A DNA stretch of 64,000 nucleotides from Candidatus Nitrosopolaris sp. (GCA_035691865.1 DASSIM010000025.1:661-64660), one strand, 5' to 3'; numbered from the stretch's first letter, positions 1-64,000 are shown. Numbers and translations are program-made. The notes: generated by a model not told the origin, from the sequence alone.

Positions 1-1149
1 TACTATCATTTGATTCGTTGCCAAAGTAATGTAAGTACTTCAGATGCATATTAGAACCTGGAGACCAACCTGCAAATTGTCGTAGATGATGCTCCTTGAG
101 AATTCCGGATTTCTCGGTTAAAGCACTATGTCTTCTTATGTATGGGTTCCATGGCTTCTTCAATAACTCCCCAATCTTTTGCTTGTCTTCTGGTAATACA
201 TTTGGACTATCTAATAACTTGGGGAAAAACTTGTCTCTATAATTTTCATATGTTTTACGAAGACTTCTTACATGTATGACTTTGTTAAGACTCTTACCAA
301 ATCCACACAACAATATACCATTTGGATTACTACCTTGAGGATGCTGCGAAATCCAATCTTTTATGTATGGTATCGAATCGATAAGTGGAATATGCCTTGT
401 TCCTGTTTTTCCATTAACTAGAATCTCTGCATATTGTCTCTTGTCAGGTGTGAGTTGGAAAACAACATCCTTTATCCTTAATTTCAGAAGTTCGTGGGGC
501 CTTGCTGCTGAATCTCGAGACATTGCATGATAGCATCTATCTCTAGCATTGGGACAGTATTTCAAAAATAAAGAATCATCTTCAGGTGTCCAAAGGTCAG
601 TAGGCTTGTAGATTGATTTCTCTTTTCTCTTAAGTTGTGGAATGTTTTCTATAATAGATGGTTTTGTTCTCTTCTTTTGCTCTATATCCGGCGAGTACAA
701 CCATTTGAAAAAGCGCATCAGTTGTATCCTGTAAACGTTATATGTCCCAATCCACTTGTGCAATGGATCTAAGCTTTCAATTTTACGGAGACTATCGAGG
801 AATGATAATATGTCTTCCCGCGTAACCTCATTGAAGAGTTTAGAGTTAGCATTCTTAAAAAATATTGAGAAAGTGCAAAGTAGCAGAATGTTGTTCTTCC
901 TATAACCGTCTGAGGGATTTATTTCCGACTAGAGACTTGATATGTAATCACATATAGTCAAAGCGTTTTCTTTGTTTGCTGGTAACACCTTGTTGTGAAG
1001 GAGATTAAAGCAGTCAGATGATAACCCATGTGTAGCGTTTTCTATCTTTGTCTTTATTATGCTGTCTGATGCTTCGGATGAAGATGTGGTCGTGGTAGTC
1101 TTGGTAGTAGCAGCAGTCGTCGTTTTAGGCCTTGACGGGCTCCTTTCAT
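1..1149 (-). pseudogene. Tyrosine recombinase/integrase pseudogene (runs off left edge); paralogue of 23673..25121
   Basis: Manual translation gives ...SAARPHELLK...NGKTGTRH...NPYIRRHSA...FAGWSPGSNMHLKYLHYF, matching the intact copy. There is an in-frame TAG at 929-931 (Lys in the paralogue). The ATG at 1149 is out of frame with the body (ATGAAAGGAGC vs ATGAAAAGAAGC), consistent with a 1-nt loss. Confidence 0.92.
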
Positions 1150-1172
1150 TGCTTTGAGGTAATAAAAATCAT

Positions 1173-1196
1173 CTATATAAAGTAGTATTATATATC
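1173..1196 (-). promoter_or_regulatory. TATA box plus conserved end motif upstream of integrase 1
   Basis: TTATATAG on the minus strand lies ~25 nt upstream of the ATG. The plus-strand ctatataaagtagtattatatatc resembles ctatataagttagtattgtatttc (25144-25167) upstream of integrase 2. Confidence 0.65.
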
Positions 1197-2190
1197 TCAA
1201 TATCTATTAGAAAGAGGCTTTGCGGTATTACGGTATGACAAGAGGGGTATAGGTCCAAATCATACAATTCTAGATAGTAACATATGGGGAAATGCAACAT
1301 CTAATGATCTAAAACGGGATGCGCAGAAGGCCTTAGCCGTCTTAATAAATCAGGCTGAAGTTGATCCAAACAAAACGATACTAGGTCATAGTGAAGGAAC
1401 CATAATAACACCTAGAGTTGCAATTGACAATACAACAAAAGTGAAGAATATAGTACTGATGGGAGCAGTAGCTCAGAACCTTAGTGATATATCATACTTC
1501 CAAGGTGTTAGCCTACCTCTTCTCTATGCTGAAAATGTGCTAGACCTCAATCATGATGGAATGCTGTCAATATCGGAATCAAATAAGAATCCAGTTTTCA
1601 GTACTATGGCTGGAAATCTTACACTACTTCTGGAGACTACTAACGGGACTAAACACCAATTAAATCCTAAATACAATACAAATAATGATACCTACATAAG
1701 TATTAATAATGAGCTTAAACCCAAACTAATAGCGCTAGTTAAATCTCTCTCAGTTGTAACGCCAGGTAAGAAGTGCACTGGACCATGTCCTATTTGGGTT
1801 AGGTCACACTATGCTTTGGAACCCACTATGAGTATAATAGGCAATGTTTCTCCTAAAACAAGTATTCTAATACTACAAGGCGAGAATGATACACAAACCC
1901 CAGTACATCAAGCATTCCTTCTACAGCAAGCATTGATAGATAGAAGACATCCAGATCATACATTGATAACTTATCCCAATTTAGGACATCTATTCTATCC
2001 TTCATCTCAGTGGTCGACTGGATTTGGACCAATACAACAAAATGTTTTAGCAGACCTTTATGCATGGCTTAAAGCACATTCAGGTCTTTCACATTCTTCT
2101 GTTACTACTGCTATTGCCCCAATTATAGGGGCAAATACAAGTTCATTGAATACAAATACGACTTTTACTTCAAGTTTTCCCAGACACTGA
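1192..2190 (+). pseudogene. Alpha/beta hydrolase, 5'-truncated
   Basis: The frame is open from 1186: ISQYLLERGFAVLRYDKRGIG...LGHSEG (GxSxG nucleophile, 1384-1398)...ILQGENDTQTP...YPNLGHLF. There is a stop at 1183-1185 and no start or N-terminal portion. Confidence 0.8.
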
Positions 2191-2608
2191 TGATATCACA
2201 GAAAATCTTTTCAGATTCTGCATAAGAATGATTGATTTGCCGAGTTTCACATTAGTTAGGCGCTGGTTTATCTTCTTTTGCCATACTTGGATGCCAGCTT
2301 TCGATCCATTCATAACAACAATTTTTGCATCTAAGATTGTAATGATTTCCATGTGCAATTATACTGCTGGTCCGTGCGTAGAACGTAATCAAGAATATTG
2401 CTAGCCTCAGTATATGCAGAGACATAGTAAAAAAATATCAACAAAATCTGGATAAAGCTCCTAAGGAGTTAGCAGATCAGGTAAATGCTGAAGAATCAAA
2501 AGAAGTTGACGTCAATCTCAAGCTGTCATCAAGTCTAAACGCAGCATTAGAAGCTGCATGTAGAGATGAGGAATTACGGAAATCGGCATACATCATAAAG
2601 ACCGTTGG

Positions 2609-3199
2609 TTAAGCACGAATTTTTTGGTCTTTTTGTTTCTCTATTTCTGCGTCTATGAATGGTTTAAAATCTGAATGCTTACACAAGGACGTATATGGAT
2701 AGTGTCTGTGTTTGAGGACATTGTTTTCGTTTTCTCTATCAAGTATACAAAATACATATCTTACGCTAACATTTTCGCTTTTCATAACCTCGTCTATTGC
2801 TTTTTTAAGACTCTCACCTGAGGTTAGCACATCGTCTACTATGACAACTGGCGGTTTCAAATTCCCCTCTACTGAATATTTTAGTCCGTGGTCCTTTGCA
2901 TGTTTTCGCACCACAAACCCATCTAACGGATGTTCTTTTTCACTTTTCGCAAGAATGGCTGTGGTTATTGGGATTGCACCAATTTCTAACCCGCCGACAG
3001 ATTTTGCCCCTTTAAGGGTTATTTCTTCGAACATTAAATCGGCAATAAGATTTATGCCAACAGGGTCGAACATGACCTTTTTTAGGTCATAATAGTACTG
3101 GCTTTTTTCGCCACTAGATAATATTATACCATTTATATCAACCACAATAGCCTTTTCCTTTATGAGATCCTTTAGTGCCTCAATTTTGTGTGCATCCAA
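2609..3199 (-). CDS. pyrE: Orotate phosphoribosyltransferase
   Basis: LSSGEKSQYYYDLK, VVRKHAKDHG flexible loop, PRPP-binding VVIVDDVLTSGES; TTG start. Confidence 0.88.
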   Translation of the reverse strand: MDAHKIEALKDLIKEKAIVVDINGIILSSGEKSQYYYDLKKVMFDPVGINLIADLMFEEITLKGAKSVGGLEIGAIPITTAILAKSEKEHPLDGFVVRKHAKDHGLKYSVEGNLKPPVVIVDDVLTSGESLKKAIDEVMKSENVSVRYVFCILDRENENNVLKHRHYPYTSLCKHSDFKPFIDAEIEKQKDQKIRA

Positions 3200-3354
3200 G
3201 GGATATGGTTGTGTCTACGAGTACTTAGTAATTAAGTGTTTATGAGTTTTTTTAGGAAATTTTATGTTGTTTTTCCGTTTTTCTTTCCATTCCTCATAAC
3301 CAATAACCGGTTAAATTAAGTGATGCAATAAACCTGCGAACTTTCATTAAGAAT

Positions 3355-3618
3355 ATGATATGTATCGTTGCGGGTACACACACCGCTACCGAACAAGAAT
3401 ATCAAAAGAGTGTAATTGGTCTTTTTGAAACCATATTAATAATGAGACTGACCGACAGCATGAAAGGATTTTTCCTTACTACAGATGTAGATGCTCGGTT
3501 AACCGCAGTGGAACAAAACATGAGGGATATCGGTGACAAACAAGAAAAAGGTGATGTCCTTATCAGAAAAATTCTTGAATACATTGAGAGAAATGATCCA
3601 TACCGTGAACGAAAATGA
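3355..3618 (+). CDS. Hypothetical protein with short coiled coil
   Basis: 87-aa ORF whose stop overlaps the next start (ATGA), suggesting translational coupling; start uncertain. Confidence 0.45.
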   Translation: MICIVAGTHTATEQEYQKSVIGLFETILIMRLTDSMKGFFLTTDVDARLTAVEQNMRDIGDKQEKGDVLIRKILEYIERNDPYRERK

Positions 3619-3803
3619 CCCTGTGTCCAGAGTGTCATTTAAAAATTTATCAATATGTTGATGGCGATTGGCTGCTATGGATTTGTTGGAGATGCGGTCA
3701 CTATGAATCCAATTCACCTGCATTCAGGTCAGCACCATATCTATTCACGAACTTACCGAGACAATTCTATATTCTTTATGAAGAAATTTCATTCACCAAC
3801 TGA
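3615..3803 (+). CDS. Small Zn-ribbon protein
   Basis: CPEC...CWRC pairs in a 62-aa ORF, coupled to the upstream ORF. Confidence 0.6.
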   Translation: MTLCPECHLKIYQYVDGDWLLWICWRCGHYESNSPAFRSAPYLFTNLPRQFYILYEEISFTN

Positions 3804-4080
3804 ATCCCAACAACGGTTTAAAACACCTGATGATTCAACAGAACCGATATTTGTATTAACTTTATATTACAATATAAATTTTCGATTTTTAAGAATGATA
3901 ACTCCCAAATTGATGAATACCAGGTTTTTGCATCGAGATCAAATCGTTGCAACAAATTGTTTAACGTCATAACATCCCTAGCAGCGTGATTTCTCATTTT
4001 TTGCTATCTTTTTTTCGATGGTAAAACAACGAACCATTGGTCTTGGCAATTACGGTTGTTAGGATAATTTTAGTCGCGCT

Positions 4081-4347
4081 TTATTTCTCGCTGATGTAAT
4101 TAATCGGAGCTACTTCGTCGATTTTATTTTGTATGTGCAATAAACGCATGCCCTTCTCAGTTGTCCTATAAGTGTGCATACCTTCTTCGTACTGAATCAA
4201 ACCATTTTCAACTAAGAGCGATAAGTATTCTCTCAGCTGATTAAAGGATATAAACGCGCTATACATTAATTTTGTTTTAGTAGCTCCCCCGCCATTTGCT
4301 GTATTCAAAAGTAACCCGATTATTTCAGTCCTGCTTCTGTATTTCAC
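4081..4347 (-). CDS. Archaeal winged helix-turn-helix regulator (HTH_45-like)
   Basis: MKYRSRTEII...ATKTKLMYSAFISFNQLREYLSLLVENGLI...YRTTEKG pattern. Confidence 0.88.
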   Translation of the reverse strand: MKYRSRTEIIGLLLNTANGGGATKTKLMYSAFISFNQLREYLSLLVENGLIQYEEGMHTYRTTEKGMRLLHIQNKIDEVAPINYISEK

Positions 4348-4448
4348 TCTTATCTCTAGCCAGATTATCTATTTATGAGACGCCGAGCTTATGTCAATTT
4401 ATATTATATGATACTATTTCGTTGTTTTATCGATTCTAAATATCATTA

Positions 4449-4469
4449 AGTACAATTGTCCATTGTACT
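4449..4469. promoter_or_regulatory. Inverted repeat, candidate operator between divergent wHTH genes
   Basis: AGTACAAT-TGTCC-ATTGTACT: perfect 8-bp arms with a 5-bp spacer. Confidence 0.45.
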
Positions 4470-4689
4470 AGAAGAGAGATGTAGATCATATATCATGATC
4501 TGGCATTATGTGTTCTTGTTTTACTTGAAATCATTCAAGGTAATTCACCATACATGCTAAACGAAATATTCCAACACACAATTTCTTCTGTAGACATTCT
4601 AGTGTCAGGTCATTTGATTATTATATTTAGGCCGGGTAAAGTGTACCCTATAATTTCTAGTAAAAATAGTATCAGCTCCAACATAAGTC

Positions 4690-4929
4690 TTGAAGTACAG
4701 ATGCAGCGTAGATATTATTGCAAAAATACTAGATGCTGCTCTTTCTGGAGAGACCAAATCAAAAATAGTGATGTATGCTCATCTCAATCATATACAAACT
4801 AAGCGATATATACCGCATGTACTTTCTGAGCAGCCTATTGAGATAAGAGATAATTCTTCAGATTCACCCACCGTATATGCAACGACGGAAAAAGGGCGCA
4901 TATTCTTAGAAAAATACGTGGAAGTTTAA
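4690..4929 (+). CDS. Winged helix-turn-helix regulator (HTH_45-like)
   Basis: MKYRCSVDIIAKILDAALSGETKSKIVMYAHLN...YATTEKGRIFL; paralogous to 4081..4347. Confidence 0.8.
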   Translation: MKYRCSVDIIAKILDAALSGETKSKIVMYAHLNHIQTKRYIPHVLSEQPIEIRDNSSDSPTVYATTEKGRIFLEKYVEV

Positions 4930-5093
4930 TTATATCGAATAGAAAAAAGATGTAGGCTAGCCGACTAGACCTCGTTTTGTGAAATACAGAAGCCCGTGTC
5001 GGAGATATGACATTTGTTTCTCTTATGTGAAATAAAGGTTTCAGTCGCATTTTCTTGCTATCTTGCTCATGATCGCCTAATGATCGTTAATTA

Positions 5094-5360
5094 TTGATGC
5101 TTGTTATCTCAAATAATACGTCAGGTTCAACCTGGAAAATCGCTGTTAGCCGAGATATTTTTCAATACATCTACACTGATGCAGCTCACAAAAATCTACT
5201 TTGCATGTTCATTCCTCTAGATCTCATTAGCGAAGAGCTTGATTATGACAAAGAAAAATATCGTGAATTGCTGCTAGAAGTCTCCGAATCAATACTCGGA
5301 TATTTTGGCTCTGATTGGACAATTTATGGGGATGCTATTAAAAAGAAAAGCGGGAAGTAG
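5094..5360 (+). CDS. Hypothetical protein
   Basis: 88-aa ORF with protein-like composition; no family recognised. Confidence 0.45.
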   Translation: MMLVISNNTSGSTWKIAVSRDIFQYIYTDAAHKNLLCMFIPLDLISEELDYDKEKYRELLLEVSESILGYFGSDWTIYGDAIKKKSGK

Positions 5361-5422
5361 TGGTATGAGATTAAGGAAGAACGTCGAAAAGACATAGAAA
5401 TTGAGAGGGAAGTTTACAGTGT

Positions 5423-6307
5423 TTAAACGTCAGTTGCTGAAATTAACCCCTGATTAGACAAATATTTCTCCGCGTGTTCTAACGCATTTGTGTCAATCTC
5501 AGATAAGGATTGTCCAGTCATTGCTTTGAACTGTAATGCATTAACGACGGCCTTTCCTCCGTAGTGATTGTTAAAATACACACGAAGAATTTTTGTCTGT
5601 TTTCTTATTTGGTCTACTTTCTCCACCCACGGTTTCAATTCCTGTTCTGAATACAGATAATTATACCAGTAGTGTCCCTTGGTATTCCGTCCATGATAAC
5701 GCAAAAATGAATGATCCGCTGTGATTGTTACCTTTGATAGGAATTGAAGATTTTCTTTCGCTGGAGAATCTGTCATTACCGCTGCGATGTTGTAATGCTT
5801 GAGCATTTCCCACGGGCCTTCGGTCTCCCAAGTCGGATGTCTGAATTCCATTGCATAATCATTTTCATTGGAAGTAGGCAATCTATCCAGAAATTGCTCG
5901 GTGTTCTTAAATTCAGTAACAGTAAAGCTTGGGGGAAGCTGGAATAATATGGCGCCCAACTTGTTTGCTGTTCTTAAAGGAGATATTTTATCCAGAAATT
6001 CCTCGAAAGATGACATGGCTCCTTTTTTGATATCGAGTCTCTTGACGTGAGTAACCGTTTCTGGCACTTTTATAGAAAATTGGAATTTCTCCGGAGTTGC
6101 TCTGGTCATACCGATAAACGTGCCCTTCGTCATATGTGAGTAAAATTTCTCGTAGAAAGTGGAGTCCATCTCTGCTGTGTTAAAGAATTGAGAGTAAAAT
6201 CGCAGTCTCTTGGTATTCTTGTCCGGGTAGAATACTCCAGTCCAGCCTCCTTTATCTGCATTATCAGGATAATTCCACCCAGAACAGCCTAACAGTAGTT
6301 CACCCAT
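5423..6307 (-). CDS. DUF72 domain protein
   Basis: LLGCSGWNY...W.GVFYP, EMDSTFY, FSIKVP, ILFQLPPSF, EFRHPTW, RYHGRN, Y.YSEQEL, VYFNNH motifs. Confidence 0.93.
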   Translation of the reverse strand: MGELLLGCSGWNYPDNADKGGWTGVFYPDKNTKRLRFYSQFFNTAEMDSTFYEKFYSHMTKGTFIGMTRATPEKFQFSIKVPETVTHVKRLDIKKGAMSSFEEFLDKISPLRTANKLGAILFQLPPSFTVTEFKNTEQFLDRLPTSNENDYAMEFRHPTWETEGPWEMLKHYNIAAVMTDSPAKENLQFLSKVTITADHSFLRYHGRNTKGHYWYNYLYSEQELKPWVEKVDQIRKQTKILRVYFNNHYGGKAVVNALQFKAMTGQSLSEIDTNALEHAEKYLSNQGLISATDV

Positions 6308-6617
6308 ATTGCTCTACTCTATGCGCTACTCTTATAATTTCTTAAATCATTTGATTTTAATATCAGCCCGTTAACCATTGGCTGCCATTTCAGCGAAGCA
6401 GAGCTGTCGATGACGACGATAAATGATTGTTTGTGATAGTCGCACAAGAATCCGATTGCATGGACCGTCGGAATCTTCAACAACAGGGAGAGTGGTAGAA
6501 ACAAGATCGCTGCGATTAGCGAATACTGTGATGATTTTCGGTCAGGACGATGTACACGGCTTTATTCTTATGCTTTGATTTTACCAACGATCAAAACCTT
6601 GATTTTTGTTCAACCCT

Positions 6618-6850
6618 TTAATCCGGCAACATTTGAGGGTTCCAAATAATTTCCCACAGATGACCATCTAAATCTTTGAAATAACCTAAATAGATGCCCC
6701 ATGGACGCTCGTCTGGTTGCCATTCACAATAGAACTAGCAGATTCTGCGCGTTTGATCAATGAGTCGATTTCCTCTCTATTTTGCACGAGATTACCAATA
6801 CTGAACTCTATTGCGATTCGACACACCAATGGGTTCTTTGGAATCTTTAG
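6618..6850 (-). pseudogene. VOC/glyoxalase-family C-terminal fragment, frameshifted
   Basis: EFSIGNLVQNREEIDSLIKRAESA, then in another frame ERPWGIYLGYFKDLDGHLWEIIWNP; N-terminus absent. Confidence 0.75.
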
Positions 6851-6852
6851 TA

Positions 6853-7230
6853 TTACTTCTGCCGCCAAACCTGCAATGTTATCTGACCACCGCTACCTGC
6901 TACTTCTGCTTTCAACATACCTTTCATATTACTAAGGAATGCCAGATTTCCTGTTGGCAAAACGTATTGCGCCTTGTATTGATGTATTTCCCTGCTTATC
7001 CACCTGGCCTCCACCTTTGAAAGTGTAAGTTACCATACTACCATCAGTTGATCTTATCTACCCTTTACCAGTACCGTTAACCAGTCCCGTTGATTGAATG
7101 GTATACCGCACGGTTCCCTGGTCTGAAACAGATATGCCTTTTGCAAATCCGCCGCCACTATAAGATGCCGGCAGCTAGCACTTCCGTTTGTGACATCCAT
7201 TACTGTATTACCGTATCCCTGACTGTGCTG
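6853..7230 (-). pseudogene. Degenerate homologue of the 9585..9989 family
   Basis: Fragments ...GTGKG*IRSTDGSMVTYTFKGGG... and TGNLAFLSNMKGMLKAEV...QVW mirror GKGHGVLM...ATFSGEG...TGKLAFLNNVVGVFEAE...KIWEW; internal stop and frameshifts. Confidence 0.6.
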
Positions 7231-7584
7231 GAGATGGGAATTGTTGATGTCAAGTTGCTAACAATCGCTGTTGCACTGGTAATAGTCGTATTAGTAATAC
7301 TAGTAATACGCATCGATACTTTTTGAGGGGCAAATCTACTCCAGATAGTCGTAATACAAGACGTCTGGAGTACTCCAAGTATTGGCAATGGAAGCGGACA
7401 GAGTCGGAGTGTAGCACTTAATGGTGTTCATAATCCAAGTCCAAGTCTGTATTGATGTAATAGGTAAATCCAAGACTCAACACTTATGAAGGTCGAAAGT
7501 GGTACTGTTAGCAAACTAAGTGTTCGAACTCGCAAAAATTGCCAAGGCGTTGGATGTCTTAATAGATGGGTTAATAAAAGGATG

Positions 7585-7965
7585 ATGACCAAACAATTAC
7601 TGAAAGACGCGCTGGGCTGGGGGGTTATTCTGTGGCTCATCGGGTATGTTTTGGGTATCATTCTCTTTTTTGTGCATCCGTCTTCGCTTGTGGGGTGGGT
7701 TATTCTGCCGATCGGTATACTCATCACTCTTTGGATTTTGCTGAAAAAAGTGAAGGGCGATACTTTTCGGTATTATGTTTTCTTGGCTGTTGCATGGACC
7801 CTCGTAGCCGTTGTTTTTGACTACCTCTTTATCGTCAAAGCGTTTAAGCCGGTAGATGGATATTATAAGCTCGATGTATATGTCTATTACGTACTCACAT
7901 GTGTCATGCCGCTAACTATTGGCTGGTGGAAAAAACCAAAATCCAATGAAGAAATGGTCAGGTGA
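7585..7965 (+). CDS. Hypothetical membrane protein (about 4 TM)
   Basis: Hydrophobic helices from MTKQLLKDALGWGVILW; an AAGGA purine tract precedes the ATG; start moved from 7486. Confidence 0.75.
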   Translation: MTKQLLKDALGWGVILWLIGYVLGIILFFVHPSSLVGWVILPIGILITLWILLKKVKGDTFRYYVFLAVAWTLVAVVFDYLFIVKAFKPVDGYYKLDVYVYYVLTCVMPLTIGWWKKPKSNEEMVR

Positions 7966-8932
7966 TTTTAAATATAATCCGCTGCCTCCTCTATTAGAGA
8001 GTGAGAATCGCGCTATCAATTTGTTTGCAGAGCGTGATCTCTTAAGCAAGTCTTTCCAAGTAGAAGACCTGTGGCTATTGCCCGAAGCTCAAAAAGTTCT
8101 GAGAAGACAAAGGCCCAACGGTTCTTGGACGTATCTGGGAGGAAAGGAGTCAATCCGTACGAAGGAGCATTACAATCAACTGGAAACATACAGAAACGTA
8201 GGGGTTTTGGTTGAGGAATACGGACTCAACAACAGGCATAGCGCGATTCAAAAAGCAGCAGAATATCTATTTTCGTTCCAAACCAAGGAGGGCGACTTCC
8301 GAGGTATTTATGGCAACCAATATAGTCCCAACTATTCTGCCGGAATTACGGAACTGCTTCTGAAAGCAGGATATGAGAATGATGCTCGCATTCAAAAGGT
8401 ATTCACATGGCTGCTTTCTATTTGTCAAACAGACGGTGGTTGGGCTATCCCTCTCAGAACACAAAATTACAATCTTGACATCATTGCCAGCAACTCAAAG
8501 ACGATAGAGCCAGACATGTCTAAGCCCTTTTCCCATATGGTAACCGGGGTGGTATTGCGCGCTTTTGCCGCTCATTCAACCTATCGTCGCTCAAAAGAAG
8601 CAGAGCAGGCAGGCCAGCTCCTTGTTTCAAATTTGTTGAAAAAAGATTCCTATCCTGACAGAGCAGCACCGAGTTTTTGGCTGGGGTTTTCGTTTCCATT
8701 TTGGTTTACCGATTTAATTTCAGCTTTGGATAGCCTCTCCTTTTTGGGGTTTTTGAAAAGTGAACCTCAAATCGAAAAATCTTTGCAATGGTTTATCGAC
8801 AACCAGCAAGAGACCGGAATGTGGAAATTAAACATATTGAAAAATAAAAGTCAAAACAAAGATATTCTTCAGCTCTGGCTAGCTCTCTCAATATGCAGGA
8901 TATTCAAACGGTTTTATTCTGACCAAGCGTGA
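7946..8932 (+). CDS. Prenyltransferase/squalene-cyclase-like repeat protein (alpha-alpha toroid)
   Basis: QW-like motifs RRQRPNGSW, SFQTKEGDF, SICQTDGGW, DNQQETGMW; overlaps the upstream gene by 20 nt. Confidence 0.75.
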   Translation: MKKWSGDFKYNPLPPLLESENRAINLFAERDLLSKSFQVEDLWLLPEAQKVLRRQRPNGSWTYLGGKESIRTKEHYNQLETYRNVGVLVEEYGLNNRHSAIQKAAEYLFSFQTKEGDFRGIYGNQYSPNYSAGITELLLKAGYENDARIQKVFTWLLSICQTDGGWAIPLRTQNYNLDIIASNSKTIEPDMSKPFSHMVTGVVLRAFAAHSTYRRSKEAEQAGQLLVSNLLKKDSYPDRAAPSFWLGFSFPFWFTDLISALDSLSFLGFLKSEPQIEKSLQWFIDNQQETGMWKLNILKNKSQNKDILQLWLALSICRIFKRFYSDQA

Positions 8933-8974
8933 AGACCATTCCGGTATGGAGGATTTCATTATGGATGATTTGAA

Positions 8975-9215
8975 GTACGAAACTGGAATGGACCCTTGAA
9001 CAACAGGCAAAATATTCATAATACAAAGAGAAAAGCAAAAGTAGGTCCAACACACATTGATGCAATTCCTTTCCTATCAGATTGAACGTGTCGAACACAT
9101 GGAATTATCGGAAACAACCATCCCAAATTATTATAAAGCAGCAAAATTATTTTGCGAAATGAATGACCTACTATATTGGAAGAAAATATCACGTATGTCA
9201 CCTCATGTCACTTAC
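8975..9215 (+). pseudogene. N-terminal relic of a second integrase family
   Basis: TLEQQAK...LMQFLSYQIERVEHMELSETTIPNYYKAAKLFCEMNDLLYWKKISR resembles the N-terminal domain of thaumarchaeal tyrosine recombinases as recalled; broken by stops, catalytic domain absent. Confidence 0.6.
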
Positions 9216-9355
9216 CGCCCTTTCCTCGAACGTATAGTTCGACTGCTATTCGAATGAATGTCCTTCTTGGGACATCACCCCGCTCTTTGTCTGTTTGTCT
9301 TACCAGCACTAATGTGATATCCACTTTCGGTCTTCCCTTGGGTCGTACGCTTCAT
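9208..9355 (-). pseudogene. Probable ribbon-helix-helix (CopG-like) protein, frameshifted
   Basis: MKRTTQGKTES / VDITLVLVRQTDKERGDVPRRTFIRIAVELYVRGK: beta-strand plus two helices, with the RGDVPR turn. Confidence 0.45.
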
Positions 9356-9584
9356 ACTAGTATTATATATCCGTACTTCTAGAGCAATATACTTATGAGC
9401 AAAATACTTATCGATTTCCCGTCGCTATTTCTGTGTTTATGAATTTCTGAGAGTAAACCATCGTGAGCATGATTTGGTATGGCAAAATAAAATCCTAGAG
9501 AGATCCTACCACTTATCATAACAAGGATAATATCAAGTTTCTTTCCCCACAACACTTCTTATATCAAGATGGGGAACAACCAAT

Positions 9585-9989
9585 ATGTTAGGAGAACAAA
9601 TTGGAGAATTAAAGGGAAAAATAATGGGTCAGAGGGTTTTGAACGCCGAAGGACCCAGGATGGAAACAACTCTATCGTCTACAGGCAGCATTAGGGGGAC
9701 GAACGTCAAGGAAACAGTGACGTTTGTTGGCAGTCCAACAATGGCCGGAGTACTCCACGGTAAAGGTCATGGAGTTTTAATGTGTGGAGAATCAGAAATG
9801 GCAACATTTAGCGGAGAGGGATTTGGAAGAATCAACACTTCGGGAAGCGTGAAGTGGCGTGGATCGCATTTCTATAGGACAACTTCTTCGACTGGTAAGT
9901 TGGCATTTCTTAACAATGTTGTTGGAGTATTCGAGGCTGAGTTCGATGCTGAGGGGAATGTGATCGAGAAGATTTGGGAATGGAAGTAG
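9585..9989 (+). CDS. Conserved hypothetical beta-rich protein
   Basis: Clean 134-aa ORF with an upstream TATA-like TTATAT; ends KIWEWK; a degenerate paralogue lies at ~6853-7230. Confidence 0.8.
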   Translation: MLGEQIGELKGKIMGQRVLNAEGPRMETTLSSTGSIRGTNVKETVTFVGSPTMAGVLHGKGHGVLMCGESEMATFSGEGFGRINTSGSVKWRGSHFYRTTSSTGKLAFLNNVVGVFEAEFDAEGNVIEKIWEWK

Positions 9990-10461
9990 CAGATACCTCT
10001 TTATTTTTCTTTTCTATCCTGGTCCCCCTATGCTTGTACTCAAGCGTCTTATCTTCCCGAACATACGTTTATACCTTCATTTTATTTCCCTCTATTTGTA
10101 ATTCTTAGAGAGTGTTACCGTTTATTGGTACACCGATATTCTAATCACATCGTACCAAAATAAGTACGATATATCACGTGTCGTACCATCCCTCTCCTAT
10201 TGTAGCTCTCCTTGTTATAAAACAAGACAATTAGGGCATGTCTCAACACGAGCAAAATGTTAGCGGCTTGCGGCCTCGAAATAAAACCACATCTGACAAC
10301 GAAGCTGAAAGGCGCGCCGGAATTGAACCAACCTTTGACCTAACCTCTTCCACACTACATCAGCTTATTATAGATGGAAGCATATTAACAGGTTCGGACA
10401 CACAGGTTGCACTTGCCAGAAGGGCTCTAATGGATATAGATTGCTAGCCCAAGATTTTTCG

Positions 10462-10769
10462 CTTAATATCATGTTACACAAGCTTTTTCGATTAGCTGAA
10501 GTATACAATGTAGCTATCGTTGTTACAAATCAGGTCCAATCACAGCCAAATAATTTCTTTGGAGATACCTTAGAGCCACAGGCGGCAACATCATGAGTCA
10601 TACCTCAGCATACAGAATTCTTCTTAGAAAAGCTAGACGAGACAGACTAGCAATTATGATCGATTCACAGTGTCATGCATGCGACCAGACCAAATTCACG
10701 ATAATCGAAGGAGGAGTGCAGAATGTCGAGGAAAAGCGCGCCGGTAGGAATACAGAATCAGAATGGTAA
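10462..10769 (+). pseudogene. radA: RadA/RecA-family C-terminal fragment
   Basis: LNIMLHKLFRLAEVYNVAIVVTNQVQSQPNNFFGD / GGNIMSHTSAYRILLRK...MIDS; frameshift between the parts, Walker A absent. Confidence 0.82.
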
Positions 10770-11152
10770 GGAAAATGAGTACCACGAGCAGCGAAAATAA
10801 TAAAGGAATATTGAGAACAAGATCAAGAGACTATGTTGATTCTAGACCACTTCCAGCTGAACCTTCGTGGAAGCAACCAAGACCATAGCTTACACTTTCA
10901 GAAGTAATTCCTAGGAGATATGTAGCCCCGACTGCCAGAATAGTGTATTTGAAAATATCTGAAAGACAAGATGCAAATTGGTATTTTCTGGTGTGCTGGA
11001 AGATCCCACTTTCAAAGGTACCCTTGATAAGGAATTCGGTCGGCTGTGATGTCGAGCTTTTATTCCCCACATTAGTTCACCACAGCGTCCATCATCGCGC
11101 CGGCGCCATCAACCAGATCATTCGTTTTGCATTGTGACCACTATCAAGAATC

Positions 11153-11914
11153 TCATGTGTACTCATCGTGACGCCGGAACCACGGCCCAGTTTCATTTCG
11201 CCCCCTCGGCGCCCGATCAAGCCATTGGTACATTCCCCAGAGTGCGTCAAGGCCGCGCGCGTAGGTTGAATAAGTGTGGTACACGACGCCATCAGAAGAC
11301 GCGAACGCGCTCATACCCGGCGCCTCGCGGGTGTAAGTGGGGATGTCGGTGCCGGTCATGGCCGCGAATTCACGCGGTGCCGAGTCGAGGATTTTTGCTG
11401 AGTCTGAGAGCGCTCCGATCGTGCGGTAGTTGTAGTCGATAAGGCCTGAACGCTGCTGCTCCTCGGTGAACGAGGTGTTAAAATCGTAGTTGAAATCACT
11501 GCTCAGCGATGACGCCCAGGTGAACGTCCAGCCCATGCGGCGCTTGTATGCCTGCAGAGCGGCGATCGGAGCACGCGAGACTGCAATCATCGCGACGTCG
11601 TGGTGTTCGAGGTGCACAGAGAAGCCGTTGAAGCCGTCCGCAATTGCCGAACACGCAGGACAGCCGCCTGTATACTCAGGGCCAAACATGAAGTGATACA
11701 CAAGGAGCTGCGAGCGTCCCTTGAAGAGATCGGCTAGGGATGCTGTGCCCTCGTCGGTCTCGAAACGGTACTCCTTGTCGATTCGAACCCACGGAAGCTT
11801 CTGCCGCCACTGCGCCAATTCATCGGTACGCCGCGTCAGCTCCTTTTCGGCCTTGAGCAGCTCCAGGCGGGCCGCGAGCCACTCTTCACGTGTTCCGATC
11901 TTGTGGTCACTCAT
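11153..11914 (-). CDS. DUF899 family thioredoxin-like protein, high-GC insert
   Basis: IGTREEWLAARLELLKAEKELTR, LPWVRIDKEYRF, SLADLFKGRSQLLVYHFMFGP, CPACS, YHTYSTYARG, WLDRAPRGR; sampled lines are 52-65% GC. Confidence 0.93.
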   Translation of the reverse strand: MSDHKIGTREEWLAARLELLKAEKELTRRTDELAQWRQKLPWVRIDKEYRFETDEGTASLADLFKGRSQLLVYHFMFGPEYTGGCPACSAIADGFNGFSVHLEHHDVAMIAVSRAPIAALQAYKRRMGWTFTWASSLSSDFNYDFNTSFTEEQQRSGLIDYNYRTIGALSDSAKILDSAPREFAAMTGTDIPTYTREAPGMSAFASSDGVVYHTYSTYARGLDALWGMYQWLDRAPRGRNETGPWFRRHDEYT

Positions 11915-12459
11915 TGTTTCTTTCCATCCTGCCTTCTTTTCCACAATCACCGGACTTGTCCGACTTCATCCATCTTGACATCGTGTTGAATATCATTAAA
12001 TGGTTGAGATTGTCCCTTACAGATAACATGTGTTGGCTTCATATTTACAACAAATAAATATTTCCAGAATCGCATCGTGTGGTTATGCAGCGCCAGGTGG
12101 AGCGCCATTAAGGTCACCCATATTGCTCAACCCACCTCAGCCACTCTTATCATTTTTTATGTTGGTCAACTTAACAATTGATTTGTCAAACATTTACGAG
12201 GATTAAGAGCAAAAATAAAGCCTCAGTTCTAAAAATTTCTTGCTAAAATAAATTCATGCTCCTTGTATACTCTTGATTCAACGTGCCAAAGAGTACCCTC
12301 GACGAAAAACGCAATACTGGCATCAGTCAAGTAAAAATCCATGTTCATTATCTTGAATCGATATTGTTGCTCATATCTAATGTCGTCTTTATCCATGGCA
12401 TTCTGCATCGATTTCTCAATTCTAGTGGGAGGTCCGCTCAATCCTAGGCACATTTCAGT

Positions 12460-12834
12460 GCTGTAATATTGTATTCATTGAACAATGCTTCCGATATGCA
12501 TGCACTATTTTGGTTTGAAAGAGACGGTGTGATGCAATTGCTAAAAAAGGAAGCAAAACACGGGATCAAAGTCAGAATTCTCATACAACAACATTCCGCC
12601 ACAAACATTAATAACAATAGTTCCACGTCCAATGAAGAAAAAATTATACAAGATCTGATCAATAATCCACTTATAAAAGTTCAACAACTTGACAAACTCT
12701 TGAATGCCAGATTGATAATCATCGTCGCCGACACGAAATTATGTTTGGCTATAGAAGTCAAGAATGATAGTGATGAGATAACCAGCGAGTCAATAGGATT
12801 GGCTACTCATTCTAATAGTTACGAGGTTGACTAA
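12460..12834 (+). pseudogene. Fragment of PLD-like/TrmB-effector sensor domain (same family as 17840..18886)
   Basis: GVMQLLKKEA..GIKVRILI...IIVADTKLCLAIEVKNDS.E...ESIGLATHSNS matches the C-terminal domain of 17840..18886; cut at 12821 by the 197-bp repeat. Confidence 0.7.
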
Positions 12835-13017
12835 ACTAACTTAGTATGATATTGAGATTCGTAATTGAAAACGACCATAAATATATGATACATACTGTAT
12901 ATTTGACTTATTATCCTAGTTTATGCCTTTTCGTGTCTACATCGTTCAAAAAGTACTTTTTTAGCGCTTTTTACCTCCTATCGCTTAAGGATTTTTTTAA
13001 TAAGTTTTGAATTGCAG
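12821..13017 (+). repeat. 197-bp non-coding direct repeat, copy 1
   Basis: Identical to 15962..16158 except one base (caaaaagtac vs caaaaggtac). Confidence 0.97.
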
Positions 13018-13033
13018 TAAGCATATTAGCAGC

Positions 13034-13474
13034 CTAACGTACTGTGGGCACATTCGGAATACCTGAATTGGTTTGTATTCCTGTGAAATTGTGAACTATA
13101 TGTTTAGTTAAGTTCGGAGTTGTTGTATTTGGAGCATAGCATTGAAATTGGCCTTCTACTTGATTTTGGCCTACTTTAACTGGCTCGCTTGTTGCGCCTT
13201 TCCAATTGGTATACGTTCCGGCAGGGCCGAGAGGTTGTACGGGTTTGTATCCGTGTTGATTTGTTTGAAGTTGAACATTACATTTTGTGTGAGTTGTGTT
13301 AGATGGTGTAGATGTACCAGTTACCGTTAAAAAACTCCCAGCGGGCACCTGTTGACCTTGCTTTGGAGTAAATATTTTTAGATATGCTGCGGATGATGGA
13401 ATTAACGTTGATAGTAATACTATTGTTGTTGTTAAAGTTATTGCGAGCATTAAAATCATTTTTTGTTTTTGCAT
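13034..13474 (-). CDS. Secreted Ig-like beta protein
   Basis: Signal peptide MQKQKMILMLAITL...SSAA; KIFTPKQGQQVPAGS.LTVTGTS; one Cys pair. Confidence 0.78.
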   Translation of the reverse strand: MQKQKMILMLAITLTTTIVLLSTLIPSSAAYLKIFTPKQGQQVPAGSFLTVTGTSTPSNTTHTKCNVQLQTNQHGYKPVQPLGPAGTYTNWKGATSEPVKVGQNQVEGQFQCYAPNTTTPNLTKHIVHNFTGIQTNSGIPNVPTVR

Positions 13475-13707
13475 TATTACTTCATCGACATAGATCACAT
13501 AAATCCTTATCTTCTAATTTCATGGAGAATGAGATGAGATAATGCCTGTAGACTAATACTCTCTTTGAGAGCGTCCTATAAGGGAGTTGGTAGTTGGAAA
13601 TGAACCCGTTCTAGCAATAGGGATAGAAGGTGTGACCGACTTCGCAAAGAAGTGATCAAGTAAAACGGCCCCGGATAACAAAATTCAATTTTTTGTGTTT
13701 TTGACTT

Positions 13708-13992
13708 GTGATAAGCGGGCACAGGCCTATTACAGTTGTCAAGATGCTTGAGACTGCTTTTTTCAACAACGGAGCCAATCTTAGAAAATTAATAGACAAA
13801 TCGCGTCTAACTGAATACCCAGAGAAGATGAAACTGTACCTGTTAAGTTTAGAAAATAGTGGTTTGATAGCATATCGCAAAACAGATGGAGTTTATAGAA
13901 CAACTTACAAGGGAATGCACTTCTTACGAACGTACAATCATACTTTTGATCTACTCAGCAATTTCGAAAAGTCTCAAGAAATGAATGTTTAG
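13708..13992 (+). CDS. Winged helix-turn-helix regulator (HTH_45-like)
   Basis: MLETA...ANLRKLI...LYLLSLENSGLIAY...YRTTYKGMHFL. Confidence 0.8.
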   Translation: MISGHRPITVVKMLETAFFNNGANLRKLIDKSRLTEYPEKMKLYLLSLENSGLIAYRKTDGVYRTTYKGMHFLRTYNHTFDLLSNFEKSQEMNV

Positions 13993-14095
13993 AGAAAAAT
14001 AGAGATTTGAAAAAAACGTGATTGCCACGTTCCACTCCTAACTCAACTATGTTTATTTATCTTCATTATCATTTTCAACCTATTTCAAGTCCATA

Positions 14096-14370
14096 CTAGT
14101 ATTTTTTAAATAAACGAGTGAGATATGCCATCGAGTCTGCAACAGCAAGATATCCTATTATAGTAATAAAACTTGCAATGGTTGAAGCAACAAATGGTTG
14201 ATAATGCAACGTCAGAAGCCAAAAGTGAATAGTGGGTTTTACAGTATTATATTCAATCTCAGTAACTGAAAGGGTCAATGCTAGTTTTATTAGAACCCAC
14301 TTTACTCTTGTAGATCCTAGAACAGAATGTCGAATAACAATCTCTCTTCCAAGTCTGCCGTTAGCATCTT
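14096..14370 (-). pseudogene. Membrane protein C-terminal fragment
   Basis: Open minus frame ...LGREIVIRHSVLGS...LSVTEIEY...HFWLL..HYQPFVASTIASFITIIGYLAVAD with hydrophobic helices; no clear start. Confidence 0.35.
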
Positions 14371-14478
14371 CGAATGATGTATTTCCTCAAATATTTTTGA
14401 TAGAATATTAACACGATCGAGATCTTAACAGATTTTGCGTATGTTGATCATTTAATCATTTAGGAATTCGGTTTAGTT

Positions 14479-14994
14479 TTAGTTCTTGTCGTATGATTGT
14501 CTTATCAATGATACTGCGTATCCTATATCAGCAGATTCCTTCACTATAAATTCGTAATTTCCACTTCCCCAATGACCCACTTGTGAAACATCTCTGGTAA
14601 GATTGGAAGGATCACTTAGTGAATCTTTTTTCATATTTAAGAATAGTGTAATATTCGATTTCCTTATCACGATTTCCACAAAGTTTGTTTTGCGAACAAA
14701 AGCAATATACATCTTCTTTGGTTTTATACTCACAGAGCTTACAGTTTGCTGTAATGCTTCTAACAGTTGGTCTTGACATTGTATATCCGTTCCTTTGCAT
14801 TTCTCGTAAGCATTCCATTTCTGTGTAAGAACCGAGGGTTGTTCTGGAGTTGTATTATTTTCTCTGCTGATCACTCCATGTAATACATTTTGCATAGTGG
14901 TGTTCCACCAAGAGCGCGGTGATGTTGGTTTAGGTACTAATCTACTCGTATTCATACTCAGCAGAATTCCCTGTGATAATCTTATTAATCTCAC
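14479..14994 (-). CDS. DUF5655 domain protein (possibly N-terminally truncated)
   Basis: IKPKKMYIAF..KTNFVEI...LFLNM...L.DP.NLTRDVSQVGHWGSGNYE...DIGYAVSLIRQSY. Confidence 0.8.
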   Translation of the reverse strand: MRLIRLSQGILLSMNTSRLVPKPTSPRSWWNTTMQNVLHGVISRENNTTPEQPSVLTQKWNAYEKCKGTDIQCQDQLLEALQQTVSSVSIKPKKMYIAFVRKTNFVEIVIRKSNITLFLNMKKDSLSDPSNLTRDVSQVGHWGSGNYEFIVKESADIGYAVSLIRQSYDKN

Positions 14995-15295
14995 TTCTGT
15001 TCATGAGTTGTGCCTTCGCGTTTGAAATACCGATTAAAGAAAGCGAGAATATTATAGCATTATTGCTGATCTATCTGGAAAAATTACCCTAATCATTTCA
15101 CGTTGAGTCATTAATGGTGGCTGGAATAACTTATCTATTTTGATAAAAGATTCTCTATAATTATTCGGTATTGAGAGTTAAATCAACATAAAGATTTTCC
15201 AAACTTCTTGCATTTTGCTAACTCTTAACTGTTTGCAGAATTAAAGATCCTACCATTGAATGAACACTAGCCTTCCGTTGACAATGTGGTATAAA

Positions 15296-15760
15296 CTATA
15301 GCTTGGATTTAGACGACCAAAATGTTCCCCCAAATTTTTTCCATCTCTTGTAATCTGATAAAATATGTCTATGGTCAAATCCTAATTTTTCATCATCCAC
15401 TGAATCTATACTTAGCCATTTTATCTCTGCTGCATCATCTTTTGCCACGGCTTTGAGTTCACTATTATTGTTACAAATGGCCTTGGCTATAAACACAGTT
15501 GACACAGTATGTCCTCTAGGATCTCTCTTTGGATCAGAGTAAACACCCAGTATATCTACAAGCTCTATGTCAAGAGAAGTCTCCTCTCTAACTTCACGGA
15601 TTGCTGCATCCTCTACTTTTTCTCTCTCTTCAACGAATCCGCCTGGAGGTTCTAAATGATCCTTAAATGGTTCATACTTTCTTCTGACTAATAAAATTCG
15701 AGAGTTTTCTTCAATGATAATATCGACGGCTGGTATGGGATTTTTGTGCTCTTCATTCAT
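15296..15760 (-). CDS. NUDIX hydrolase (ADP-ribose pyrophosphatase-like)
   Basis: Nudix box GGFVEEREKVEDAAIREVREETSL; YSDPKRDPRGH; LGFDH. Confidence 0.93.
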   Translation of the reverse strand: MNEEHKNPIPAVDIIIEENSRILLVRRKYEPFKDHLEPPGGFVEEREKVEDAAIREVREETSLDIELVDILGVYSDPKRDPRGHTVSTVFIAKAICNNNSELKAVAKDDAAEIKWLSIDSVDDEKLGFDHRHILSDYKRWKKFGGTFWSSKSKL

Positions 15761-15961
15761 AAATATATTAGAGACTATTGAACAAGTTATATTAAATAAG
15801 TTTCAATCCAGATTTCTTATCTTCTGAGAACTGCTTTAAGAAGGTAAGGCTGACGTTGAGCTGGAAACCTGCAGGATTACTTATCTGTATCAGGTTAGCA
15901 AGATATAGATATTGAGTAAACTACCTTACGGTGTTATTTGAGGCCTACTTATCACGAAATG

Positions 15962-16158
15962 ACGAGGTTGACTAAACTAACTTAGTATGATATTGAGATT
16001 CGTAATTGAAAACGACCATAAATATATGATACATACTGTATATTTGACTTATTATCCTAGTTTATGCCTTTTCGTGTCTACATCGTTCAAAAGGTACTTT
16101 TTTAGCGCTTTTTACCTCCTATCGCTTAAGGATTTTTTTAATAAGTTTTGAATTGCAG
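15962..16158 (+). repeat. 197-bp non-coding direct repeat, copy 2
   Basis: Matches 12821..13017; followed by the palindrome CTGCACAA-G-TTGTGCAG (16160-16176). Confidence 0.97.
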
Positions 16159-16743
16159 ACTGCACAAGTTGTGCAGTTGGAAAAAACTACTATCGATGAC
16201 AGAACATATCTGTTCACGTAACACAAATAGCAAATAATTTCCCGGTATATTCCTTGAATATAAGATTCTACTGCATAACTCCAGTAGATATGGTCTATGT
16301 CCATTCTCCTGCTAATGCGTCCGTCCCACATACTGCAATTGCTGCAACGACTCTATCAGCAATCTTTGGATATCCGTGTAATTTCAAATTTTCAGGGGTA
16401 TCAAGCAGTCACGGAATATCGTTTTCCGTCCGACTAGTAGACATTTCAGTTTAGCCCCAAATGTGTACAAGTCGCGATGGGCTCCATGTAATCGCACAAA
16501 ATGCAACTTTTTTTGACTATTGTAGGATTGTCGCTTATATTATGATAAACGTGTTTGTGACTTTATCTCGGTCAACTGATGGTGAGTCGATCATCGTACT
16601 AGTCATCCGCTACATAGCTAAGCATTATACCCATCTTGTCACTTCCTGCGAGTATAGATAAGATTTATATTGCAAAAATACAGAATTTTATACTTTAAAA
16701 GGATAAGAATCAGTATTACTTACTAGCTATTAAAGGAAGGGCG

Positions 16744-17739
16744 ATGTTAGATAAAATCACTAACATGAACTCAATCTTTATCATCATGCCAATGCTGTTA
16801 GTATTAAGCCTAACATTTGCGGCAGTAACAATAAACCATGTCTTGGCGATAGCTACGATTGGTGGTAATAGCAATAATATGACTAGATACATCGATCCAG
16901 AAGGAAGGTTTTCAATTGACTATCCCACTATTTGGACAGGAGTTCATGTCACTAATAGATTTCAGGACATGCTGGAATCCGATCAGCCACCCTACACAGC
17001 TCTTATCGTAGATATGCTGTCCACAAATATTTCAAACCCGGCGGTGATTGCCAATACATACAAGATGGGTTTCTCAATTCCTCAGAATGTGGAATGTGTC
17101 AAGTATCAAGTAGAGGGACAGAAAGCATGTAGTTATATGATCAAAATAACAAAACCTAAGGGTACTAATCTCGAAGGAGAACAGATTTTTTCACATGTTA
17201 ACGATAAGATGTTTATGTTTACAATGGTTTCTGAACAAGGCGACTTTGGCTGCTATCTACCAATATTTCAGAATATGCTGACTTCGTTCAGGAGCCCGCC
17301 CGACACATCTGAGACACCTAATCCTACGCAGGCATCACAGCCGCCACCAGCAATTAGAAATCCACAATTCATTCCACAACCCCCTCTATTTCCGCCCTAT
17401 CAACAACAACAGCCATACTCATTTCCACCGTACCAACAACAGCCTGCTAACAATTATCTGCTACCAAGAATTCTGTCTCAGAGTACATATACCGATAGTA
17501 TAGGGGCCGTCCACATAGTAGGCGAGGTAATAAATCAATCTCCGGTTACTGCTAAATTTGTTCAAATAACAGTAACATTTTACAATGCACATAATCAAGT
17601 CATTGGAACTGATTTTACATATACACACCCTTCTGACCTAGCACCAGGTCAAAGAGCACCTTTTGAATTAATCGAACTTAGTGGTGGTATCCCAATGAAC
17701 CAAGTACGCAACTATGCTCTAACTGTTGATGCATCGTAA
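16744..17739 (+). CDS. Secreted protein: PsbP-like domain, P/Q-rich linker, FxLYD-like C-terminal domain
   Basis: N-terminal TM; YIDPEGRFSIDYPTIW...FQNMLTSFR; PPYQQQQP duplicated; HIVGEVINQS...TVTFYNA.NQVIGT...LAPGQRAPFEL. Confidence 0.8.
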   Translation: MLDKITNMNSIFIIMPMLLVLSLTFAAVTINHVLAIATIGGNSNNMTRYIDPEGRFSIDYPTIWTGVHVTNRFQDMLESDQPPYTALIVDMLSTNISNPAVIANTYKMGFSIPQNVECVKYQVEGQKACSYMIKITKPKGTNLEGEQIFSHVNDKMFMFTMVSEQGDFGCYLPIFQNMLTSFRSPPDTSETPNPTQASQPPPAIRNPQFIPQPPLFPPYQQQQPYSFPPYQQQPANNYLLPRILSQSTYTDSIGAVHIVGEVINQSPVTAKFVQITVTFYNAHNQVIGTDFTYTHPSDLAPGQRAPFELIELSGGIPMNQVRNYALTVDAS

Positions 17740-17839
17740 GAGCAAATCGGCCAGACACTGGTTACTCTCTTAAGGTGCTCTCTATAAGTGAGGATTTCTT
17801 ATATTTGTATCATGTCGTTATCTTGCGCTGTAGATTCAA

Positions 17840-18886
17840 TTGGAAAAGGAAAATAATACTACTCTTGAGCAGACTAAGGTATTTTATGGTGGCGAAAATG
17901 TGGTAGAGAAAGTATTAAGACTTTTCTCGAATACAAATAGTAGAATTGATGCATGCGTAGATCATACAAGACCTTCGTTGGCCATCGAAACCGAAGGGGC
18001 AAAAGATTCCTTCATTGATGCTAGAAATAGAGGGATAACATCCAGGTTTATCACAGAAGTTACCAATGACAACGTTTCCTATTGCAAAGAGCTGACTAAG
18101 TTAGTTGATGAGCTCCGGCACGTAGATGGAATTAAAGGAAATTTCTATGTTAATGAAACAGAGTACCTTGCTCCAACATCATTTCATGAGAAAGGAAAGC
18201 CTGCGTCAGAACTTATCTACAGTAATATGAAGGAGTTTGTAGAGCATCAGCAGTATGTTTTTGATACTTTGTGGAATAAATCAATCCCTGCGGAAGAAAA
18301 GATAAGGGAATTTGAAGATGGTATCACTCCAGAATTTGTAGGAATGGTTCTAGATCCTTTTGAAGTTCAAAGAGTTGTGGTCAAGCTATTAGAATCAGCT
18401 AAAGAAGAAATACTTATTGTATTTAGTACAGCCAATGCATTACGTCGCCAAGAACGCGTAGGTTCAATTGAATTATTAAAAGAAGCCGCCAGACGTGGCG
18501 TAAAAATTAGGATCTTAACTCCTGAGGACGACAGAATAGCAGAGACCAAACTAAAGTTAGAAAGTCAAAAAATAGATATTAGATATATTGAAGAGTCATC
18601 ACAAATCTCCTTTCTCATTGTGGACAGAAAATCTTCATTGGTTGTTGAGTTGAAGGATGACTCGAAAGAAATTACCTTCGAAGCTATAGGATTCACAACT
18701 CACTCCACCCGAAGGCCAACTGTTATTTCGTATGCTTCAATATTCGATAGCCTATGGAGACAAGCTGGCTTATACCAAGAATCTAAGGATAAACTAAATG
18801 TTGCCGAAGATGAACTGGCTAATATGAAGCAGTATTTGAATGAAGTATTAGAGGAAGTTAGTAGGATAAGAAGCAAGACATTGTGA
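17840..18886 (+). CDS. Soluble sensor-like protein with tandem PLD-like/TrmB-effector domains and no kinase domain
   Basis: ITEVTNDNVSYCKEL...ELRHVDGIKGNFYVNETEY...QQYVFDTLWNKSIPAEEKI, second domain GVKIRIL...IVDRK...FDSLW. From recall, this input region usually precedes His kinases in these archaea. Confidence 0.78.
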   Translation: MEKENNTTLEQTKVFYGGENVVEKVLRLFSNTNSRIDACVDHTRPSLAIETEGAKDSFIDARNRGITSRFITEVTNDNVSYCKELTKLVDELRHVDGIKGNFYVNETEYLAPTSFHEKGKPASELIYSNMKEFVEHQQYVFDTLWNKSIPAEEKIREFEDGITPEFVGMVLDPFEVQRVVVKLLESAKEEILIVFSTANALRRQERVGSIELLKEAARRGVKIRILTPEDDRIAETKLKLESQKIDIRYIEESSQISFLIVDRKSSLVVELKDDSKEITFEAIGFTTHSTRRPTVISYASIFDSLWRQAGLYQESKDKLNVAEDELANMKQYLNEVLEEVSRIRSKTL

Positions 18887-19212
18887 TGAACTCATATCTT
18901 CGTTAGATTATGGAAGGTTCACGAATATAATATTATACCATTTTTAGACTCCTTCGTGACCTTAACACTTGAAAAGATTTCGAGATTTTTATTTCGAATT
19001 TAGTTCTTGAAATAAGAACAAGCCACGAATGCAGCTCAGAAAATCTTAGCTGCATAAAAAGACCCATTAAATCAGTAAGGGTTGTTAGACTAGGCTGAGC
19101 AACTTACTTTAGGTAAGTGCCTACTTCACGAAGCCACGCAGCCGCGTGTAATTTTAACGTGCACGAGTGACGAAAAAGGTTCTTAACCTAATCATAATAT
19201 AATAAAATAAAA

Positions 19213-19890
19213 ATGAGATTTGTGTTAGCAGGGACTTTGACAATTGTAATCGTGAGCCTATTGACTTTGGCAACAAATCACTCAATGGCTCAAACCACTA
19301 ACACTACTCCTGGATTTATTGCCAATCCTTCGAATAGTAACAATACTGACCTTCGGACAACAGATCCAAACTACAACATGTATCAAAATTTGGCCTTAGG
19401 TTTTAGCATAAAGTATCTTAAGAATATGACTATCAATCAAGGGTTTGTAAATAGCACCGCTAATACCCCCGACCATTTTGTGCGTTTTCATTTACCTGTC
19501 GTCTTGCCCTTCAAAGATCATCTAGGTATGATGATAAGTGTAATACCAGAGACTAATTTTCTAGGACAACAATATAATCTTGATCAAGCCGTGACTCATC
19601 TACTTATGGATAGTTATTCAGGGAATGATACTATAGTAGCTAACAAAACTAAAGGCATCTTAAATGGTTTCCCTGCCTATAAAATAGACAGCATTGTAAT
19701 AGTCCCTAAGGCGTTTAAAAATATCACATCGAGTTTAGGATTCGACGGCAAACCGATAACACATCGATATGACACATTATACTTAACCTTTAGAAATGGA
19801 ATTGGCTATTGGATTACGTTCCTTACCTATAGTCCGAATAGATTCAATCCTGTAGAAAAGACAATGATTGATTCGTTCCGATATAATTAA
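19213..19890 (+). CDS. Secreted PsbP-like protein
   Basis: Signal peptide; YQNLALGFSIKY...LNGFPAYKI...MIDSFRY. Confidence 0.75.
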   Translation: MRFVLAGTLTIVIVSLLTLATNHSMAQTTNTTPGFIANPSNSNNTDLRTTDPNYNMYQNLALGFSIKYLKNMTINQGFVNSTANTPDHFVRFHLPVVLPFKDHLGMMISVIPETNFLGQQYNLDQAVTHLLMDSYSGNDTIVANKTKGILNGFPAYKIDSIVIVPKAFKNITSSLGFDGKPITHRYDTLYLTFRNGIGYWITFLTYSPNRFNPVEKTMIDSFRYN

Positions 19891-19947
19891 CATGAGTCTA
19901 TCAATGTAGTTATTTGAAGAATCCTTAAAAGCTCATTAATGAGCTTT

Positions 19948-20181
19948 CTAGCGTCCATAATCATAACTATGGCCGTAAGAAGACAATTCTTGGACTTTCT
20001 TAAAAATCTCTGCAAGTTGGACATGTCCATCCAATGCTATTTTAAGCGCATCCATACTTCCATCTTTGTATCTTTTCATACATTCGTCTATAATTCTTTG
20101 AGTGCCATCGATTGATTGGCGAATGTAAAATGCCCTTTCGTCTAATGTCAAGCCATGACGATTATTATTGCGGCGGCGCAT
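19948..20181 (-). CDS. Hypothetical helical protein
   Basis: 77-aa ORF overlapping the end of 20165..20725 on the same strand. Confidence 0.55.
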   Translation of the reverse strand: MRRRNNNRHGLTLDERAFYIRQSIDGTQRIIDECMKRYKDGSMDALKIALDGHVQLAEIFKKVQELSSYGHSYDYGR

Positions 20182-20725
20182 TATTCAGATCATCTTTATC
20201 CTTTGACGTTGTATAAGAATCTCTAGTGACGTCTATATACGAGCCGTTTAAACGAGGATTAGTCTTGATATAATTTCTTATTTGTTCTTGTTCTGAGAAT
20301 AAAACAGGTTTATGATCATAGTCAATTCCTAACTTATCGGCACGTCTCATTATGTCCAATACAGCCATTTCAGTAGGGCCGTTAGCCGTAAATTCAAACA
20401 TCTTTTCATTACACTCTTTTGTTAAACGAAGATAAGCAACCTTCTGTTTTTCTGGTACTGTTGGATCATTGAATTTATCCCATGCCTGCGCTAAAGTCAG
20501 ACTTATGCCTTCAACGGCTCTCTGATACATGAGAACATGTGTGCCTTTAGCCATGTCATACATGTATTGCTTGCTTTTCTCAGTTAGAAAGTTGATATCG
20601 TTGTATACTACCGTTTTAGTGGTTCCTAGCGTTTTAATAATAGACTGCGGATTATGGCCTTTTAACATCATAAACCATACCTTCTCTCTTCTCTCGTTAA
20701 TGGCTGTTGCCGGTATTTTTCCCAT
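20165..20725 (-). CDS. HTH protein resembling terminase small subunits of archaeal proviruses
   Basis: N-terminal HTH (RREKVWFMMLKGHNPQSIIKTLGTTKTVVYNDINFL) followed by helical AYLRLTKECNEKMFEFTANGP; start at the internal ATG. Confidence 0.5.
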   Translation of the reverse strand: MGKIPATAINERREKVWFMMLKGHNPQSIIKTLGTTKTVVYNDINFLTEKSKQYMYDMAKGTHVLMYQRAVEGISLTLAQAWDKFNDPTVPEKQKVAYLRLTKECNEKMFEFTANGPTEMAVLDIMRRADKLGIDYDHKPVLFSEQEQIRNYIKTNPRLNGSYIDVTRDSYTTSKDKDDLNNAPPQ

Positions 20726-20823
20726 TCCGTCATTTAATAAAATAACACGCACAAAGATATACCTTTTTTCATAATAGAGCCGGTTTCATTCCGAATTAAC
20801 CATATGACGTACACCTACTATTA

Positions 20824-21240
20824 CTACTTAGTTGAATTTGTTGAATTTGCCTGTATAAAGGCCGGTGAACCAAAATCATGAACCAGAAAGTTCTCATACC
20901 TTGGGTCATTGCAATACTCAAACGTTGATGATGTTGATATTGATCTGCCACTCTCTTCAAGATATTTCTTAGCCGCAAAACACGTTTTCTTCATATCATC
21001 CAATGATTGAGCACACGTAGAGGTTACATTTACCCATGTAGGTTTTGCTTTTACGTGTGGAACTATAGCGGGTGATGTAATGGAATCATGAATATGGTAT
21101 GGAAACGGCGTGCATGCATCTAGAATGGCCATACTAGGTTGATCTCTGATAAATCTATTAGTTGCAGAAGCATAATTGAGATAAAAACTTGAAGACGCTA
21201 AGATGACGATAACAGCCATAAAAGCAGCTGGTGGGAACAT
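20824..21240 (-). CDS. Secreted/membrane-anchored hypothetical protein with four Cys
   Basis: Hydrophobic N-terminus; 138 aa. Confidence 0.6.
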
Positions 21241-21325
21241 ATTAGCACATTCTTCAACCTGCAGGGTTTATCTTAGAAAGTCTGGGGAAACTAGAGTTGC
21301 AAAGATGATGGATTCACCTCCATTC

Positions 21326-21556
21326 TTATTCAGATACTAGATTTGCTCTAAATGAAAAGGGAACAGACGATATTGAAGAACCTATGATATGAGTGTAATA
21401 AAAAAACAGAAACAGCAGATTTAACCAAATCAAGATTGAATGAGAAAGTCTGATATGGTTAAACACAAGATGGTATGAAATCCAGTAAATACCCACAATC
21501 ATAAAACTTACCGCATAGATCTCAAATTGTGGAAGTAATTGCAATAGTTTTGACAT
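21326..21556 (-). pseudogene. TMEM175/DUF1211 channel-like fragment
   Basis: LLPQFEIYAVSFMIVGIYWISYHLVFNHIRLSHSILIWLNLLFL matches the family Y..SF..VG.YW..HH..F...W.N..FL pattern; the N-terminal R...FSD motif is absent. Confidence 0.7.
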
Positions 21557-21817
21557 GAATTGTTGTTCTTTTATGTGATTGATCGGTAGGTTGGAATTTG
21601 TATTGATATTGCCATAAATATAATTGAGAAAGCAAATATGGCGTCGCTAAAGGAAATTACATGCTCTAATCTTATTTTTCTTGATGAGCTATTGTTATTA
21701 CAAAAGTATTAAGCTGCGATACAAAACTCAGACTAATCCTTTTTACTTGAAGGGTATTTCTTGAATCACATCAGCTGGTGCAGCACAACCTAGTTAATCT
21801 TGTAAGACAATTCTTGA

Positions 21818-23272
21818 TTAATTTTGTTTTTTCTCATCATGAGATTTCTTGACTTCCACCAGCACTTCATTCAAATACTGTTTTATATCTTCTTCACTAA
21901 GTGATGTCACAACTCCCGTTTGTTCTGTCAGGACTTCCTGTTGTTCCTTTATAACCTTTAGAACTCTTCTTTCTATTTGTTGTTGCATGTAAGGGGTTCC
22001 AAAAACATCCATTCCAGCCTCTAATGCGGAATTCCTAATTGCTTGTCTTAAAGATCTGTCTTGGGAAATGGAGATTGCTAAAGCATAGAAGCCTATGATA
22101 AATAGGTACGAAGATAAAAGTACTGTTGAATGAGCTGCCACCCCATAAGTTGGTTCTAAGGCAGAAATACTAAGAGCTATACGAATCATTATTATGCCTA
22201 TTGCTGAGATAGCTAGGTAATCCTTTACTTTTCCTGCAGTTAAGTTCCTAGTAGCAACATAAAATGCAAGCGCAAATAGAAGAGCGCTGCCTATTGTCCC
22301 TGCTCTGTAAATAGTTCTATAGTAGAATTTGTATGGTGTATCTGCCGGTGTTGAAAATATCAAATTACTTCCTACCAGATATAAGATCAGAGGAACAGCC
22401 AATACGATCCAAAATTTGAAAGGGAATTTCTTGTCTCCACCTCTAATTGATCTATAATACTGGCGCAATAGGGTAGCAATAGCTAACCACATGAAGATGT
22501 AGGGAAGTGCTGACAGCTGGTCTAAATTGTTTTTAAGTGAGTTAGTCGAAGTGGGTGAAACCCAGAGTGTGGTAGTATATGGATTTACCACTTTATATTG
22601 AACTTCGCCATGATATTTCTTGAAAGTTTTATATATAAAGGAGGATTGAGAGGCAATCCCAGCCGGTGTTTTCTCCTGTGCTATCTTTACTAGCACCAGC
22701 TTGGTATATACATCACCTGTTATCGCTATAGCAATGGTAGCTGCTGCTAAACCGTAAAACAATATCATGAAATTCCTAGTATTTAGTCTATACCATGATA
22801 GAAATTTGAAGCTCATAATTCCCAAAATAATGCTTGCTGCAATGGCGCTAATCAAGTAGACTGAATTAGTCTGAAGTAGTGAGCTAGTGCAGAAGTTGAA
22901 ATAGCCATTACAGTTTAAGGCATTATTAGAAATGGCGAACACTAACAATCCAATGAGTGAAATCTGAACTGCAGTAATGCCCCAATGCATCACATTAACA
23001 AAGGTCGATTTGGCTCTGAGATCTTTAGTTAATCGCCTTGTATATTCTAAGAGAATCCAGGAACATACTCCATACCCAACTATCACAACCAGTATAAAGA
23101 GTATTGTTTGCGAAGCACTGCTAGGATATAAAATCTGACGTGTAGATAACAAATCAATTATAAGCAGGACGGTTAATGTTGTTGCAGTAGCAATAGCTAT
23201 TTTCCTACTGTTAGAAATGGGATTGAAAAGATTCAGACTTTTCATAAGTTTTTTTGACATTTTTCTGATCAA
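21818..23272 (-). CDS. Multi-pass membrane protein (sensor-like) with cytoplasmic C-terminal helix
   Basis: Many hydrophobic segments; C-terminus SISQDRSLRQAIR...QQQIERRVLKVIKEQQEVLTEQTGV..SLSEEDIKQYLNEVLVEV. Confidence 0.85.
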   Translation of the reverse strand: MIRKMSKKLMKSLNLFNPISNSRKIAIATATTLTVLLIIDLLSTRQILYPSSASQTILFILVVIVGYGVCSWILLEYTRRLTKDLRAKSTFVNVMHWGITAVQISLIGLLVFAISNNALNCNGYFNFCTSSLLQTNSVYLISAIAASIILGIMSFKFLSWYRLNTRNFMILFYGLAAATIAIAITGDVYTKLVLVKIAQEKTPAGIASQSSFIYKTFKKYHGEVQYKVVNPYTTTLWVSPTSTNSLKNNLDQLSALPYIFMWLAIATLLRQYYRSIRGGDKKFPFKFWIVLAVPLILYLVGSNLIFSTPADTPYKFYYRTIYRAGTIGSALLFALAFYVATRNLTAGKVKDYLAISAIGIIMIRIALSISALEPTYGVAAHSTVLLSSYLFIIGFYALAISISQDRSLRQAIRNSALEAGMDVFGTPYMQQQIERRVLKVIKEQQEVLTEQTGVVTSLSEEDIKQYLNEVLVEVKKSHDEKKQN

Positions 23273-23386
23273 TACCTTCCTCAGTTTCTACCTAATCTCG
23301 AGCATGTATTGGTAAGGTATGCGCTAAGGTTTTAAGAATTACTCCCTTATTGGGCTCCCTTCTAGGGAGATTCCGATGCTACTCCT

Positions 23387-23512
23387 TTAAGTAATAACTT
23401 TCACGAAACATGTACGGCAGAAAAGAGTACTTTTTCTACTTCTAAGTTGTAACTGTTTGGAGCTTCCTGGAGTAAAAGGAATAGCAGAAGTAGTTGTTAT
23501 TTGTGTAACCAT
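23387..23512 (-). CDS. Small CxxC peptide downstream of the integrase (not in ORF track)
   Basis: MVTQITTTSAIPFTPGSSKQLQLRSRKSTLFCRTCFVKVIT (41 aa); TTTATGA TATA-like element ~32 nt upstream. Confidence 0.3.
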   Translation of the reverse strand: MVTQITTTSAIPFTPGSSKQLQLRSRKSTLFCRTCFVKVIT

Positions 23513-23560
23513 CCGTATTCAACTTAACTTGTTCTATTGAATATCATAAATACTAAATTA

Positions 23561-25167
23561 GAGATACAATAACTAACTTCTCTTTCTTCTCACCACTTTG
23601 GCAGCCCAGGTGGCCGGTGGTTTCCACTCAGCAGCCCACATTGACTACGACTGCTGCTGCTACTACTACCAATCACTTCGTAGTAATTCCTTCTTTCAAA
23701 ATACCAGAAGAATATAGTGTTTGTGCTACTGTATTTATTTGGCCTTGTTCCGTCAGTTTAGAAAGTGTTGAAACTAGAGATTGCATTTGCTTCTCCAAGA
23801 CAGATACTCTATCTTCTTTCTGCTTCTCTGACTCGAGTGTTTCACTATAGGCGTCATACGTTAGCACCATCCTACATTTAGGACAGAATCTCGAGTCTGG
23901 TTTGTTTGGTTCGCTGCAGTTAGGACATTGCTTCGGTCTCAATGACTCTGATAACTGTTTATCCTTGGAAATTATTCCGTATGCTTCAAGTATACTATCA
24001 TTGGATTCGTTGCCAAAATAGTGTAAGTATTTTAGATGCATATTAGAACCAGGAGACCAGCCTGCAAATTGGCGGAGAGTATGTTCCTTTAGAATAGTAG
24101 ATTTTTCAGTTAGTGCACTATGCCTTCTTATATAGGGATTCCATGGTTTCTTCAATAACTCTCTAATCTTTTGCTTATCTTCTGGCGGGACGTTAGGATT
24201 GTTATTATCCAATAATCTGGGGAAAAATTTGTTTTTATAATTTTCGTATATTTTAGCGAGAGTTCTTTCATGTATAGATCTGTTGAAACTCTTACCAAAG
24301 CCACAGAACAATATGCTATTAGAATTACCTCCTTGAGGATGCTGCGAGATCCAGTCTTTTATGTACGGTATTGAATCTATAAGTGGTATATGCCTAGTTC
24401 CCGTTTTTCCGTTGACTAAAATCTCTGCGTACTGTCTCTTATCCGGTGTAAGTTTGAATACAACATCTTTTATTTTTAATTTCAAAAGTTCGTGAGGCCT
24501 TGCCGCTGAATCTCGAGACATTGCGTGGTAACATCTATCTCTAGGATTAGAACAATATTTCAAAAATAGCGAATCGTCATCAGGAGTCCATAAATCTGTA
24601 GGCTTGTAGATCGATTTCTCCTTTCTCTTAAGTCGAGGAATATTTTCAATGATAGATGGTTTTGGCCTTTTGTCCTGCTCGATATCTGGAGAGTATAACC
24701 ATTTGAAAAATCTCATTAAGTAGATTCGATATGTGTTGTATGTACCAATCCACTTGTGTAACGAGTCGATACTCTCATTTTTACGAAAACTATCAAGAAA
24801 TGACAATACGTCTTCTCTTGTTAATCCCTTGAATGGTTTACGATTGAAGAATATAGAGAATGTGCAAAGTAAGATTATAGTATTCTTCCTATAATCATCT
24901 GATGGATTAATCTCTGACTTTAGAGCTGATATATAATCACAGATGGTTAGGGCATTTTCCTTGTTAGCAGGTAATACCTTGTTATGAAGGAAGTTAAAGC
25001 AGTTAGACGATAGTCCTTCTGTAGCAGTTTCTATTTTCGTCTTTATTATGTCTGAAGGAGATGTAGTTGTAGCAGCATACGAAGTTATTTTTGGTCTAGG
25101 CAATAATTCGCTTCTTTTCATGGTTTTTACGTAATGGAACTGACTATATAAGTTAGTATTGTATTTC
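23561..25167 (-). mobile_element. Candidate single-gene tyrosine-recombinase element bounded by imperfect inverted repeats
   Basis: The left GAGATACAATAACTAACTT (23561-23579) matches the reverse complement of the right end, GAAATACAATACTAACTT (25150-25167), with one mismatch and one indel. Confidence 0.55.
23673..25121 (-). CDS. Tyrosine recombinase/integrase with C-terminal Zn ribbon and coiled coil
   Basis: SAARPHE, NGKTG, YIRRHSA, AGWS, LKYLHY catalytic-type motifs; CPNC...CPKC. Start reassigned to ATG 25121 (MKRSELL), ~24 nt downstream of TTATATAG. Confidence 0.93.
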   Translation of the reverse strand: MKRSELLPRPKITSYAATTTSPSDIIKTKIETATEGLSSNCFNFLHNKVLPANKENALTICDYISALKSEINPSDDYRKNTIILLCTFSIFFNRKPFKGLTREDVLSFLDSFRKNESIDSLHKWIGTYNTYRIYLMRFFKWLYSPDIEQDKRPKPSIIENIPRLKRKEKSIYKPTDLWTPDDDSLFLKYCSNPRDRCYHAMSRDSAARPHELLKLKIKDVVFKLTPDKRQYAEILVNGKTGTRHIPLIDSIPYIKDWISQHPQGGNSNSILFCGFGKSFNRSIHERTLAKIYENYKNKFFPRLLDNNNPNVPPEDKQKIRELLKKPWNPYIRRHSALTEKSTILKEHTLRQFAGWSPGSNMHLKYLHYFGNESNDSILEAYGIISKDKQLSESLRPKQCPNCSEPNKPDSRFCPKCRMVLTYDAYSETLESEKQKEDRVSVLEKQMQSLVSTLSKLTEQGQINTVAQTLYSSGILKEGITTK

Positions 25168-25926
25168 GTATCATTCATTAGTGAGTCCACTGTTATCACT
25201 TATACTTCAATATTTGAAACATTGTGGGCTCAATCCCAATTAAGGCATCCATTCACGAGGATGGGTTAACGATGAGATGCGTGCGGAGAAAACAGAACCG
25301 CAGCCGATTCAGTCGATGCCGGCGATCATGAAGATAGTGCTGTCTTCATGGGTTATGGGCATGCCAATGTAAATGTCCTGACTAACCGTTTGGCTAATAA
25401 CAAAAAATCAAATTCAGCCCTATCCTATAATAAAGGTGTAGAATTCTAGTTTCTAGGTGCGAACATAACGAAAACCACCGAACGATATAGACATTGAAAC
25501 ATTTTTAGTTGGAGGCGTATCGCTATTCTTTGAAACCCGCTTCTAAATAAGATATCGCTGCTGGAAACCTTGGGCCCATTTCAATCTTAGTCGTTTATTT
25601 ATGTCAACTTTGTATATTATCTTTAGAAGCATCAACGGCTCTTATTGACGAATTTCATGTATGACCTAGGTGCACCAGTGGCCGCGCAGATTAGAATAGT
25701 GGTTGATTCCTCACTAGTAGGCGAGACCATTGAACAAAGTGTCCGTAATATCGACTATAGAAAAGCCAGAGTGGCACCATACAAGCGTTCCATATTATTA
25801 TTATGGCCTCCTTGCAGGTGAGATTTATCCTGAGCAACAGATAATCATGACGGATTTATAGATAACGTAATAGTGTTACCTAAGCGTTATTAATCCTACG
25901 ACACTGTGTAGTGTGGTGATCTAAGA

Positions 25927-26382
25927 ATGGGATCCGTATCCGACATCCTGTATGCAATTTCCGATGACAAATCCTTAGTCCTTTTTAATACCATTGCTTT
26001 AGCAAGTGGAGATAGTAGTATCCTGATAAGTAGCTTGAATCTTACGCGCAAGTAGTATTATTCAAGATTATCTGATTTGATAAATGCTGGTCTGGTAAGA
26101 AGGATCAACGGCAAGTATTTTGTTACTTCATTTGGTAAAGTAGTCTATAAAGCTCAAGAATTAATTGGAATGGCTGCTCAATACTCATCGAAACTCAAGG
26201 CAATCGACTCTATTGAATCGCCGAACTTTCCAGCTACTGAACTAAGCAAAATCATTGATACCTTGATAACCAACAGAGAGATCAAAGAAATACTGATTAG
26301 CAGACAGTGGAACAACAATATTCCTGCTGAAACAGCATGTAACAAGGAGTTACTCTCTCCACTAACTAAACGCTCGATATAA
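25927..26382 (+). pseudogene. Winged-helix regulator interrupted by a nonsense codon
   Basis: MGSVSDILYAISDDKSLVLFNTIAL...LNLTRK*YYSRLSDLINAGLVRRINGKYFVTSFGK; TAG at 26053-26055, in frame with ORF 26077..26382. Confidence 0.82.
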
Positions 26383-26610
26383 TCAATAGATCTGCCTTAG
26401 CGGCATCTCTCAGTAGGACTGGGCCCGAAATGCATTACTCCTAGCACTCAGGGAGTCCTCACGCAGTAACATCATCTGATAGGCGGGCATAGTATTCCAT
26501 GCATCTCCGCTGCGCTGTTCTTAGCGTGATCATTCAATCTGTAGAGACATTACGGTTCCTTGTATAGAAACCCAAAATAAGGTTCTTTCAATACTTTCAT
26601 CTATTCACAA

Positions 26611-27228
26611 ATGGTCAAGGTAAATACAACGTGGAATATTGCAGGAGATTACTTTGAGGGATGTAACTGTGATTCAATATGTCCATGTATATTCAAGGGA
26701 GATCCTGATGAAGGTTTTTGCAATGTAACTGCTGCGTGGCATATTCAAAAAGGTAGTTATGATAAGATTAACCTTGATGGGCTAAATGTAGTAGCCCTCT
26801 TTCATACACCTGGGAATATGCTATCAGGCCCCAAATGGGATGCAGCATTGTATATTGATGAAACAGCAAATAAAGATCAAACCAATTCCCTTACTGCAAT
26901 ATACTCAGGTCAAGCAGGAGGCTTTTTTGCTGCAGCTTCCAATCTGATCGGTAAGATGTTAGGTGTGAAATCAGTTCCAATTGAATATGGTATTGATGGA
27001 AAGCGTCGTTGGCTGCGTATCAAGGATTTGTTACAACTTCAAATAGAAGGAATTGCAGGCGCAGACCCCGATCAAGAATCATTTATAGTTAATCCAGCAT
27101 TTTCTGCCGTACCTGGTTCTAATCTTGTAGTCGCACTTTCAAGCAAATATGCTTATAATGATCATGGAATGCAATCGGATAATTCTGGTAAGAATGGGTT
27201 CTATTGCAAGTTTAGCTATTCACCTTAA
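26611..27228 (+). CDS. DUF1326 domain protein
   Basis: WNIAGDYFEGCNCDSICPC...C....WHIQKG.Y..INLDGLNV...W.AALYIDE.A...Q...L..IYSGQAGG. Confidence 0.9.
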   Translation: MVKVNTTWNIAGDYFEGCNCDSICPCIFKGDPDEGFCNVTAAWHIQKGSYDKINLDGLNVVALFHTPGNMLSGPKWDAALYIDETANKDQTNSLTAIYSGQAGGFFAAASNLIGKMLGVKSVPIEYGIDGKRRWLRIKDLLQLQIEGIAGADPDQESFIVNPAFSAVPGSNLVVALSSKYAYNDHGMQSDNSGKNGFYCKFSYSP

Positions 27229-27760
27229 ATTATTTACCATCAATCTCCAAATCTTTTCGCTGTCATCCTCGTCAGTGCTATACAACCCATAGCCAGAAAA
27301 CTATCCACTTCAAGCCTGTCCTGGCGGCATGCAGAGCATAAGTAGAAATTCCTCCCTCCTGCTCTTCAACCATCATACTACATACTACAAACAGATTCTA
27401 TGGTAATGCGGACATCTAGCCGTCTTCGGAGGGTAATGACGTCACACTCTAAATTTGATAGATTCGGATACCTTTGCTAAAAACGCAGCTTTTTCGCTTC
27501 AGTTAAGTTATTGAAGGATAGAAGATATGAGACATATTATACATGCGGCCCAGTGGAACAAAGTCCCTTGAATCGTTGCCGAATGGCTGAATGGATTAAT
27601 TGCCAGAGATGCAACCCAGCGACTAATTATTCCATGTCAACACTCGTCAATTATTTTCAATGAAAATAGAGATTCCGGTATACAAAATTGGATGGTTATT
27701 AACCCTATAGGATGTCAGTTTGGAATAATCGTTATATGTGAACAACGAAGAGTCATCTTA

Positions 27761-28015
27761 ATGCAAAAAAATAGAATGTCAAAGATAGCATGTATAGCAC
27801 TTGCAGGCGTGTTAGCAGCAAGCTTCGGCACAATCGTCAAGCTGACTACTACCCCAACTGTTGCCATGGCTGCGGCGCCTGGGGGTCAAACGGGCGGAAA
27901 AATGATTTCAGGGAATATGACTGGTACTAATACGACGAATGGCATGATGCATGTGCAGATATGTTCGTCCACCTATCCTTGTGCAAATAGTACTAACACT
28001 AAAGCCAGTAAATAG
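27761..28015 (+). CDS. Small secreted protein
   Basis: Signal-like N-terminus; G/M/T-rich; C-terminal CSSTYPC. Confidence 0.55.
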   Translation: MQKNRMSKIACIALAGVLAASFGTIVKLTTTPTVAMAAAPGGQTGGKMISGNMTGTNTTNGMMHVQICSSTYPCANSTNTKASK

Positions 28016-28538
28016 TAGCTCGACGGGTTCGAATTTAATGCTAGACGGGAGTGTATCCAACTGAGTCACACTACTATTGGAGATGACCCTCGTTAATAGT
28101 TAGATCTCTAATGCTCTTTCTGGTCGAAATTGAACTGCAGACGATTCGAAACTACACCCTAGGTGTTGCACGCATTGAAAATGTTGAACATCCTGAACAG
28201 GTATATCGAGCTTCCCGAGAATTGCTCCAGTTGAGCCAAAGATATTTTCTTCTCGTTCAGAGCCTGATGAAGCTGGCTTTTGCTCTGATTAGCTTGCTTC
28301 TTAGGTAGTCTTCTTTTGAATAGCTGTGAAAGCTGGATAGATCCAGTTAACCTTCATCATAAATAATTGGTACAATTTTTAACTCCTTTGCATATAATTG
28401 CAGAAGTCGCAACACATGTTCACATAATCACTATTGCGTGTGTGTGTGCTATCGAAATCAGATAATATCGTTACTATTGTACCGCAAGAGAGATTATATT
28501 TTGGTTTTTGGGGAGTGTTAACCAGTAATAAGTTAAGA

Positions 28539-28916
28539 ATGACCACACAACGCTCATATCGGGAGAGGATTTATATCGTCAAAGATATAATCCTCAAACT
28601 GGTTCAATACGGGGAATTGAATCAGACAGCCTTAATAAGTTGCTGTGGATTGAATTTTAAAAAACATTCACCGATTCTCGACAAACTAGAGATAAAGGGA
28701 TCAATAAGCAAAGCTCAAAAAGAAGTCGGAAAAAGAATAGTCACGGCATATAAACCAACTCAAAAAGGAATAGAATTTTCTAGGCACATTTTGGAGCCTT
28801 ATGAAATAATGTTTCCACGCTCAGACACATTACCGACAGACAATTTGGGATTCCTGCTAATCTCGATGACTCAGACTCTTATGCAATGTTTCTGTCTAGT
28901 TCTTTTTTTGGTTTAA
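28539..28916 (+). CDS. Winged helix-turn-helix regulator (HTH_45-like)
   Basis: YRERIYIVKDIILKLVQYGELNQTALISCCGLN...ILDKLE..G...YKPTQKGIEF. Confidence 0.8.
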   Translation: MTTQRSYRERIYIVKDIILKLVQYGELNQTALISCCGLNFKKHSPILDKLEIKGSISKAQKEVGKRIVTAYKPTQKGIEFSRHILEPYEIMFPRSDTLPTDNLGFLLISMTQTLMQCFCLVLFLV

Positions 28917-29440
28917 TAGACGGTACACTTGTCCCAAGAATCAATTGAGCGATATCGTTTGATTCCCCCTACCAGACAACATTTTCCCGAATTATCCAGC
29001 AATGTGTCCAGATTATGCATAAATTTCAGCCTTTTCACTAACATGGCGGCACCTGCTAGCACTTTACTATAGTACATAAATTGCCAGAAAAGATTGGTGC
29101 AATGGTGATCAATTCGTGCCGGAAGTCAGTAGATCTACCATAAATGAATTTGACGACTTGTGAGACATGATTCGATTGTCGTTAATTATTTGAACTCTAT
29201 ATTCTGTCCTCGTCGCAGGTTAGAACTTCGGACTTCATAAGCGGGTATTTATTTTTAACTCATTTTTGATGCATAGGATTACAATAGCGCCTGACCCAAT
29301 TTGCTACAAGTTATAATGGTGTCATTATTGGAAAAACCAAATCCCCATATATATGACTGCTGAGAAATTCTTATACTAAATTCATAGCGGAGACGGGTTC
29401 TTAAGTCCTTTATATTATGCTTCACACTAACCGATCTAGC

Positions 29441-30451
29441 ATGAATTATTCAGAATCAAATAACAGAAAAATAGGTATAGTAGCGGCTGTAGTTATAGCA
29501 ATCGCAGCGATGATGATCCCAGGCGCAAGCCTCACATCAACAGCATTCGCACATAAGAGCGATAGCATAAGCGGCAGCGGTAACGTTCAGCAATCTATAA
29601 GTCAATCCAACTCCGTGAGCGCTTCCAATAGTGGTACCGGTGGTAGCGCGAGTGCAGATCACAATACTCAAACCAATAATGCAGCTAACATTGCAAGCGT
29701 AGACATTCACAACGGTGGAAGCCACGATAAAAAATCAGGACATCATCACAAAGGTGGCAGCATTAAGGGCAGTGGTAACGTAGTCCAATCCATAGACCAA
29801 TCCAACTCTATCAGTGCTTCCAATAGTGGTAGCTTTGGTAGTGCGAGTGCAGATTTCAACACTCAAGCCAATAATGCAGCCAACATTGCAGGTGTAGACA
29901 TTCATAACCACGGCGGCGGTAAGATCAAGGACAGTGGTAACGTACTACAAGCCATTGGTCAAAGCAATTCGATCACTGCAACGAATACTGGTACCGGTGG
30001 TAGTGCAAGCGCAGATTTCAACACTCAAACCAATAATGCAGCCAACATTGCAAGTGTAGACATTTCCAACCACGGCGGTTATCATGGTGGCAAAATTAAG
30101 GACAGCGGTAACGTAGCCCAATTGATTGGACAGGATAACAGTATCACCGCGACAAATTCTCCTGCTCCGACACTTCTGGCGTGCTTGGTTGGAGAATCCA
30201 TTCCACCCTGTAGTAGCGCAAGCGCAGATTTCAACACTCAAACCAATAATGCAGCCAACATTGCAAGTGTAGACATTCATAACCACGGCGGCGGTACAAT
30301 CAAGGACAGTGGCAACGTAGCCCAATTGATTGCACAAGCAAATTCCATCAATGCAACCAATACAGGTAGCTTTGGTAGCGCGAGTGCAGATTTCAACACT
30401 CAAAGCAACAACGCAACTAATTTCGCAGACATAAGCATCAGCAATCATTAA
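29441..30451 (+). CDS. Secreted N/Q/S/G/H-rich repeat protein A (five ~54-aa repeats)
   Basis: Signal peptide ending STAFA; repeat I(K/S)xSGNVxQxIxQxNSIxAxN-G..G-SASADFNTQxNNAxNxAxVDIxNHGG occurs five times. Confidence 0.9.
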   Translation: MNYSESNNRKIGIVAAVVIAIAAMMIPGASLTSTAFAHKSDSISGSGNVQQSISQSNSVSASNSGTGGSASADHNTQTNNAANIASVDIHNGGSHDKKSGHHHKGGSIKGSGNVVQSIDQSNSISASNSGSFGSASADFNTQANNAANIAGVDIHNHGGGKIKDSGNVLQAIGQSNSITATNTGTGGSASADFNTQTNNAANIASVDISNHGGYHGGKIKDSGNVAQLIGQDNSITATNSPAPTLLACLVGESIPPCSSASADFNTQTNNAANIASVDIHNHGGGTIKDSGNVAQLIAQANSINATNTGSFGSASADFNTQSNNATNFADISISNH

Positions 30452-30464
30452 GGAGATACCTTCA

Positions 30465-30477
30465 TTTTTTATTTTTT
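30465..30477 (+). terminator. Oligo-T terminator after repeat protein A
   Basis: ttttttatttttt, 14 nt after the stop; a similar tract follows paralogue B. Confidence 0.55.
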
Positions 30478-30604
30478 GCATCCCCAATTCGCTTAAAATT
30501 AGATACTTCTATCTTCTCTTTCATAGTACCCGTGCTTGTTTAAGAATTCATCGAATTCTAACACATCTAGACAATCGTAAACTGAGTTAAACCGGAGCTA
30601 CAAC

Positions 30605-30990
30605 TCAGAAATATAATTCATCGAGAGCATTTTTATTCCATTGAATTCGGAAATCGATGGATAACCAATTGTTTAGACCAATCCCTCGAAAATCGTATTT
30701 GACACCAAGATTGACAATATTCTGTTTAACATATTTCTTGATTATGCTCGGTTTATCTGTTTCAATTACTTTCTCATCCTTGATAGTATATTCCTTACAA
30801 AGGACGATTCCTTTCAAGTCTGCTATTATGTGGTCCCCTGCGGTTGGCTCATCGATGAGTCTTGGAAATCTTCTTCCTTTGCATTCGATAACGTGACATC
30901 TGATCGCATCTTCACATGAAGATAAGCTCGCATACTTTTGAAATCCTCACGTCTTGCCAATAGACGCATTCGTAGCCCATTTGGCTCAGC
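30605..30990 (-). pseudogene. PD-(D/E)XK nuclease-like fragment
   Basis: LSQMGYECVYWQDVRI / CHVIECKGRRFP: an (E)xK motif in a frameshifted reading. Confidence 0.35.
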
Positions 30991-31062
30991 TTGGTTTCCG
31001 AGCTCTTATCGAGGCAGTTAGTACAAGCAAGCTGCAAATCAAGCTGTTAAGAACGATTTCAG

Positions 31063-32715
31063 TTATCTAAGTCTTTTGCCTAGCATATCGGTAAGTCGCT
31101 TCAGAGCTGCAGATCCATCATTCGGGTCTAATCGCACATCCAAAATGCAGAGACCATCGGAGTATTGATTAGCAGCCTCTAAGGCCATATCAAACTCATC
31201 TTCAGTATTAATAACATAGCCTCTCCCGCCTCCAACAAGACCTGGAATGCTTTTGTAATCCCACTGTTGCAGGTCGTTAAATGGACCATCGAGCAGACGC
31301 CGTTCGGTTCCGTAACCGCCATTATTCAGGACTATAACGATTGGGTTCAATTGGTACCTGACTGCAGTTGATACTTCCATTCCAGTCATCTGAAAAGCAC
31401 CATCTCCGACGATTACGAGTGGCCTCAATTTGGGATCAGCTAGTTGAGCCCCTATCGCCGCAGGAACAGCAAAACCCATAGAAGTATAGAATGCAGGGGC
31501 GAGGAATTCTGTGTCGCGTAGTATAACCAAATCAAGTGCACCAAACAGAGAGTCTCCCACATCGGCAATAACGATAGTATTCGCGGTTATAAACGAGGCG
31601 AGCCTGAGAAATAAGCGCTGTACAGTAATCTTTTTTCCGATGTTGGACAAAAATGTAGACGCCGATTCATTACTGTATCGTCTAAAACGTACGGGCTCTC
31701 TCCTCCATATGTTTGCCGATCTCAGACCACGAATGAAGTCTTGTAGTCCCACATTCTCAAAATTATGATGCCGAATGGACAACTTCTCGCTAGTTACGTA
31801 TATGGTATGACTCTGATCTATTGGTGTGACTGCCATTCCGAAATCTATATCAGTCATTAACGCACCTAGTAAGATCAAACAATCACTAGATTCCACAGCT
31901 TCTCGGACCTTGTCATCACCCATCGCTCCCTCGTACAAGCCGAGATAGTACGGATAATTTTCGCGTATTACAGACTTGCTTAAGATAGTGGCCACGACCG
32001 GGATACCGGTCTTCTCGATTAGCTGCAGCATTTCATCTTGTAGGCCAAACCGTTGGATCTCTACCCCTGCTACAATAGCCGGCTTTTGTGACGCATTTAT
32101 CATCGCCATAGCTTCTTCAACTGCTTCAGTAAGAACCACAGGATCACTTCTTTCTTGGTTATCGCCCTTCAAATTGTCTGAAACATTGGCTACGACTGTA
32201 GAGATCATGTCGCGAGGCAACTCAATATAGACTGGTCGTTTATATCGGAATGCCATAGACAAGACACGATCAATTTCGGCTCGAGCAGTGTCAGGGTTGT
32301 TTAATACCGTAGAAGCGACCGTTATATGTTCAAATATCTTTTGTTGGGTATCATATTCACGGACGACATGGTGAAGAAGCGGATTCTTTGTACGTTCTTT
32401 TCCCCCAGGTGCACCACTAATAACTGCGACAGGCGACTTTTCGGCATACGCTTGGGCAGTAGCATTGACCACCTTAAGACCCCCAACACAATATGTAATA
32501 CAAACCGCCCCAAAACCCTTAACACGTGCATATGCATCTGCTGCAAATGCGGCCCCTTGTTCATCACACGTGTTTACCACCTTAAGCATATTACTACGGA
32601 TCATCTCATCATAGAAGCCAAGAATGTAATCCCCTGGAACCCCGAAAATGTGTTTAGTCCCATATTCGTGTAGTTTTTGGATTAGATAACTGCTAATCGT
32701 ATGCGTATTTTCCAT
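31063..32715 (-). CDS. TPP-dependent alpha-keto acid decarboxylase (pyruvate/indolepyruvate/phenylpyruvate decarboxylase family)
   Basis: IFGVPGDYIL, CDEQGAAFAADAYAR (catalytic Glu), LLHH, ADVGDSLF, TPP motif GDGAFQMTG...NNGGYG. Confidence 0.93.
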   Translation of the reverse strand: MENTHTISSYLIQKLHEYGTKHIFGVPGDYILGFYDEMIRSNMLKVVNTCDEQGAAFAADAYARVKGFGAVCITYCVGGLKVVNATAQAYAEKSPVAVISGAPGGKERTKNPLLHHVVREYDTQQKIFEHITVASTVLNNPDTARAEIDRVLSMAFRYKRPVYIELPRDMISTVVANVSDNLKGDNQERSDPVVLTEAVEEAMAMINASQKPAIVAGVEIQRFGLQDEMLQLIEKTGIPVVATILSKSVIRENYPYYLGLYEGAMGDDKVREAVESSDCLILLGALMTDIDFGMAVTPIDQSHTIYVTSEKLSIRHHNFENVGLQDFIRGLRSANIWRREPVRFRRYSNESASTFLSNIGKKITVQRLFLRLASFITANTIVIADVGDSLFGALDLVILRDTEFLAPAFYTSMGFAVPAAIGAQLADPKLRPLVIVGDGAFQMTGMEVSTAVRYQLNPIVIVLNNGGYGTERRLLDGPFNDLQQWDYKSIPGLVGGGRGYVINTEDEFDMALEAANQYSDGLCILDVRLDPNDGSAALKRLTDMLGKRLR

Positions 32716-33838
32716 ACCCTTTCGGCGAAACTTGATTCTATTAAGATTTATGGGGATCGAACGATATAGTTCTATTATCCATAAACTTTGGTATACATGA
32801 ACTCAGACACCCATGGTAATTACTAGAACACGACACAGTTACTGTGATACTATAGATGCGGATAGTAGCTTTATTTTCTAAATAAATATTCTATGGATCA
32901 GGTAACTAAATCAGTTTTTTAAGCTGCAGGCACATTATTTCAAATTATTTTCTGCTTACAAATATCACATATTTCAGGGGGAGTAGTCATATTTGACCCT
33001 CCATAAAATCAGATTCATCAATCATTATACTACCATATTCACCACTAGTTGAAATGCTGCCATATCTACTAACAATTTTTTCTTTGCTTTAGTCAATGCT
33101 TACCTTTCAAAGTGCCATAAGTACGTTTATTCAATCTGTCATCTTCTATAGTATTAAAAAATAGTATTTTTTCTGCATCCCTATTTAGCATAGGGTATTG
33201 TAACATTGGTTTTAATGCTCTTATCTGCAAATTTGCGACGTTAATATCTACAAATATCATTTTGTATACATTGATAACATGGTCAGAAATTCTTGATATC
33301 CCTTAAACTGTTTTGTGAGGAAGGACTCTTTAGATAAGCGATAATTCGCAGCATCTATCTTGGCGTTTCTAGGTGATTAATGTGGGAGTAAATTCCTTTC
33401 ACGTGTGTGATTTATCATATTCTTTCACATCACAGACTTGATATCAAGCTCCATCAGAAATACAAAGAGGATTGCTTCTGTATGATAACAAAATACGAAA
33501 AATAAAGGTGGTGACCTTAGTTAGGCGTCACTTCTCTGCCGGGAGGAACAAAGTTTAAGTTCAAAGAGCGCAATAAAAAAGAGGGGATTTTAAGAACAGT
33601 TTTATCAGACACTGACTAACATCTTGCCCTGATGCACCCTTCTTCTTCGAGTATGATAAAGATAGTTGAAAGCAACAGTCACTAAGTGAACTTGCAGGAC
33701 ATTTCCAGCCACAATTTATAATCCGCTCTGAGATAAAACAAACCCCTATGACAATGAAATACAAATACTGCTGCAAAAGTCTATGAGAATCAGGAGACAA
33801 CGGTTATCTGGACGGAACATACCTGTATTTACAAAGGC

Positions 33839-34099
33839 TTGACGTGGATACAATCCTTCCAGCGTTACCAATTTTGTGTGAACTGCGGAAAACCAAATCT
33901 TGGACATTCAATAGACAACGCTCCGAAATGTCTAACCCTTAGGAAGATGATGCAGAAAAACCAAGTTGGACAAATCGGAAACGAATTTCGTTTCAATCTT
34001 AATAGCAAAATGGAAAGCAGCCAATCCCAACCCGGTACAGGGATAGATTATTGTCCATATTGCGGCATTAAATACGTCGCACCGACTTTTTCTTCCTGA
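33839..34099 (+). CDS. Small Cys-rich (Zn-binding) protein
   Basis: CVNC...H...C and C-terminal CPYC. Confidence 0.55.
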   Translation: MTWIQSFQRYQFCVNCGKPNLGHSIDNAPKCLTLRKMMQKNQVGQIGNEFRFNLNSKMESSQSQPGTGIDYCPYCGIKYVAPTFSS

Positions 34100-34279
34100 C
34101 TGGTGGGGACATATTCAAAAGCCAATATATTTAGTCGTTGTGAGTACATTAAATTTTCACCAATTTTACACTTATTCATATATTTCATTCAGCAACTTCG
34201 TTTTTGGGTAAACTAAATCAAAAGTGCGGTACATTGTTTGAGAATGCCCTTATACTAAAACAAGTAATATAATATTGTT

Positions 34280-34618
34280 ATGCAGAAATTTATTATAGTT
34301 ACAACGAGTTTGACACTGGTTGTTGCCACTATACTTGTAGCTGGAACATTACTGTTTCCATACAACTATGCAATGGCGGGTAAGAGTCACGATGCGTCCC
34401 ATAGCAATACTGCTAATGGCGCGCAAATTGGCGGTCCTGAAGACCACGATAATATAGGTCACGGTAATACTGGTACGGCTAATATAGGAAATGGAAATCA
34501 CGGAATCCATAATATGGGCAACGGTAATACGGGTAGAAATAACGTAGGGAATGGCAACACAGGTAGCAACCTTGTAACAGATCCCATACCGTGTGTTGAC
34601 AACAAAAAATGTGACTAA
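34280..34618 (+). CDS. Secreted protein with NxGxGNxG repeats (PPE-MPTR/pentapeptide-2-like)
   Basis: Signal peptide ending YAMA; NIGHGNTGTA NIGNGNHGIH NMGNGNTGRN NVGNGNTGSN; terminal Cys pair. Confidence 0.82.
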   Translation: MQKFIIVTTSLTLVVATILVAGTLLFPYNYAMAGKSHDASHSNTANGAQIGGPEDHDNIGHGNTGTANIGNGNHGIHNMGNGNTGRNNVGNGNTGSNLVTDPIPCVDNKKCD

Positions 34619-34862
34619 CCAAAACGAAGTTATTTGTGCAGGATAGTCAAGCGAAGAAGCTCACAATTCCCACAATCCTTTTTGATTCTAATTGTTATTA
34701 TTAAAGAAGAAGAAATAACCAAATCATAGGCAACAACAAATGTCCCAACATTAGGAAACCCCGTACTCACTACCTATAAGAGAGTGACATTCTTATATTA
34801 GATTCCTAGTAGAGACGAACTTCTAAGCTATTTATATCAGACTCAACACTAGTCGTACTAGT

Positions 34863-35774
34863 ATGTATTCTTACGGAAAAATAGGCATTATAGCGGTAGT
34901 AGCTATAGGAATAGCGGCTATGATGATTCCAGGCGGAAGCCTTGTATCAAGAGCTTTTGCAGATTCAAGTGCAAGTAACAATGACCAGTCAAATTCAGCT
35001 AGCAATAGTGCAACCGTACACATCAGTAACGGAGGACATCATGATAATAAATCAGGACACAGCGACAAAAAAGATCACAAGAGTGGTGGTAAAATAAGCG
35101 ACAGCGGTAACGTTCATCAAGATATTTCACAGTCAAACGACATTAGTGCCAGCAATACCGGAAGTGGCGGCAGTGCGTCAGCGGATTTCAATAGTCAGTC
35201 AAATGATGCAAGTAATTCGGCTGACGTTAGCATACACAACCACGGATCTCATGGTAAAATTAGCCACAGTGGTAATGTTGACCAATCTATAACTCAGTCA
35301 AATTCTATTAGCGCCAGCAATACTGGTGGAAGTCCACCTCCATGCGGCACCTGTATTACTGCCCCTGTCAGGACAGACGGCGTTAGCGGCGGTTCCGCAA
35401 GTGCAGACTTCAATACACAGTCAAATTCAGCAACCAATACTGCAGATGTAGACATTCACAATCACGGCGGTAAGATAAGCCATAGTGGTAATGTAGATCA
35501 GTCTATCACTCAATCAAACGATATTCAAGTCAGCAATAGCGGTAGCAGCGACGGTTGCGGCGTATCGTGCAGCACAGCCTTAGAGATAATCATCCCAGGT
35601 GCAGACGCAAACTTTAACACACAATCAAATGATGCGACTAACACTGCAAGCGTAGACATTAGCGGTCATGGGGGCAGTTTAAGTCACAGCGGCAATGTAG
35701 ATCAGTCAATTACACAATCAAATTCTATTAACGCAACAAGCACATCTGGGGGCGGTTGTCCTAACTGTGGTTAA
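34863..35774 (+). CDS. Secreted repeat protein B, paralogue of 29441..30451, with C-terminal CxxC
   Basis: Leader KIGIIAVVAIGIAAMMIPGGSLVSRAFA is homologous to that of A; SGNVDQSITQSNSI / SASADFNTQSN.A.N.A.V.I repeats; ends GGGCPNCG. Confidence 0.9.
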   Translation: MYSYGKIGIIAVVAIGIAAMMIPGGSLVSRAFADSSASNNDQSNSASNSATVHISNGGHHDNKSGHSDKKDHKSGGKISDSGNVHQDISQSNDISASNTGSGGSASADFNSQSNDASNSADVSIHNHGSHGKISHSGNVDQSITQSNSISASNTGGSPPPCGTCITAPVRTDGVSGGSASADFNTQSNSATNTADVDIHNHGGKISHSGNVDQSITQSNDIQVSNSGSSDGCGVSCSTALEIIIPGADANFNTQSNDATNTASVDISGHGGSLSHSGNVDQSITQSNSINATSTSGGGCPNCG

Positions 35775-35799
35775 CAGAAGCCATTAACGGAAACCAACC

Positions 35800-35814
35800 T
35801 TTTTTTATTTTTTT
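35800..35814 (+). terminator. Oligo-T terminator after repeat protein B
   Basis: tttttttattttttt downstream of the stop. Confidence 0.55.
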
Positions 35815-35943
35815 GTAGAAACAATGTAGTCGCATCAGGCCAAGTTATTTTTAATCATCAGGTAATATTGTAGAAATAAAATTTTCACCACTTTACCTGT
35901 GTCCGTATATTTCATTCAGCAGTTTCGTTTTTTGGTTACGTTT

Positions 35944-36276
35944 CTAGTTACCATCATATATTTTACACTGCACAGTAAGAAGGTTTAGAGTTATAGGATA
36001 ACCACAATTCGCTAAAGTGTAACCCATATCCTCTTGCAACCTCCTCTTACTCATCATAACCTTCGGAGTGCCCAATTTGTTGAACGGCATCACTATCATT
36101 CCCTCTTCTATTCTAATTCGCCAATTTTTACTTATGAGGTGTTTAATGACTTCTCCTAGTGCACGCTCAAATTCCGTTAAAGAAAATTCAGGCTTGACTT
36201 CAACACCTATCAGACGTTCATCTGTAAAAACTACGGTATCGAATCCTCCGCAGCTCCTTATCTTACCGACACACAC
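35944..36276 (-). pseudogene. PD-(D/E)XK nuclease-like fragment
   Basis: GGFDTVVFTDERLIGVEVK then FERALGEV (D-x-E-x-K plus Q-helix-like segment); N-terminus apparently missing. Confidence 0.5.
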
Positions 36277-36278
36277 CT

Positions 36279-36370
36279 AATAGTGATTTGTATGTAGCGA
36301 ATGAGCATGGTGACTCTGTCTCAGTAATACAAACAAAAGCTGTAATTGGTAGTCCTATAAAAAATTAAGG
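36279..36370 (+). pseudogene. Single YVTN-type beta-propeller repeat remnant
   Basis: NSDLYVANEHGDSVSVIQTKAVIGSPIKI. Confidence 0.5.
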
Positions 36371-36424
36371 CACCTAAGTACATGAAGATATAAACCTTTA
36401 ATACTTTACTTGCGTTTGGGGGTT

Positions 36425-36739
36425 ATGAATAAAAGCCATGCACTTTTTGGTACCATCCTGGTTACTATAATGATGCTGATAATACCAACACACTTTGCGA
36501 AGGCAAGTATTTGCAGCGCTTCAGCTTCCTCAGTTGGTAAGCCGCATAGCAAGCCCCACAAGTTTGGTATAACGTTTTCCAGTCCAGACAGTTGTTCTGT
36601 TGCTGCAGGCGCTAGCCATACTGCTGGAGGATTCGCAAATTTTGCCGGTAAGTCCAGTTGTGCGGGCCAGTCGGTAGCGAAATTTCCTAGTGGCTCAGGC
36701 GGAAGTGGTAGCGGCAGCGTAAGTTGTATTTCACCTTAG
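36425..36739 (+). CDS. Small secreted Ser/Gly/Ala-rich protein with four Cys
   Basis: Signal peptide ending FAKA; ICSASASS...SCSVAAG...SSCAGQS...SVSCISP. Confidence 0.75.
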   Translation: MNKSHALFGTILVTIMMLIIPTHFAKASICSASASSVGKPHSKPHKFGITFSSPDSCSVAAGASHTAGGFANFAGKSSCAGQSVAKFPSGSGGSGSGSVSCISP

Positions 36740-36959
36740 CTCGGTAGCTGCTTTGCTGGGATTCAGCAAGATTTTCTCTTACTTAATCGGCAGACAATAT
36801 TCCAGTAAAAGCACTTACACCTGAACAACAAGAGCAGGTAATGCATGACTATGTTACGAAAATAAATGGTTGGTTATTCGTAACCGAAGCTAAATGACCT
36901 TCCATATTTTTTGATTCCTTTAATTTTAGTAGCGATTGTTGGTTCATAGATAATAACTA

Positions 36960-37226
36960 TCAGCCAATTTTGCAATAGCCTTCACCTTTGGGCAAATTTG
37001 TATAGCCTATATGTTCCATTATTTGTGATACACGTTTTTTGAGAAAATAATAATCCGGTAAACTTCGGAGGTATTCAATCCAGTCTTTTTCTGTTTGACC
37101 TGAATCTATGCAGTTACATGAACATTTGTGATTCCTTACCTCAATATAGAGGACATTTCCAATCATCAGTTTATTGCATTCTCTTTGGTCTTCCACCGCG
37201 TGCAAGTGCATAAGGCATTTTCCCAT
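36960..37226 (-). CDS. Hypothetical protein
   Basis: 88-aa Cys-containing ORF; no family recognised. Confidence 0.4.
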   Translation of the reverse strand: MGKCLMHLHAVEDQRECNKLMIGNVLYIEVRNHKCSCNCIDSGQTEKDWIEYLRSLPDYYFLKKRVSQIMEHIGYTNLPKGEGYCKIG

Positions 37227-37952
37227 TCCACTCGTTAATGGATAACCACTGAAGATAACCTGGGCTTTGACTTAATTATACGATGATGACTTTGCTTGTG
37301 ACTCGCCGTGAGCCTTGGCGACATTTGCTCGTGCTGTTGCCTAGTCTGAACAACTGTTGATCCGCGATTACTTGTACGGCTTTTAGATTATTTTGTTCTG
37401 TCAGAAACTTTTGAATTACCACTACTTTAGATTTGATTTGACTAGCAACGCAAAATCAGTTATAAACACTAGTCAATTATATTCCTCGTTGATAGCGCTA
37501 CTATCACTACTATGAGCGATCACACCTTTTAATGGCCCTTTTTGTCATTAGTTCTTCAACATTGATTTTGGCCAGACTTGCTTTAACTGATTCCTGTATA
37601 GTTGGTGCAATTATTCCGTCAGCGTGATTAGCCATTAGCTGCTGATAAATGATATTTGCCTGACTCCGATTAATATGATAGTTTAAAGCTATTGTAGCCT
37701 GTACTTACTGGAGGTCATTTGAAGCAACAGATGCACCTGCCTGGAATCTTCAAGTACGTACCTCCATCTGTATTACCTGTTCTACAAAAGGAGTGACAAA
37801 ATGGAGTCCTTCTCCTAGTGCACAGTTTTCGACAGCACCCACTTACAAAAATCTATTCTATCTTTTCCGCAATTTGTAATTATCTCATAAGTTGAAGCAT
37901 GGTAAATTATTTCTGCCGCTATTGATTTAACTATGGTAGGTTATTACAATTT

Positions 37953-38756
37953 TTGCCAATGGATTCCGGCAATGAAATTCCCAATCTCATACCTGTAGAA
38001 ATAAGAGAATTGATGCTTGAAGAACAGACCTCGATGACTGATGTACATGCACTGAAGGTTATTGCAGAAAGTAGGGCTAGAGTGGCTAAAGCTCTAAAAG
38101 AAGAAAGTATAGTATTTCATTCATATCTGGAAGGTTCAGACAATTTCCTTCGATCCCATCTAGGTTCCAGGATCCACCTGGTGATTTTGTATGCTGACAT
38201 AGTCAATTCTACTCGAATGAGCACAGTGCTTCCACTTGAAAAGTTAACGACCATCTTACAAATATTTGCACAAGAAATGACTGTTGTCGTCGCAAATAAC
38301 GAAGGTTATATTCTAAAGTATGTGGGAGATGCAATTATAGTTTACTTTCCTGTCCCCACTGCTAGTGAGATTAGTGTGTCCGCTAGAAGAGCAGTTATGT
38401 GTGCTCTACATATGTTAATTGTAGTTGAACACGGAATAAACGCCATTCTCAAACAATCTGATTTTCCAGAAGTGCATATAAAAATTGGTATTGATTCAGG
38501 GGAGAATGCAATTATCGAGTATGGTTCGAGTGGATCGAAATCCCACATTGATATTCTTGGGTATCCAATGAATGTTACTGCTAAAATCACATCGTTAGCA
38601 CAAGCAGATCATATTTTGGTTGGTGATACTACATATCGATGCCTTGATCTACGAACGCGTGAGAAACTAACCAAATTGGGCTTAAAACGTCAGGATTATA
38701 TCAATTATCTGACTGGTGATGCATATATTATTTCCTCGTTTGGATTGCAATCCTGA
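37953..38756 (+). CDS. Class III adenylate/guanylate cyclase
   Basis: ILYADIVNST, LKYVGDAI, IKIGIDSG, DILGYPMNVTAKI. Confidence 0.92.
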   Translation: MPMDSGNEIPNLIPVEIRELMLEEQTSMTDVHALKVIAESRARVAKALKEESIVFHSYLEGSDNFLRSHLGSRIHLVILYADIVNSTRMSTVLPLEKLTTILQIFAQEMTVVVANNEGYILKYVGDAIIVYFPVPTASEISVSARRAVMCALHMLIVVEHGINAILKQSDFPEVHIKIGIDSGENAIIEYGSSGSKSHIDILGYPMNVTAKITSLAQADHILVGDTTYRCLDLRTREKLTKLGLKRQDYINYLTGDAYIISSFGLQS

Positions 38757-38991
38757 AATAAGAACTCTAGACAGGGTTGACACACCTACACCCACGACGA
38801 ACAGATTACAGGTAGACCTATGGTAGGTTAGTACGTTTGATCAATTCGAGTATTTTGAAACTGCCGTACTTTGGATATCGCGGGAATGAAAATAATTTTC
38901 GTCAGTAAGTCTACGGGATTGCTTTCGACGCAATAGTCATCCTTAAGTACTTATAGTAGTGAGTAGTGAGTTGAGAGCTAGTAATAAAGAC

Positions 38992-41301
38992 ATGTCTTCA
39001 GATAAAAATGATAATACTGATGGCAAAAGCACAACTCGCAAAACAGCGTCTTTGAAAGTAGCAGAAGTTGCTGAACAACGTGACGTAGGAAGAAAAATTG
39101 CACGCATAGATCCAGCTATAGCTGGACTTCTGAATGTGTCTACTGGTGATGCTTTAGAACTGTCTTCGGGTCGAAAGAAAGGTACTGTTTTAAGCTGGCC
39201 TGCAAGGGAAAGTGACAGAGGCAAAGGATTCATACGCATTGACGGATTTACCAGAAACAAACTTGATGTTGGGATTAATGATTCCATAGAAATTAGAAAA
39301 GTTGAATCAAAAGAAGCCAAGAGTATAACGCTCGCTCCCACTGAACCTCTTCGAATAGTAGGTGCAGAAGAGTATCTTGTCGATTATCTAAACGGAGCCT
39401 TAATGACCAAAGGTGATACTATACCTATCAATGTAATGGGTCAGAGAATTGATCTTGTAGTAATAGCAACCAATCCATCCGGGCCAGTTATAATTAATGA
39501 TTCCACAAAAATTACAGTTTCTGAAGAAAGTGCCAAGGCTGCTCAGATATCGCAAGAAGGTGCAGTTCCTTCAATTACATACGAGGATATCGGTGGTGTC
39601 AGAAACGAAGTTGCTCGAGTTAGAGAAATGATCGAGCTTCCATTAAGACATCCAGAACTATTCAAAAGATTAGGGGTAGAAGCCCCTAAAGGAGTTCTTC
39701 TTCATGGCCCTCCAGGAACCGGCAAGACTCTGCTTGCAAAGGCAGTAGCTAATGAAACTAATGCTAACTTCTATACTATAGGCGGTCCTGAAATAATGAG
39801 CAAATATTATGGAGAATCTGAAGAAAAGCTACGTAATATCTTTGAACAGGCAGAGAAGAATGCACCTTCAATTATTTTTATTGACGAAATTGATTCTATT
39901 GCACCAAAAAGAGAAGAAAGTGGAGAACTTGAGAGGAGAATAGTATCTCAGCTGTTAGCAGCGATGGACGGCATGTCTACAAGGGGAAAAGTGGTAGTGA
40001 TAGGAGCCACAAACAGGATCAATGCTATTGATCCTGCATTAAGGCGTCCAGGTAGATTTGATAGAGAAATTGAGATAGGTGTACCAGATAGGAATGGGCG
40101 ACTAGAGATTTTACAGATACATACTAGAGGAATGCCTGTCGCCAAAGATGTTAATTTGGAAAAACTAGCAGATATCTCTCATGGTTTTGTTGGTGCTGAT
40201 TTACAAGCTTTATCGAAAGAAGCTGCAATGCGAGCATTAAGAAAAGTACTACCTGAAATTGATTTATCATCCGAAAGTATTCCTGGAGACACATTAAAGA
40301 AGATCATAGTTACAATGCAAGATTTTACCGATGTGATTAAAGAAATGGAGCCATCTGCTATGCGAGAAGTATTCGTTGAAGTTCCTGATGTGAAATGGGA
40401 GGATATTGGTGGATTATCATCTATAAAGCAAGAGTTACAGGAAGCAGTAGAATGGCCTCTCAAATACCAAGGAATATTTACACATGCCGATGCTACTCCC
40501 CCTAAAGGCTTATTGCTTTACGGTCCACCAGGAACAGGAAAGACATTGATGGCCAAAGCAGCAGCAAATGAAAGTGAAGCGAACTTCATAAGCATAAAGG
40601 GTCCAGAGCTTCTTTCAAAGTGGGTTGGTGAATCAGAAAAAGGAGTGAGAGAGATATTTAGAAAAGCAAGACAGGCGGCTCCATGCATCATATTCTTTGA
40701 TGAAATAGATTCCATAGCTCCTGTAAGAGGAGGAGATTTTGGTGATTCACATGTTACTGAAAGGGTAATAAGCCAACTATTAACTGAGTTAGATGGGCTT
40801 GAAATATTAACCAACGTGATAGTTATAGCCGCCACTAACAGGCCTGATATTATAGATCCCGCATTGCTAAGGCCTGGTAGATTTGACAGATTGCTATATG
40901 TAGCACCGCCGGATCGTGACTCTAGAATTCAGATAATAAAAATCCATACAAAGAAAAAACCATTAGACGAGGATGTTAAGATTGAAGAATTAGCAGGCCA
41001 GACAAATGGTTACACAGGCGCCGATATTGCATCACTCTCATCAGCTGCAGTTATGCTTGCGTTGCGAGAACACATATCAAAGTATCCAGATCCAAAGGAA
41101 GCAGATAAGCATGTACAAGAATTAAGAATCCATTTGCGCCACTTTGAAGAGGCAATGAAAAAGATTAGACCGTTATCGACTCAAGAGCTAAACATGTACA
41201 AGAGAATATCAGAACAATTTGGAAGACCGGATCTCGCAGGCAGATGGCGAGATGAAAAGGATACAAGTGATACGGCCCTTCCTTCCTCTGCGATAACTTA
41301 A
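38992..41301 (+). CDS. cdc48: CDC48/VCP-family AAA+ ATPase
   Basis: N-domain plus two AAA modules (GPPGTGKT twice, IIFIDEID / [12 protein letters not shown]..IDPALxRPGRFDR). Confidence 0.97.
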
Positions 41302-41521
41302 GTTTACTGCTCTTTCCTGGCGATCTCATCTCGTGTCATGAAATATGTCTTGACAGTAGCAAGTACTAAGTAACGTTCAAATTAACAGTCGACAGCGAAG
41401 CCCACTATAACAAGGGCAAGAATGATAAAACATTATTTTTTGGAAATGATTGTGTTCTTGGCTAGCTCTCCCGGTTTTCAACACCTAGGCAACAGAAGTC
41501 TGTATCAAGATGATAATAAAA

Positions 41522-41959
41522 TTAATTTTGAGGTGGCTGATAGTGGATTCTTTCTGGTGTTATTTTTATTATAATTCTCTTTTCGTTTGGTGATCGTAAA
41601 GGATATTTTTCAACACCAAGATATTTCTTTGCAAGTTTGTCTATATGCTCGTCAGCACCCTCATTAGTTTGTTCGACAACTCTACCTCTAATTGTAACCA
41701 TGTGATAAGGATTATTTTGATCAGCGACGGAAATAGCAATCCTATCATCTCGAGATACATTTTTTTGCTTTAACCTTCCTTCGGCAGTATTTACTAGAAT
41801 CTTGCCGTCTTCAATATCTACCCATGTCGGCGTAATTTGTGGCCACCCATCTTTCATAAGAGTGGCTACAAAAGCAAGATTTTTTCCCTCAAGAAGTTTG
41901 GCAACAGGCTCGGTTATTTGGTTTGTATGCAATGGTACCAATATAAGATGCTCGAGCAT
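41522..41959 (-). CDS. PPOX-class F420-dependent oxidoreductase
   Basis: AFVATLMKDGWPQITPTWVD...VNTAEGRLKQKNVSRDDRIAISV...LAKKYLG...YP...EKR. Confidence 0.9.
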   Translation of the reverse strand: MLEHLILVPLHTNQITEPVAKLLEGKNLAFVATLMKDGWPQITPTWVDIEDGKILVNTAEGRLKQKNVSRDDRIAISVADQNNPYHMVTIRGRVVEQTNEGADEHIDKLAKKYLGVEKYPLRSPNEKRIIIKITPERIHYQPPQN

Positions 41960-42344
41960 CTATATTACTGTAGATGATCGATCAAGCTGATATAGACGAC
42001 TATTTCTGTAACGTATGTCAATGCCTTTTCTGGAGTAAATTGTCAGATTTTTTGGCCATCTAGATAAAATCATGGAAAAAGTGTTAGAACCCCCTGCAGG
42101 CCATTAATCCCAACATCTACCAGAAGAATTTGCACTTCAGGAGTAACATCTGCCAAGAGCCATTATTCTGAGAGATCTATTCATCCCCTATTTCTGAAAG
42201 AATGCAAGTAACGTGAAAGCAAGAAAAATAGAATCTCTTCTCGCTACCCTATCTATTCTGCAATTCCATGCTATCGTGATACTCCTTTTGCTAATAAAAA
42301 GTATTTCTTGCAACACTAAGATATCCTGAACATCCTTTTACGAA

Positions 42345-42500
42345 GCAGCTAAAATAATTTGTTTCCTGACAGTTGGGCAGTGAAATGTTGTTGCTGTGCG
42401 AAAGCCGTATTAGACGCTGCTACAGTAAAGCCACTAGCTGACATTGCTAGAAGCAATATTGCTATCACAAAAGGAAAGGTTCCAGATGTTCTCTCAAAAA
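42345..42500 (-). pseudogene. Signal peptide plus start of a CHRD-like secreted protein, truncated
   Basis: ...LLLAMSASGFTVAASNTAFAQQQHFTAQLSGNKLF* (F.A.LSG onset). Confidence 0.4.
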
Positions 42501-43040
42501 TCAACTATTAGAAACCGTCACAGTTGTTACCCGAGCTGCTCTATACTCAAATTGATAATGTTCATCGTTCGAGATTGGTAACGATTCGATTTTAATATCA
42601 TTGCATGTTGGACACGCCCTGTAAGGTGAGTCCTCCTGATTCATCTTCTGAGGTGTCTCCCGTGTCTTTCCTTTGCAATATCCCTTTGTTAGACGATACA
42701 TCAAAGATAGACTTCTTATTGTGTCTAGATGTTAAGAATGAGGGTGATATAATTGACTTCATGCAAGCTATACAAATTATACGTCTTTTATACATCCTAG
42801 TTTTGGGTACCAAATGAATCTTATTTTTGATGCTTAACGTAGCTTAGCACAATTAACAACTAACTTAGAATATGCCAATTCAACATACAATATACAACAT
42901 CCAACTTTCAGGTAATTTGAAAGAGTATGCCCCCGCTGGACACGCATAATTTCAAGTTTATATCATGAAACCTGCATATAAAATTCTAAAATTGCATGAA
43001 TAGGATGAATAATATTCATGTAAAATAATCTCCAGAAACA

Positions 43041-44144
43041 ATGGATAAAAAAGTAGTAAAAAAACTCGCAATATGTGCCCTTGTAATTATATTTGTTGCA
43101 GTTATGGTGCACACGCCGGTTACAGGATTTGTACATGCTCAAAGCGCGACGAAAATTTTGAGAATAGGATATTTTCCTAACATAAACCATGCTCAAGCGG
43201 TGATCGGGTTTGGGAGTGGAGAATTCCAGAAGGAGCTTGGAAGTGATATACAAGTTCAGCCATACATATTCAACGCAGGTTCATCAGCTATTCAAGCTCT
43301 ACTAGCAAATAGAATAGACGTCACGTACGTTGGCCCTGGCCCAGCAGTAAATGGCTATGTAGCATCTCAAGGAGCAGATCTCAGAATAATATCAGGTGCG
43401 GCTAGTGGTGGTGCTGTTTTTGTAGTCAGAAATGATTCCGGAATTAAATCTCCTAAGGATTTTGCAAATAAAGTGTTTGCTTCACCTCAACTTGGAAACA
43501 CACAGGATATATCTCTTCGAAAATATTTGCAGGATAATGGATACAAAACGAAAGACAATGGAGGAAATGTGACTGTGACACCCGTTGATAATCCAGTTAT
43601 TCTTACATTATTCTTGAAGAAACAAATAGATGGCGCATGGGTACCGGAACCATGGGGTGCAAGATTAGTTAATGAAGCTGGAGGAAGAATATTGGTGGAT
43701 GAAACAACCTTGTGGCCTCCAGATGGTAAGTTTGTAACGGCTAACATAGTGGCCAGGACAAACTATTTGCAACAAAATCCTGATGTAGTCAAGAAATTAC
43801 TCGCCACAAATGTTAACGAAACACTATGGATAAATAATCACACAAGTGAAGCAATAAAGTCATTCAATACTGAATTTCAAAAACTAACAGGTAAAACCAT
43901 AAAAGAAAATGAGTTGAAGCAAGCTTGGTCAAGAATACAACTCACATATGATCCACTAAAGTTATCACTCTTCCAGGGAGCCAATAATGCGTACAATATT
44001 GGATTTTTGGCAAAGGGAAAGCCAAGACCAGACCTATCAGGGATATACGATCTAACCATTCTGAATCAAGTATTGAAAGAGAAGGGGTTACAACCTATAG
44101 GAGCAACAGGAGGGGCAGGAGGATTAGCAGAAGCAATTCCTTAA
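43041..44144 (+). CDS. ABC transporter substrate-binding protein (aliphatic sulfonate SsuA/NlpA-like)
   Basis: LRIGYFPNINHAQAVIG, FNAGSSAIQALLANRID..YVGPGPA.NGY, PQLGNTQD, DGAWVPEPW. Confidence 0.9.
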   Translation: MDKKVVKKLAICALVIIFVAVMVHTPVTGFVHAQSATKILRIGYFPNINHAQAVIGFGSGEFQKELGSDIQVQPYIFNAGSSAIQALLANRIDVTYVGPGPAVNGYVASQGADLRIISGAASGGAVFVVRNDSGIKSPKDFANKVFASPQLGNTQDISLRKYLQDNGYKTKDNGGNVTVTPVDNPVILTLFLKKQIDGAWVPEPWGARLVNEAGGRILVDETTLWPPDGKFVTANIVARTNYLQQNPDVVKKLLATNVNETLWINNHTSEAIKSFNTEFQKLTGKTIKENELKQAWSRIQLTYDPLKLSLFQGANNAYNIGFLAKGKPRPDLSGIYDLTILNQVLKEKGLQPIGATGGAGGLAEAIP

Positions 44145-44515
44145 CTTCTCGACTTTTCTTTCATATCTCTTTAATTCTTTCATACTACATTCTTGCATCT
44201 TCTAGGCCATTCTCCATAAAGTTCGAGATGGTAACAGACCTGGATATGAAACTAAATACAGTGGAGAATATTTTTGTAAGGTAAACCAACTAACGAGATA
44301 CGGTTGTTGATGCGAAAGGATGAGAAATAAGTAACTGCGAATTATGTCAGTTAGAAAATAGAATTAGCTAATGAGTTAATGAAACGAAACTTTTCCTAGT
44401 TCACATCACTTCTAATAATCCATTAACCTCATAAATAACTAATAGACTCTAATAGGCATGTTTTGCGCATATTATCCGAAAAATGCACATTTGATAGCAT
44501 TGATATATCTAAAAT

Positions 44516-44797
44516 GTGTGCTCTGCCTACAAGTCTACAACATCTGGTCAAAGAACAAGAACATCAACAAGCTTAATCGTTGGACAGAGGTTTAGAAAAG
44601 GAGTACAGATACAATTCTGTATGACCTATGGCGTATTTGAAGAAATAGAAAGACTAATCGAAGATCTTCCTATTGATTGCGATAAGCTTCAGATCGATTG
44701 CAAGTTTGTAAAAGGGATTTTAATATATTCAAAATTCTATTTGTTAGATTTTTTGGCAAGAGTTTTGGTACCCGCAGAATTCTCGCAAAATAGATAG
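44516..44797 (+). CDS. Hypothetical protein
   Basis: 93-aa ORF converging on the kinase; weak support. Confidence 0.3.
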   Translation: MCSAYKSTTSGQRTRTSTSLIVGQRFRKGVQIQFCMTYGVFEEIERLIEDLPIDCDKLQIDCKFVKGILIYSKFYLLDFLARVLVPAEFSQNR

Positions 44798-44798
44798 G

Positions 44799-45629
44799 TC
44801 AAGAATAATTATCAGGTAGGGTTTCAAATTCATAGATTAAATCCCAGACTGACTGTTGTCTATTTTCAGGCTTGAGGTCAATCATTTTCGAGATACACAG
44901 GTCTAACTTTCTAGAAATTGTGGAATGATATTTTGACGGAGGATCAACGAAGGGTCTCTTCATTTGATCGTCAAAAGAAGGCGGCCTTTTACGTGTCATC
45001 AATTCATAAAATATAATCCCCAAAGAAAAAATATCAGCACGCCCATCAATCAAGTCGTCAAGGGCAAACCATTGTTCCGGTGAGCAATATCCAGGTGTTC
45101 CACCTATTTGTCCACCTGACACAGCAGTCAATGCAAGTGACTCCCGACTGATATCTTTCCCAAGTCCCCAATCTGCAATTTTTAACTCAGATCTATCTGG
45201 ACTTGTATACATAATATTCTCCGGCTTTAGGTCTCGATGAAAAATATTGACACTATGAGCTTGAGCCAGAGCATTACAAACGGGCAGCATGATTCTGTTG
45301 ATCGTCCATCTTCTCTCGAAAACATATCTTTCTTCAGTTCTAAACCTTTCATCCATATGCTGTCTAAGAGACCCGCCGCTTAGGTATTCCATTATGTAAT
45401 AGGGACTAAAATTAGGAGGTTCCCCTCCTATATTCCACTGGAATATCTTGACAACATTTGGATGATTTAATTGAGAAAGTATTTTGATCTCACTTTCAAA
45501 ACGCTCCTTACTCGTTGAATTGAGGTTCATGAGCTCCTTTAGTGCATACTTTTTGTTATCATCTCCCTCGATTTCATAGACCGTTCCAAATGCTCCTGAA
45601 TTAAGTGGTTTGGTAATATTGTATTTCAA
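44799..45629 (-). CDS. Hanks-type Ser/Thr protein kinase (catalytic domain only)
   Basis: GAFGTVY, YALKE, FESE, HRDLKPEN, ADWGLGK, GTPGYCSPE, DIFSLG. Confidence 0.93.
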   Translation of the reverse strand: MKYNITKPLNSGAFGTVYEIEGDDNKKYALKELMNLNSTSKERFESEIKILSQLNHPNVVKIFQWNIGGEPPNFSPYYIMEYLSGGSLRQHMDERFRTEERYVFERRWTINRIMLPVCNALAQAHSVNIFHRDLKPENIMYTSPDRSELKIADWGLGKDISRESLALTAVSGGQIGGTPGYCSPEQWFALDDLIDGRADIFSLGIIFYELMTRKRPPSFDDQMKRPFVDPPSKYHSTISRKLDLCISKMIDLKPENRQQSVWDLIYEFETLPDNYS

Positions 45630-46056
45630 TTGTAGATATGGATATTGTAGTATGGGTGTAATTTCTTATAAATTCATGCTATCATTAGGATTGCGCAAAG
45701 TCGATTTCTGATAGTTAACGTAGATCTAATTTGATAATGGTTCAAGTTATTAATTCCCGTATTGTTAGCACATTCAAAGGCAAGAAATCTGCATTTTAAA
45801 TAATATTATGGCGGGTGGAGTTTTAACAACGTCGTATGAACTCGCAACTGATCGATCTGGCACGACAGTATTACCAAGTATCTCCTTTTTGCTCAACTAA
45901 ACAATGATAATACAACCAATCGTTCTTTCGTTCGACCTTGAATGCCCACTCAACGGCTCCTCTCATGTGCAACACCATGAATAGAAGGCCGCTCATTTAT
46001 GGCCGATAATTTCGCTTTCTTTATTTCCTTCTTTGCAATCAATTTAGCCCTACATT

Positions 46057-46221
46057 TCAAGTTTTCCTAGTCCTTAACCTATAACTGCAGCAAGGACACC
46101 ATAATCCGTCCCAATTCAAGAAAATCTCGCACATCTGACAACGCTTCTGTCCTGTAGAATAACGACCAGTTGCAACCGGCTTGATTGCCTTATGACGTAC
46201 GCATATTCCTTTGTAGACCAT
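46057..46221 (-). CDS. Small Cys-rich thaumarchaeal Zn-binding protein (not in ORF track; C-terminal frameshift likely)
   Basis: MVYKGICVRHKAIKPVATGRYSTGQKRCQMCEIFLNWDGLWCPCCSYRLRTRKT; the next frame continues LKCRAKL. Confidence 0.8.
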   Translation of the reverse strand: MVYKGICVRHKAIKPVATGRYSTGQKRCQMCEIFLNWDGLWCPCCSYRLRTRKT

Positions 46222-46465
46222 TTTATTATTTCTTTCTCCTTTTATATTTCTGCCGATTAATCATCACATGACAACAGCAGATAGCAGACATAATGTCGTA
46301 AGATTATCCATCTATGTCGCTACTGTTGAACAATTAGCTGGTTATACAAATTAAGTATATCCAGTTTAGCCTTATTAGGTTTTATCTTGTCACAAGGTCA
46401 GGATTGATAACGACCAACACAATTTCTGTGAGCTCAAACATTATTTAGAAGGTACGAGGATTTTG

Positions 46466-46882
46466 CTAGCTCTCAAGTTCTGCCTTGACGTGCCTTACCA
46501 AATCCTCTATCTGGATAGGTTTAATGTAACAGTCTAAATCCATTGTGGGGAAAATTTCTCTTAATGATTCATAGTAAACTTCGTTTGCTGTAATAAAACA
46601 TGCTTTAACTTCATCGTCTATCTTCTTGATTTTCTCATATAGCTCAAAGCCGTTGATCTGTGGCATCTTGACATCTAGTAGTAAGAGATCGTATTTGCCA
46701 GGTTTGAAGCTAGCTAATGCTAAAACGGGGTCCATGAAAGCATCTACTACAAATCCATGTGCTTCTAAACCTTTCACAAAGGCGACAAGAACATCCGGCT
46801 CATCATCTACAAGAAGTATTCTATAGTTACCGGACAAGATCGTTTGCTCAGACTTGCTGGTGCGTTCCAGATTGGGTAGCAA
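46466..46882 (-). CDS. Single-domain response regulator (REC)
   Basis: ILLVDDEPD, YDLLLLDVKMPQINGFEL, FITA, YIKPI. Confidence 0.93.
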   Translation of the reverse strand: MLPNLERTSKSEQTILSGNYRILLVDDEPDVLVAFVKGLEAHGFVVDAFMDPVLALASFKPGKYDLLLLDVKMPQINGFELYEKIKKIDDEVKACFITANEVYYESLREIFPTMDLDCYIKPIQIEDLVRHVKAELES

Positions 46883-47017
46883 ATAGATACACCAGCTTCT
46901 AAACGTGGATGTGCTATATTATTTTGCTGATCGACATAGGAAGGTTGGCTTTGCCCCAATGTCCGTGCCAATACCCATGACAAGAACCTTGATTGCTTTC
47001 TGGTTGAGAAATGCAGC

Positions 47018-47224
47018 TTGACTAACACTCATGCCGGCACTACCTCATACATTGATAGAGAGACGAGGATGAATGCAACCATTGAAAAGACCACAATCCA
47101 ACGAAACTTTTGCAAGGCGTGTTCTCTGAAGCGATGTATCCAGATCAAGGGAGACTCCGACCTACATTGTGTACTTCGATATATATTTTTGAAAACCAAA
47201 ATACTAATAGGCATGGATTCGTAG
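47018..47224 (+). CDS. Small Cys-containing hypothetical protein
   Basis: CKACSLKRC...HC motif; start uncertain. Confidence 0.3.
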   Translation: MTNTHAGTTSYIDRETRMNATIEKTTIQRNFCKACSLKRCIQIKGDSDLHCVLRYIFLKTKILIGMDS

Positions 47225-48226
47225 TCGGAGATTTTACAATCAAATTCACAGGACGCGAGGTCAGATAAGTCACATCTTGGCATGAGGGCGAATGGAATAA
47301 ATGAATACGGAAAGAGATTCCTTTCTTTTCATACTGTCCGCTTGCCATGTAGTCTCGTTATATTCTGCCATTCGAAATGTTTGTCTAGCTGATTAAAGTG
47401 GCTATTGTACACCTCTGACACTGAATATCTGTGGCTGATGTGGTTGCCACCTGACTAGAAACCGTTCTACTACCTGCCAGTCGCCTCAGTATCGACGTGC
47501 AATTACCAGTCGTCCTGGCGACTAGGTCTATTGCTATAACTCACACTATTGTCTTGTGATGTAACTATTAGCTCTCAATTTCTCATCCACGCTAAAACTG
47601 CGATCTGACCCCTTAATTTTGCATTGAGTGAATTGTGTGAAATGCAAATTCAAAGTGATACTAAAGACACGCTATGGGTGCAATATTTTATATGGGTGAT
47701 TATCAGCAGTATATTTGCTGTACCAAAAGTACATGTTAGGCGGAAACAATCAGAACCTAAACCGCGTTAGCTCAAGGAGTTTCGCAGGGCTTCCTTATCG
47801 TTAGCAGCAGGGCACGGGTTCTGGCTAGAATAGGAAATAGCCTAAAACCTGCAGAGGGTAATTCCGACCCACTTTATATTTTGCAACCATAGGCCAACTG
47901 TTGCGGTTCATCAGCCAACAAAAGAGGGCATATAAAACAGTCAATCATTCGGTGAGTGGCTTTACGATCATGAGGGTAACAATACTTACCAGTCTCTAAT
48001 TTTTCTTTGCGTTCATTGAACACATTGAACAAATACCATACTCAACTCATACAACTCCGTACATTACAAGACTTAGTCAGCCAAAAGTCCCCCAGAAGTG
48101 CTTCAAATATAGTCGCACAATGGGAATGGCGAACTGGAGCAGGTAATTAAATTCACCACCTAAATCAACAGACTTTTCGCTTTGTTCCTATTCTAACGTG
48201 TCCGGGGCGTATTTCATTAGTCGTTA

Positions 48227-49087
48227 TTACTTTAGGTCGACAGCGCCAGTACAAGTACGACAGTTTATTCGAATTGAACGTGCAACAAGGAATGGAGTAA
48301 TTATCAGAACCGGGATGCTCAAAGCAATGAACAGAGTTTGAAATGATGCTAACACCGATATGCTTTCTCCTACAGCTCCAAATCCTAAAAGTGCTGAAAA
48401 GAAACTGCCGGCACACGTCGGGCAGCCTACAAATAATCCACTCGCCGCTCCTACGCTTCCGATAAGAGATAGTTTCTTGGTGCTCTGGATCGTTCTTGAT
48501 AAATTAAATGCATAGAGCCCCAGAGAAGTATTAAATCCTACCAATGCGGATACGATGACTGCTAAAATAATATTTAGGGGTATTAGCAAGATTAAAAAAT
48601 GATCTGTGAGATAGGCAGAGAGCATCGGCATGTAACCTGGAATATTGCAACAAGGAATTATGTTGATGGACGGGATTACGATTCCCTGCTGGCTAAATGA
48701 TATGTCGTTTCTGTAAATAAATATTTGTGATAAAAATCCAAAAAATATGCCATATGCTATTGCAGCAATTATCACAACTTTCCAATATCTATTATCCGAA
48801 AACGCATTGGTGATATAATACAGAAGACTATCAGAGTTCTTCGGTCCTTGTTGTTTGGCTTTAAATATTTTGCTTACTCCATAAGTAATGGATGCCATGG
48901 AAGCAAATGTTATTGCGAGCACACCGCTTGCGAGTGTCTTTAGCTCTGGTGTTACCATAACTAGATGTTCACCTGGGGTAGTTAATCTGGAGTAGATTAT
49001 GAAAGATAGGATCACAGAAATTATTCCTACAACTGCAATTCTTAAGCCACTTTTACGCAACTCTATCGAATTTTCTATGTTAGTCAT
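48227..49087 (-). CDS. Membrane protein with CC and CxxC motifs
   Basis: Multiple TM helices; IIPCCN, VGCPTCAG. Confidence 0.82.
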   Translation of the reverse strand: MTNIENSIELRKSGLRIAVVGIISVILSFIIYSRLTTPGEHLVMVTPELKTLASGVLAITFASMASITYGVSKIFKAKQQGPKNSDSLLYYITNAFSDNRYWKVVIIAAIAYGIFFGFLSQIFIYRNDISFSQQGIVIPSINIIPCCNIPGYMPMLSAYLTDHFLILLIPLNIILAVIVSALVGFNTSLGLYAFNLSRTIQSTKKLSLIGSVGAASGLFVGCPTCAGSFFSALLGFGAVGESISVLASFQTLFIALSIPVLIITPFLVARSIRINCRTCTGAVDLK

Positions 49088-49750
49088 GTCTTCACTCCAC
49101 TAGCATACTCAGCAGAACACAATCCAATTTACAGAAATTAAAAACTGGGACTTATATTTACACATGCTTATTTTGTTAATGGATGACAAAAAGTTTGCAC
49201 TAAACCCAGCCAACCAGAATTTGCCTGTTATTTTTATTTGCTATGCGTATATATACTAAGCTTGGACAAATTCCTAGCCTCGACTTTTGAGAAAATTGTT
49301 GATTAACTGCTTTTTGAGCCTAGCTAATCCTGCCATACATATTTCTTTGATTCCTTATAATTAACGTTGATATGGCAATCGTATCAATCTGAAGCTAAGA
49401 CGAGATCTCATATTTGTAAGATTTCATTATATTAGCTAAGCATAAGCATTTCAACAGTATGAAAAAATAGATCGCAGTTACCCAGAATAAAAAGAGGGTT
49501 TTTGTTAATGATTCTTTATATGTACGTCTGCGCTATTGCTGGCTTAATTGGACTGTATGTTACCACTTGCACTTGAGCTGCCAGAAGACCCAGTAATAGA
49601 TAATAGACAATTCTAGTAAAATTTATGATAAAAAGTTGTTTAATTTATTATTGACTAATGACCACTTTACCTTTTACACTTTAGTTCTCTGCAAGACTAA
49701 CTACAGCTGCAGCACAGAACTCGATATAGTTTGTCTTTGCACACGTTACC

Positions 49751-50027
49751 GTACCCTCCGGGGGAGGGTACAACATTAATTTTCGTACTTTCTGGCAATA
49801 AGTTTTAAAAAGAAATGCTTTGTATGAGCATACGGAAAACTATTCCCGGTGTTATCGAACATTGTTCTACGGAGGACGGTTTACCCTGGTCGATTGACTA
49901 GGGTAGGCAAAAAAGACAGTACTTTCGTTTCAGTACTCGATCATTAGGGGAGAAACTAACAATCTTTGTCAATCTGTACGACAATACAGAATTGCATGCG
50001 GTATGCCTCCCGGGAGGCATACCGCAT
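49751..50027. repeat. Cluster of three GC-rich palindromes/hairpins
   Basis: GTACCCTCC-GGG-GGAGGGTAC (49751-49771); TACCCTGGTC-GATT-GACTAGGGTA (49882-49905); perfect 32-bp palindrome ATGCGGTATGCCTCCCGGGAGGCATACCGCAT (49996-50027). Confidence 0.9.
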
Positions 50028-50354
50028 ACCGTCAGAATGTCAAATTCCTTGTCCAGGAAAACTACAGAGGAGGATAAACTTACCTATATGCTCCAGGTGA
50101 AGTTGGAGACTTCATTAAGATCGACTGGGCTTAATCCATACAAAATTCGTACCTGACGGATTTGATAATCAACAATATCGCTAGTGATTTTACGTACGAA
50201 ATTGCATAAAAAAAGGCAGTCAGGGTAACCAGAGCAGTAATTCTAATCCTAATTTTTTTCTGACGTAATTCTGGATCTTCATTTCATAGGATACGAGTTC
50301 CAATTTTCTAGGTACACATATTCTCGGTGCAGGAATCGATGCTTCCAGTCCAAC

Positions 50355-50792
50355 CTATAGCTTATTTTTTAATGCGTCTTTTATCATCAATTTCTGAATA
50401 GGCACTGTATGGTTAGGGATATGATTCGGATCTGCTAGGATTACACGAGAGCTTTGAAAATCCAATTTTATTTTTCCAGATTTGTGTTTTGTGGCGAACA
50501 GATGTGTAATATAATGTCGAAATTTAGTAAATGTTTCATAATTACCGATAAAGGTAGGCTTTACTATTTCTATTCCTAACTCCTCCTTGGAGGATCTTTT
50601 TACTGTATCAACCATTTTTTCATTTTTTAGTATGACGCTTCCCGGTAAGTTCCAATAACCACGGTAAGGTGGAATAGTTCGTTTCGTGAGGATAATCTTT
50701 TGATCCTTTAAAATAACAATATCTACAGAAGGGAACGGCATATATTTTTCTATTTCTTTGAATATTTCATTAGGAATCTTGACCACGCTCAA
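50355..50792 (-). CDS. NUDIX hydrolase (GDP-mannose mannosyl hydrolase-like)
   Basis: MPFPSVDIVI...KRTIPPYRGYWNLPGSVILKNE...KRSSKEELGI...HYIT; modified Nudix box. Confidence 0.82.
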   Translation of the reverse strand: MSVVKIPNEIFKEIEKYMPFPSVDIVILKDQKIILTKRTIPPYRGYWNLPGSVILKNEKMVDTVKRSSKEELGIEIVKPTFIGNYETFTKFRHYITHLFATKHKSGKIKLDFQSSRVILADPNHIPNHTVPIQKLMIKDALKNKL

Positions 50793-51256
50793 ATGCCATA
50801 TTATAGTTTCATTGTTTTATATAAATGACGTTTTATTAGACTTCAATTTTACCCTATCGAAGTCAGTGTAAAGCCAGTTGCGGTACGATAACAACAAAAG
50901 AAGAATTGAATTAGTGTGCTATGCTGAGCATCAGAATCTCACGCTTAAACAATCTTGGATTCCGCAATTGTTTCAAGGAATTGTGGCTACACACAACATA
51001 TTCTTAGCCTATCACACCTAGTGAAACAATTTTCTTGCAAGACAATAAACACGAGATCCTAATTAAATTCTGATGGTACTTGTATTATCAGTCGGGTAAC
51101 TGTCTAATAAAAGGAGCACCTGCACTTCCTAATATATCATCCTATGTTGGAAAAAACGCTTTCAAGACATGGCATTGACATCGAATGCAATGGCTTTATG
51201 ATAAATCATAGTAGCTGTTTATCAAAGTAGATTAGCAACACTCGCCTTCTTGCTGG

Positions 51257-51562
51257 TTGTTGAAGCAGCTTCTACCAATAAAAAGAAGAACTCCTGTAAG
51301 AATAGAAATACTATCATCAGCAGAGAACACTTCTGCGCTGCATAACGACCTTAATGATATCCTACTAGATGCATCCAGTTGTTGTGAATATATGGGTTAC
51401 GTAGACAAAGATGGGAATACACTAGTGAAGATAGAATGTATAGTTGGTGAAGAGGAAAAGCAATACACCTGGCATCATTTACGGTTAAAACATGCAACAG
51501 ACTGCTATATTTCAGTAACTCCTACTCAGTTATCGATGGAGTCAATTTTGATACGTCGATAA
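51257..51562 (+). CDS. Hypothetical protein
   Basis: 101-aa ORF with alpha/beta pattern; no family recognised. Confidence 0.5.
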   Translation: MLKQLLPIKRRTPVRIEILSSAENTSALHNDLNDILLDASSCCEYMGYVDKDGNTLVKIECIVGEEEKQYTWHHLRLKHATDCYISVTPTQLSMESILIRR

Positions 51563-51582
51563 ATGACAAATAGACTTCAAAA

Positions 51583-51726
51583 ATAGCTTGTAAATATATC
51601 TGTACACAATACAAGGTTACGCAAGGTCGTATGGCTAGATGTCTGTGTGCGAGATATTTCCAAATTGGCAAGGATCGAAGTTGCCCTTGCTGCCAATTCA
51701 TATTAAGGATAAGGCCAAGACATAAA
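51583..51726 (+). pseudogene. Degenerate paralogue of the 46057..46221 Zn-binding protein
   Basis: ACKYICTQYK...GR...RC / SVCEIFPNWQG / SCPCCQFILRIRPRHK across frameshifts; ATA at the expected start. Confidence 0.65.
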
Positions 51727-52032
51727 ATTCTGTCATTGGAAATTGAACAAAATGTCAGAATGTTTTAGATGTGCATAAAGAATGAGCTGTCACTTTAGAC
51801 TAAAACAATCCTCGGCAAAAGTTGATCTGGACAAGAAATGAGAAATAAATTATCTATGTAAGGGCTAAAATTAACTATGCTAAAGTCAATGAGCATGAGC
51901 AGGATAATGTTAGTGTCCTTTCATTGACATTATTCCTCTCATGCTAGAAACAAGAGTCTTCTATTCGCTCGAATACGCTGACGCTGTAAAAAAGCCAAAC
52001 GACACAAGAAGCAGAATAGGAATTGCTTCTTA

Positions 52033-52797
52033 TTATTTCCTTGAAATCAAATCTGACAAATCTATCCCGAAGAATGTTTTTAGTATTCCAAGGTACGAGT
52101 ATACAGGAGGAGGAATTTCGCTTTCGCAAGCAACTCCGCTATTCCAGGCATTTATCCATATTATCATGCTCTGAAACATATTCACAAATCTACGATGATG
52201 GTCATGAACGACACCCAATTCATCAATATACTTCTCAGCCATCAGCCACGATTCTACAAAATCAATACAAGGTTTTCCGACAATTGCCTCAATTTGTTCT
52301 TGCATCTGTTTAGCATATTTGAATGGTTTCTGAAATACAAAAAACGGAAATTTTGTCTTCGTTGGAAGCATAAGATCAGGGGGAGACAGTATCGTAATTA
52401 CTCGTGCACCGTTATTGAGCTCATTCTGAAATCTGCTCACCATCTGTTCGATTACTCTAGGATCTGTGAACCAAAAAAGTAAAACCGTTGCATCAGAAAT
52501 TGCTGCTTTTCTAATATCCCCTATGATTATTTGGGCATTATCCATAGAAATAACTTTTCTGCGCGCCTCAATTGCAACTTTTCTTCTAACCTCTATACCT
52601 ACCGATCTTTTTACTTTAAATTCCTTGGCTGCTATCGCAACTGCATTGCAATTTCCACATCCTAGGTCGTAGAAAATATCTGACCTTCGAAGACCTGCAA
52701 ATTTGAACAATTTCCTCACTACATTATCAGGAATCAAAATATCTTCACCTTTGAGCACAGATTGAGGAAGCGATGAAAAGAATTCCTTTGTTATCAA
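52033..52797 (-). CDS. Class I SAM-dependent methyltransferase
   Basis: FYDLGCG, SVGIE, IIIGDI, VLLFWF; TTG start at 52797. Confidence 0.87.
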   Translation of the reverse strand: MITKEFFSSLPQSVLKGEDILIPDNVVRKLFKFAGLRRSDIFYDLGCGNCNAVAIAAKEFKVKRSVGIEVRRKVAIEARRKVISMDNAQIIIGDIRKAAISDATVLLFWFTDPRVIEQMVSRFQNELNNGARVITILSPPDLMLPTKTKFPFFVFQKPFKYAKQMQEQIEAIVGKPCIDFVESWLMAEKYIDELGVVHDHHRRFVNMFQSMIIWINAWNSGVACESEIPPPVYSYLGILKTFFGIDLSDLISRK

Positions 52798-53304
52798 TAG
52801 CCTATTAATCAAGCACATCAATAACGTCTTCACGAATAATAACCTACTTTCTCTACCGAGTTCTATTACCACAATTTATTTCAAATAATTCGTAGAATGA
52901 AGGAATAAGGCTATCATTAATTAGTTTTCAATGAATTTCTAACCGCATATAGCGAACGTATCCTGTTCTTTAAGTCTATTAGGTTTCTAGGTCAATCGAG
53001 AATATGAAAACACTGGTCCAATTACACTATCATCGTGATATTAGTCAATGTGAGAGCAGGGAATGATTAGTAATGGAGATAAAGGAGTGACTGGAATTGT
53101 TTTAGAATGTCGTTAGAGAGCTAAATCGTACAGTTTTCTTAGCTATGAACAAGGTGAACTCGTTAAGTACGCAGTTAGATAATGTAAGTATATTCCAATT
53201 GAAGCTAAAATTTGGCAATGTGAATTATACGATAGATGTAATTGTTGCTTCCTATAAGCCGTCACCGACTTCGGATCTATTACTTTGGATGCGTATGCAC
53301 TGAG

Positions 53305-54474
53305 ATGTTAGACAAAAATAATTATTTCATCATCTTATCAACATATATGTTTTCGACGTTGTTGATCTCCACAATCATTATTGGTAGTCTTCAGGGAGCG
53401 TTTCCTGTTTATGGCGCAACGACATTGCTATTTCCGTCACAAACACTTACAACGTACAAGCAACAGGTAGTCCAGTACGATAAAGAAAAGACTTGTGCTA
53501 ATGATCAACACACCCCTACAACATGGAAAACTTACCTGACTCATTTTGCCTGTGGTCGAGTAACCATCTTTAACAATGGTACAACTCTTAGGCAATATAC
53601 GCTGATAGTTGATGACAACCATGGTATGGGTCACAATATGTCGATTACTAGAGGAGGGCTGCAATTCCCGGCTTGGACATTCAACGGTACAATTCCAGGA
53701 CCAACTCTAAGGATGACACAGGGTGACCACGTTCGAGTGACAGTAATAAACAGCGTGAACAGTTCACATCCTCATTCGTGGCATGTACATTCTATACACA
53801 GTGGAGCTGTGGACGGAGTAATGGGACTGGCGGGCATGATATGGCCTGGGAGTGAGTTTACATATAGCTTTGTAGCGAACCCGTATGGCGTGTATCCTTA
53901 CCACTGTCATATGTCTCCTGTCGAAGAGCACATAAACAGAGGACTGTACGGAATGATGATTATTGATCAACCCTACGCTGAAAAAAGACCGCATGCAACC
54001 GAAATGGTGATGCTAATGAACGGGTACAGCTTTACCAACGCCTACAACCCAAATCCTGTGGAAGAAGGGCCACCGACACCAGCTGAAATGGCCAATGCTA
54101 CTGCAAGGAACGCTATATTAAATGATCACTCGCCGAGTAATCAAGTCTATACAGTCAATGGCATGGCATTTGGATATACCGGAAAAGATGAGATTCGGCT
54201 GAAAGTAGGCCAGCCAGTGAGGATATACTTGGAGAACATGCTTGAATACGACCCGATAAACAATTTCCATCTTCATGGCGAGATGTTCTACTACATCCCT
54301 ACAGGTACTTCTGACAAACCGACGATGTACACGGATATTGTCACACTCATGCAAGGAGATAGAGGCATAATCGAGTTTAGCTACCATTACCCTGGTGAAT
54401 TCATGTTCCATGCACACAAAAACGAGTTCACCCGTCTTGGCTGGCAAGGTTTTTTCAATGTGACCAAGAGCTAG
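53305..54474 (+). CDS. Two-domain multicopper oxidase (NirK-like architecture, T1 site in domain 1)
   Basis: HSWHVH, YHCHMSPVEEHINRGL in domain 1; NFHLHG, FHAH in domain 2; N-terminal TM/signal. Confidence 0.9.
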   Translation: MLDKNNYFIILSTYMFSTLLISTIIIGSLQGAFPVYGATTLLFPSQTLTTYKQQVVQYDKEKTCANDQHTPTTWKTYLTHFACGRVTIFNNGTTLRQYTLIVDDNHGMGHNMSITRGGLQFPAWTFNGTIPGPTLRMTQGDHVRVTVINSVNSSHPHSWHVHSIHSGAVDGVMGLAGMIWPGSEFTYSFVANPYGVYPYHCHMSPVEEHINRGLYGMMIIDQPYAEKRPHATEMVMLMNGYSFTNAYNPNPVEEGPPTPAEMANATARNAILNDHSPSNQVYTVNGMAFGYTGKDEIRLKVGQPVRIYLENMLEYDPINNFHLHGEMFYYIPTGTSDKPTMYTDIVTLMQGDRGIIEFSYHYPGEFMFHAHKNEFTRLGWQGFFNVTKS

Positions 54475-54743
54475 CTTCTCAATTTCTACGTCCACTCCCT
54501 CTTGCTTAGAGAACAGGATTTTGCAGCAGTATCGTATTAACGTACGAGAAAATGATGAACAAGCGTCGAAGCTCAACCAACACCTGGGCTCGTTTTGAAT
54601 ACACAGTCATTTGCAATGTAATTTTTGCACATTACGATCATATTGATCGATTTCAAGTGCGTCAGAATATTCTAAAGATCTACACCATACCAACGAATAT
54701 TGTTGTATACTAAAACCCCATGTGAAATGCGAAATGTCCTGAA

Positions 54744-54962
54744 TTATTTGGAAGATATACGCCAGAGTATGATACCAGATACAAAAATAATCATCCCTAC
54801 TCCAATAACGACAGAACCGTTAACTGTCCAATCGGGATTACTGAACATAAAGGAAGAAGATGGTCCAACAATCCGTCTGCTTTGTAATGTAAACAATACA
54901 CCTAATGTAAGCATTATGAAACCCGCCACGCCCAACACTTTGCCTATGTATTTTGGCATCAT
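54744..54962 (-). CDS. Small two-TM membrane protein
   Basis: Two hydrophobic helices around LQSR..VGPSSSFMFSNPDW. Confidence 0.7.
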   Translation of the reverse strand: MMPKYIGKVLGVAGFIMLTLGVLFTLQSRRIVGPSSSFMFSNPDWTVNGSVVIGVGMIIFVSGIILWRISSK

Positions 54963-55260
54963 AAGGCAGAGAGATATTCATGTCCAAACAACATATACAT
55001 ACTTTACCGTGATGTTTCTTCGCAAATTAGCAGAAGCAATATCTTCGCCTACGCAAGCTCACCACGAGTAAGTGTCAGCAGAGATAACAGAGAAAACGGC
55101 TTCGATTTTAGCAGGTGACTCTGGTCCTCAGCCAAACGTCATGATGTGTTAGTTTGTCAAAAATCATGCACTTTATAGAGAAAATATAAGCTGTACAAAC
55201 GACCAGCTGTTGTCTATGGTAGAAAGGGGAAGGATCGAAATACCCTACATACCACTGCCT

Positions 55261-56595
55261 TTATCTGTTATCTTGTCTCTGGGAATATGAAGAATACCTA
55301 TCCCGTCGCATACCATACCTATTGCTATAATTAGTATCTCTATGTTCACCTTGACGACCGTATCGATTTCTGTTAAAGCCATAAGCTCTATTGTACCCGT
55401 ACGAACCGCCTCTACTTGCGTAGTTGTTATAACCACTGCCGTAATATCGTCGCTGTTGCTGCTGAACTACAGGAACTTCAATTCCCATTTCATCATTAAG
55501 TTTATGGACAGTCTGTTCTGTTTGTCGGAGAATTCTTCCGAAATTGTCAACTCTATCCTGGGAAACTAATGAGATAGCCTTGCCAGTTGCACCGGCCCTG
55601 GCAGTTCTTCCGATTCTATGGAAGTAAATCAATGGATCTTCAGGAATGTCATAATTAATCACATGACCTACTGCTGGAACATCTATTCCTCTTGCTGCTA
55701 TATCGGTAGCAACTAGAATGTCTTCATTTCCATTCTTGAACCTATACATAGCGATATCTCTCTGTTTTTGCGAAAGATCACCATGAATCGTTATTGCTCT
55801 GAATCCTTCCTGCTTCAAATCGTTTGCAAGTCTCTGTGTCCTCTGTTTTGTTGCAGCAAAAACTATAGTCTGTTTTTTGTCTCTATTTTTTATGAAGTTA
55901 CACAGGTGCTTAAATTTCTCCCTCTCATGAACAATCAAATAAGACTGAGCTATAGTATCAAGGCTAAGTTCCTCTTCGTTTAGTCTGATTTCTTTAGGTT
56001 CTTTCATATACTCTTGTGCTAATCTTAAAATCTCCGGTGGCATGGTTGCCGAGAAAAGACATGTCTGCCTATTTTCAGTCACGTAAAACAAAATGAATTT
56101 AATGTCTTCAATGAAGCCCATGTCCAACATCCTATCTGCTTCATCAAGAACAACAAATCTTACGTCATCAAGCTGGATAGAACCTCGTTTTAAATGATCA
56201 ATAAGCCTACCGGGTGTTGCAACCACGATTTGGACTCCCCTTCTTAGTAGATCATGCTGAAGTCCAATGCTTTGCCCACCATATATGGAAACGCTTCTAA
56301 GACCTGTGTATCGTACAAATTTACTGATCTCATTTGTCACTTGTACTGCTAGCTCTCTTGTCGGTACGAGTATAAGCGCCTGTATTGGACCATTGCGCTT
56401 AATCTTGGTTAAAATCGGCAAGGAAAAAGCCGCAGTCTTGCCTGTCCCTGTATGAGCCTGACCTATGACATCTAGACCTTTTAAAATAAGCGGTATAGCT
56501 GCTTCTTGTATAGGAAAAGGCGTATCAAATTTATTTTCTTTGAGCGCTTTAAGTATTTCAGCACTCATTCCTAACTCCTGAAATGTAGTTGTCAA
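55261..56595 (-). CDS. DEAD-box RNA helicase with R/G/Y/N-rich C-terminal tail
   Basis: Q motif, AHTGTGKT, PTREL, TPGR, DEAD, SAT, ARGID, HRIGRTARAG. Confidence 0.96.
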   Translation of the reverse strand: MTTTFQELGMSAEILKALKENKFDTPFPIQEAAIPLILKGLDVIGQAHTGTGKTAAFSLPILTKIKRNGPIQALILVPTRELAVQVTNEISKFVRYTGLRSVSIYGGQSIGLQHDLLRRGVQIVVATPGRLIDHLKRGSIQLDDVRFVVLDEADRMLDMGFIEDIKFILFYVTENRQTCLFSATMPPEILRLAQEYMKEPKEIRLNEEELSLDTIAQSYLIVHEREKFKHLCNFIKNRDKKQTIVFAATKQRTQRLANDLKQEGFRAITIHGDLSQKQRDIAMYRFKNGNEDILVATDIAARGIDVPAVGHVINYDIPEDPLIYFHRIGRTARAGATGKAISLVSQDRVDNFGRILRQTEQTVHKLNDEMGIEVPVVQQQQRRYYGSGYNNYASRGGSYGYNRAYGFNRNRYGRQGEHRDTNYSNRYGMRRDRYSSYSQRQDNR

Positions 56596-57434
56596 TTTAT
56601 TTTCTCGTTTTTGGATGTTACAAAAGGCACGGAATATATGAAAAGTAATGTTCTTCTACTTACTTAACAACTCAGCCGTAAGTCCTTTGATAACTATTCA
56701 CAATACACAGATATAAATATGCTGTGACTTGGTTTTCTGTCAAATCTCAGTTGAAATAAACCTGTAAGAATTCGGTTGAAGACGGGAAACGTAACAACAA
56801 ACAAACGGACGGGTTCCTTTGAAACATCAGCTCATACTAGAGGGGTGTTGATCTCTAACAAAATTATGAGGTGTGCGAACTACATGAGACGCCGCTTGAA
56901 GAGTGTTTGTCTATATTGCTACTTAGAGGCTCCGAATTGGCTTGGTTTGACCGTCGATTTGACCCGAACGTGAATTTCGGGCCCCATGTAGCCTGCCGTT
57001 TCATGAGCAGCTAAGTGAGGTTGTGATCGATAACAACGATGTCGAACAGGGTTCCATTCCTCATCCTTCTGGCTGATTTGAGATCATTAAGGTAGTTTTC
57101 ATCATCGTCATTATTCAATCGAGGGAAGTACTCAAATCAGCAACCAGATAACGATAATTTACTCCCTTCAAATTATATATTAGATATTTTACCTAGGCCT
57201 TCTGCGTTTGATTATTACTATTGAGTTCTTTTAAGCGAATATATAGATCTTTCAGTTAGATTGATCGATAGTGAGTGAGTCTTGAATAATTTTATTCAAT
57301 TTATTGTATATTAATTTAAATGTCTACGTTAGTTATCCTCGTTTATTTCGGTTTATAGATATAGCATGAGATTCGTCAACTCAAATATATCTAGCTGTGA
57401 TTAAAATGACGAAACGAATATCAAAAATATTTCA

Positions 57435-57719
57435 GTGGCTATCATCGCCATTTTGGCTTTGAATTTGCTCTCATCCTCTATTTCAGATATTGTTCCTATT
57501 CAAAAAGCTAAGGCAATAACACAGATAGATAGTATTAGTCAATATTATCTGAAACAGCTCAACCAACAGCGACAAGAGTGCATAGGCACTTTCACTTGCG
57601 TGGACAATTTCTTTATTGTATTAAATCCCTCCAAAAATGACACGACTTTAAAAATAGCAAAGTTGGAATCCAAAATTTACAATACTGATAATGTGCCGTT
57701 TGAATTGCCTTTCCCGTGA
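57435..57719 (+). CDS. Small secreted hypothetical protein
   Basis: Signal-like N-terminus, Cys pair, ends LPFP. Confidence 0.5.
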   Translation: MAIIAILALNLLSSSISDIVPIQKAKAITQIDSISQYYLKQLNQQRQECIGTFTCVDNFFIVLNPSKNDTTLKIAKLESKIYNTDNVPFELPFP

Positions 57720-57808
57720 TCCGGAGTCCAGTGACTCTTTGTCCAGAGATGTGCATTGTGCTATGATGTGGTTGCTGATATCATTCTGAGTTTTGGACAT
57801 AGTACCTT

Positions 57809-58078
57809 TCAGCCTTCAATCACTCTTACTCTAGGATCTTTGTTATTTCCAATATCATAACCTGCTTCCCTCAAATACTTTAAGGTCAATTTATATACCA
57901 ACTCATCATGATCAGTAAATTCTAGGATTTTATTCCAAGAAACTTCTCCTGCTTCGCTTTTAGCTATCTCCTGAGTCACTTGAAAAGTAACTCTCCTTGC
58001 TTCTGATTTGCAATATTCAAATGTTTTTCCATTCTTGTATGCACGAGTTTTAGAATCACAATTAATTGGATGGTTCAA
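57809..58078 (-). CDS. Hypothetical protein
   Basis: Clean 89-aa ORF. Confidence 0.6.
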   Translation of the reverse strand: MNHPINCDSKTRAYKNGKTFEYCKSEARRVTFQVTQEIAKSEAGEVSWNKILEFTDHDELVYKLTLKYLREAGYDIGNNKDPRVRVIEG

Positions 58079-58445
58079 TGCAGCAAGTACTTAGGACTAT
58101 GATGCTAATTTAGCTTTACGACTGCAAGCGTTCTAGGAAAAGACATCATCAAACGGACCACTAGAATACTCGTAGGGGAGAGATATGATCGATCCTTCTT
58201 GACTAGGATCGGATAGGGACAGGGACACCTTAGGAAGCCAAGAGATCACCTAGAACAGATAAGTCAAGAACATCCCATGTATGGAATAAGAGTATAAACT
58301 GGGTTGTACTAGTTGTACATTTCTCAGCAAAAAAAATTTGGGGCAATATTCTAGAGTCACGATTGCTTTAGAGTTAAACAATCCGATGCTTATAGACCGA
58401 TCGTAGGTTTACCTCCCTAGATAACAAATAATTAAAAAAGCACAG

Positions 58446-58700
58446 CTATCTTATCTCAGTAAAACCCTCAGCTGACTCACCTTTAAATCGTTCTAGTTTT
58501 GTATAAGTTGCATTTAAGCTAACTTCGTGTCCATCGAAACTCTCAACGATGTGTTTAGGAATTCTATAATGTGTCCTTGCTCCTTCAGTCGAAATCAGAA
58601 CGGCGGTGTCATCAACTGCATCAACGCTTCCGATAAGATGTCCGTCCTTGGCTCTAACAGTTTTGTGAATTATTGACTGCCAATTTTCTACAGCTGTCAT
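58446..58700 (-). CDS. PRC-barrel/DUF2171-like protein
   Basis: KTVRAKDGHLIGSVDAV...YRIPKHIVESFDGHEVSL. Confidence 0.75.
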   Translation of the reverse strand: MTAVENWQSIIHKTVRAKDGHLIGSVDAVDDTAVLISTEGARTHYRIPKHIVESFDGHEVSLNATYTKLERFKGESAEGFTEIR

Positions 58701-59356
58701 TTATGAGAATAGAGGATAGTCCAACTATATAAGAAGCGTATGCTATTTTTTGTAAAACAAGCCTTAGCTTATCGGAGATGAAACCCCCACGATATTTTAT
58801 ACAAGGACCTCACACCTAAAATGATCAAACCCAATAAAACACATAAAAAATATCGAGCAGATTTCAATTTCGTAAGTTACCTATCGAGTATAGACTATCT
58901 TCTATCTTTTACGAACTCTGCAATTCTTCGGTCCGTTCTCGGTGAGCACGGTCAAAGCTCCAACCATTTGGTGCTTTATTTAATAATTATCGGTATACTA
59001 GGAAGGATTCAACACTGCATTTCTTTCAATGCCAAGGTACAATAAACATTAAGTGCACAAAACGAATCAACTCTTGTAACTTTGCTTTGCCATGAGAGCG
59101 TGGAAACACTGTCACTGACATGTCGTAAGCGATACAATTGAAATGTATCAGATAATTCAAAACAGGATGCTATTCTTGTCTCGATCTGCATAATTTACTA
59201 ATGATTTAACAAATGATATAATAGCTAAATCCATCTCATTCTGCGGAAGAGTACGAACATCTTTCTTCTCTTAAATTTACCTTCTAGGTCTAAGATATTT
59301 ATGTAAATCACAAGAGTAACTAATATTAAACCAGCTCCAATCAAAATAATTATATC

Positions 59357-59515
59357 ATGAAAGAAGTTCAGTATGAAATTCACCTTGTTCTAGAAGAAGA
59401 CAGATACAATAAGCTTTTAGAGATATGTAGAACGTATAAAGAACAGCAAGGTAAAGATATAACACCGAAAGAGTACATATTAATGCTTATAGATTCTGCT
59501 CTTGGAAACAAGTAG
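59357..59515 (+). CDS. Small RHH-like protein (not in ORF track)
   Basis: MKEVQYEIHLVLEEDRYNKLLEICRTYKEQQGKDITPKEYILMLIDSALGNK (52 aa): strand-helix-helix. Confidence 0.55.
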   Translation: MKEVQYEIHLVLEEDRYNKLLEICRTYKEQQGKDITPKEYILMLIDSALGNK

Positions 59516-59751
59516 GAATAGGTAGGATAAGGATAAAGAATTTTCTGTTGTCTACTAAGTAATTCTGCAGCTATTCCACAATCCGTGTGCGAGGTGACAA
59601 AAAAAGATGGTCAACCGCAGTATGGACCTTTCCCTTTCTCTCTAATTGAAAGGAGGTATTCCTATAGGTTGTGGCTATCGTCTACGTTGGGATAGAAAAC
59701 AGATATAACAAGTGAATTGAACTGGTAACACACAAGGGAGAAATGTAGAGA

Positions 59752-59973
59752 ATGACAGCCATAAAAATAGGAGATAGAATTAAGCTGGTTAGCACAGACA
59801 ATCCATATACGAGATTAAAGCCCGGTGATTCTGGCGTAGTTTGGGAGATTACGACATTCGAGCTGAGCGATGAGGAAACCAAGCAAATCTGGGTTCATTG
59901 GGATAATGGTGACAGTCTTGCCCTCATCGAAGGTAAAGACAAGTGGGATATCATAATGGGTGAGTCTAAATAA
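59752..59973 (+). CDS. DUF4314 domain protein
   Basis: GDRIKLV...PY..LKPG..G.V...QIWVHWDNGDSLALI.G.D. Confidence 0.85.
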   Translation: MTAIKIGDRIKLVSTDNPYTRLKPGDSGVVWEITTFELSDEETKQIWVHWDNGDSLALIEGKDKWDIIMGESK

Positions 59974-60230
59974 GTGGAAACCATAATTGTTGCAAAAGCG
60001 ATCTTTTATAACAGCATTTAGAAAATGATGTTAGTCAAAGGCGTGTGCAGCTGATGATATTGGGTCTCCAGAAGTTGCCAGCAAGAGGGAAGACGATTAT
60101 CGCACCTTCTTTTAACACTATATCATTGCGTATTTTGCTGTGCTTTTTTCATACAAATAGGGATAGAAGACGAAGTCTCTAGTTCTACTAATTTAATTCC
60201 AACTTCGAAACTGTCAATTCGTTAGGATTT

Positions 60231-60590
60231 CTATTCTTGAATCAATTTAAGAATAGCATCTATCGTCTTTCCGTGGTCAAGGTGAACCTCAGTTGTTATC
60301 AATAGGAGATGATCATTGTCTAAAGGTACTGTGATTCGCTTGATATTTTCGTATTCTGCCATTGCATACTTTCCTCGTCCAATTTTGGATGCAAGGGTGT
60401 AGCGTAAACCCCACCTAGCCAGTGCTTGCAAATTTGATCTTCTCGTTTCATCTCTAGAGAGCAAATCCGTTACACCTTCCCGTTGTCCGCCGTACAGAAT
60501 CTCACCAGTATCGTCACATACACCAGCAAATCGAACCCCCGGATCAAGTGCCATAACTTGTTGACATAGTTTTGAATAATCCATGAACAT
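60231..60590 (-). CDS. Roadblock/profilin-like protein (thaumarchaeal DUF6659-like family)
   Basis: LCQQVMALDPGVRFAGV...G...R......LL...E...KIG..KYAMAEYE.IKRIT.PL...LLLIT. Confidence 0.8.
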   Translation of the reverse strand: MFMDYSKLCQQVMALDPGVRFAGVCDDTGEILYGGQREGVTDLLSRDETRRSNLQALARWGLRYTLASKIGRGKYAMAEYENIKRITVPLDNDHLLLITTEVHLDHGKTIDAILKLIQE

Positions 60591-60973
60591 AAGATTATTA
60601 GGTGCGATTCTAATAAGCGTTTAATCCTGGAACATCCAACATATCTTTTAAGTATTTTAAAGTCAAACTCAATAATAATAAAAGGATATCTCGAATTCAC
60701 CTTGCCCCATTCCGCGAGGTCCCCATCTGGGAGAATCTGTATTCCATAGCAAACGCGGAAGGGAGGTCAAGAGCAGCTGTTATTACCCAACTGTAAATTG
60801 ATAGCTTGTTTCTAAATTTTTGGACTATCTGCCAGCTTCCATGGATAGCTGCCAATATATTACTTCTTTGCGTTGATTATAACAAAAAAGTTTGGTATCT
60901 TTGTATCCCATGTCAAAAATATAAATTGCTTAGATTTAATAGTACATGACACTACGATATTATTAGAACTAAA

Positions 60974-61750
60974 TTGGGCCTTACAAACCGCATTACAACT
61001 TTGGTAAAGCAGAAGGTAGATATTCTTCTTAATAGATTTGAAGATCCTAGAGAAGGGCTAGATTATTCTTATACCAAGCAGGTAGAACTATTAAACAAGT
61101 TAAAACGAGGTATAGCAGAGGTAATCACTGGCAAAAAGCAGCTCGAAATGCAAAAAACCAAACTTTGGGAAAATATTCGTAATCTTGAGGAACAAGCACA
61201 CCGCGCAATTGACCAAAATAGAGAAGATCTGGCAAAGCTGGCATTAGAACGGAAGAACGCAAACATGTTACAGTTACAGCAGCTAGATAAACGGATTACA
61301 GAGATGAAGACAGAGCAGGATAAGCTTGAACAAACAGAGAAACGACTGGCTACAAAAGTCGAAGAATTTAGATCACAGAAGGAGGTCATAAAAGCCCAAT
61401 ATTCTGCAGCCGATGCACAAGTACGAATCAAGGAGAGTGTGACAGGCATCTCAGAAGAAATGGCTGACGTAGGTATGGCAATGAGCCGAGCAGAAGATAA
61501 AACAGATAAAATGAAAGCTAAAGCGCAAGCCTTGGACGAGATGATGGATTCGGGCGTTCTTACTGATTACGCTTCGAGTAAGAGTGACGACATGCTTGAA
61601 AGCGAGCTTGAAAAAGTTAGCGTAGCAGCATCAGTTGAAGAAGAATTAGCAAAGTTAAAAGCAGAGCGTGCAAAAGAGAAGAAAAAATCTTCATCTGAAC
61701 AGCAGCAAGAGAAAGAAGAGCAGGTACAAGAACGAGAAGTTCAGGCGTAG
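60974..61750 (+). CDS. pspA: PspA/IM30 family protein
   Basis: MGLTNRI...EDPRE.LD...long coiled coil...EDLAKLALERK...AEDKT.KM.AKAQALDE. Confidence 0.9.
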   Translation: MGLTNRITTLVKQKVDILLNRFEDPREGLDYSYTKQVELLNKLKRGIAEVITGKKQLEMQKTKLWENIRNLEEQAHRAIDQNREDLAKLALERKNANMLQLQQLDKRITEMKTEQDKLEQTEKRLATKVEEFRSQKEVIKAQYSAADAQVRIKESVTGISEEMADVGMAMSRAEDKTDKMKAKAQALDEMMDSGVLTDYASSKSDDMLESELEKVSVAASVEEELAKLKAERAKEKKKSSSEQQQEKEEQVQEREVQA

Positions 61751-62526
61751 GAATAGAATAAACGAAAAATTCAAGCAAGCGATAAAAGATGACAGTAGGG
61801 ATCGGTTTGGTGTTAACCTTTTGTGGATGAATTCAGTACGATAAAAATGATAAACATACGGGGAGATAAATTTATTTAAATTGTCGAGAACCGGAAAGGT
61901 CTGTTGGTAAATAAGTTGTCACATGAGATAAAGAATAAATGGTAGCAGGAAAGATAGAAGCCTCTTTCACACTTGTCTTGTAGATATCCCCAAATCCTTC
62001 GAGATAGAAAATATCGTACCGACAACGCTCCATAATTAGAGGATCCTCACAGTCAAGAAATCTTCACGACTCCTCTTAGTCAAGGACATTTACGACTGAT
62101 ATTAGTCAACAACACCGTGAAAAGAAGATCAGTCCTTGCTCAGTTCCCGCTTGCTAGAAGGTCTGACTAGGTGTAAATTAACCCAACCATATATTTTCGG
62201 CATCGAATTGCTTCGATCCCCGGTACTCTGCATTGAGCATTCTGATGCATTTCCCTACACGTTTCAAAAACTTGTTGCCAGCGTCTCGTGCGAAGTAGGC
62301 GATGAAGCCGCATATTATCAATCCAGTCGTCAATACTGTATCTATCACTATTTTGAACTGTTTGTAATAAACCAGATTTTGTCAATTTGTTGGCTAATAT
62401 CAATCATGAGTGCTTTGATAGTAGCTCTAGTGAATAAACACTAAGCTGTTTGTCATGATGTTTGTTAGTAAACCCGTTAAGAATTGTCGTGTTCGGAGGT
62501 ATTCAGTAAAACGCAGCGGATCGTTA

Positions 62527-63000
62527 ATGGGTAGTAAAAAAATAAAAATCCAACTTGAGGATGATGATGGTGGAAAATATGATCTTGCGTTACAAGGGAA
62601 CATATCAAAGACAAAGATTATTAAATTGATTGAGGTTCTGGATCTTTTAGAAATAGAGGGAAAGCATCCCGAATTTGAAAATAACGCACAGGTTAGAGAC
62701 AAGGGCGACTTCACCTCGCTAGGTTCAAAGATATGGAATCTCGCAGAACAGAAGTTCCCATACACTGCCTTCACTTCATCGGATATTCTAGAACTCTACG
62801 AGGATGAGTTTCAGAAACCAATAAGACTTAGTGCAATTGCAACATATCTTTCTAGGTATTCCGAAAGGGGTAAACTATCCAAAAGCAAGAAAGGGAAGGA
62901 ATGGTTGTACAAGATAGTTAAAAAGCAACCAACGGGGGAACAACGAACGGATCAGGCTTACGAATTGCCATGTCGACCATCTCTTGAATTCTCTAACTGA
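62527..63000 (+). CDS. Conserved hypothetical protein with C-terminal winged helix
   Basis: KIKIQLEDDDGGKY.L.L.G...FTSSDILELYEDEF..PI.LS.IATYLSRY; start at the internal ATG. Confidence 0.8.
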   Translation: MGSKKIKIQLEDDDGGKYDLALQGNISKTKIIKLIEVLDLLEIEGKHPEFENNAQVRDKGDFTSLGSKIWNLAEQKFPYTAFTSSDILELYEDEFQKPIRLSAIATYLSRYSERGKLSKSKKGKEWLYKIVKKQPTGEQRTDQAYELPCRPSLEFSN

Positions 63001-63221
63001 TGTAAACACAACAGGGATTAGAACCATCAACAAATCCGCTTTATTTTGGATTCATTCAGAATGCCTTAGCGCAAAGTTCTCGCTTTTTTTTACAAATGCT
63101 TGCCAGTTTATTCCAGCATCTCAATTTATTACTAGCAGATCATAATAAACTTCGTTCCATTCGGTCCATCGTTTACGACATAAGTGTATTAAAAAATAGA
63201 ACGGCTATCGAGTACGTCCGC

Positions 63222-63518
63222 TCACCTATCTTTTGAAAGCCCCTTTTTCAGGTCATCATAGTTCATTACCGGATGCACTTCCACTTTGGCGTTCATCCCC
63301 TGGAATAATGGCTCCAATAAAGCAGGTATCTGGTCATTGCTTTCGATATTAACTATAAAGCCCATGGTCCTATCCCCATCAGCCGCAAAGAAGTGAGCCG
63401 ATTCAGGCTTGGCCTTGCTCATGTAGTCTTCAAGATTCTTTAGAAAGTTTGGATCCTGTATCATTTTGTTTCCGGCTTCTGTAGGAATTTTGGCTCGAAT
63501 TAAAAATCTCATTGTCAA
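63222..63518 (-). CDS. Conserved hypothetical protein (DUF3303/GYD-like ferredoxin fold)
   Basis: MRFLIRAKIPTEAGN...KPE.A.F....G.RT...IV......IP...EP.FQ..NA.VE.HPVM..DDL. Confidence 0.78.
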   Translation of the reverse strand: MTMRFLIRAKIPTEAGNKMIQDPNFLKNLEDYMSKAKPESAHFFAADGDRTMGFIVNIESNDQIPALLEPLFQGMNAKVEVHPVMNYDDLKKGLSKDR

Positions 63519-64000
63519 ACAAAAGTCGGCTGCATTTAAAAAGATTGCTCCCTCCTAGGACATACTTGACGTACATAATTCAAGTGGGTCATTCAATTAT
63601 TTTAGATGTTTCAGTAAGCACTCTGCCTTAGATCAAAATTCCACCGTTTATCCAAGACTTTCATGATAATAGAAACATGTTGTTTTCAATGGAAACGATT
63701 AGTACGAATTCGATGATGCTGCTAATGACCGGACTGACGGCAGGCAGCTGTTCATAGCGAACTTGAGAAATCTTGGAGGATTTAACAATCTTTCTCACAA
63801 TGTTCCCGAATTAAGATCTCTTTCTAACGCTTCAACTTCTCTAGTTGGATCCAAATCAACTATATGATATTTGAATACAAGCATCTTCAACAGATTCCTT
63901 ATCTCTTAATACATCTTCGTGCGTTCCATACATGGCAAATTCGTTAAATTGTTCTTTAGGTATTCCACTAAGTGTTGTAATCTTTTTCTCGCTGTTAGTG

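Follow-up and report, generated by a model that had tools for sequence, protein, structure and literature searches.

Do the secreted, low-complexity repeat proteins encoded at one locus of Candidatus Nitrosopolaris sp. assemble into an extracellular fibre, and do the genes beside them belong to the same system? Ammonia-oxidising archaea dominate nitrification in many soils and occur in aggregates with uncharacterised extracellular material, and we know of no functional amyloid or matrix fibre protein in these organisms. The window analysed here is a stretch of 64,000 nucleotides, in which an earlier note had picked out four same-strand genes for secreted proteins within 7.3 kb, A to D, and had suggested that A and B might be the major and minor subunits of an extracellular amyloid-like or beta-solenoid polymer, C and D serving as accessory subunits. 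The presence of amoA in the genome (E = 2e-115) identifies the host as an ammonia oxidiser, and the organism was placed by means of this gene and CDC48.

Genes and promoters

All four open reading frames were found as described (Table 1), and each product begins with a hydrophobic segment that has an AxA-type site at its end. The N-termini (RK-IGIV or HK(R/K)-IIPV, then P-x-x-S-L-A-x-x-A) are by eye of the Sec/SPase I type with an AxA site; they lack the signature of a class III (pilin-type) signal peptide, in which [KR]-[GA] immediately precedes the hydrophobic segment. The genes do not, however, form one contiguous set, as a TPP-enzyme gene and a further ORF, both on the opposite strand, intervene together with other ORFs.

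A and B are real genes under purifying selection, with dN/dS values of 0.16-0.24 (for A, 0.16-0.22 against orthologues and paralogues); the long minus-strand ORFs within A are shadows of its repeats. Each gene is preceded by a conserved promoter region, whose distal block occurs in the genome only upstream of the paralogues. The TATA-like element of A lies so near the ATG that the leader would be very short or absent. Judged by these upstream sequences, the two genes form separate transcription units, each having a duplicated, conserved promoter of its own. A promoter motif shared with C and D was rejected as evidence of their co-regulation with A and B: the generic TATA-like core CTTATACTAAA alone recurs upstream of C, and no A/B promoter element recurs upstream of D. 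The HTH_45 protein encoded upstream of A is a possible regulator, and a 62%-identical copy lies beside an A paralogue on contig C86 (tblastn and ORF context).

Table 1. Features of the A/B locus, numbered from the first nucleotide of the window
Feature	Position	Strand	Remarks
HTH_45 winged-helix protein (candidate regulator)	28434-28916	+	upstream of A; Pfam PF14947, 26.3 bits
A promoter region	29368-29416	+	conserved; alignment of upstream regions of all four paralogues
A distal block	29368-29383	+	TTCTTATACTAAATTC
A TATA-like element	29409-29416	+	TTTATATT; 25 nt before ATG at 29441
Gene A	29441-30451	+	336 aa
A signal peptide	29441-29551	+	residues ~1-37
A repeat R1	29567-29728	+
A repeat R2	29762-29920	+
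A repeat R3	29924-30085	+
A repeat R4	30095-30295	+	18-aa Cys-pair loop inserted at strand1-strand2 corner
A repeat R5	30299-30448	+
TPP-enzyme gene	31063-32715	opposite to A-D	between A and C/B, with other ORFs
Gene C	34280-34618	+	112 aa; small, secreted; adjoins B
B promoter region	34790-34838	+	conserved
B distal block	34790-34805	+	TTCTTATATTAGATTC
B TATA-like element	34831-34838	+	TTTATATC; 25 nt before ATG
Gene B	34863-35774	+	303 aa; permuted paralogue of A; C-terminus CPNCG
B signal peptide		+	residues ~1-33
B lone strand-2 half repeat	34956-35045	+	N-terminal side
B full repeat 1	35094-35252	+
B full repeat 2	35259-35471	+	Cys-pair loop insertion
B full repeat 3	35475-35675	+	Cys-pair loop insertion
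B lone strand-1 half repeat	35682-35756	+	C-terminal side
ORF	35944-36276	opposite to A-D	between B and D
Gene D	36425-36739	+	104 aa; small, secreted; Ser/Gly/Cys-rich
Fifth family copy, decayed remnant	49508-49600	-	terminal strand-2 segment ...GSSSASGNIQSN-stop-ASNSADVHIKNH-stop; in-frame stop, no ORF

Architecture and distribution of the repeat family

A and B do share a repeat of about 54 residues, and after the signal peptide the mature proteins consist of such repeats only; at the DNA level the period is 162 nt, with 82% matches (TRF). The end of A, which has five repeats, coincides exactly with the end of its last strand. B has three full repeats and two half repeats, and this layout, with a half repeat at both ends, is kept in 5/5 B-type homologues. 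Across the family the number of repeats ranges from 3 to 6, the first begins at about residue 43, and a median of 0 residues follows the last.

The strict alternation claimed for the long strands proved very strong across 204 unique family repeats. The core faces of the strands, V-Q-I-Q-N-I-A-N and N-Q-N-A-N-A-V-I-N, are 88-100% conserved and uncharged; the opposite face is variable or Ser/Thr-rich, and insertions are confined to the two corners. The description of the loops as His-rich also holds, with His in 167 of 186 corner loops (90%), the motif HG[GS] in 58% and an overall composition of G 28% and H 17%. His occupies the outward positions 46, 48 and 50 beside the loop as well, and the His positions are 31-65% conserved, far below the core. 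The loops of the divergent members P0066 and P0067 are made of Gly, Ser and Thr, with little His. Outward positions 14, 16, 18, 20 and 22 are conserved as Ser (55-86%) or Thr (0-37%). The last rung is enriched in N-glycosylation sequons (37/62 versus 7/173), and the genome carries an AglB/STT3 gene. The C-terminal Cys pair likened to that of FapC is present in B and in the B-type homologues P0046 and P0062, but is not sufficient by itself.

The repeat belongs to no named family, in agreement with the earlier note: neither A nor B has a significant match, to a known soluble family or otherwise, in Pfam, NCBIfam or the PDB (phmmer and PDB profile search), and all 79 clusters of the family among 5.8 billion proteins are unnamed. 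Marginal matches to DUF4179 (E = 0.015) and to a xylanase (E = 0.066) cover the signal peptide only, and a scan of named genomes with A returned no relatives. The family occurs in 1 of the 81 genera of the class, apparently Ca. Nitrosopolaris, and strong matches were obtained in 4 of 12 sampled species of that genus; repeat genes assemble poorly in MAGs. The present genome holds four paralogues, among them the A paralogue on C86, and one decayed remnant. Some homologues have cell-surface glycan genes as neighbours or stand beside NosD-type beta-helix proteins.

Predicted structure and comparison with known systems

The AF2 models of A (pLDDT 83, pTM 0.79) and B (pLDDT 78, pTM 0.75) are all-beta and stacked, as had been anticipated, with ladders of Asn/Gln and small hydrophobic residues that are conserved over the repeats. 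The predicted strand pattern and the conservation logo agree with an in-register strand-arc-strand stack, albeit with non-significant fold matches and a rung of 54 rather than about 22 residues. Foldseek returned only weak, non-significant matches (TM <0.16), all of them parallel beta-solenoids. CsgA ranked first for A; for B it was FapC (E = 0.0077, TM 0.08/0.13, non-significant), with the E. coli CsgA fibril tenth. The solenoid adhesins SRRP, tapirin, PfbA and Ag43 and the antifreeze protein 3p4g were also among the weak matches. The proposed likeness to CsgA and FapC stands insofar as these are the nearest structural neighbours, but the matches are non-significant and sequence homology is absent. 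A and B are predicted to be subunits of an unnamed, curli-like, wide beta-solenoid family whose rung is about twice the width of that of curli.

Like CsgA and CsgB, A and B are secreted, are made only of imperfect tandem repeats and have no cap; repeat number varies, and some members have terminal half repeats. In both systems, Asn/Gln and small hydrophobic residues are conserved on the inward side, outward positions vary freely and the arcs are where insertions occur (PMC10192328). Structures of CsgA also rank among the best fold matches, which are non-significant. However, there is no sequence relationship: Curlin_rpt (PF07012) has no match in A, B or the whole genome at E <=1, at which the E. 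coli control was found. The A/B rung comprises 54 residues in two 15-17-residue and two 3-residue strands, whereas that of curli has 19-23 residues in two 7-residue motifs, and the His/Gly corner loops and Cys-pair loop insertions have no counterpart in curli. The host, moreover, is an archaeon without an outer membrane, CsgG was not found in its genome (controls positive), and the neighbouring genes are unrelated and form no csg operon. The FapC and FapB proteins of Pseudomonas (fapABCDEF) are likewise secreted and built of imperfect repeats rich in N, Q, S, G and A, and FapC shares the C-terminal Cys pair with B-type members. Yet FapC repeats are split by long linkers whereas A/B rungs are contiguous, Pfam and NCBIfam gave no match to indicate FapC homology, and no Fap accessory genes lie nearby.

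A proposed self-stacking fibre model

The explanation that we prefer, though we hold it tentatively, is that A and B are putative self-stacking extracellular fibre subunits: Sec-exported, lineage-specific, curli-like beta-solenoids of double width. Fibre formation by the two proteins is plausible. Each rung would comprise strands of 3, 15, 3 and then 16-17 residues, a prediction that the sequence alone also supports. The two long strands would pack face to face through an uncharged zipper of Asn/Gln and small hydrophobic residues, with V-Q-I-Q-N-I-A-N paired against N-Q-N-A-N-A-V-I-N, and the rungs would stack in register. Since neither end is capped, the exported subunits would join terminus to terminus in the extracellular space, and the resulting cross-beta fibres or ribbons would be part of a matrix or cell coat. 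Mature B-type proteins begin with a single strand-2 and finish with a single strand-1; these half-rungs are complementary, and together could make up one rung between adjoining subunits. It is the conserved inward zipper, together with free outward residues, arc insertions and terminal half repeats, that makes this design curli-like.

Because the cell lacks an outer membrane, dedicated secretion machinery would be unnecessary. The His/Gly loops (HNHGGGK, SNHGGYHGGK) would line one edge of the stack, so that net charge would swing from about +14 at pH 4 to -7 at pH 7, and Cu, Ni or Zn could bind at this edge. The conserved Ser/Thr array would occupy one of the outer faces, and the sequons the last rung. 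Several points count against the fibre model. No conserved accessory genes were found near A or B, the fold matches are non-significant, and AF2 tends to over-predict beta-solenoids for repeats. The conserved Ser/Thr face and the His edge look more like a surface directed at a ligand than like parts of a purely structural protein, and strong matches in 4 of 12 species are odd if the proteins are a bulk structural component.

A more far-reaching version of the fibre reading, which we consider doubtful, is that ammonia-oxidising archaea have in A and B their first fibre subunits of functional-amyloid type. The cross-beta ribbon would have evolved independently, would be about twice the width of curli and would self-assemble without accessory machinery; a rung shared between half-rungs would connect B-type subunits head to tail, and the His/Gly edge would tie assembly, or the capture of Cu(II), to pH in acidic polar soils. 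If true, the curli design logic would have arisen from unrelated sequence in an archaeon without outer membrane or accessory genes, a clear example of convergence on cross-beta fibres, and the family would also give protein designers a wide, flat solenoid scaffold of a new kind. Because the family is restricted to a genus of polar, acid soils and has the His/Gly edge and the Ser/Thr face, its connection with the ecology of cold, pH and copper can be tested. Even if monomeric, A and B would represent a new beta-solenoid family, of modest lineage-specific interest.

Alternative readings of A and B

The same corner loops could instead form a His/Gly ladder with which non-polymerising secreted or surface beta-solenoids bind or buffer metal, most likely Cu(II), else Ni or Zn, in a copper-dependent ammonia oxidiser. 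HGGG-type segments of the prion octarepeat bind Cu(II), and the abundance of His and HG[GS] in the loops and of His at the adjoining outward positions is what such a ladder would present. The genus, furthermore, comes from acidic, oligotrophic soils (PMC10117904). Nevertheless, we regard this reading as unlikely: five 54-residue rungs are a costly scaffold for a few loops, the His positions are far less conserved than the core, the loops of P0066 and P0067 contain little His, and copper-handling genes are not linked at the examined loci.

Ca. Nitrosopolaris occurs in cold soils. The confinement of the family to apparently this one genus, the regular hydroxyl array that the outward Ser/Thr positions would form on a flat face of sheet 1, and the presence of 3p4g among the weak fold matches are consistent with ice binding (antifreeze, ice-recrystallisation-inhibiting or ice-adhesion activity) in a polar or alpine archaeon. 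A and B resemble the solenoid antifreeze proteins (insect Thr-ladder AFPs and MpAFP, 3p4g) in their flat repetitive face, its hydroxyl array and the cold habitat of the organism. Known solenoid AFPs, however, use Thr ladders, whereas the A/B array is dominated by Ser. With no match to a Pfam ice-binding family, strong matches in only 4 of the 12 species and a core far more conserved than the putative binding face, an ice-binding function is improbable.

We attach similarly little probability to A and B being monomeric cell-surface adhesins or envelope-associated proteins, possibly glycosylated, in which the solenoid is a rigid display scaffold for binding mineral, polysaccharide or the S-layer. 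The adhesins among the weak fold matches, the sequon-rich last rung with an AglB/STT3 gene in the genome, and the surface-glycan genes near some homologues would fit such a role, but A and B have no anchor, whether C-terminal transmembrane segment, sorting signal or stalk, and known solenoid adhesins are capped and are parts of larger proteins.

That the solenoid is an AF2 artefact, and that A and B are disordered low-complexity secreted proteins or adopt another fold, is more improbable still. AF2 is known to over-predict beta-solenoids for repeat sequences, with confident but unrealistic models (PMC11795689), and no significant structural neighbour was found. Such artefact models, however, show stacked internal charges, of which the conserved A/B face has none, and the period-2 conservation, the corner-only insertions and a dN/dS of ~0.2 are independent of AF2 and unexpected for disorder.

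C and D as neighbours of the repeat genes

A single fibre system of four components, in which C and D would be accessory to the major and minor subunits A and B, is very improbable indeed. In its favour, A to D share a strand within 7.3 kb, B has C immediately upstream both here and in L019, and the A paralogue on C86 has a D-like ORF 3 kb away. Against it, A orthologues in L017, L018, L020 and L021 have neither C nor D nearby, B-type genes lack C upstream in L103 and L105 and D downstream in L103, L105 and L106, D has a single homologous cluster, and unrelated opposite-strand genes are interspersed among separate promoters. L019, the only locus in which a C-like gene directly precedes the B orthologue, carries the closest orthologue. 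From the gene context at eight other loci, an operon or four-gene module was rejected, and the four-gene model is largely refuted because conserved linkage of A/B with C/D is lacking in relatives. Membership of C and D in a conserved system, as accessory subunits or otherwise, is not supported; they are neighbours.

The sequence features ascribed to C and D were nonetheless borne out. D is Ser/Gly/Cys-rich and a near-orphan, with one other cluster among 5.8 billion proteins and distant paralogues in the genome. It matches no family in Pfam or NCBIfam; a match to the iron oxidase Iro was rejected, at 18.5 bits against a cut-off of 100. C contains four 10-residue units, N-[IVM]-G-x-G-N-x-G-x-x, and a C-terminal Cys pair. 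Residues 62-98 pass Pfam Pentapeptide_2 (PF01469; 32.1 bits against a cut-off of 26.4, E = 1e-7), which also flags the L019 orthologue, weakly. These units resemble those of the PPE-MPTR proteins, but C is a 112-residue secreted archaeal rather than mycobacterial protein, with four units, a C-terminal Cys pair and no PPE domain.

Repeat architecture and predicted structure

Protein A consists of five 54-aa units, and B of three full units, preceded at the N-terminus by the second-strand half of a unit and followed at the C-terminus by a first-strand half; at the DNA level, the period is 162 nt (TRF). Position conservation, computed over 204 unique repeats of the A/B family, reveals near-invariance and a complete lack of charge on one face of each long strand. 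In strand 1, this face comprises V7 (97% identity), Q9 (99%), I11 (81%), Q13 (100%), N15 (99%), I/V17, A19 (91%) and N21 (97%), and in strand 2, N33 (99%), Q35 (92%), N37 (100%), A39 (98%), N41 (98%), A43 (99%), V45 (92%), I47 (88%) and N49 (89%), with glycines at corner positions 5, 23, 26 and 51. The alternate strand positions are variable, except for a conserved Ser/Thr row at 14-22, and insertions are confined to the two corners, several of them being Cys-pair loops. The corner leading from strand 2 to strand 1 is a His/Gly loop, typically HNHGGGK or SNHGGYHGGK, with His in 167 of 186 loops and HG[GS] in 107. The last rung (one repeat) is specialized, as N-x-T sequons occur in 37 of 62 last repeats compared with 7 of 173 inner repeats. 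An AglB/STT3 gene was found in the host genome.

AF2 models based on the family alignment are confidently all-beta for both A (pLDDT 83, pTM 0.79) and B (pLDDT 78, pTM 0.75), and every repeat is predicted as E3-turn-E15-turn-E3-turn-E16/17. Foldseek against the PDB gave no significant match to either model (TM <0.16). All of the weak matches are parallel beta-solenoids or beta-helices; Pontibacter CsgA tops the non-significant matches for A, and FapC heads those for B, with the E. coli CsgA fibril in tenth place. We read the models as locally curli-like in geometry, with a rung whose width prevents superposition on any solved solenoid; handedness and sheet packing are inferred. AF2 is known to over-predict solenoids for repeat sequences, stacked internal charges being the mark of such artefacts (PMC11795689), and the A/B repeats are free of this sign. 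Furthermore, the period-2 conservation and the corner-only indels argue for the fold independently of AF2.

Relatives and distribution

Neither A nor B matched Pfam, NCBIfam or PDB sequences. The Curlin_rpt profile found nothing over the whole genome, the E. coli control being detected, and CsgG is absent from the genome. When 5.8 billion proteins were searched through a word index, the single sequence returned 64 clusters and the profile 79, all unnamed and strong-scoring; 1.84 billion representatives were also searched exhaustively with HMMER, giving 32 matches. Among species genomes, the family occurs in one of the 81 genera of the class, from which 12 species were sampled and 4 gave strong matches; some matches lie at contig ends, so that assembly loss is likely, short-read MAGs being prone to fragment at such repeats. 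The A/B family is new and genus-restricted, and it combines a curli-like logic with a wide rung that is itself novel.

Four intact paralogues are present in the genome: A, B and one copy each on contigs C86 and C39. The decayed fifth copy points to gene turnover, and a dN/dS of 0.16-0.24 for the A/B genes indicates purifying selection. Contig C39 (7.1 kb) also carries a ParB_N-domain gene, its remaining genes being unknown, and may represent a plasmid or another mobile element. Upstream of A lies an integrase-like ORF.

The host genome contains amoA (E = 2e-115), and the CDC48 encoded in the window shares 95% identity with its counterpart in Ca. Nitrosopolaris wilkensis. Nitrosopolaris is a polar/alpine, acid-soil genus, and the GC content of ~39% and a TPP keto-acid decarboxylase fit its published descriptions (PMC10117904, PMC13006922).

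Gene organization and promoters

The four plus-strand ORFs, A to D, are all present as first described, and other genes are interspersed among them. Each N-terminus starts with a charged residue, continues with 17-19 hydrophobic residues and a helix breaker, and closes with an AxA-type site; this pattern reads as a Sec/SPase I export signal and not as a pilin-type one. Long minus-strand ORFs within A were rejected as shadows of the repeat.

Location of the genes and other features discussed (window coordinates unless a contig is named)
Feature	Position	Strand	Remarks
Integrase-like ORF	23673-25199		sub-threshold Phage_integrase match, zinc ribbon
Small secreted ORF	27776-28015	+	79 aa
HTH_45 regulator	28434-28916		adjoins A
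Gene A	29441-30451	+	336 aa
TPP-dependent enzyme gene	31063-32715	opposite	with several small ORFs, between A and C/B
Gene C	34280-34618	+	112 aa
Gene B	34863-35774	+	303 aa
Unknown ORF	35944-36276	-	110 aa, between B and D
Gene D	36425-36739	+	104 aa
Class III nucleotide cyclase	37953-38756	+	
Decayed A/B-family copy	49508-49600	-	terminal strand-2 segment, in-frame stop, no ORF left
GNPHD-motif protein	C86:3568-3783	-	71 aa, secreted
D-like ORF	C86:4004-4249		
A/B-family paralogue	C86:7391-8407		
Mini-protein	C86:10149-10373	+	74 aa, secreted
A/B-family paralogue	C39:5696-6832		six repeats
Class III nucleotide cyclase	L019:3179-3913		
NGGNGG-unit protein	L019:5469-6641		390 aa, secreted
Copies of the 110-aa ORF	L103:5122-5619		two

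An upstream stretch of ~85 nt is common to all four A/B-type paralogues; within it lie a distal block with no second occurrence outside these genes and, 25 nt ahead of the ATG, a TATA-like box. Each paralogue is therefore an independent transcription unit, duplicated together with its promoter, and these units are probably near-leaderless. An HTH_45 regulator gene is found next to A, and again next to the C86 paralogue.

The earlier note had proposed a four-protein fibre locus, with C and D as accessory subunits. No C- or D-like genes lie near the A orthologues on contigs L017, L018, L020 and L021, where the neighbours differ; similarly, C is absent upstream of the B-type genes on L103 and L105, and D downstream of those on L103, L105 and L106. 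Among B-type loci, a Pentapeptide_2 gene lies directly upstream in the closest B orthologue only (L019, 82% identity), and among the 5.8 billion proteins, D has one homologous cluster. Given this lack of conserved linkage and the independent transcription units of the A/B-type genes, the four-gene system does not hold: the curli-like repeat family stands, but C and D are not established as partners.

On L019, a related metagenome contig, the C-like and B-like genes are directly preceded by a gene whose product consists almost wholly of NGGNGG/SGNSNNGNGG units, with Cys at regular intervals; the window has no counterpart at this site. Both in the window and on L019, the B gene has a class III nucleotide cyclase gene a few kb away at most (35% identity), oriented differently relative to B at the two loci. 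Homologues of the 110-aa ORF occur twice on L103, an unrelated contig (39-75% identity), at ~3.5 kb from a B-type gene of divergent sequence, and this ORF may be a recurring neighbour.

Proposed function

Curli combine a conserved inward zipper with unconstrained outward-facing residues, insertions at the arcs, a variable number of repeats and half repeats at the termini, and the design of the A/B family, including its 3 to 6 repeats, matches these principles (PMC10192328). The predicted mature proteins, residues 38-336 of A and 34-303 of B, are without caps, the first repeat starting directly after the signal peptide and a median of 0 residues following the last. Uncapped beta-solenoid ends favour end-to-end stacking. 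In B-type proteins, whose permuted layout is kept in all five members, the two terminal half-rungs of neighbouring subunits would complete one shared rung, a specific docking mode.

Owing to the His/Gly edge, the charge of A is strongly pH-dependent, with a computed net value of +14 at pH 4 and -7 at pH 7. This edge is a candidate that could bind Cu(II), and the Ser/Thr face could putatively contact ice, mineral, glycan or an adjoining protofilament. In rival readings, A and B may be monomers with a metal-binding, ice-binding or adhesin function. Because of the curli-like design, the uncapped ends and the putative half-rung docking of the B-type, we tentatively favour A and B as self-stacking subunits of an extracellular fibre or ribbon, and consider fibre formation plausible.

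Other small secreted proteins

The genome seems rich in small secreted low-complexity proteins. The 79-aa product encoded in the window is Gly/Thr/Asn/Met-rich with a Cys pair, and has a paralogue on contig C44 (47% identity). The C86 mini-protein (...HHNHNHNQNSIDVSQSINQANLCSNSTCINDASNSADIHR), encoded 1.7 kb from an A paralogue, looks like a single A/B-type rung whose corner bears a Cys pair. On the same contig, close to the D-like ORF, the 71-aa protein, in which a GNPHD motif recurs and an HHH run is present, may be a further metal-binding peptide.
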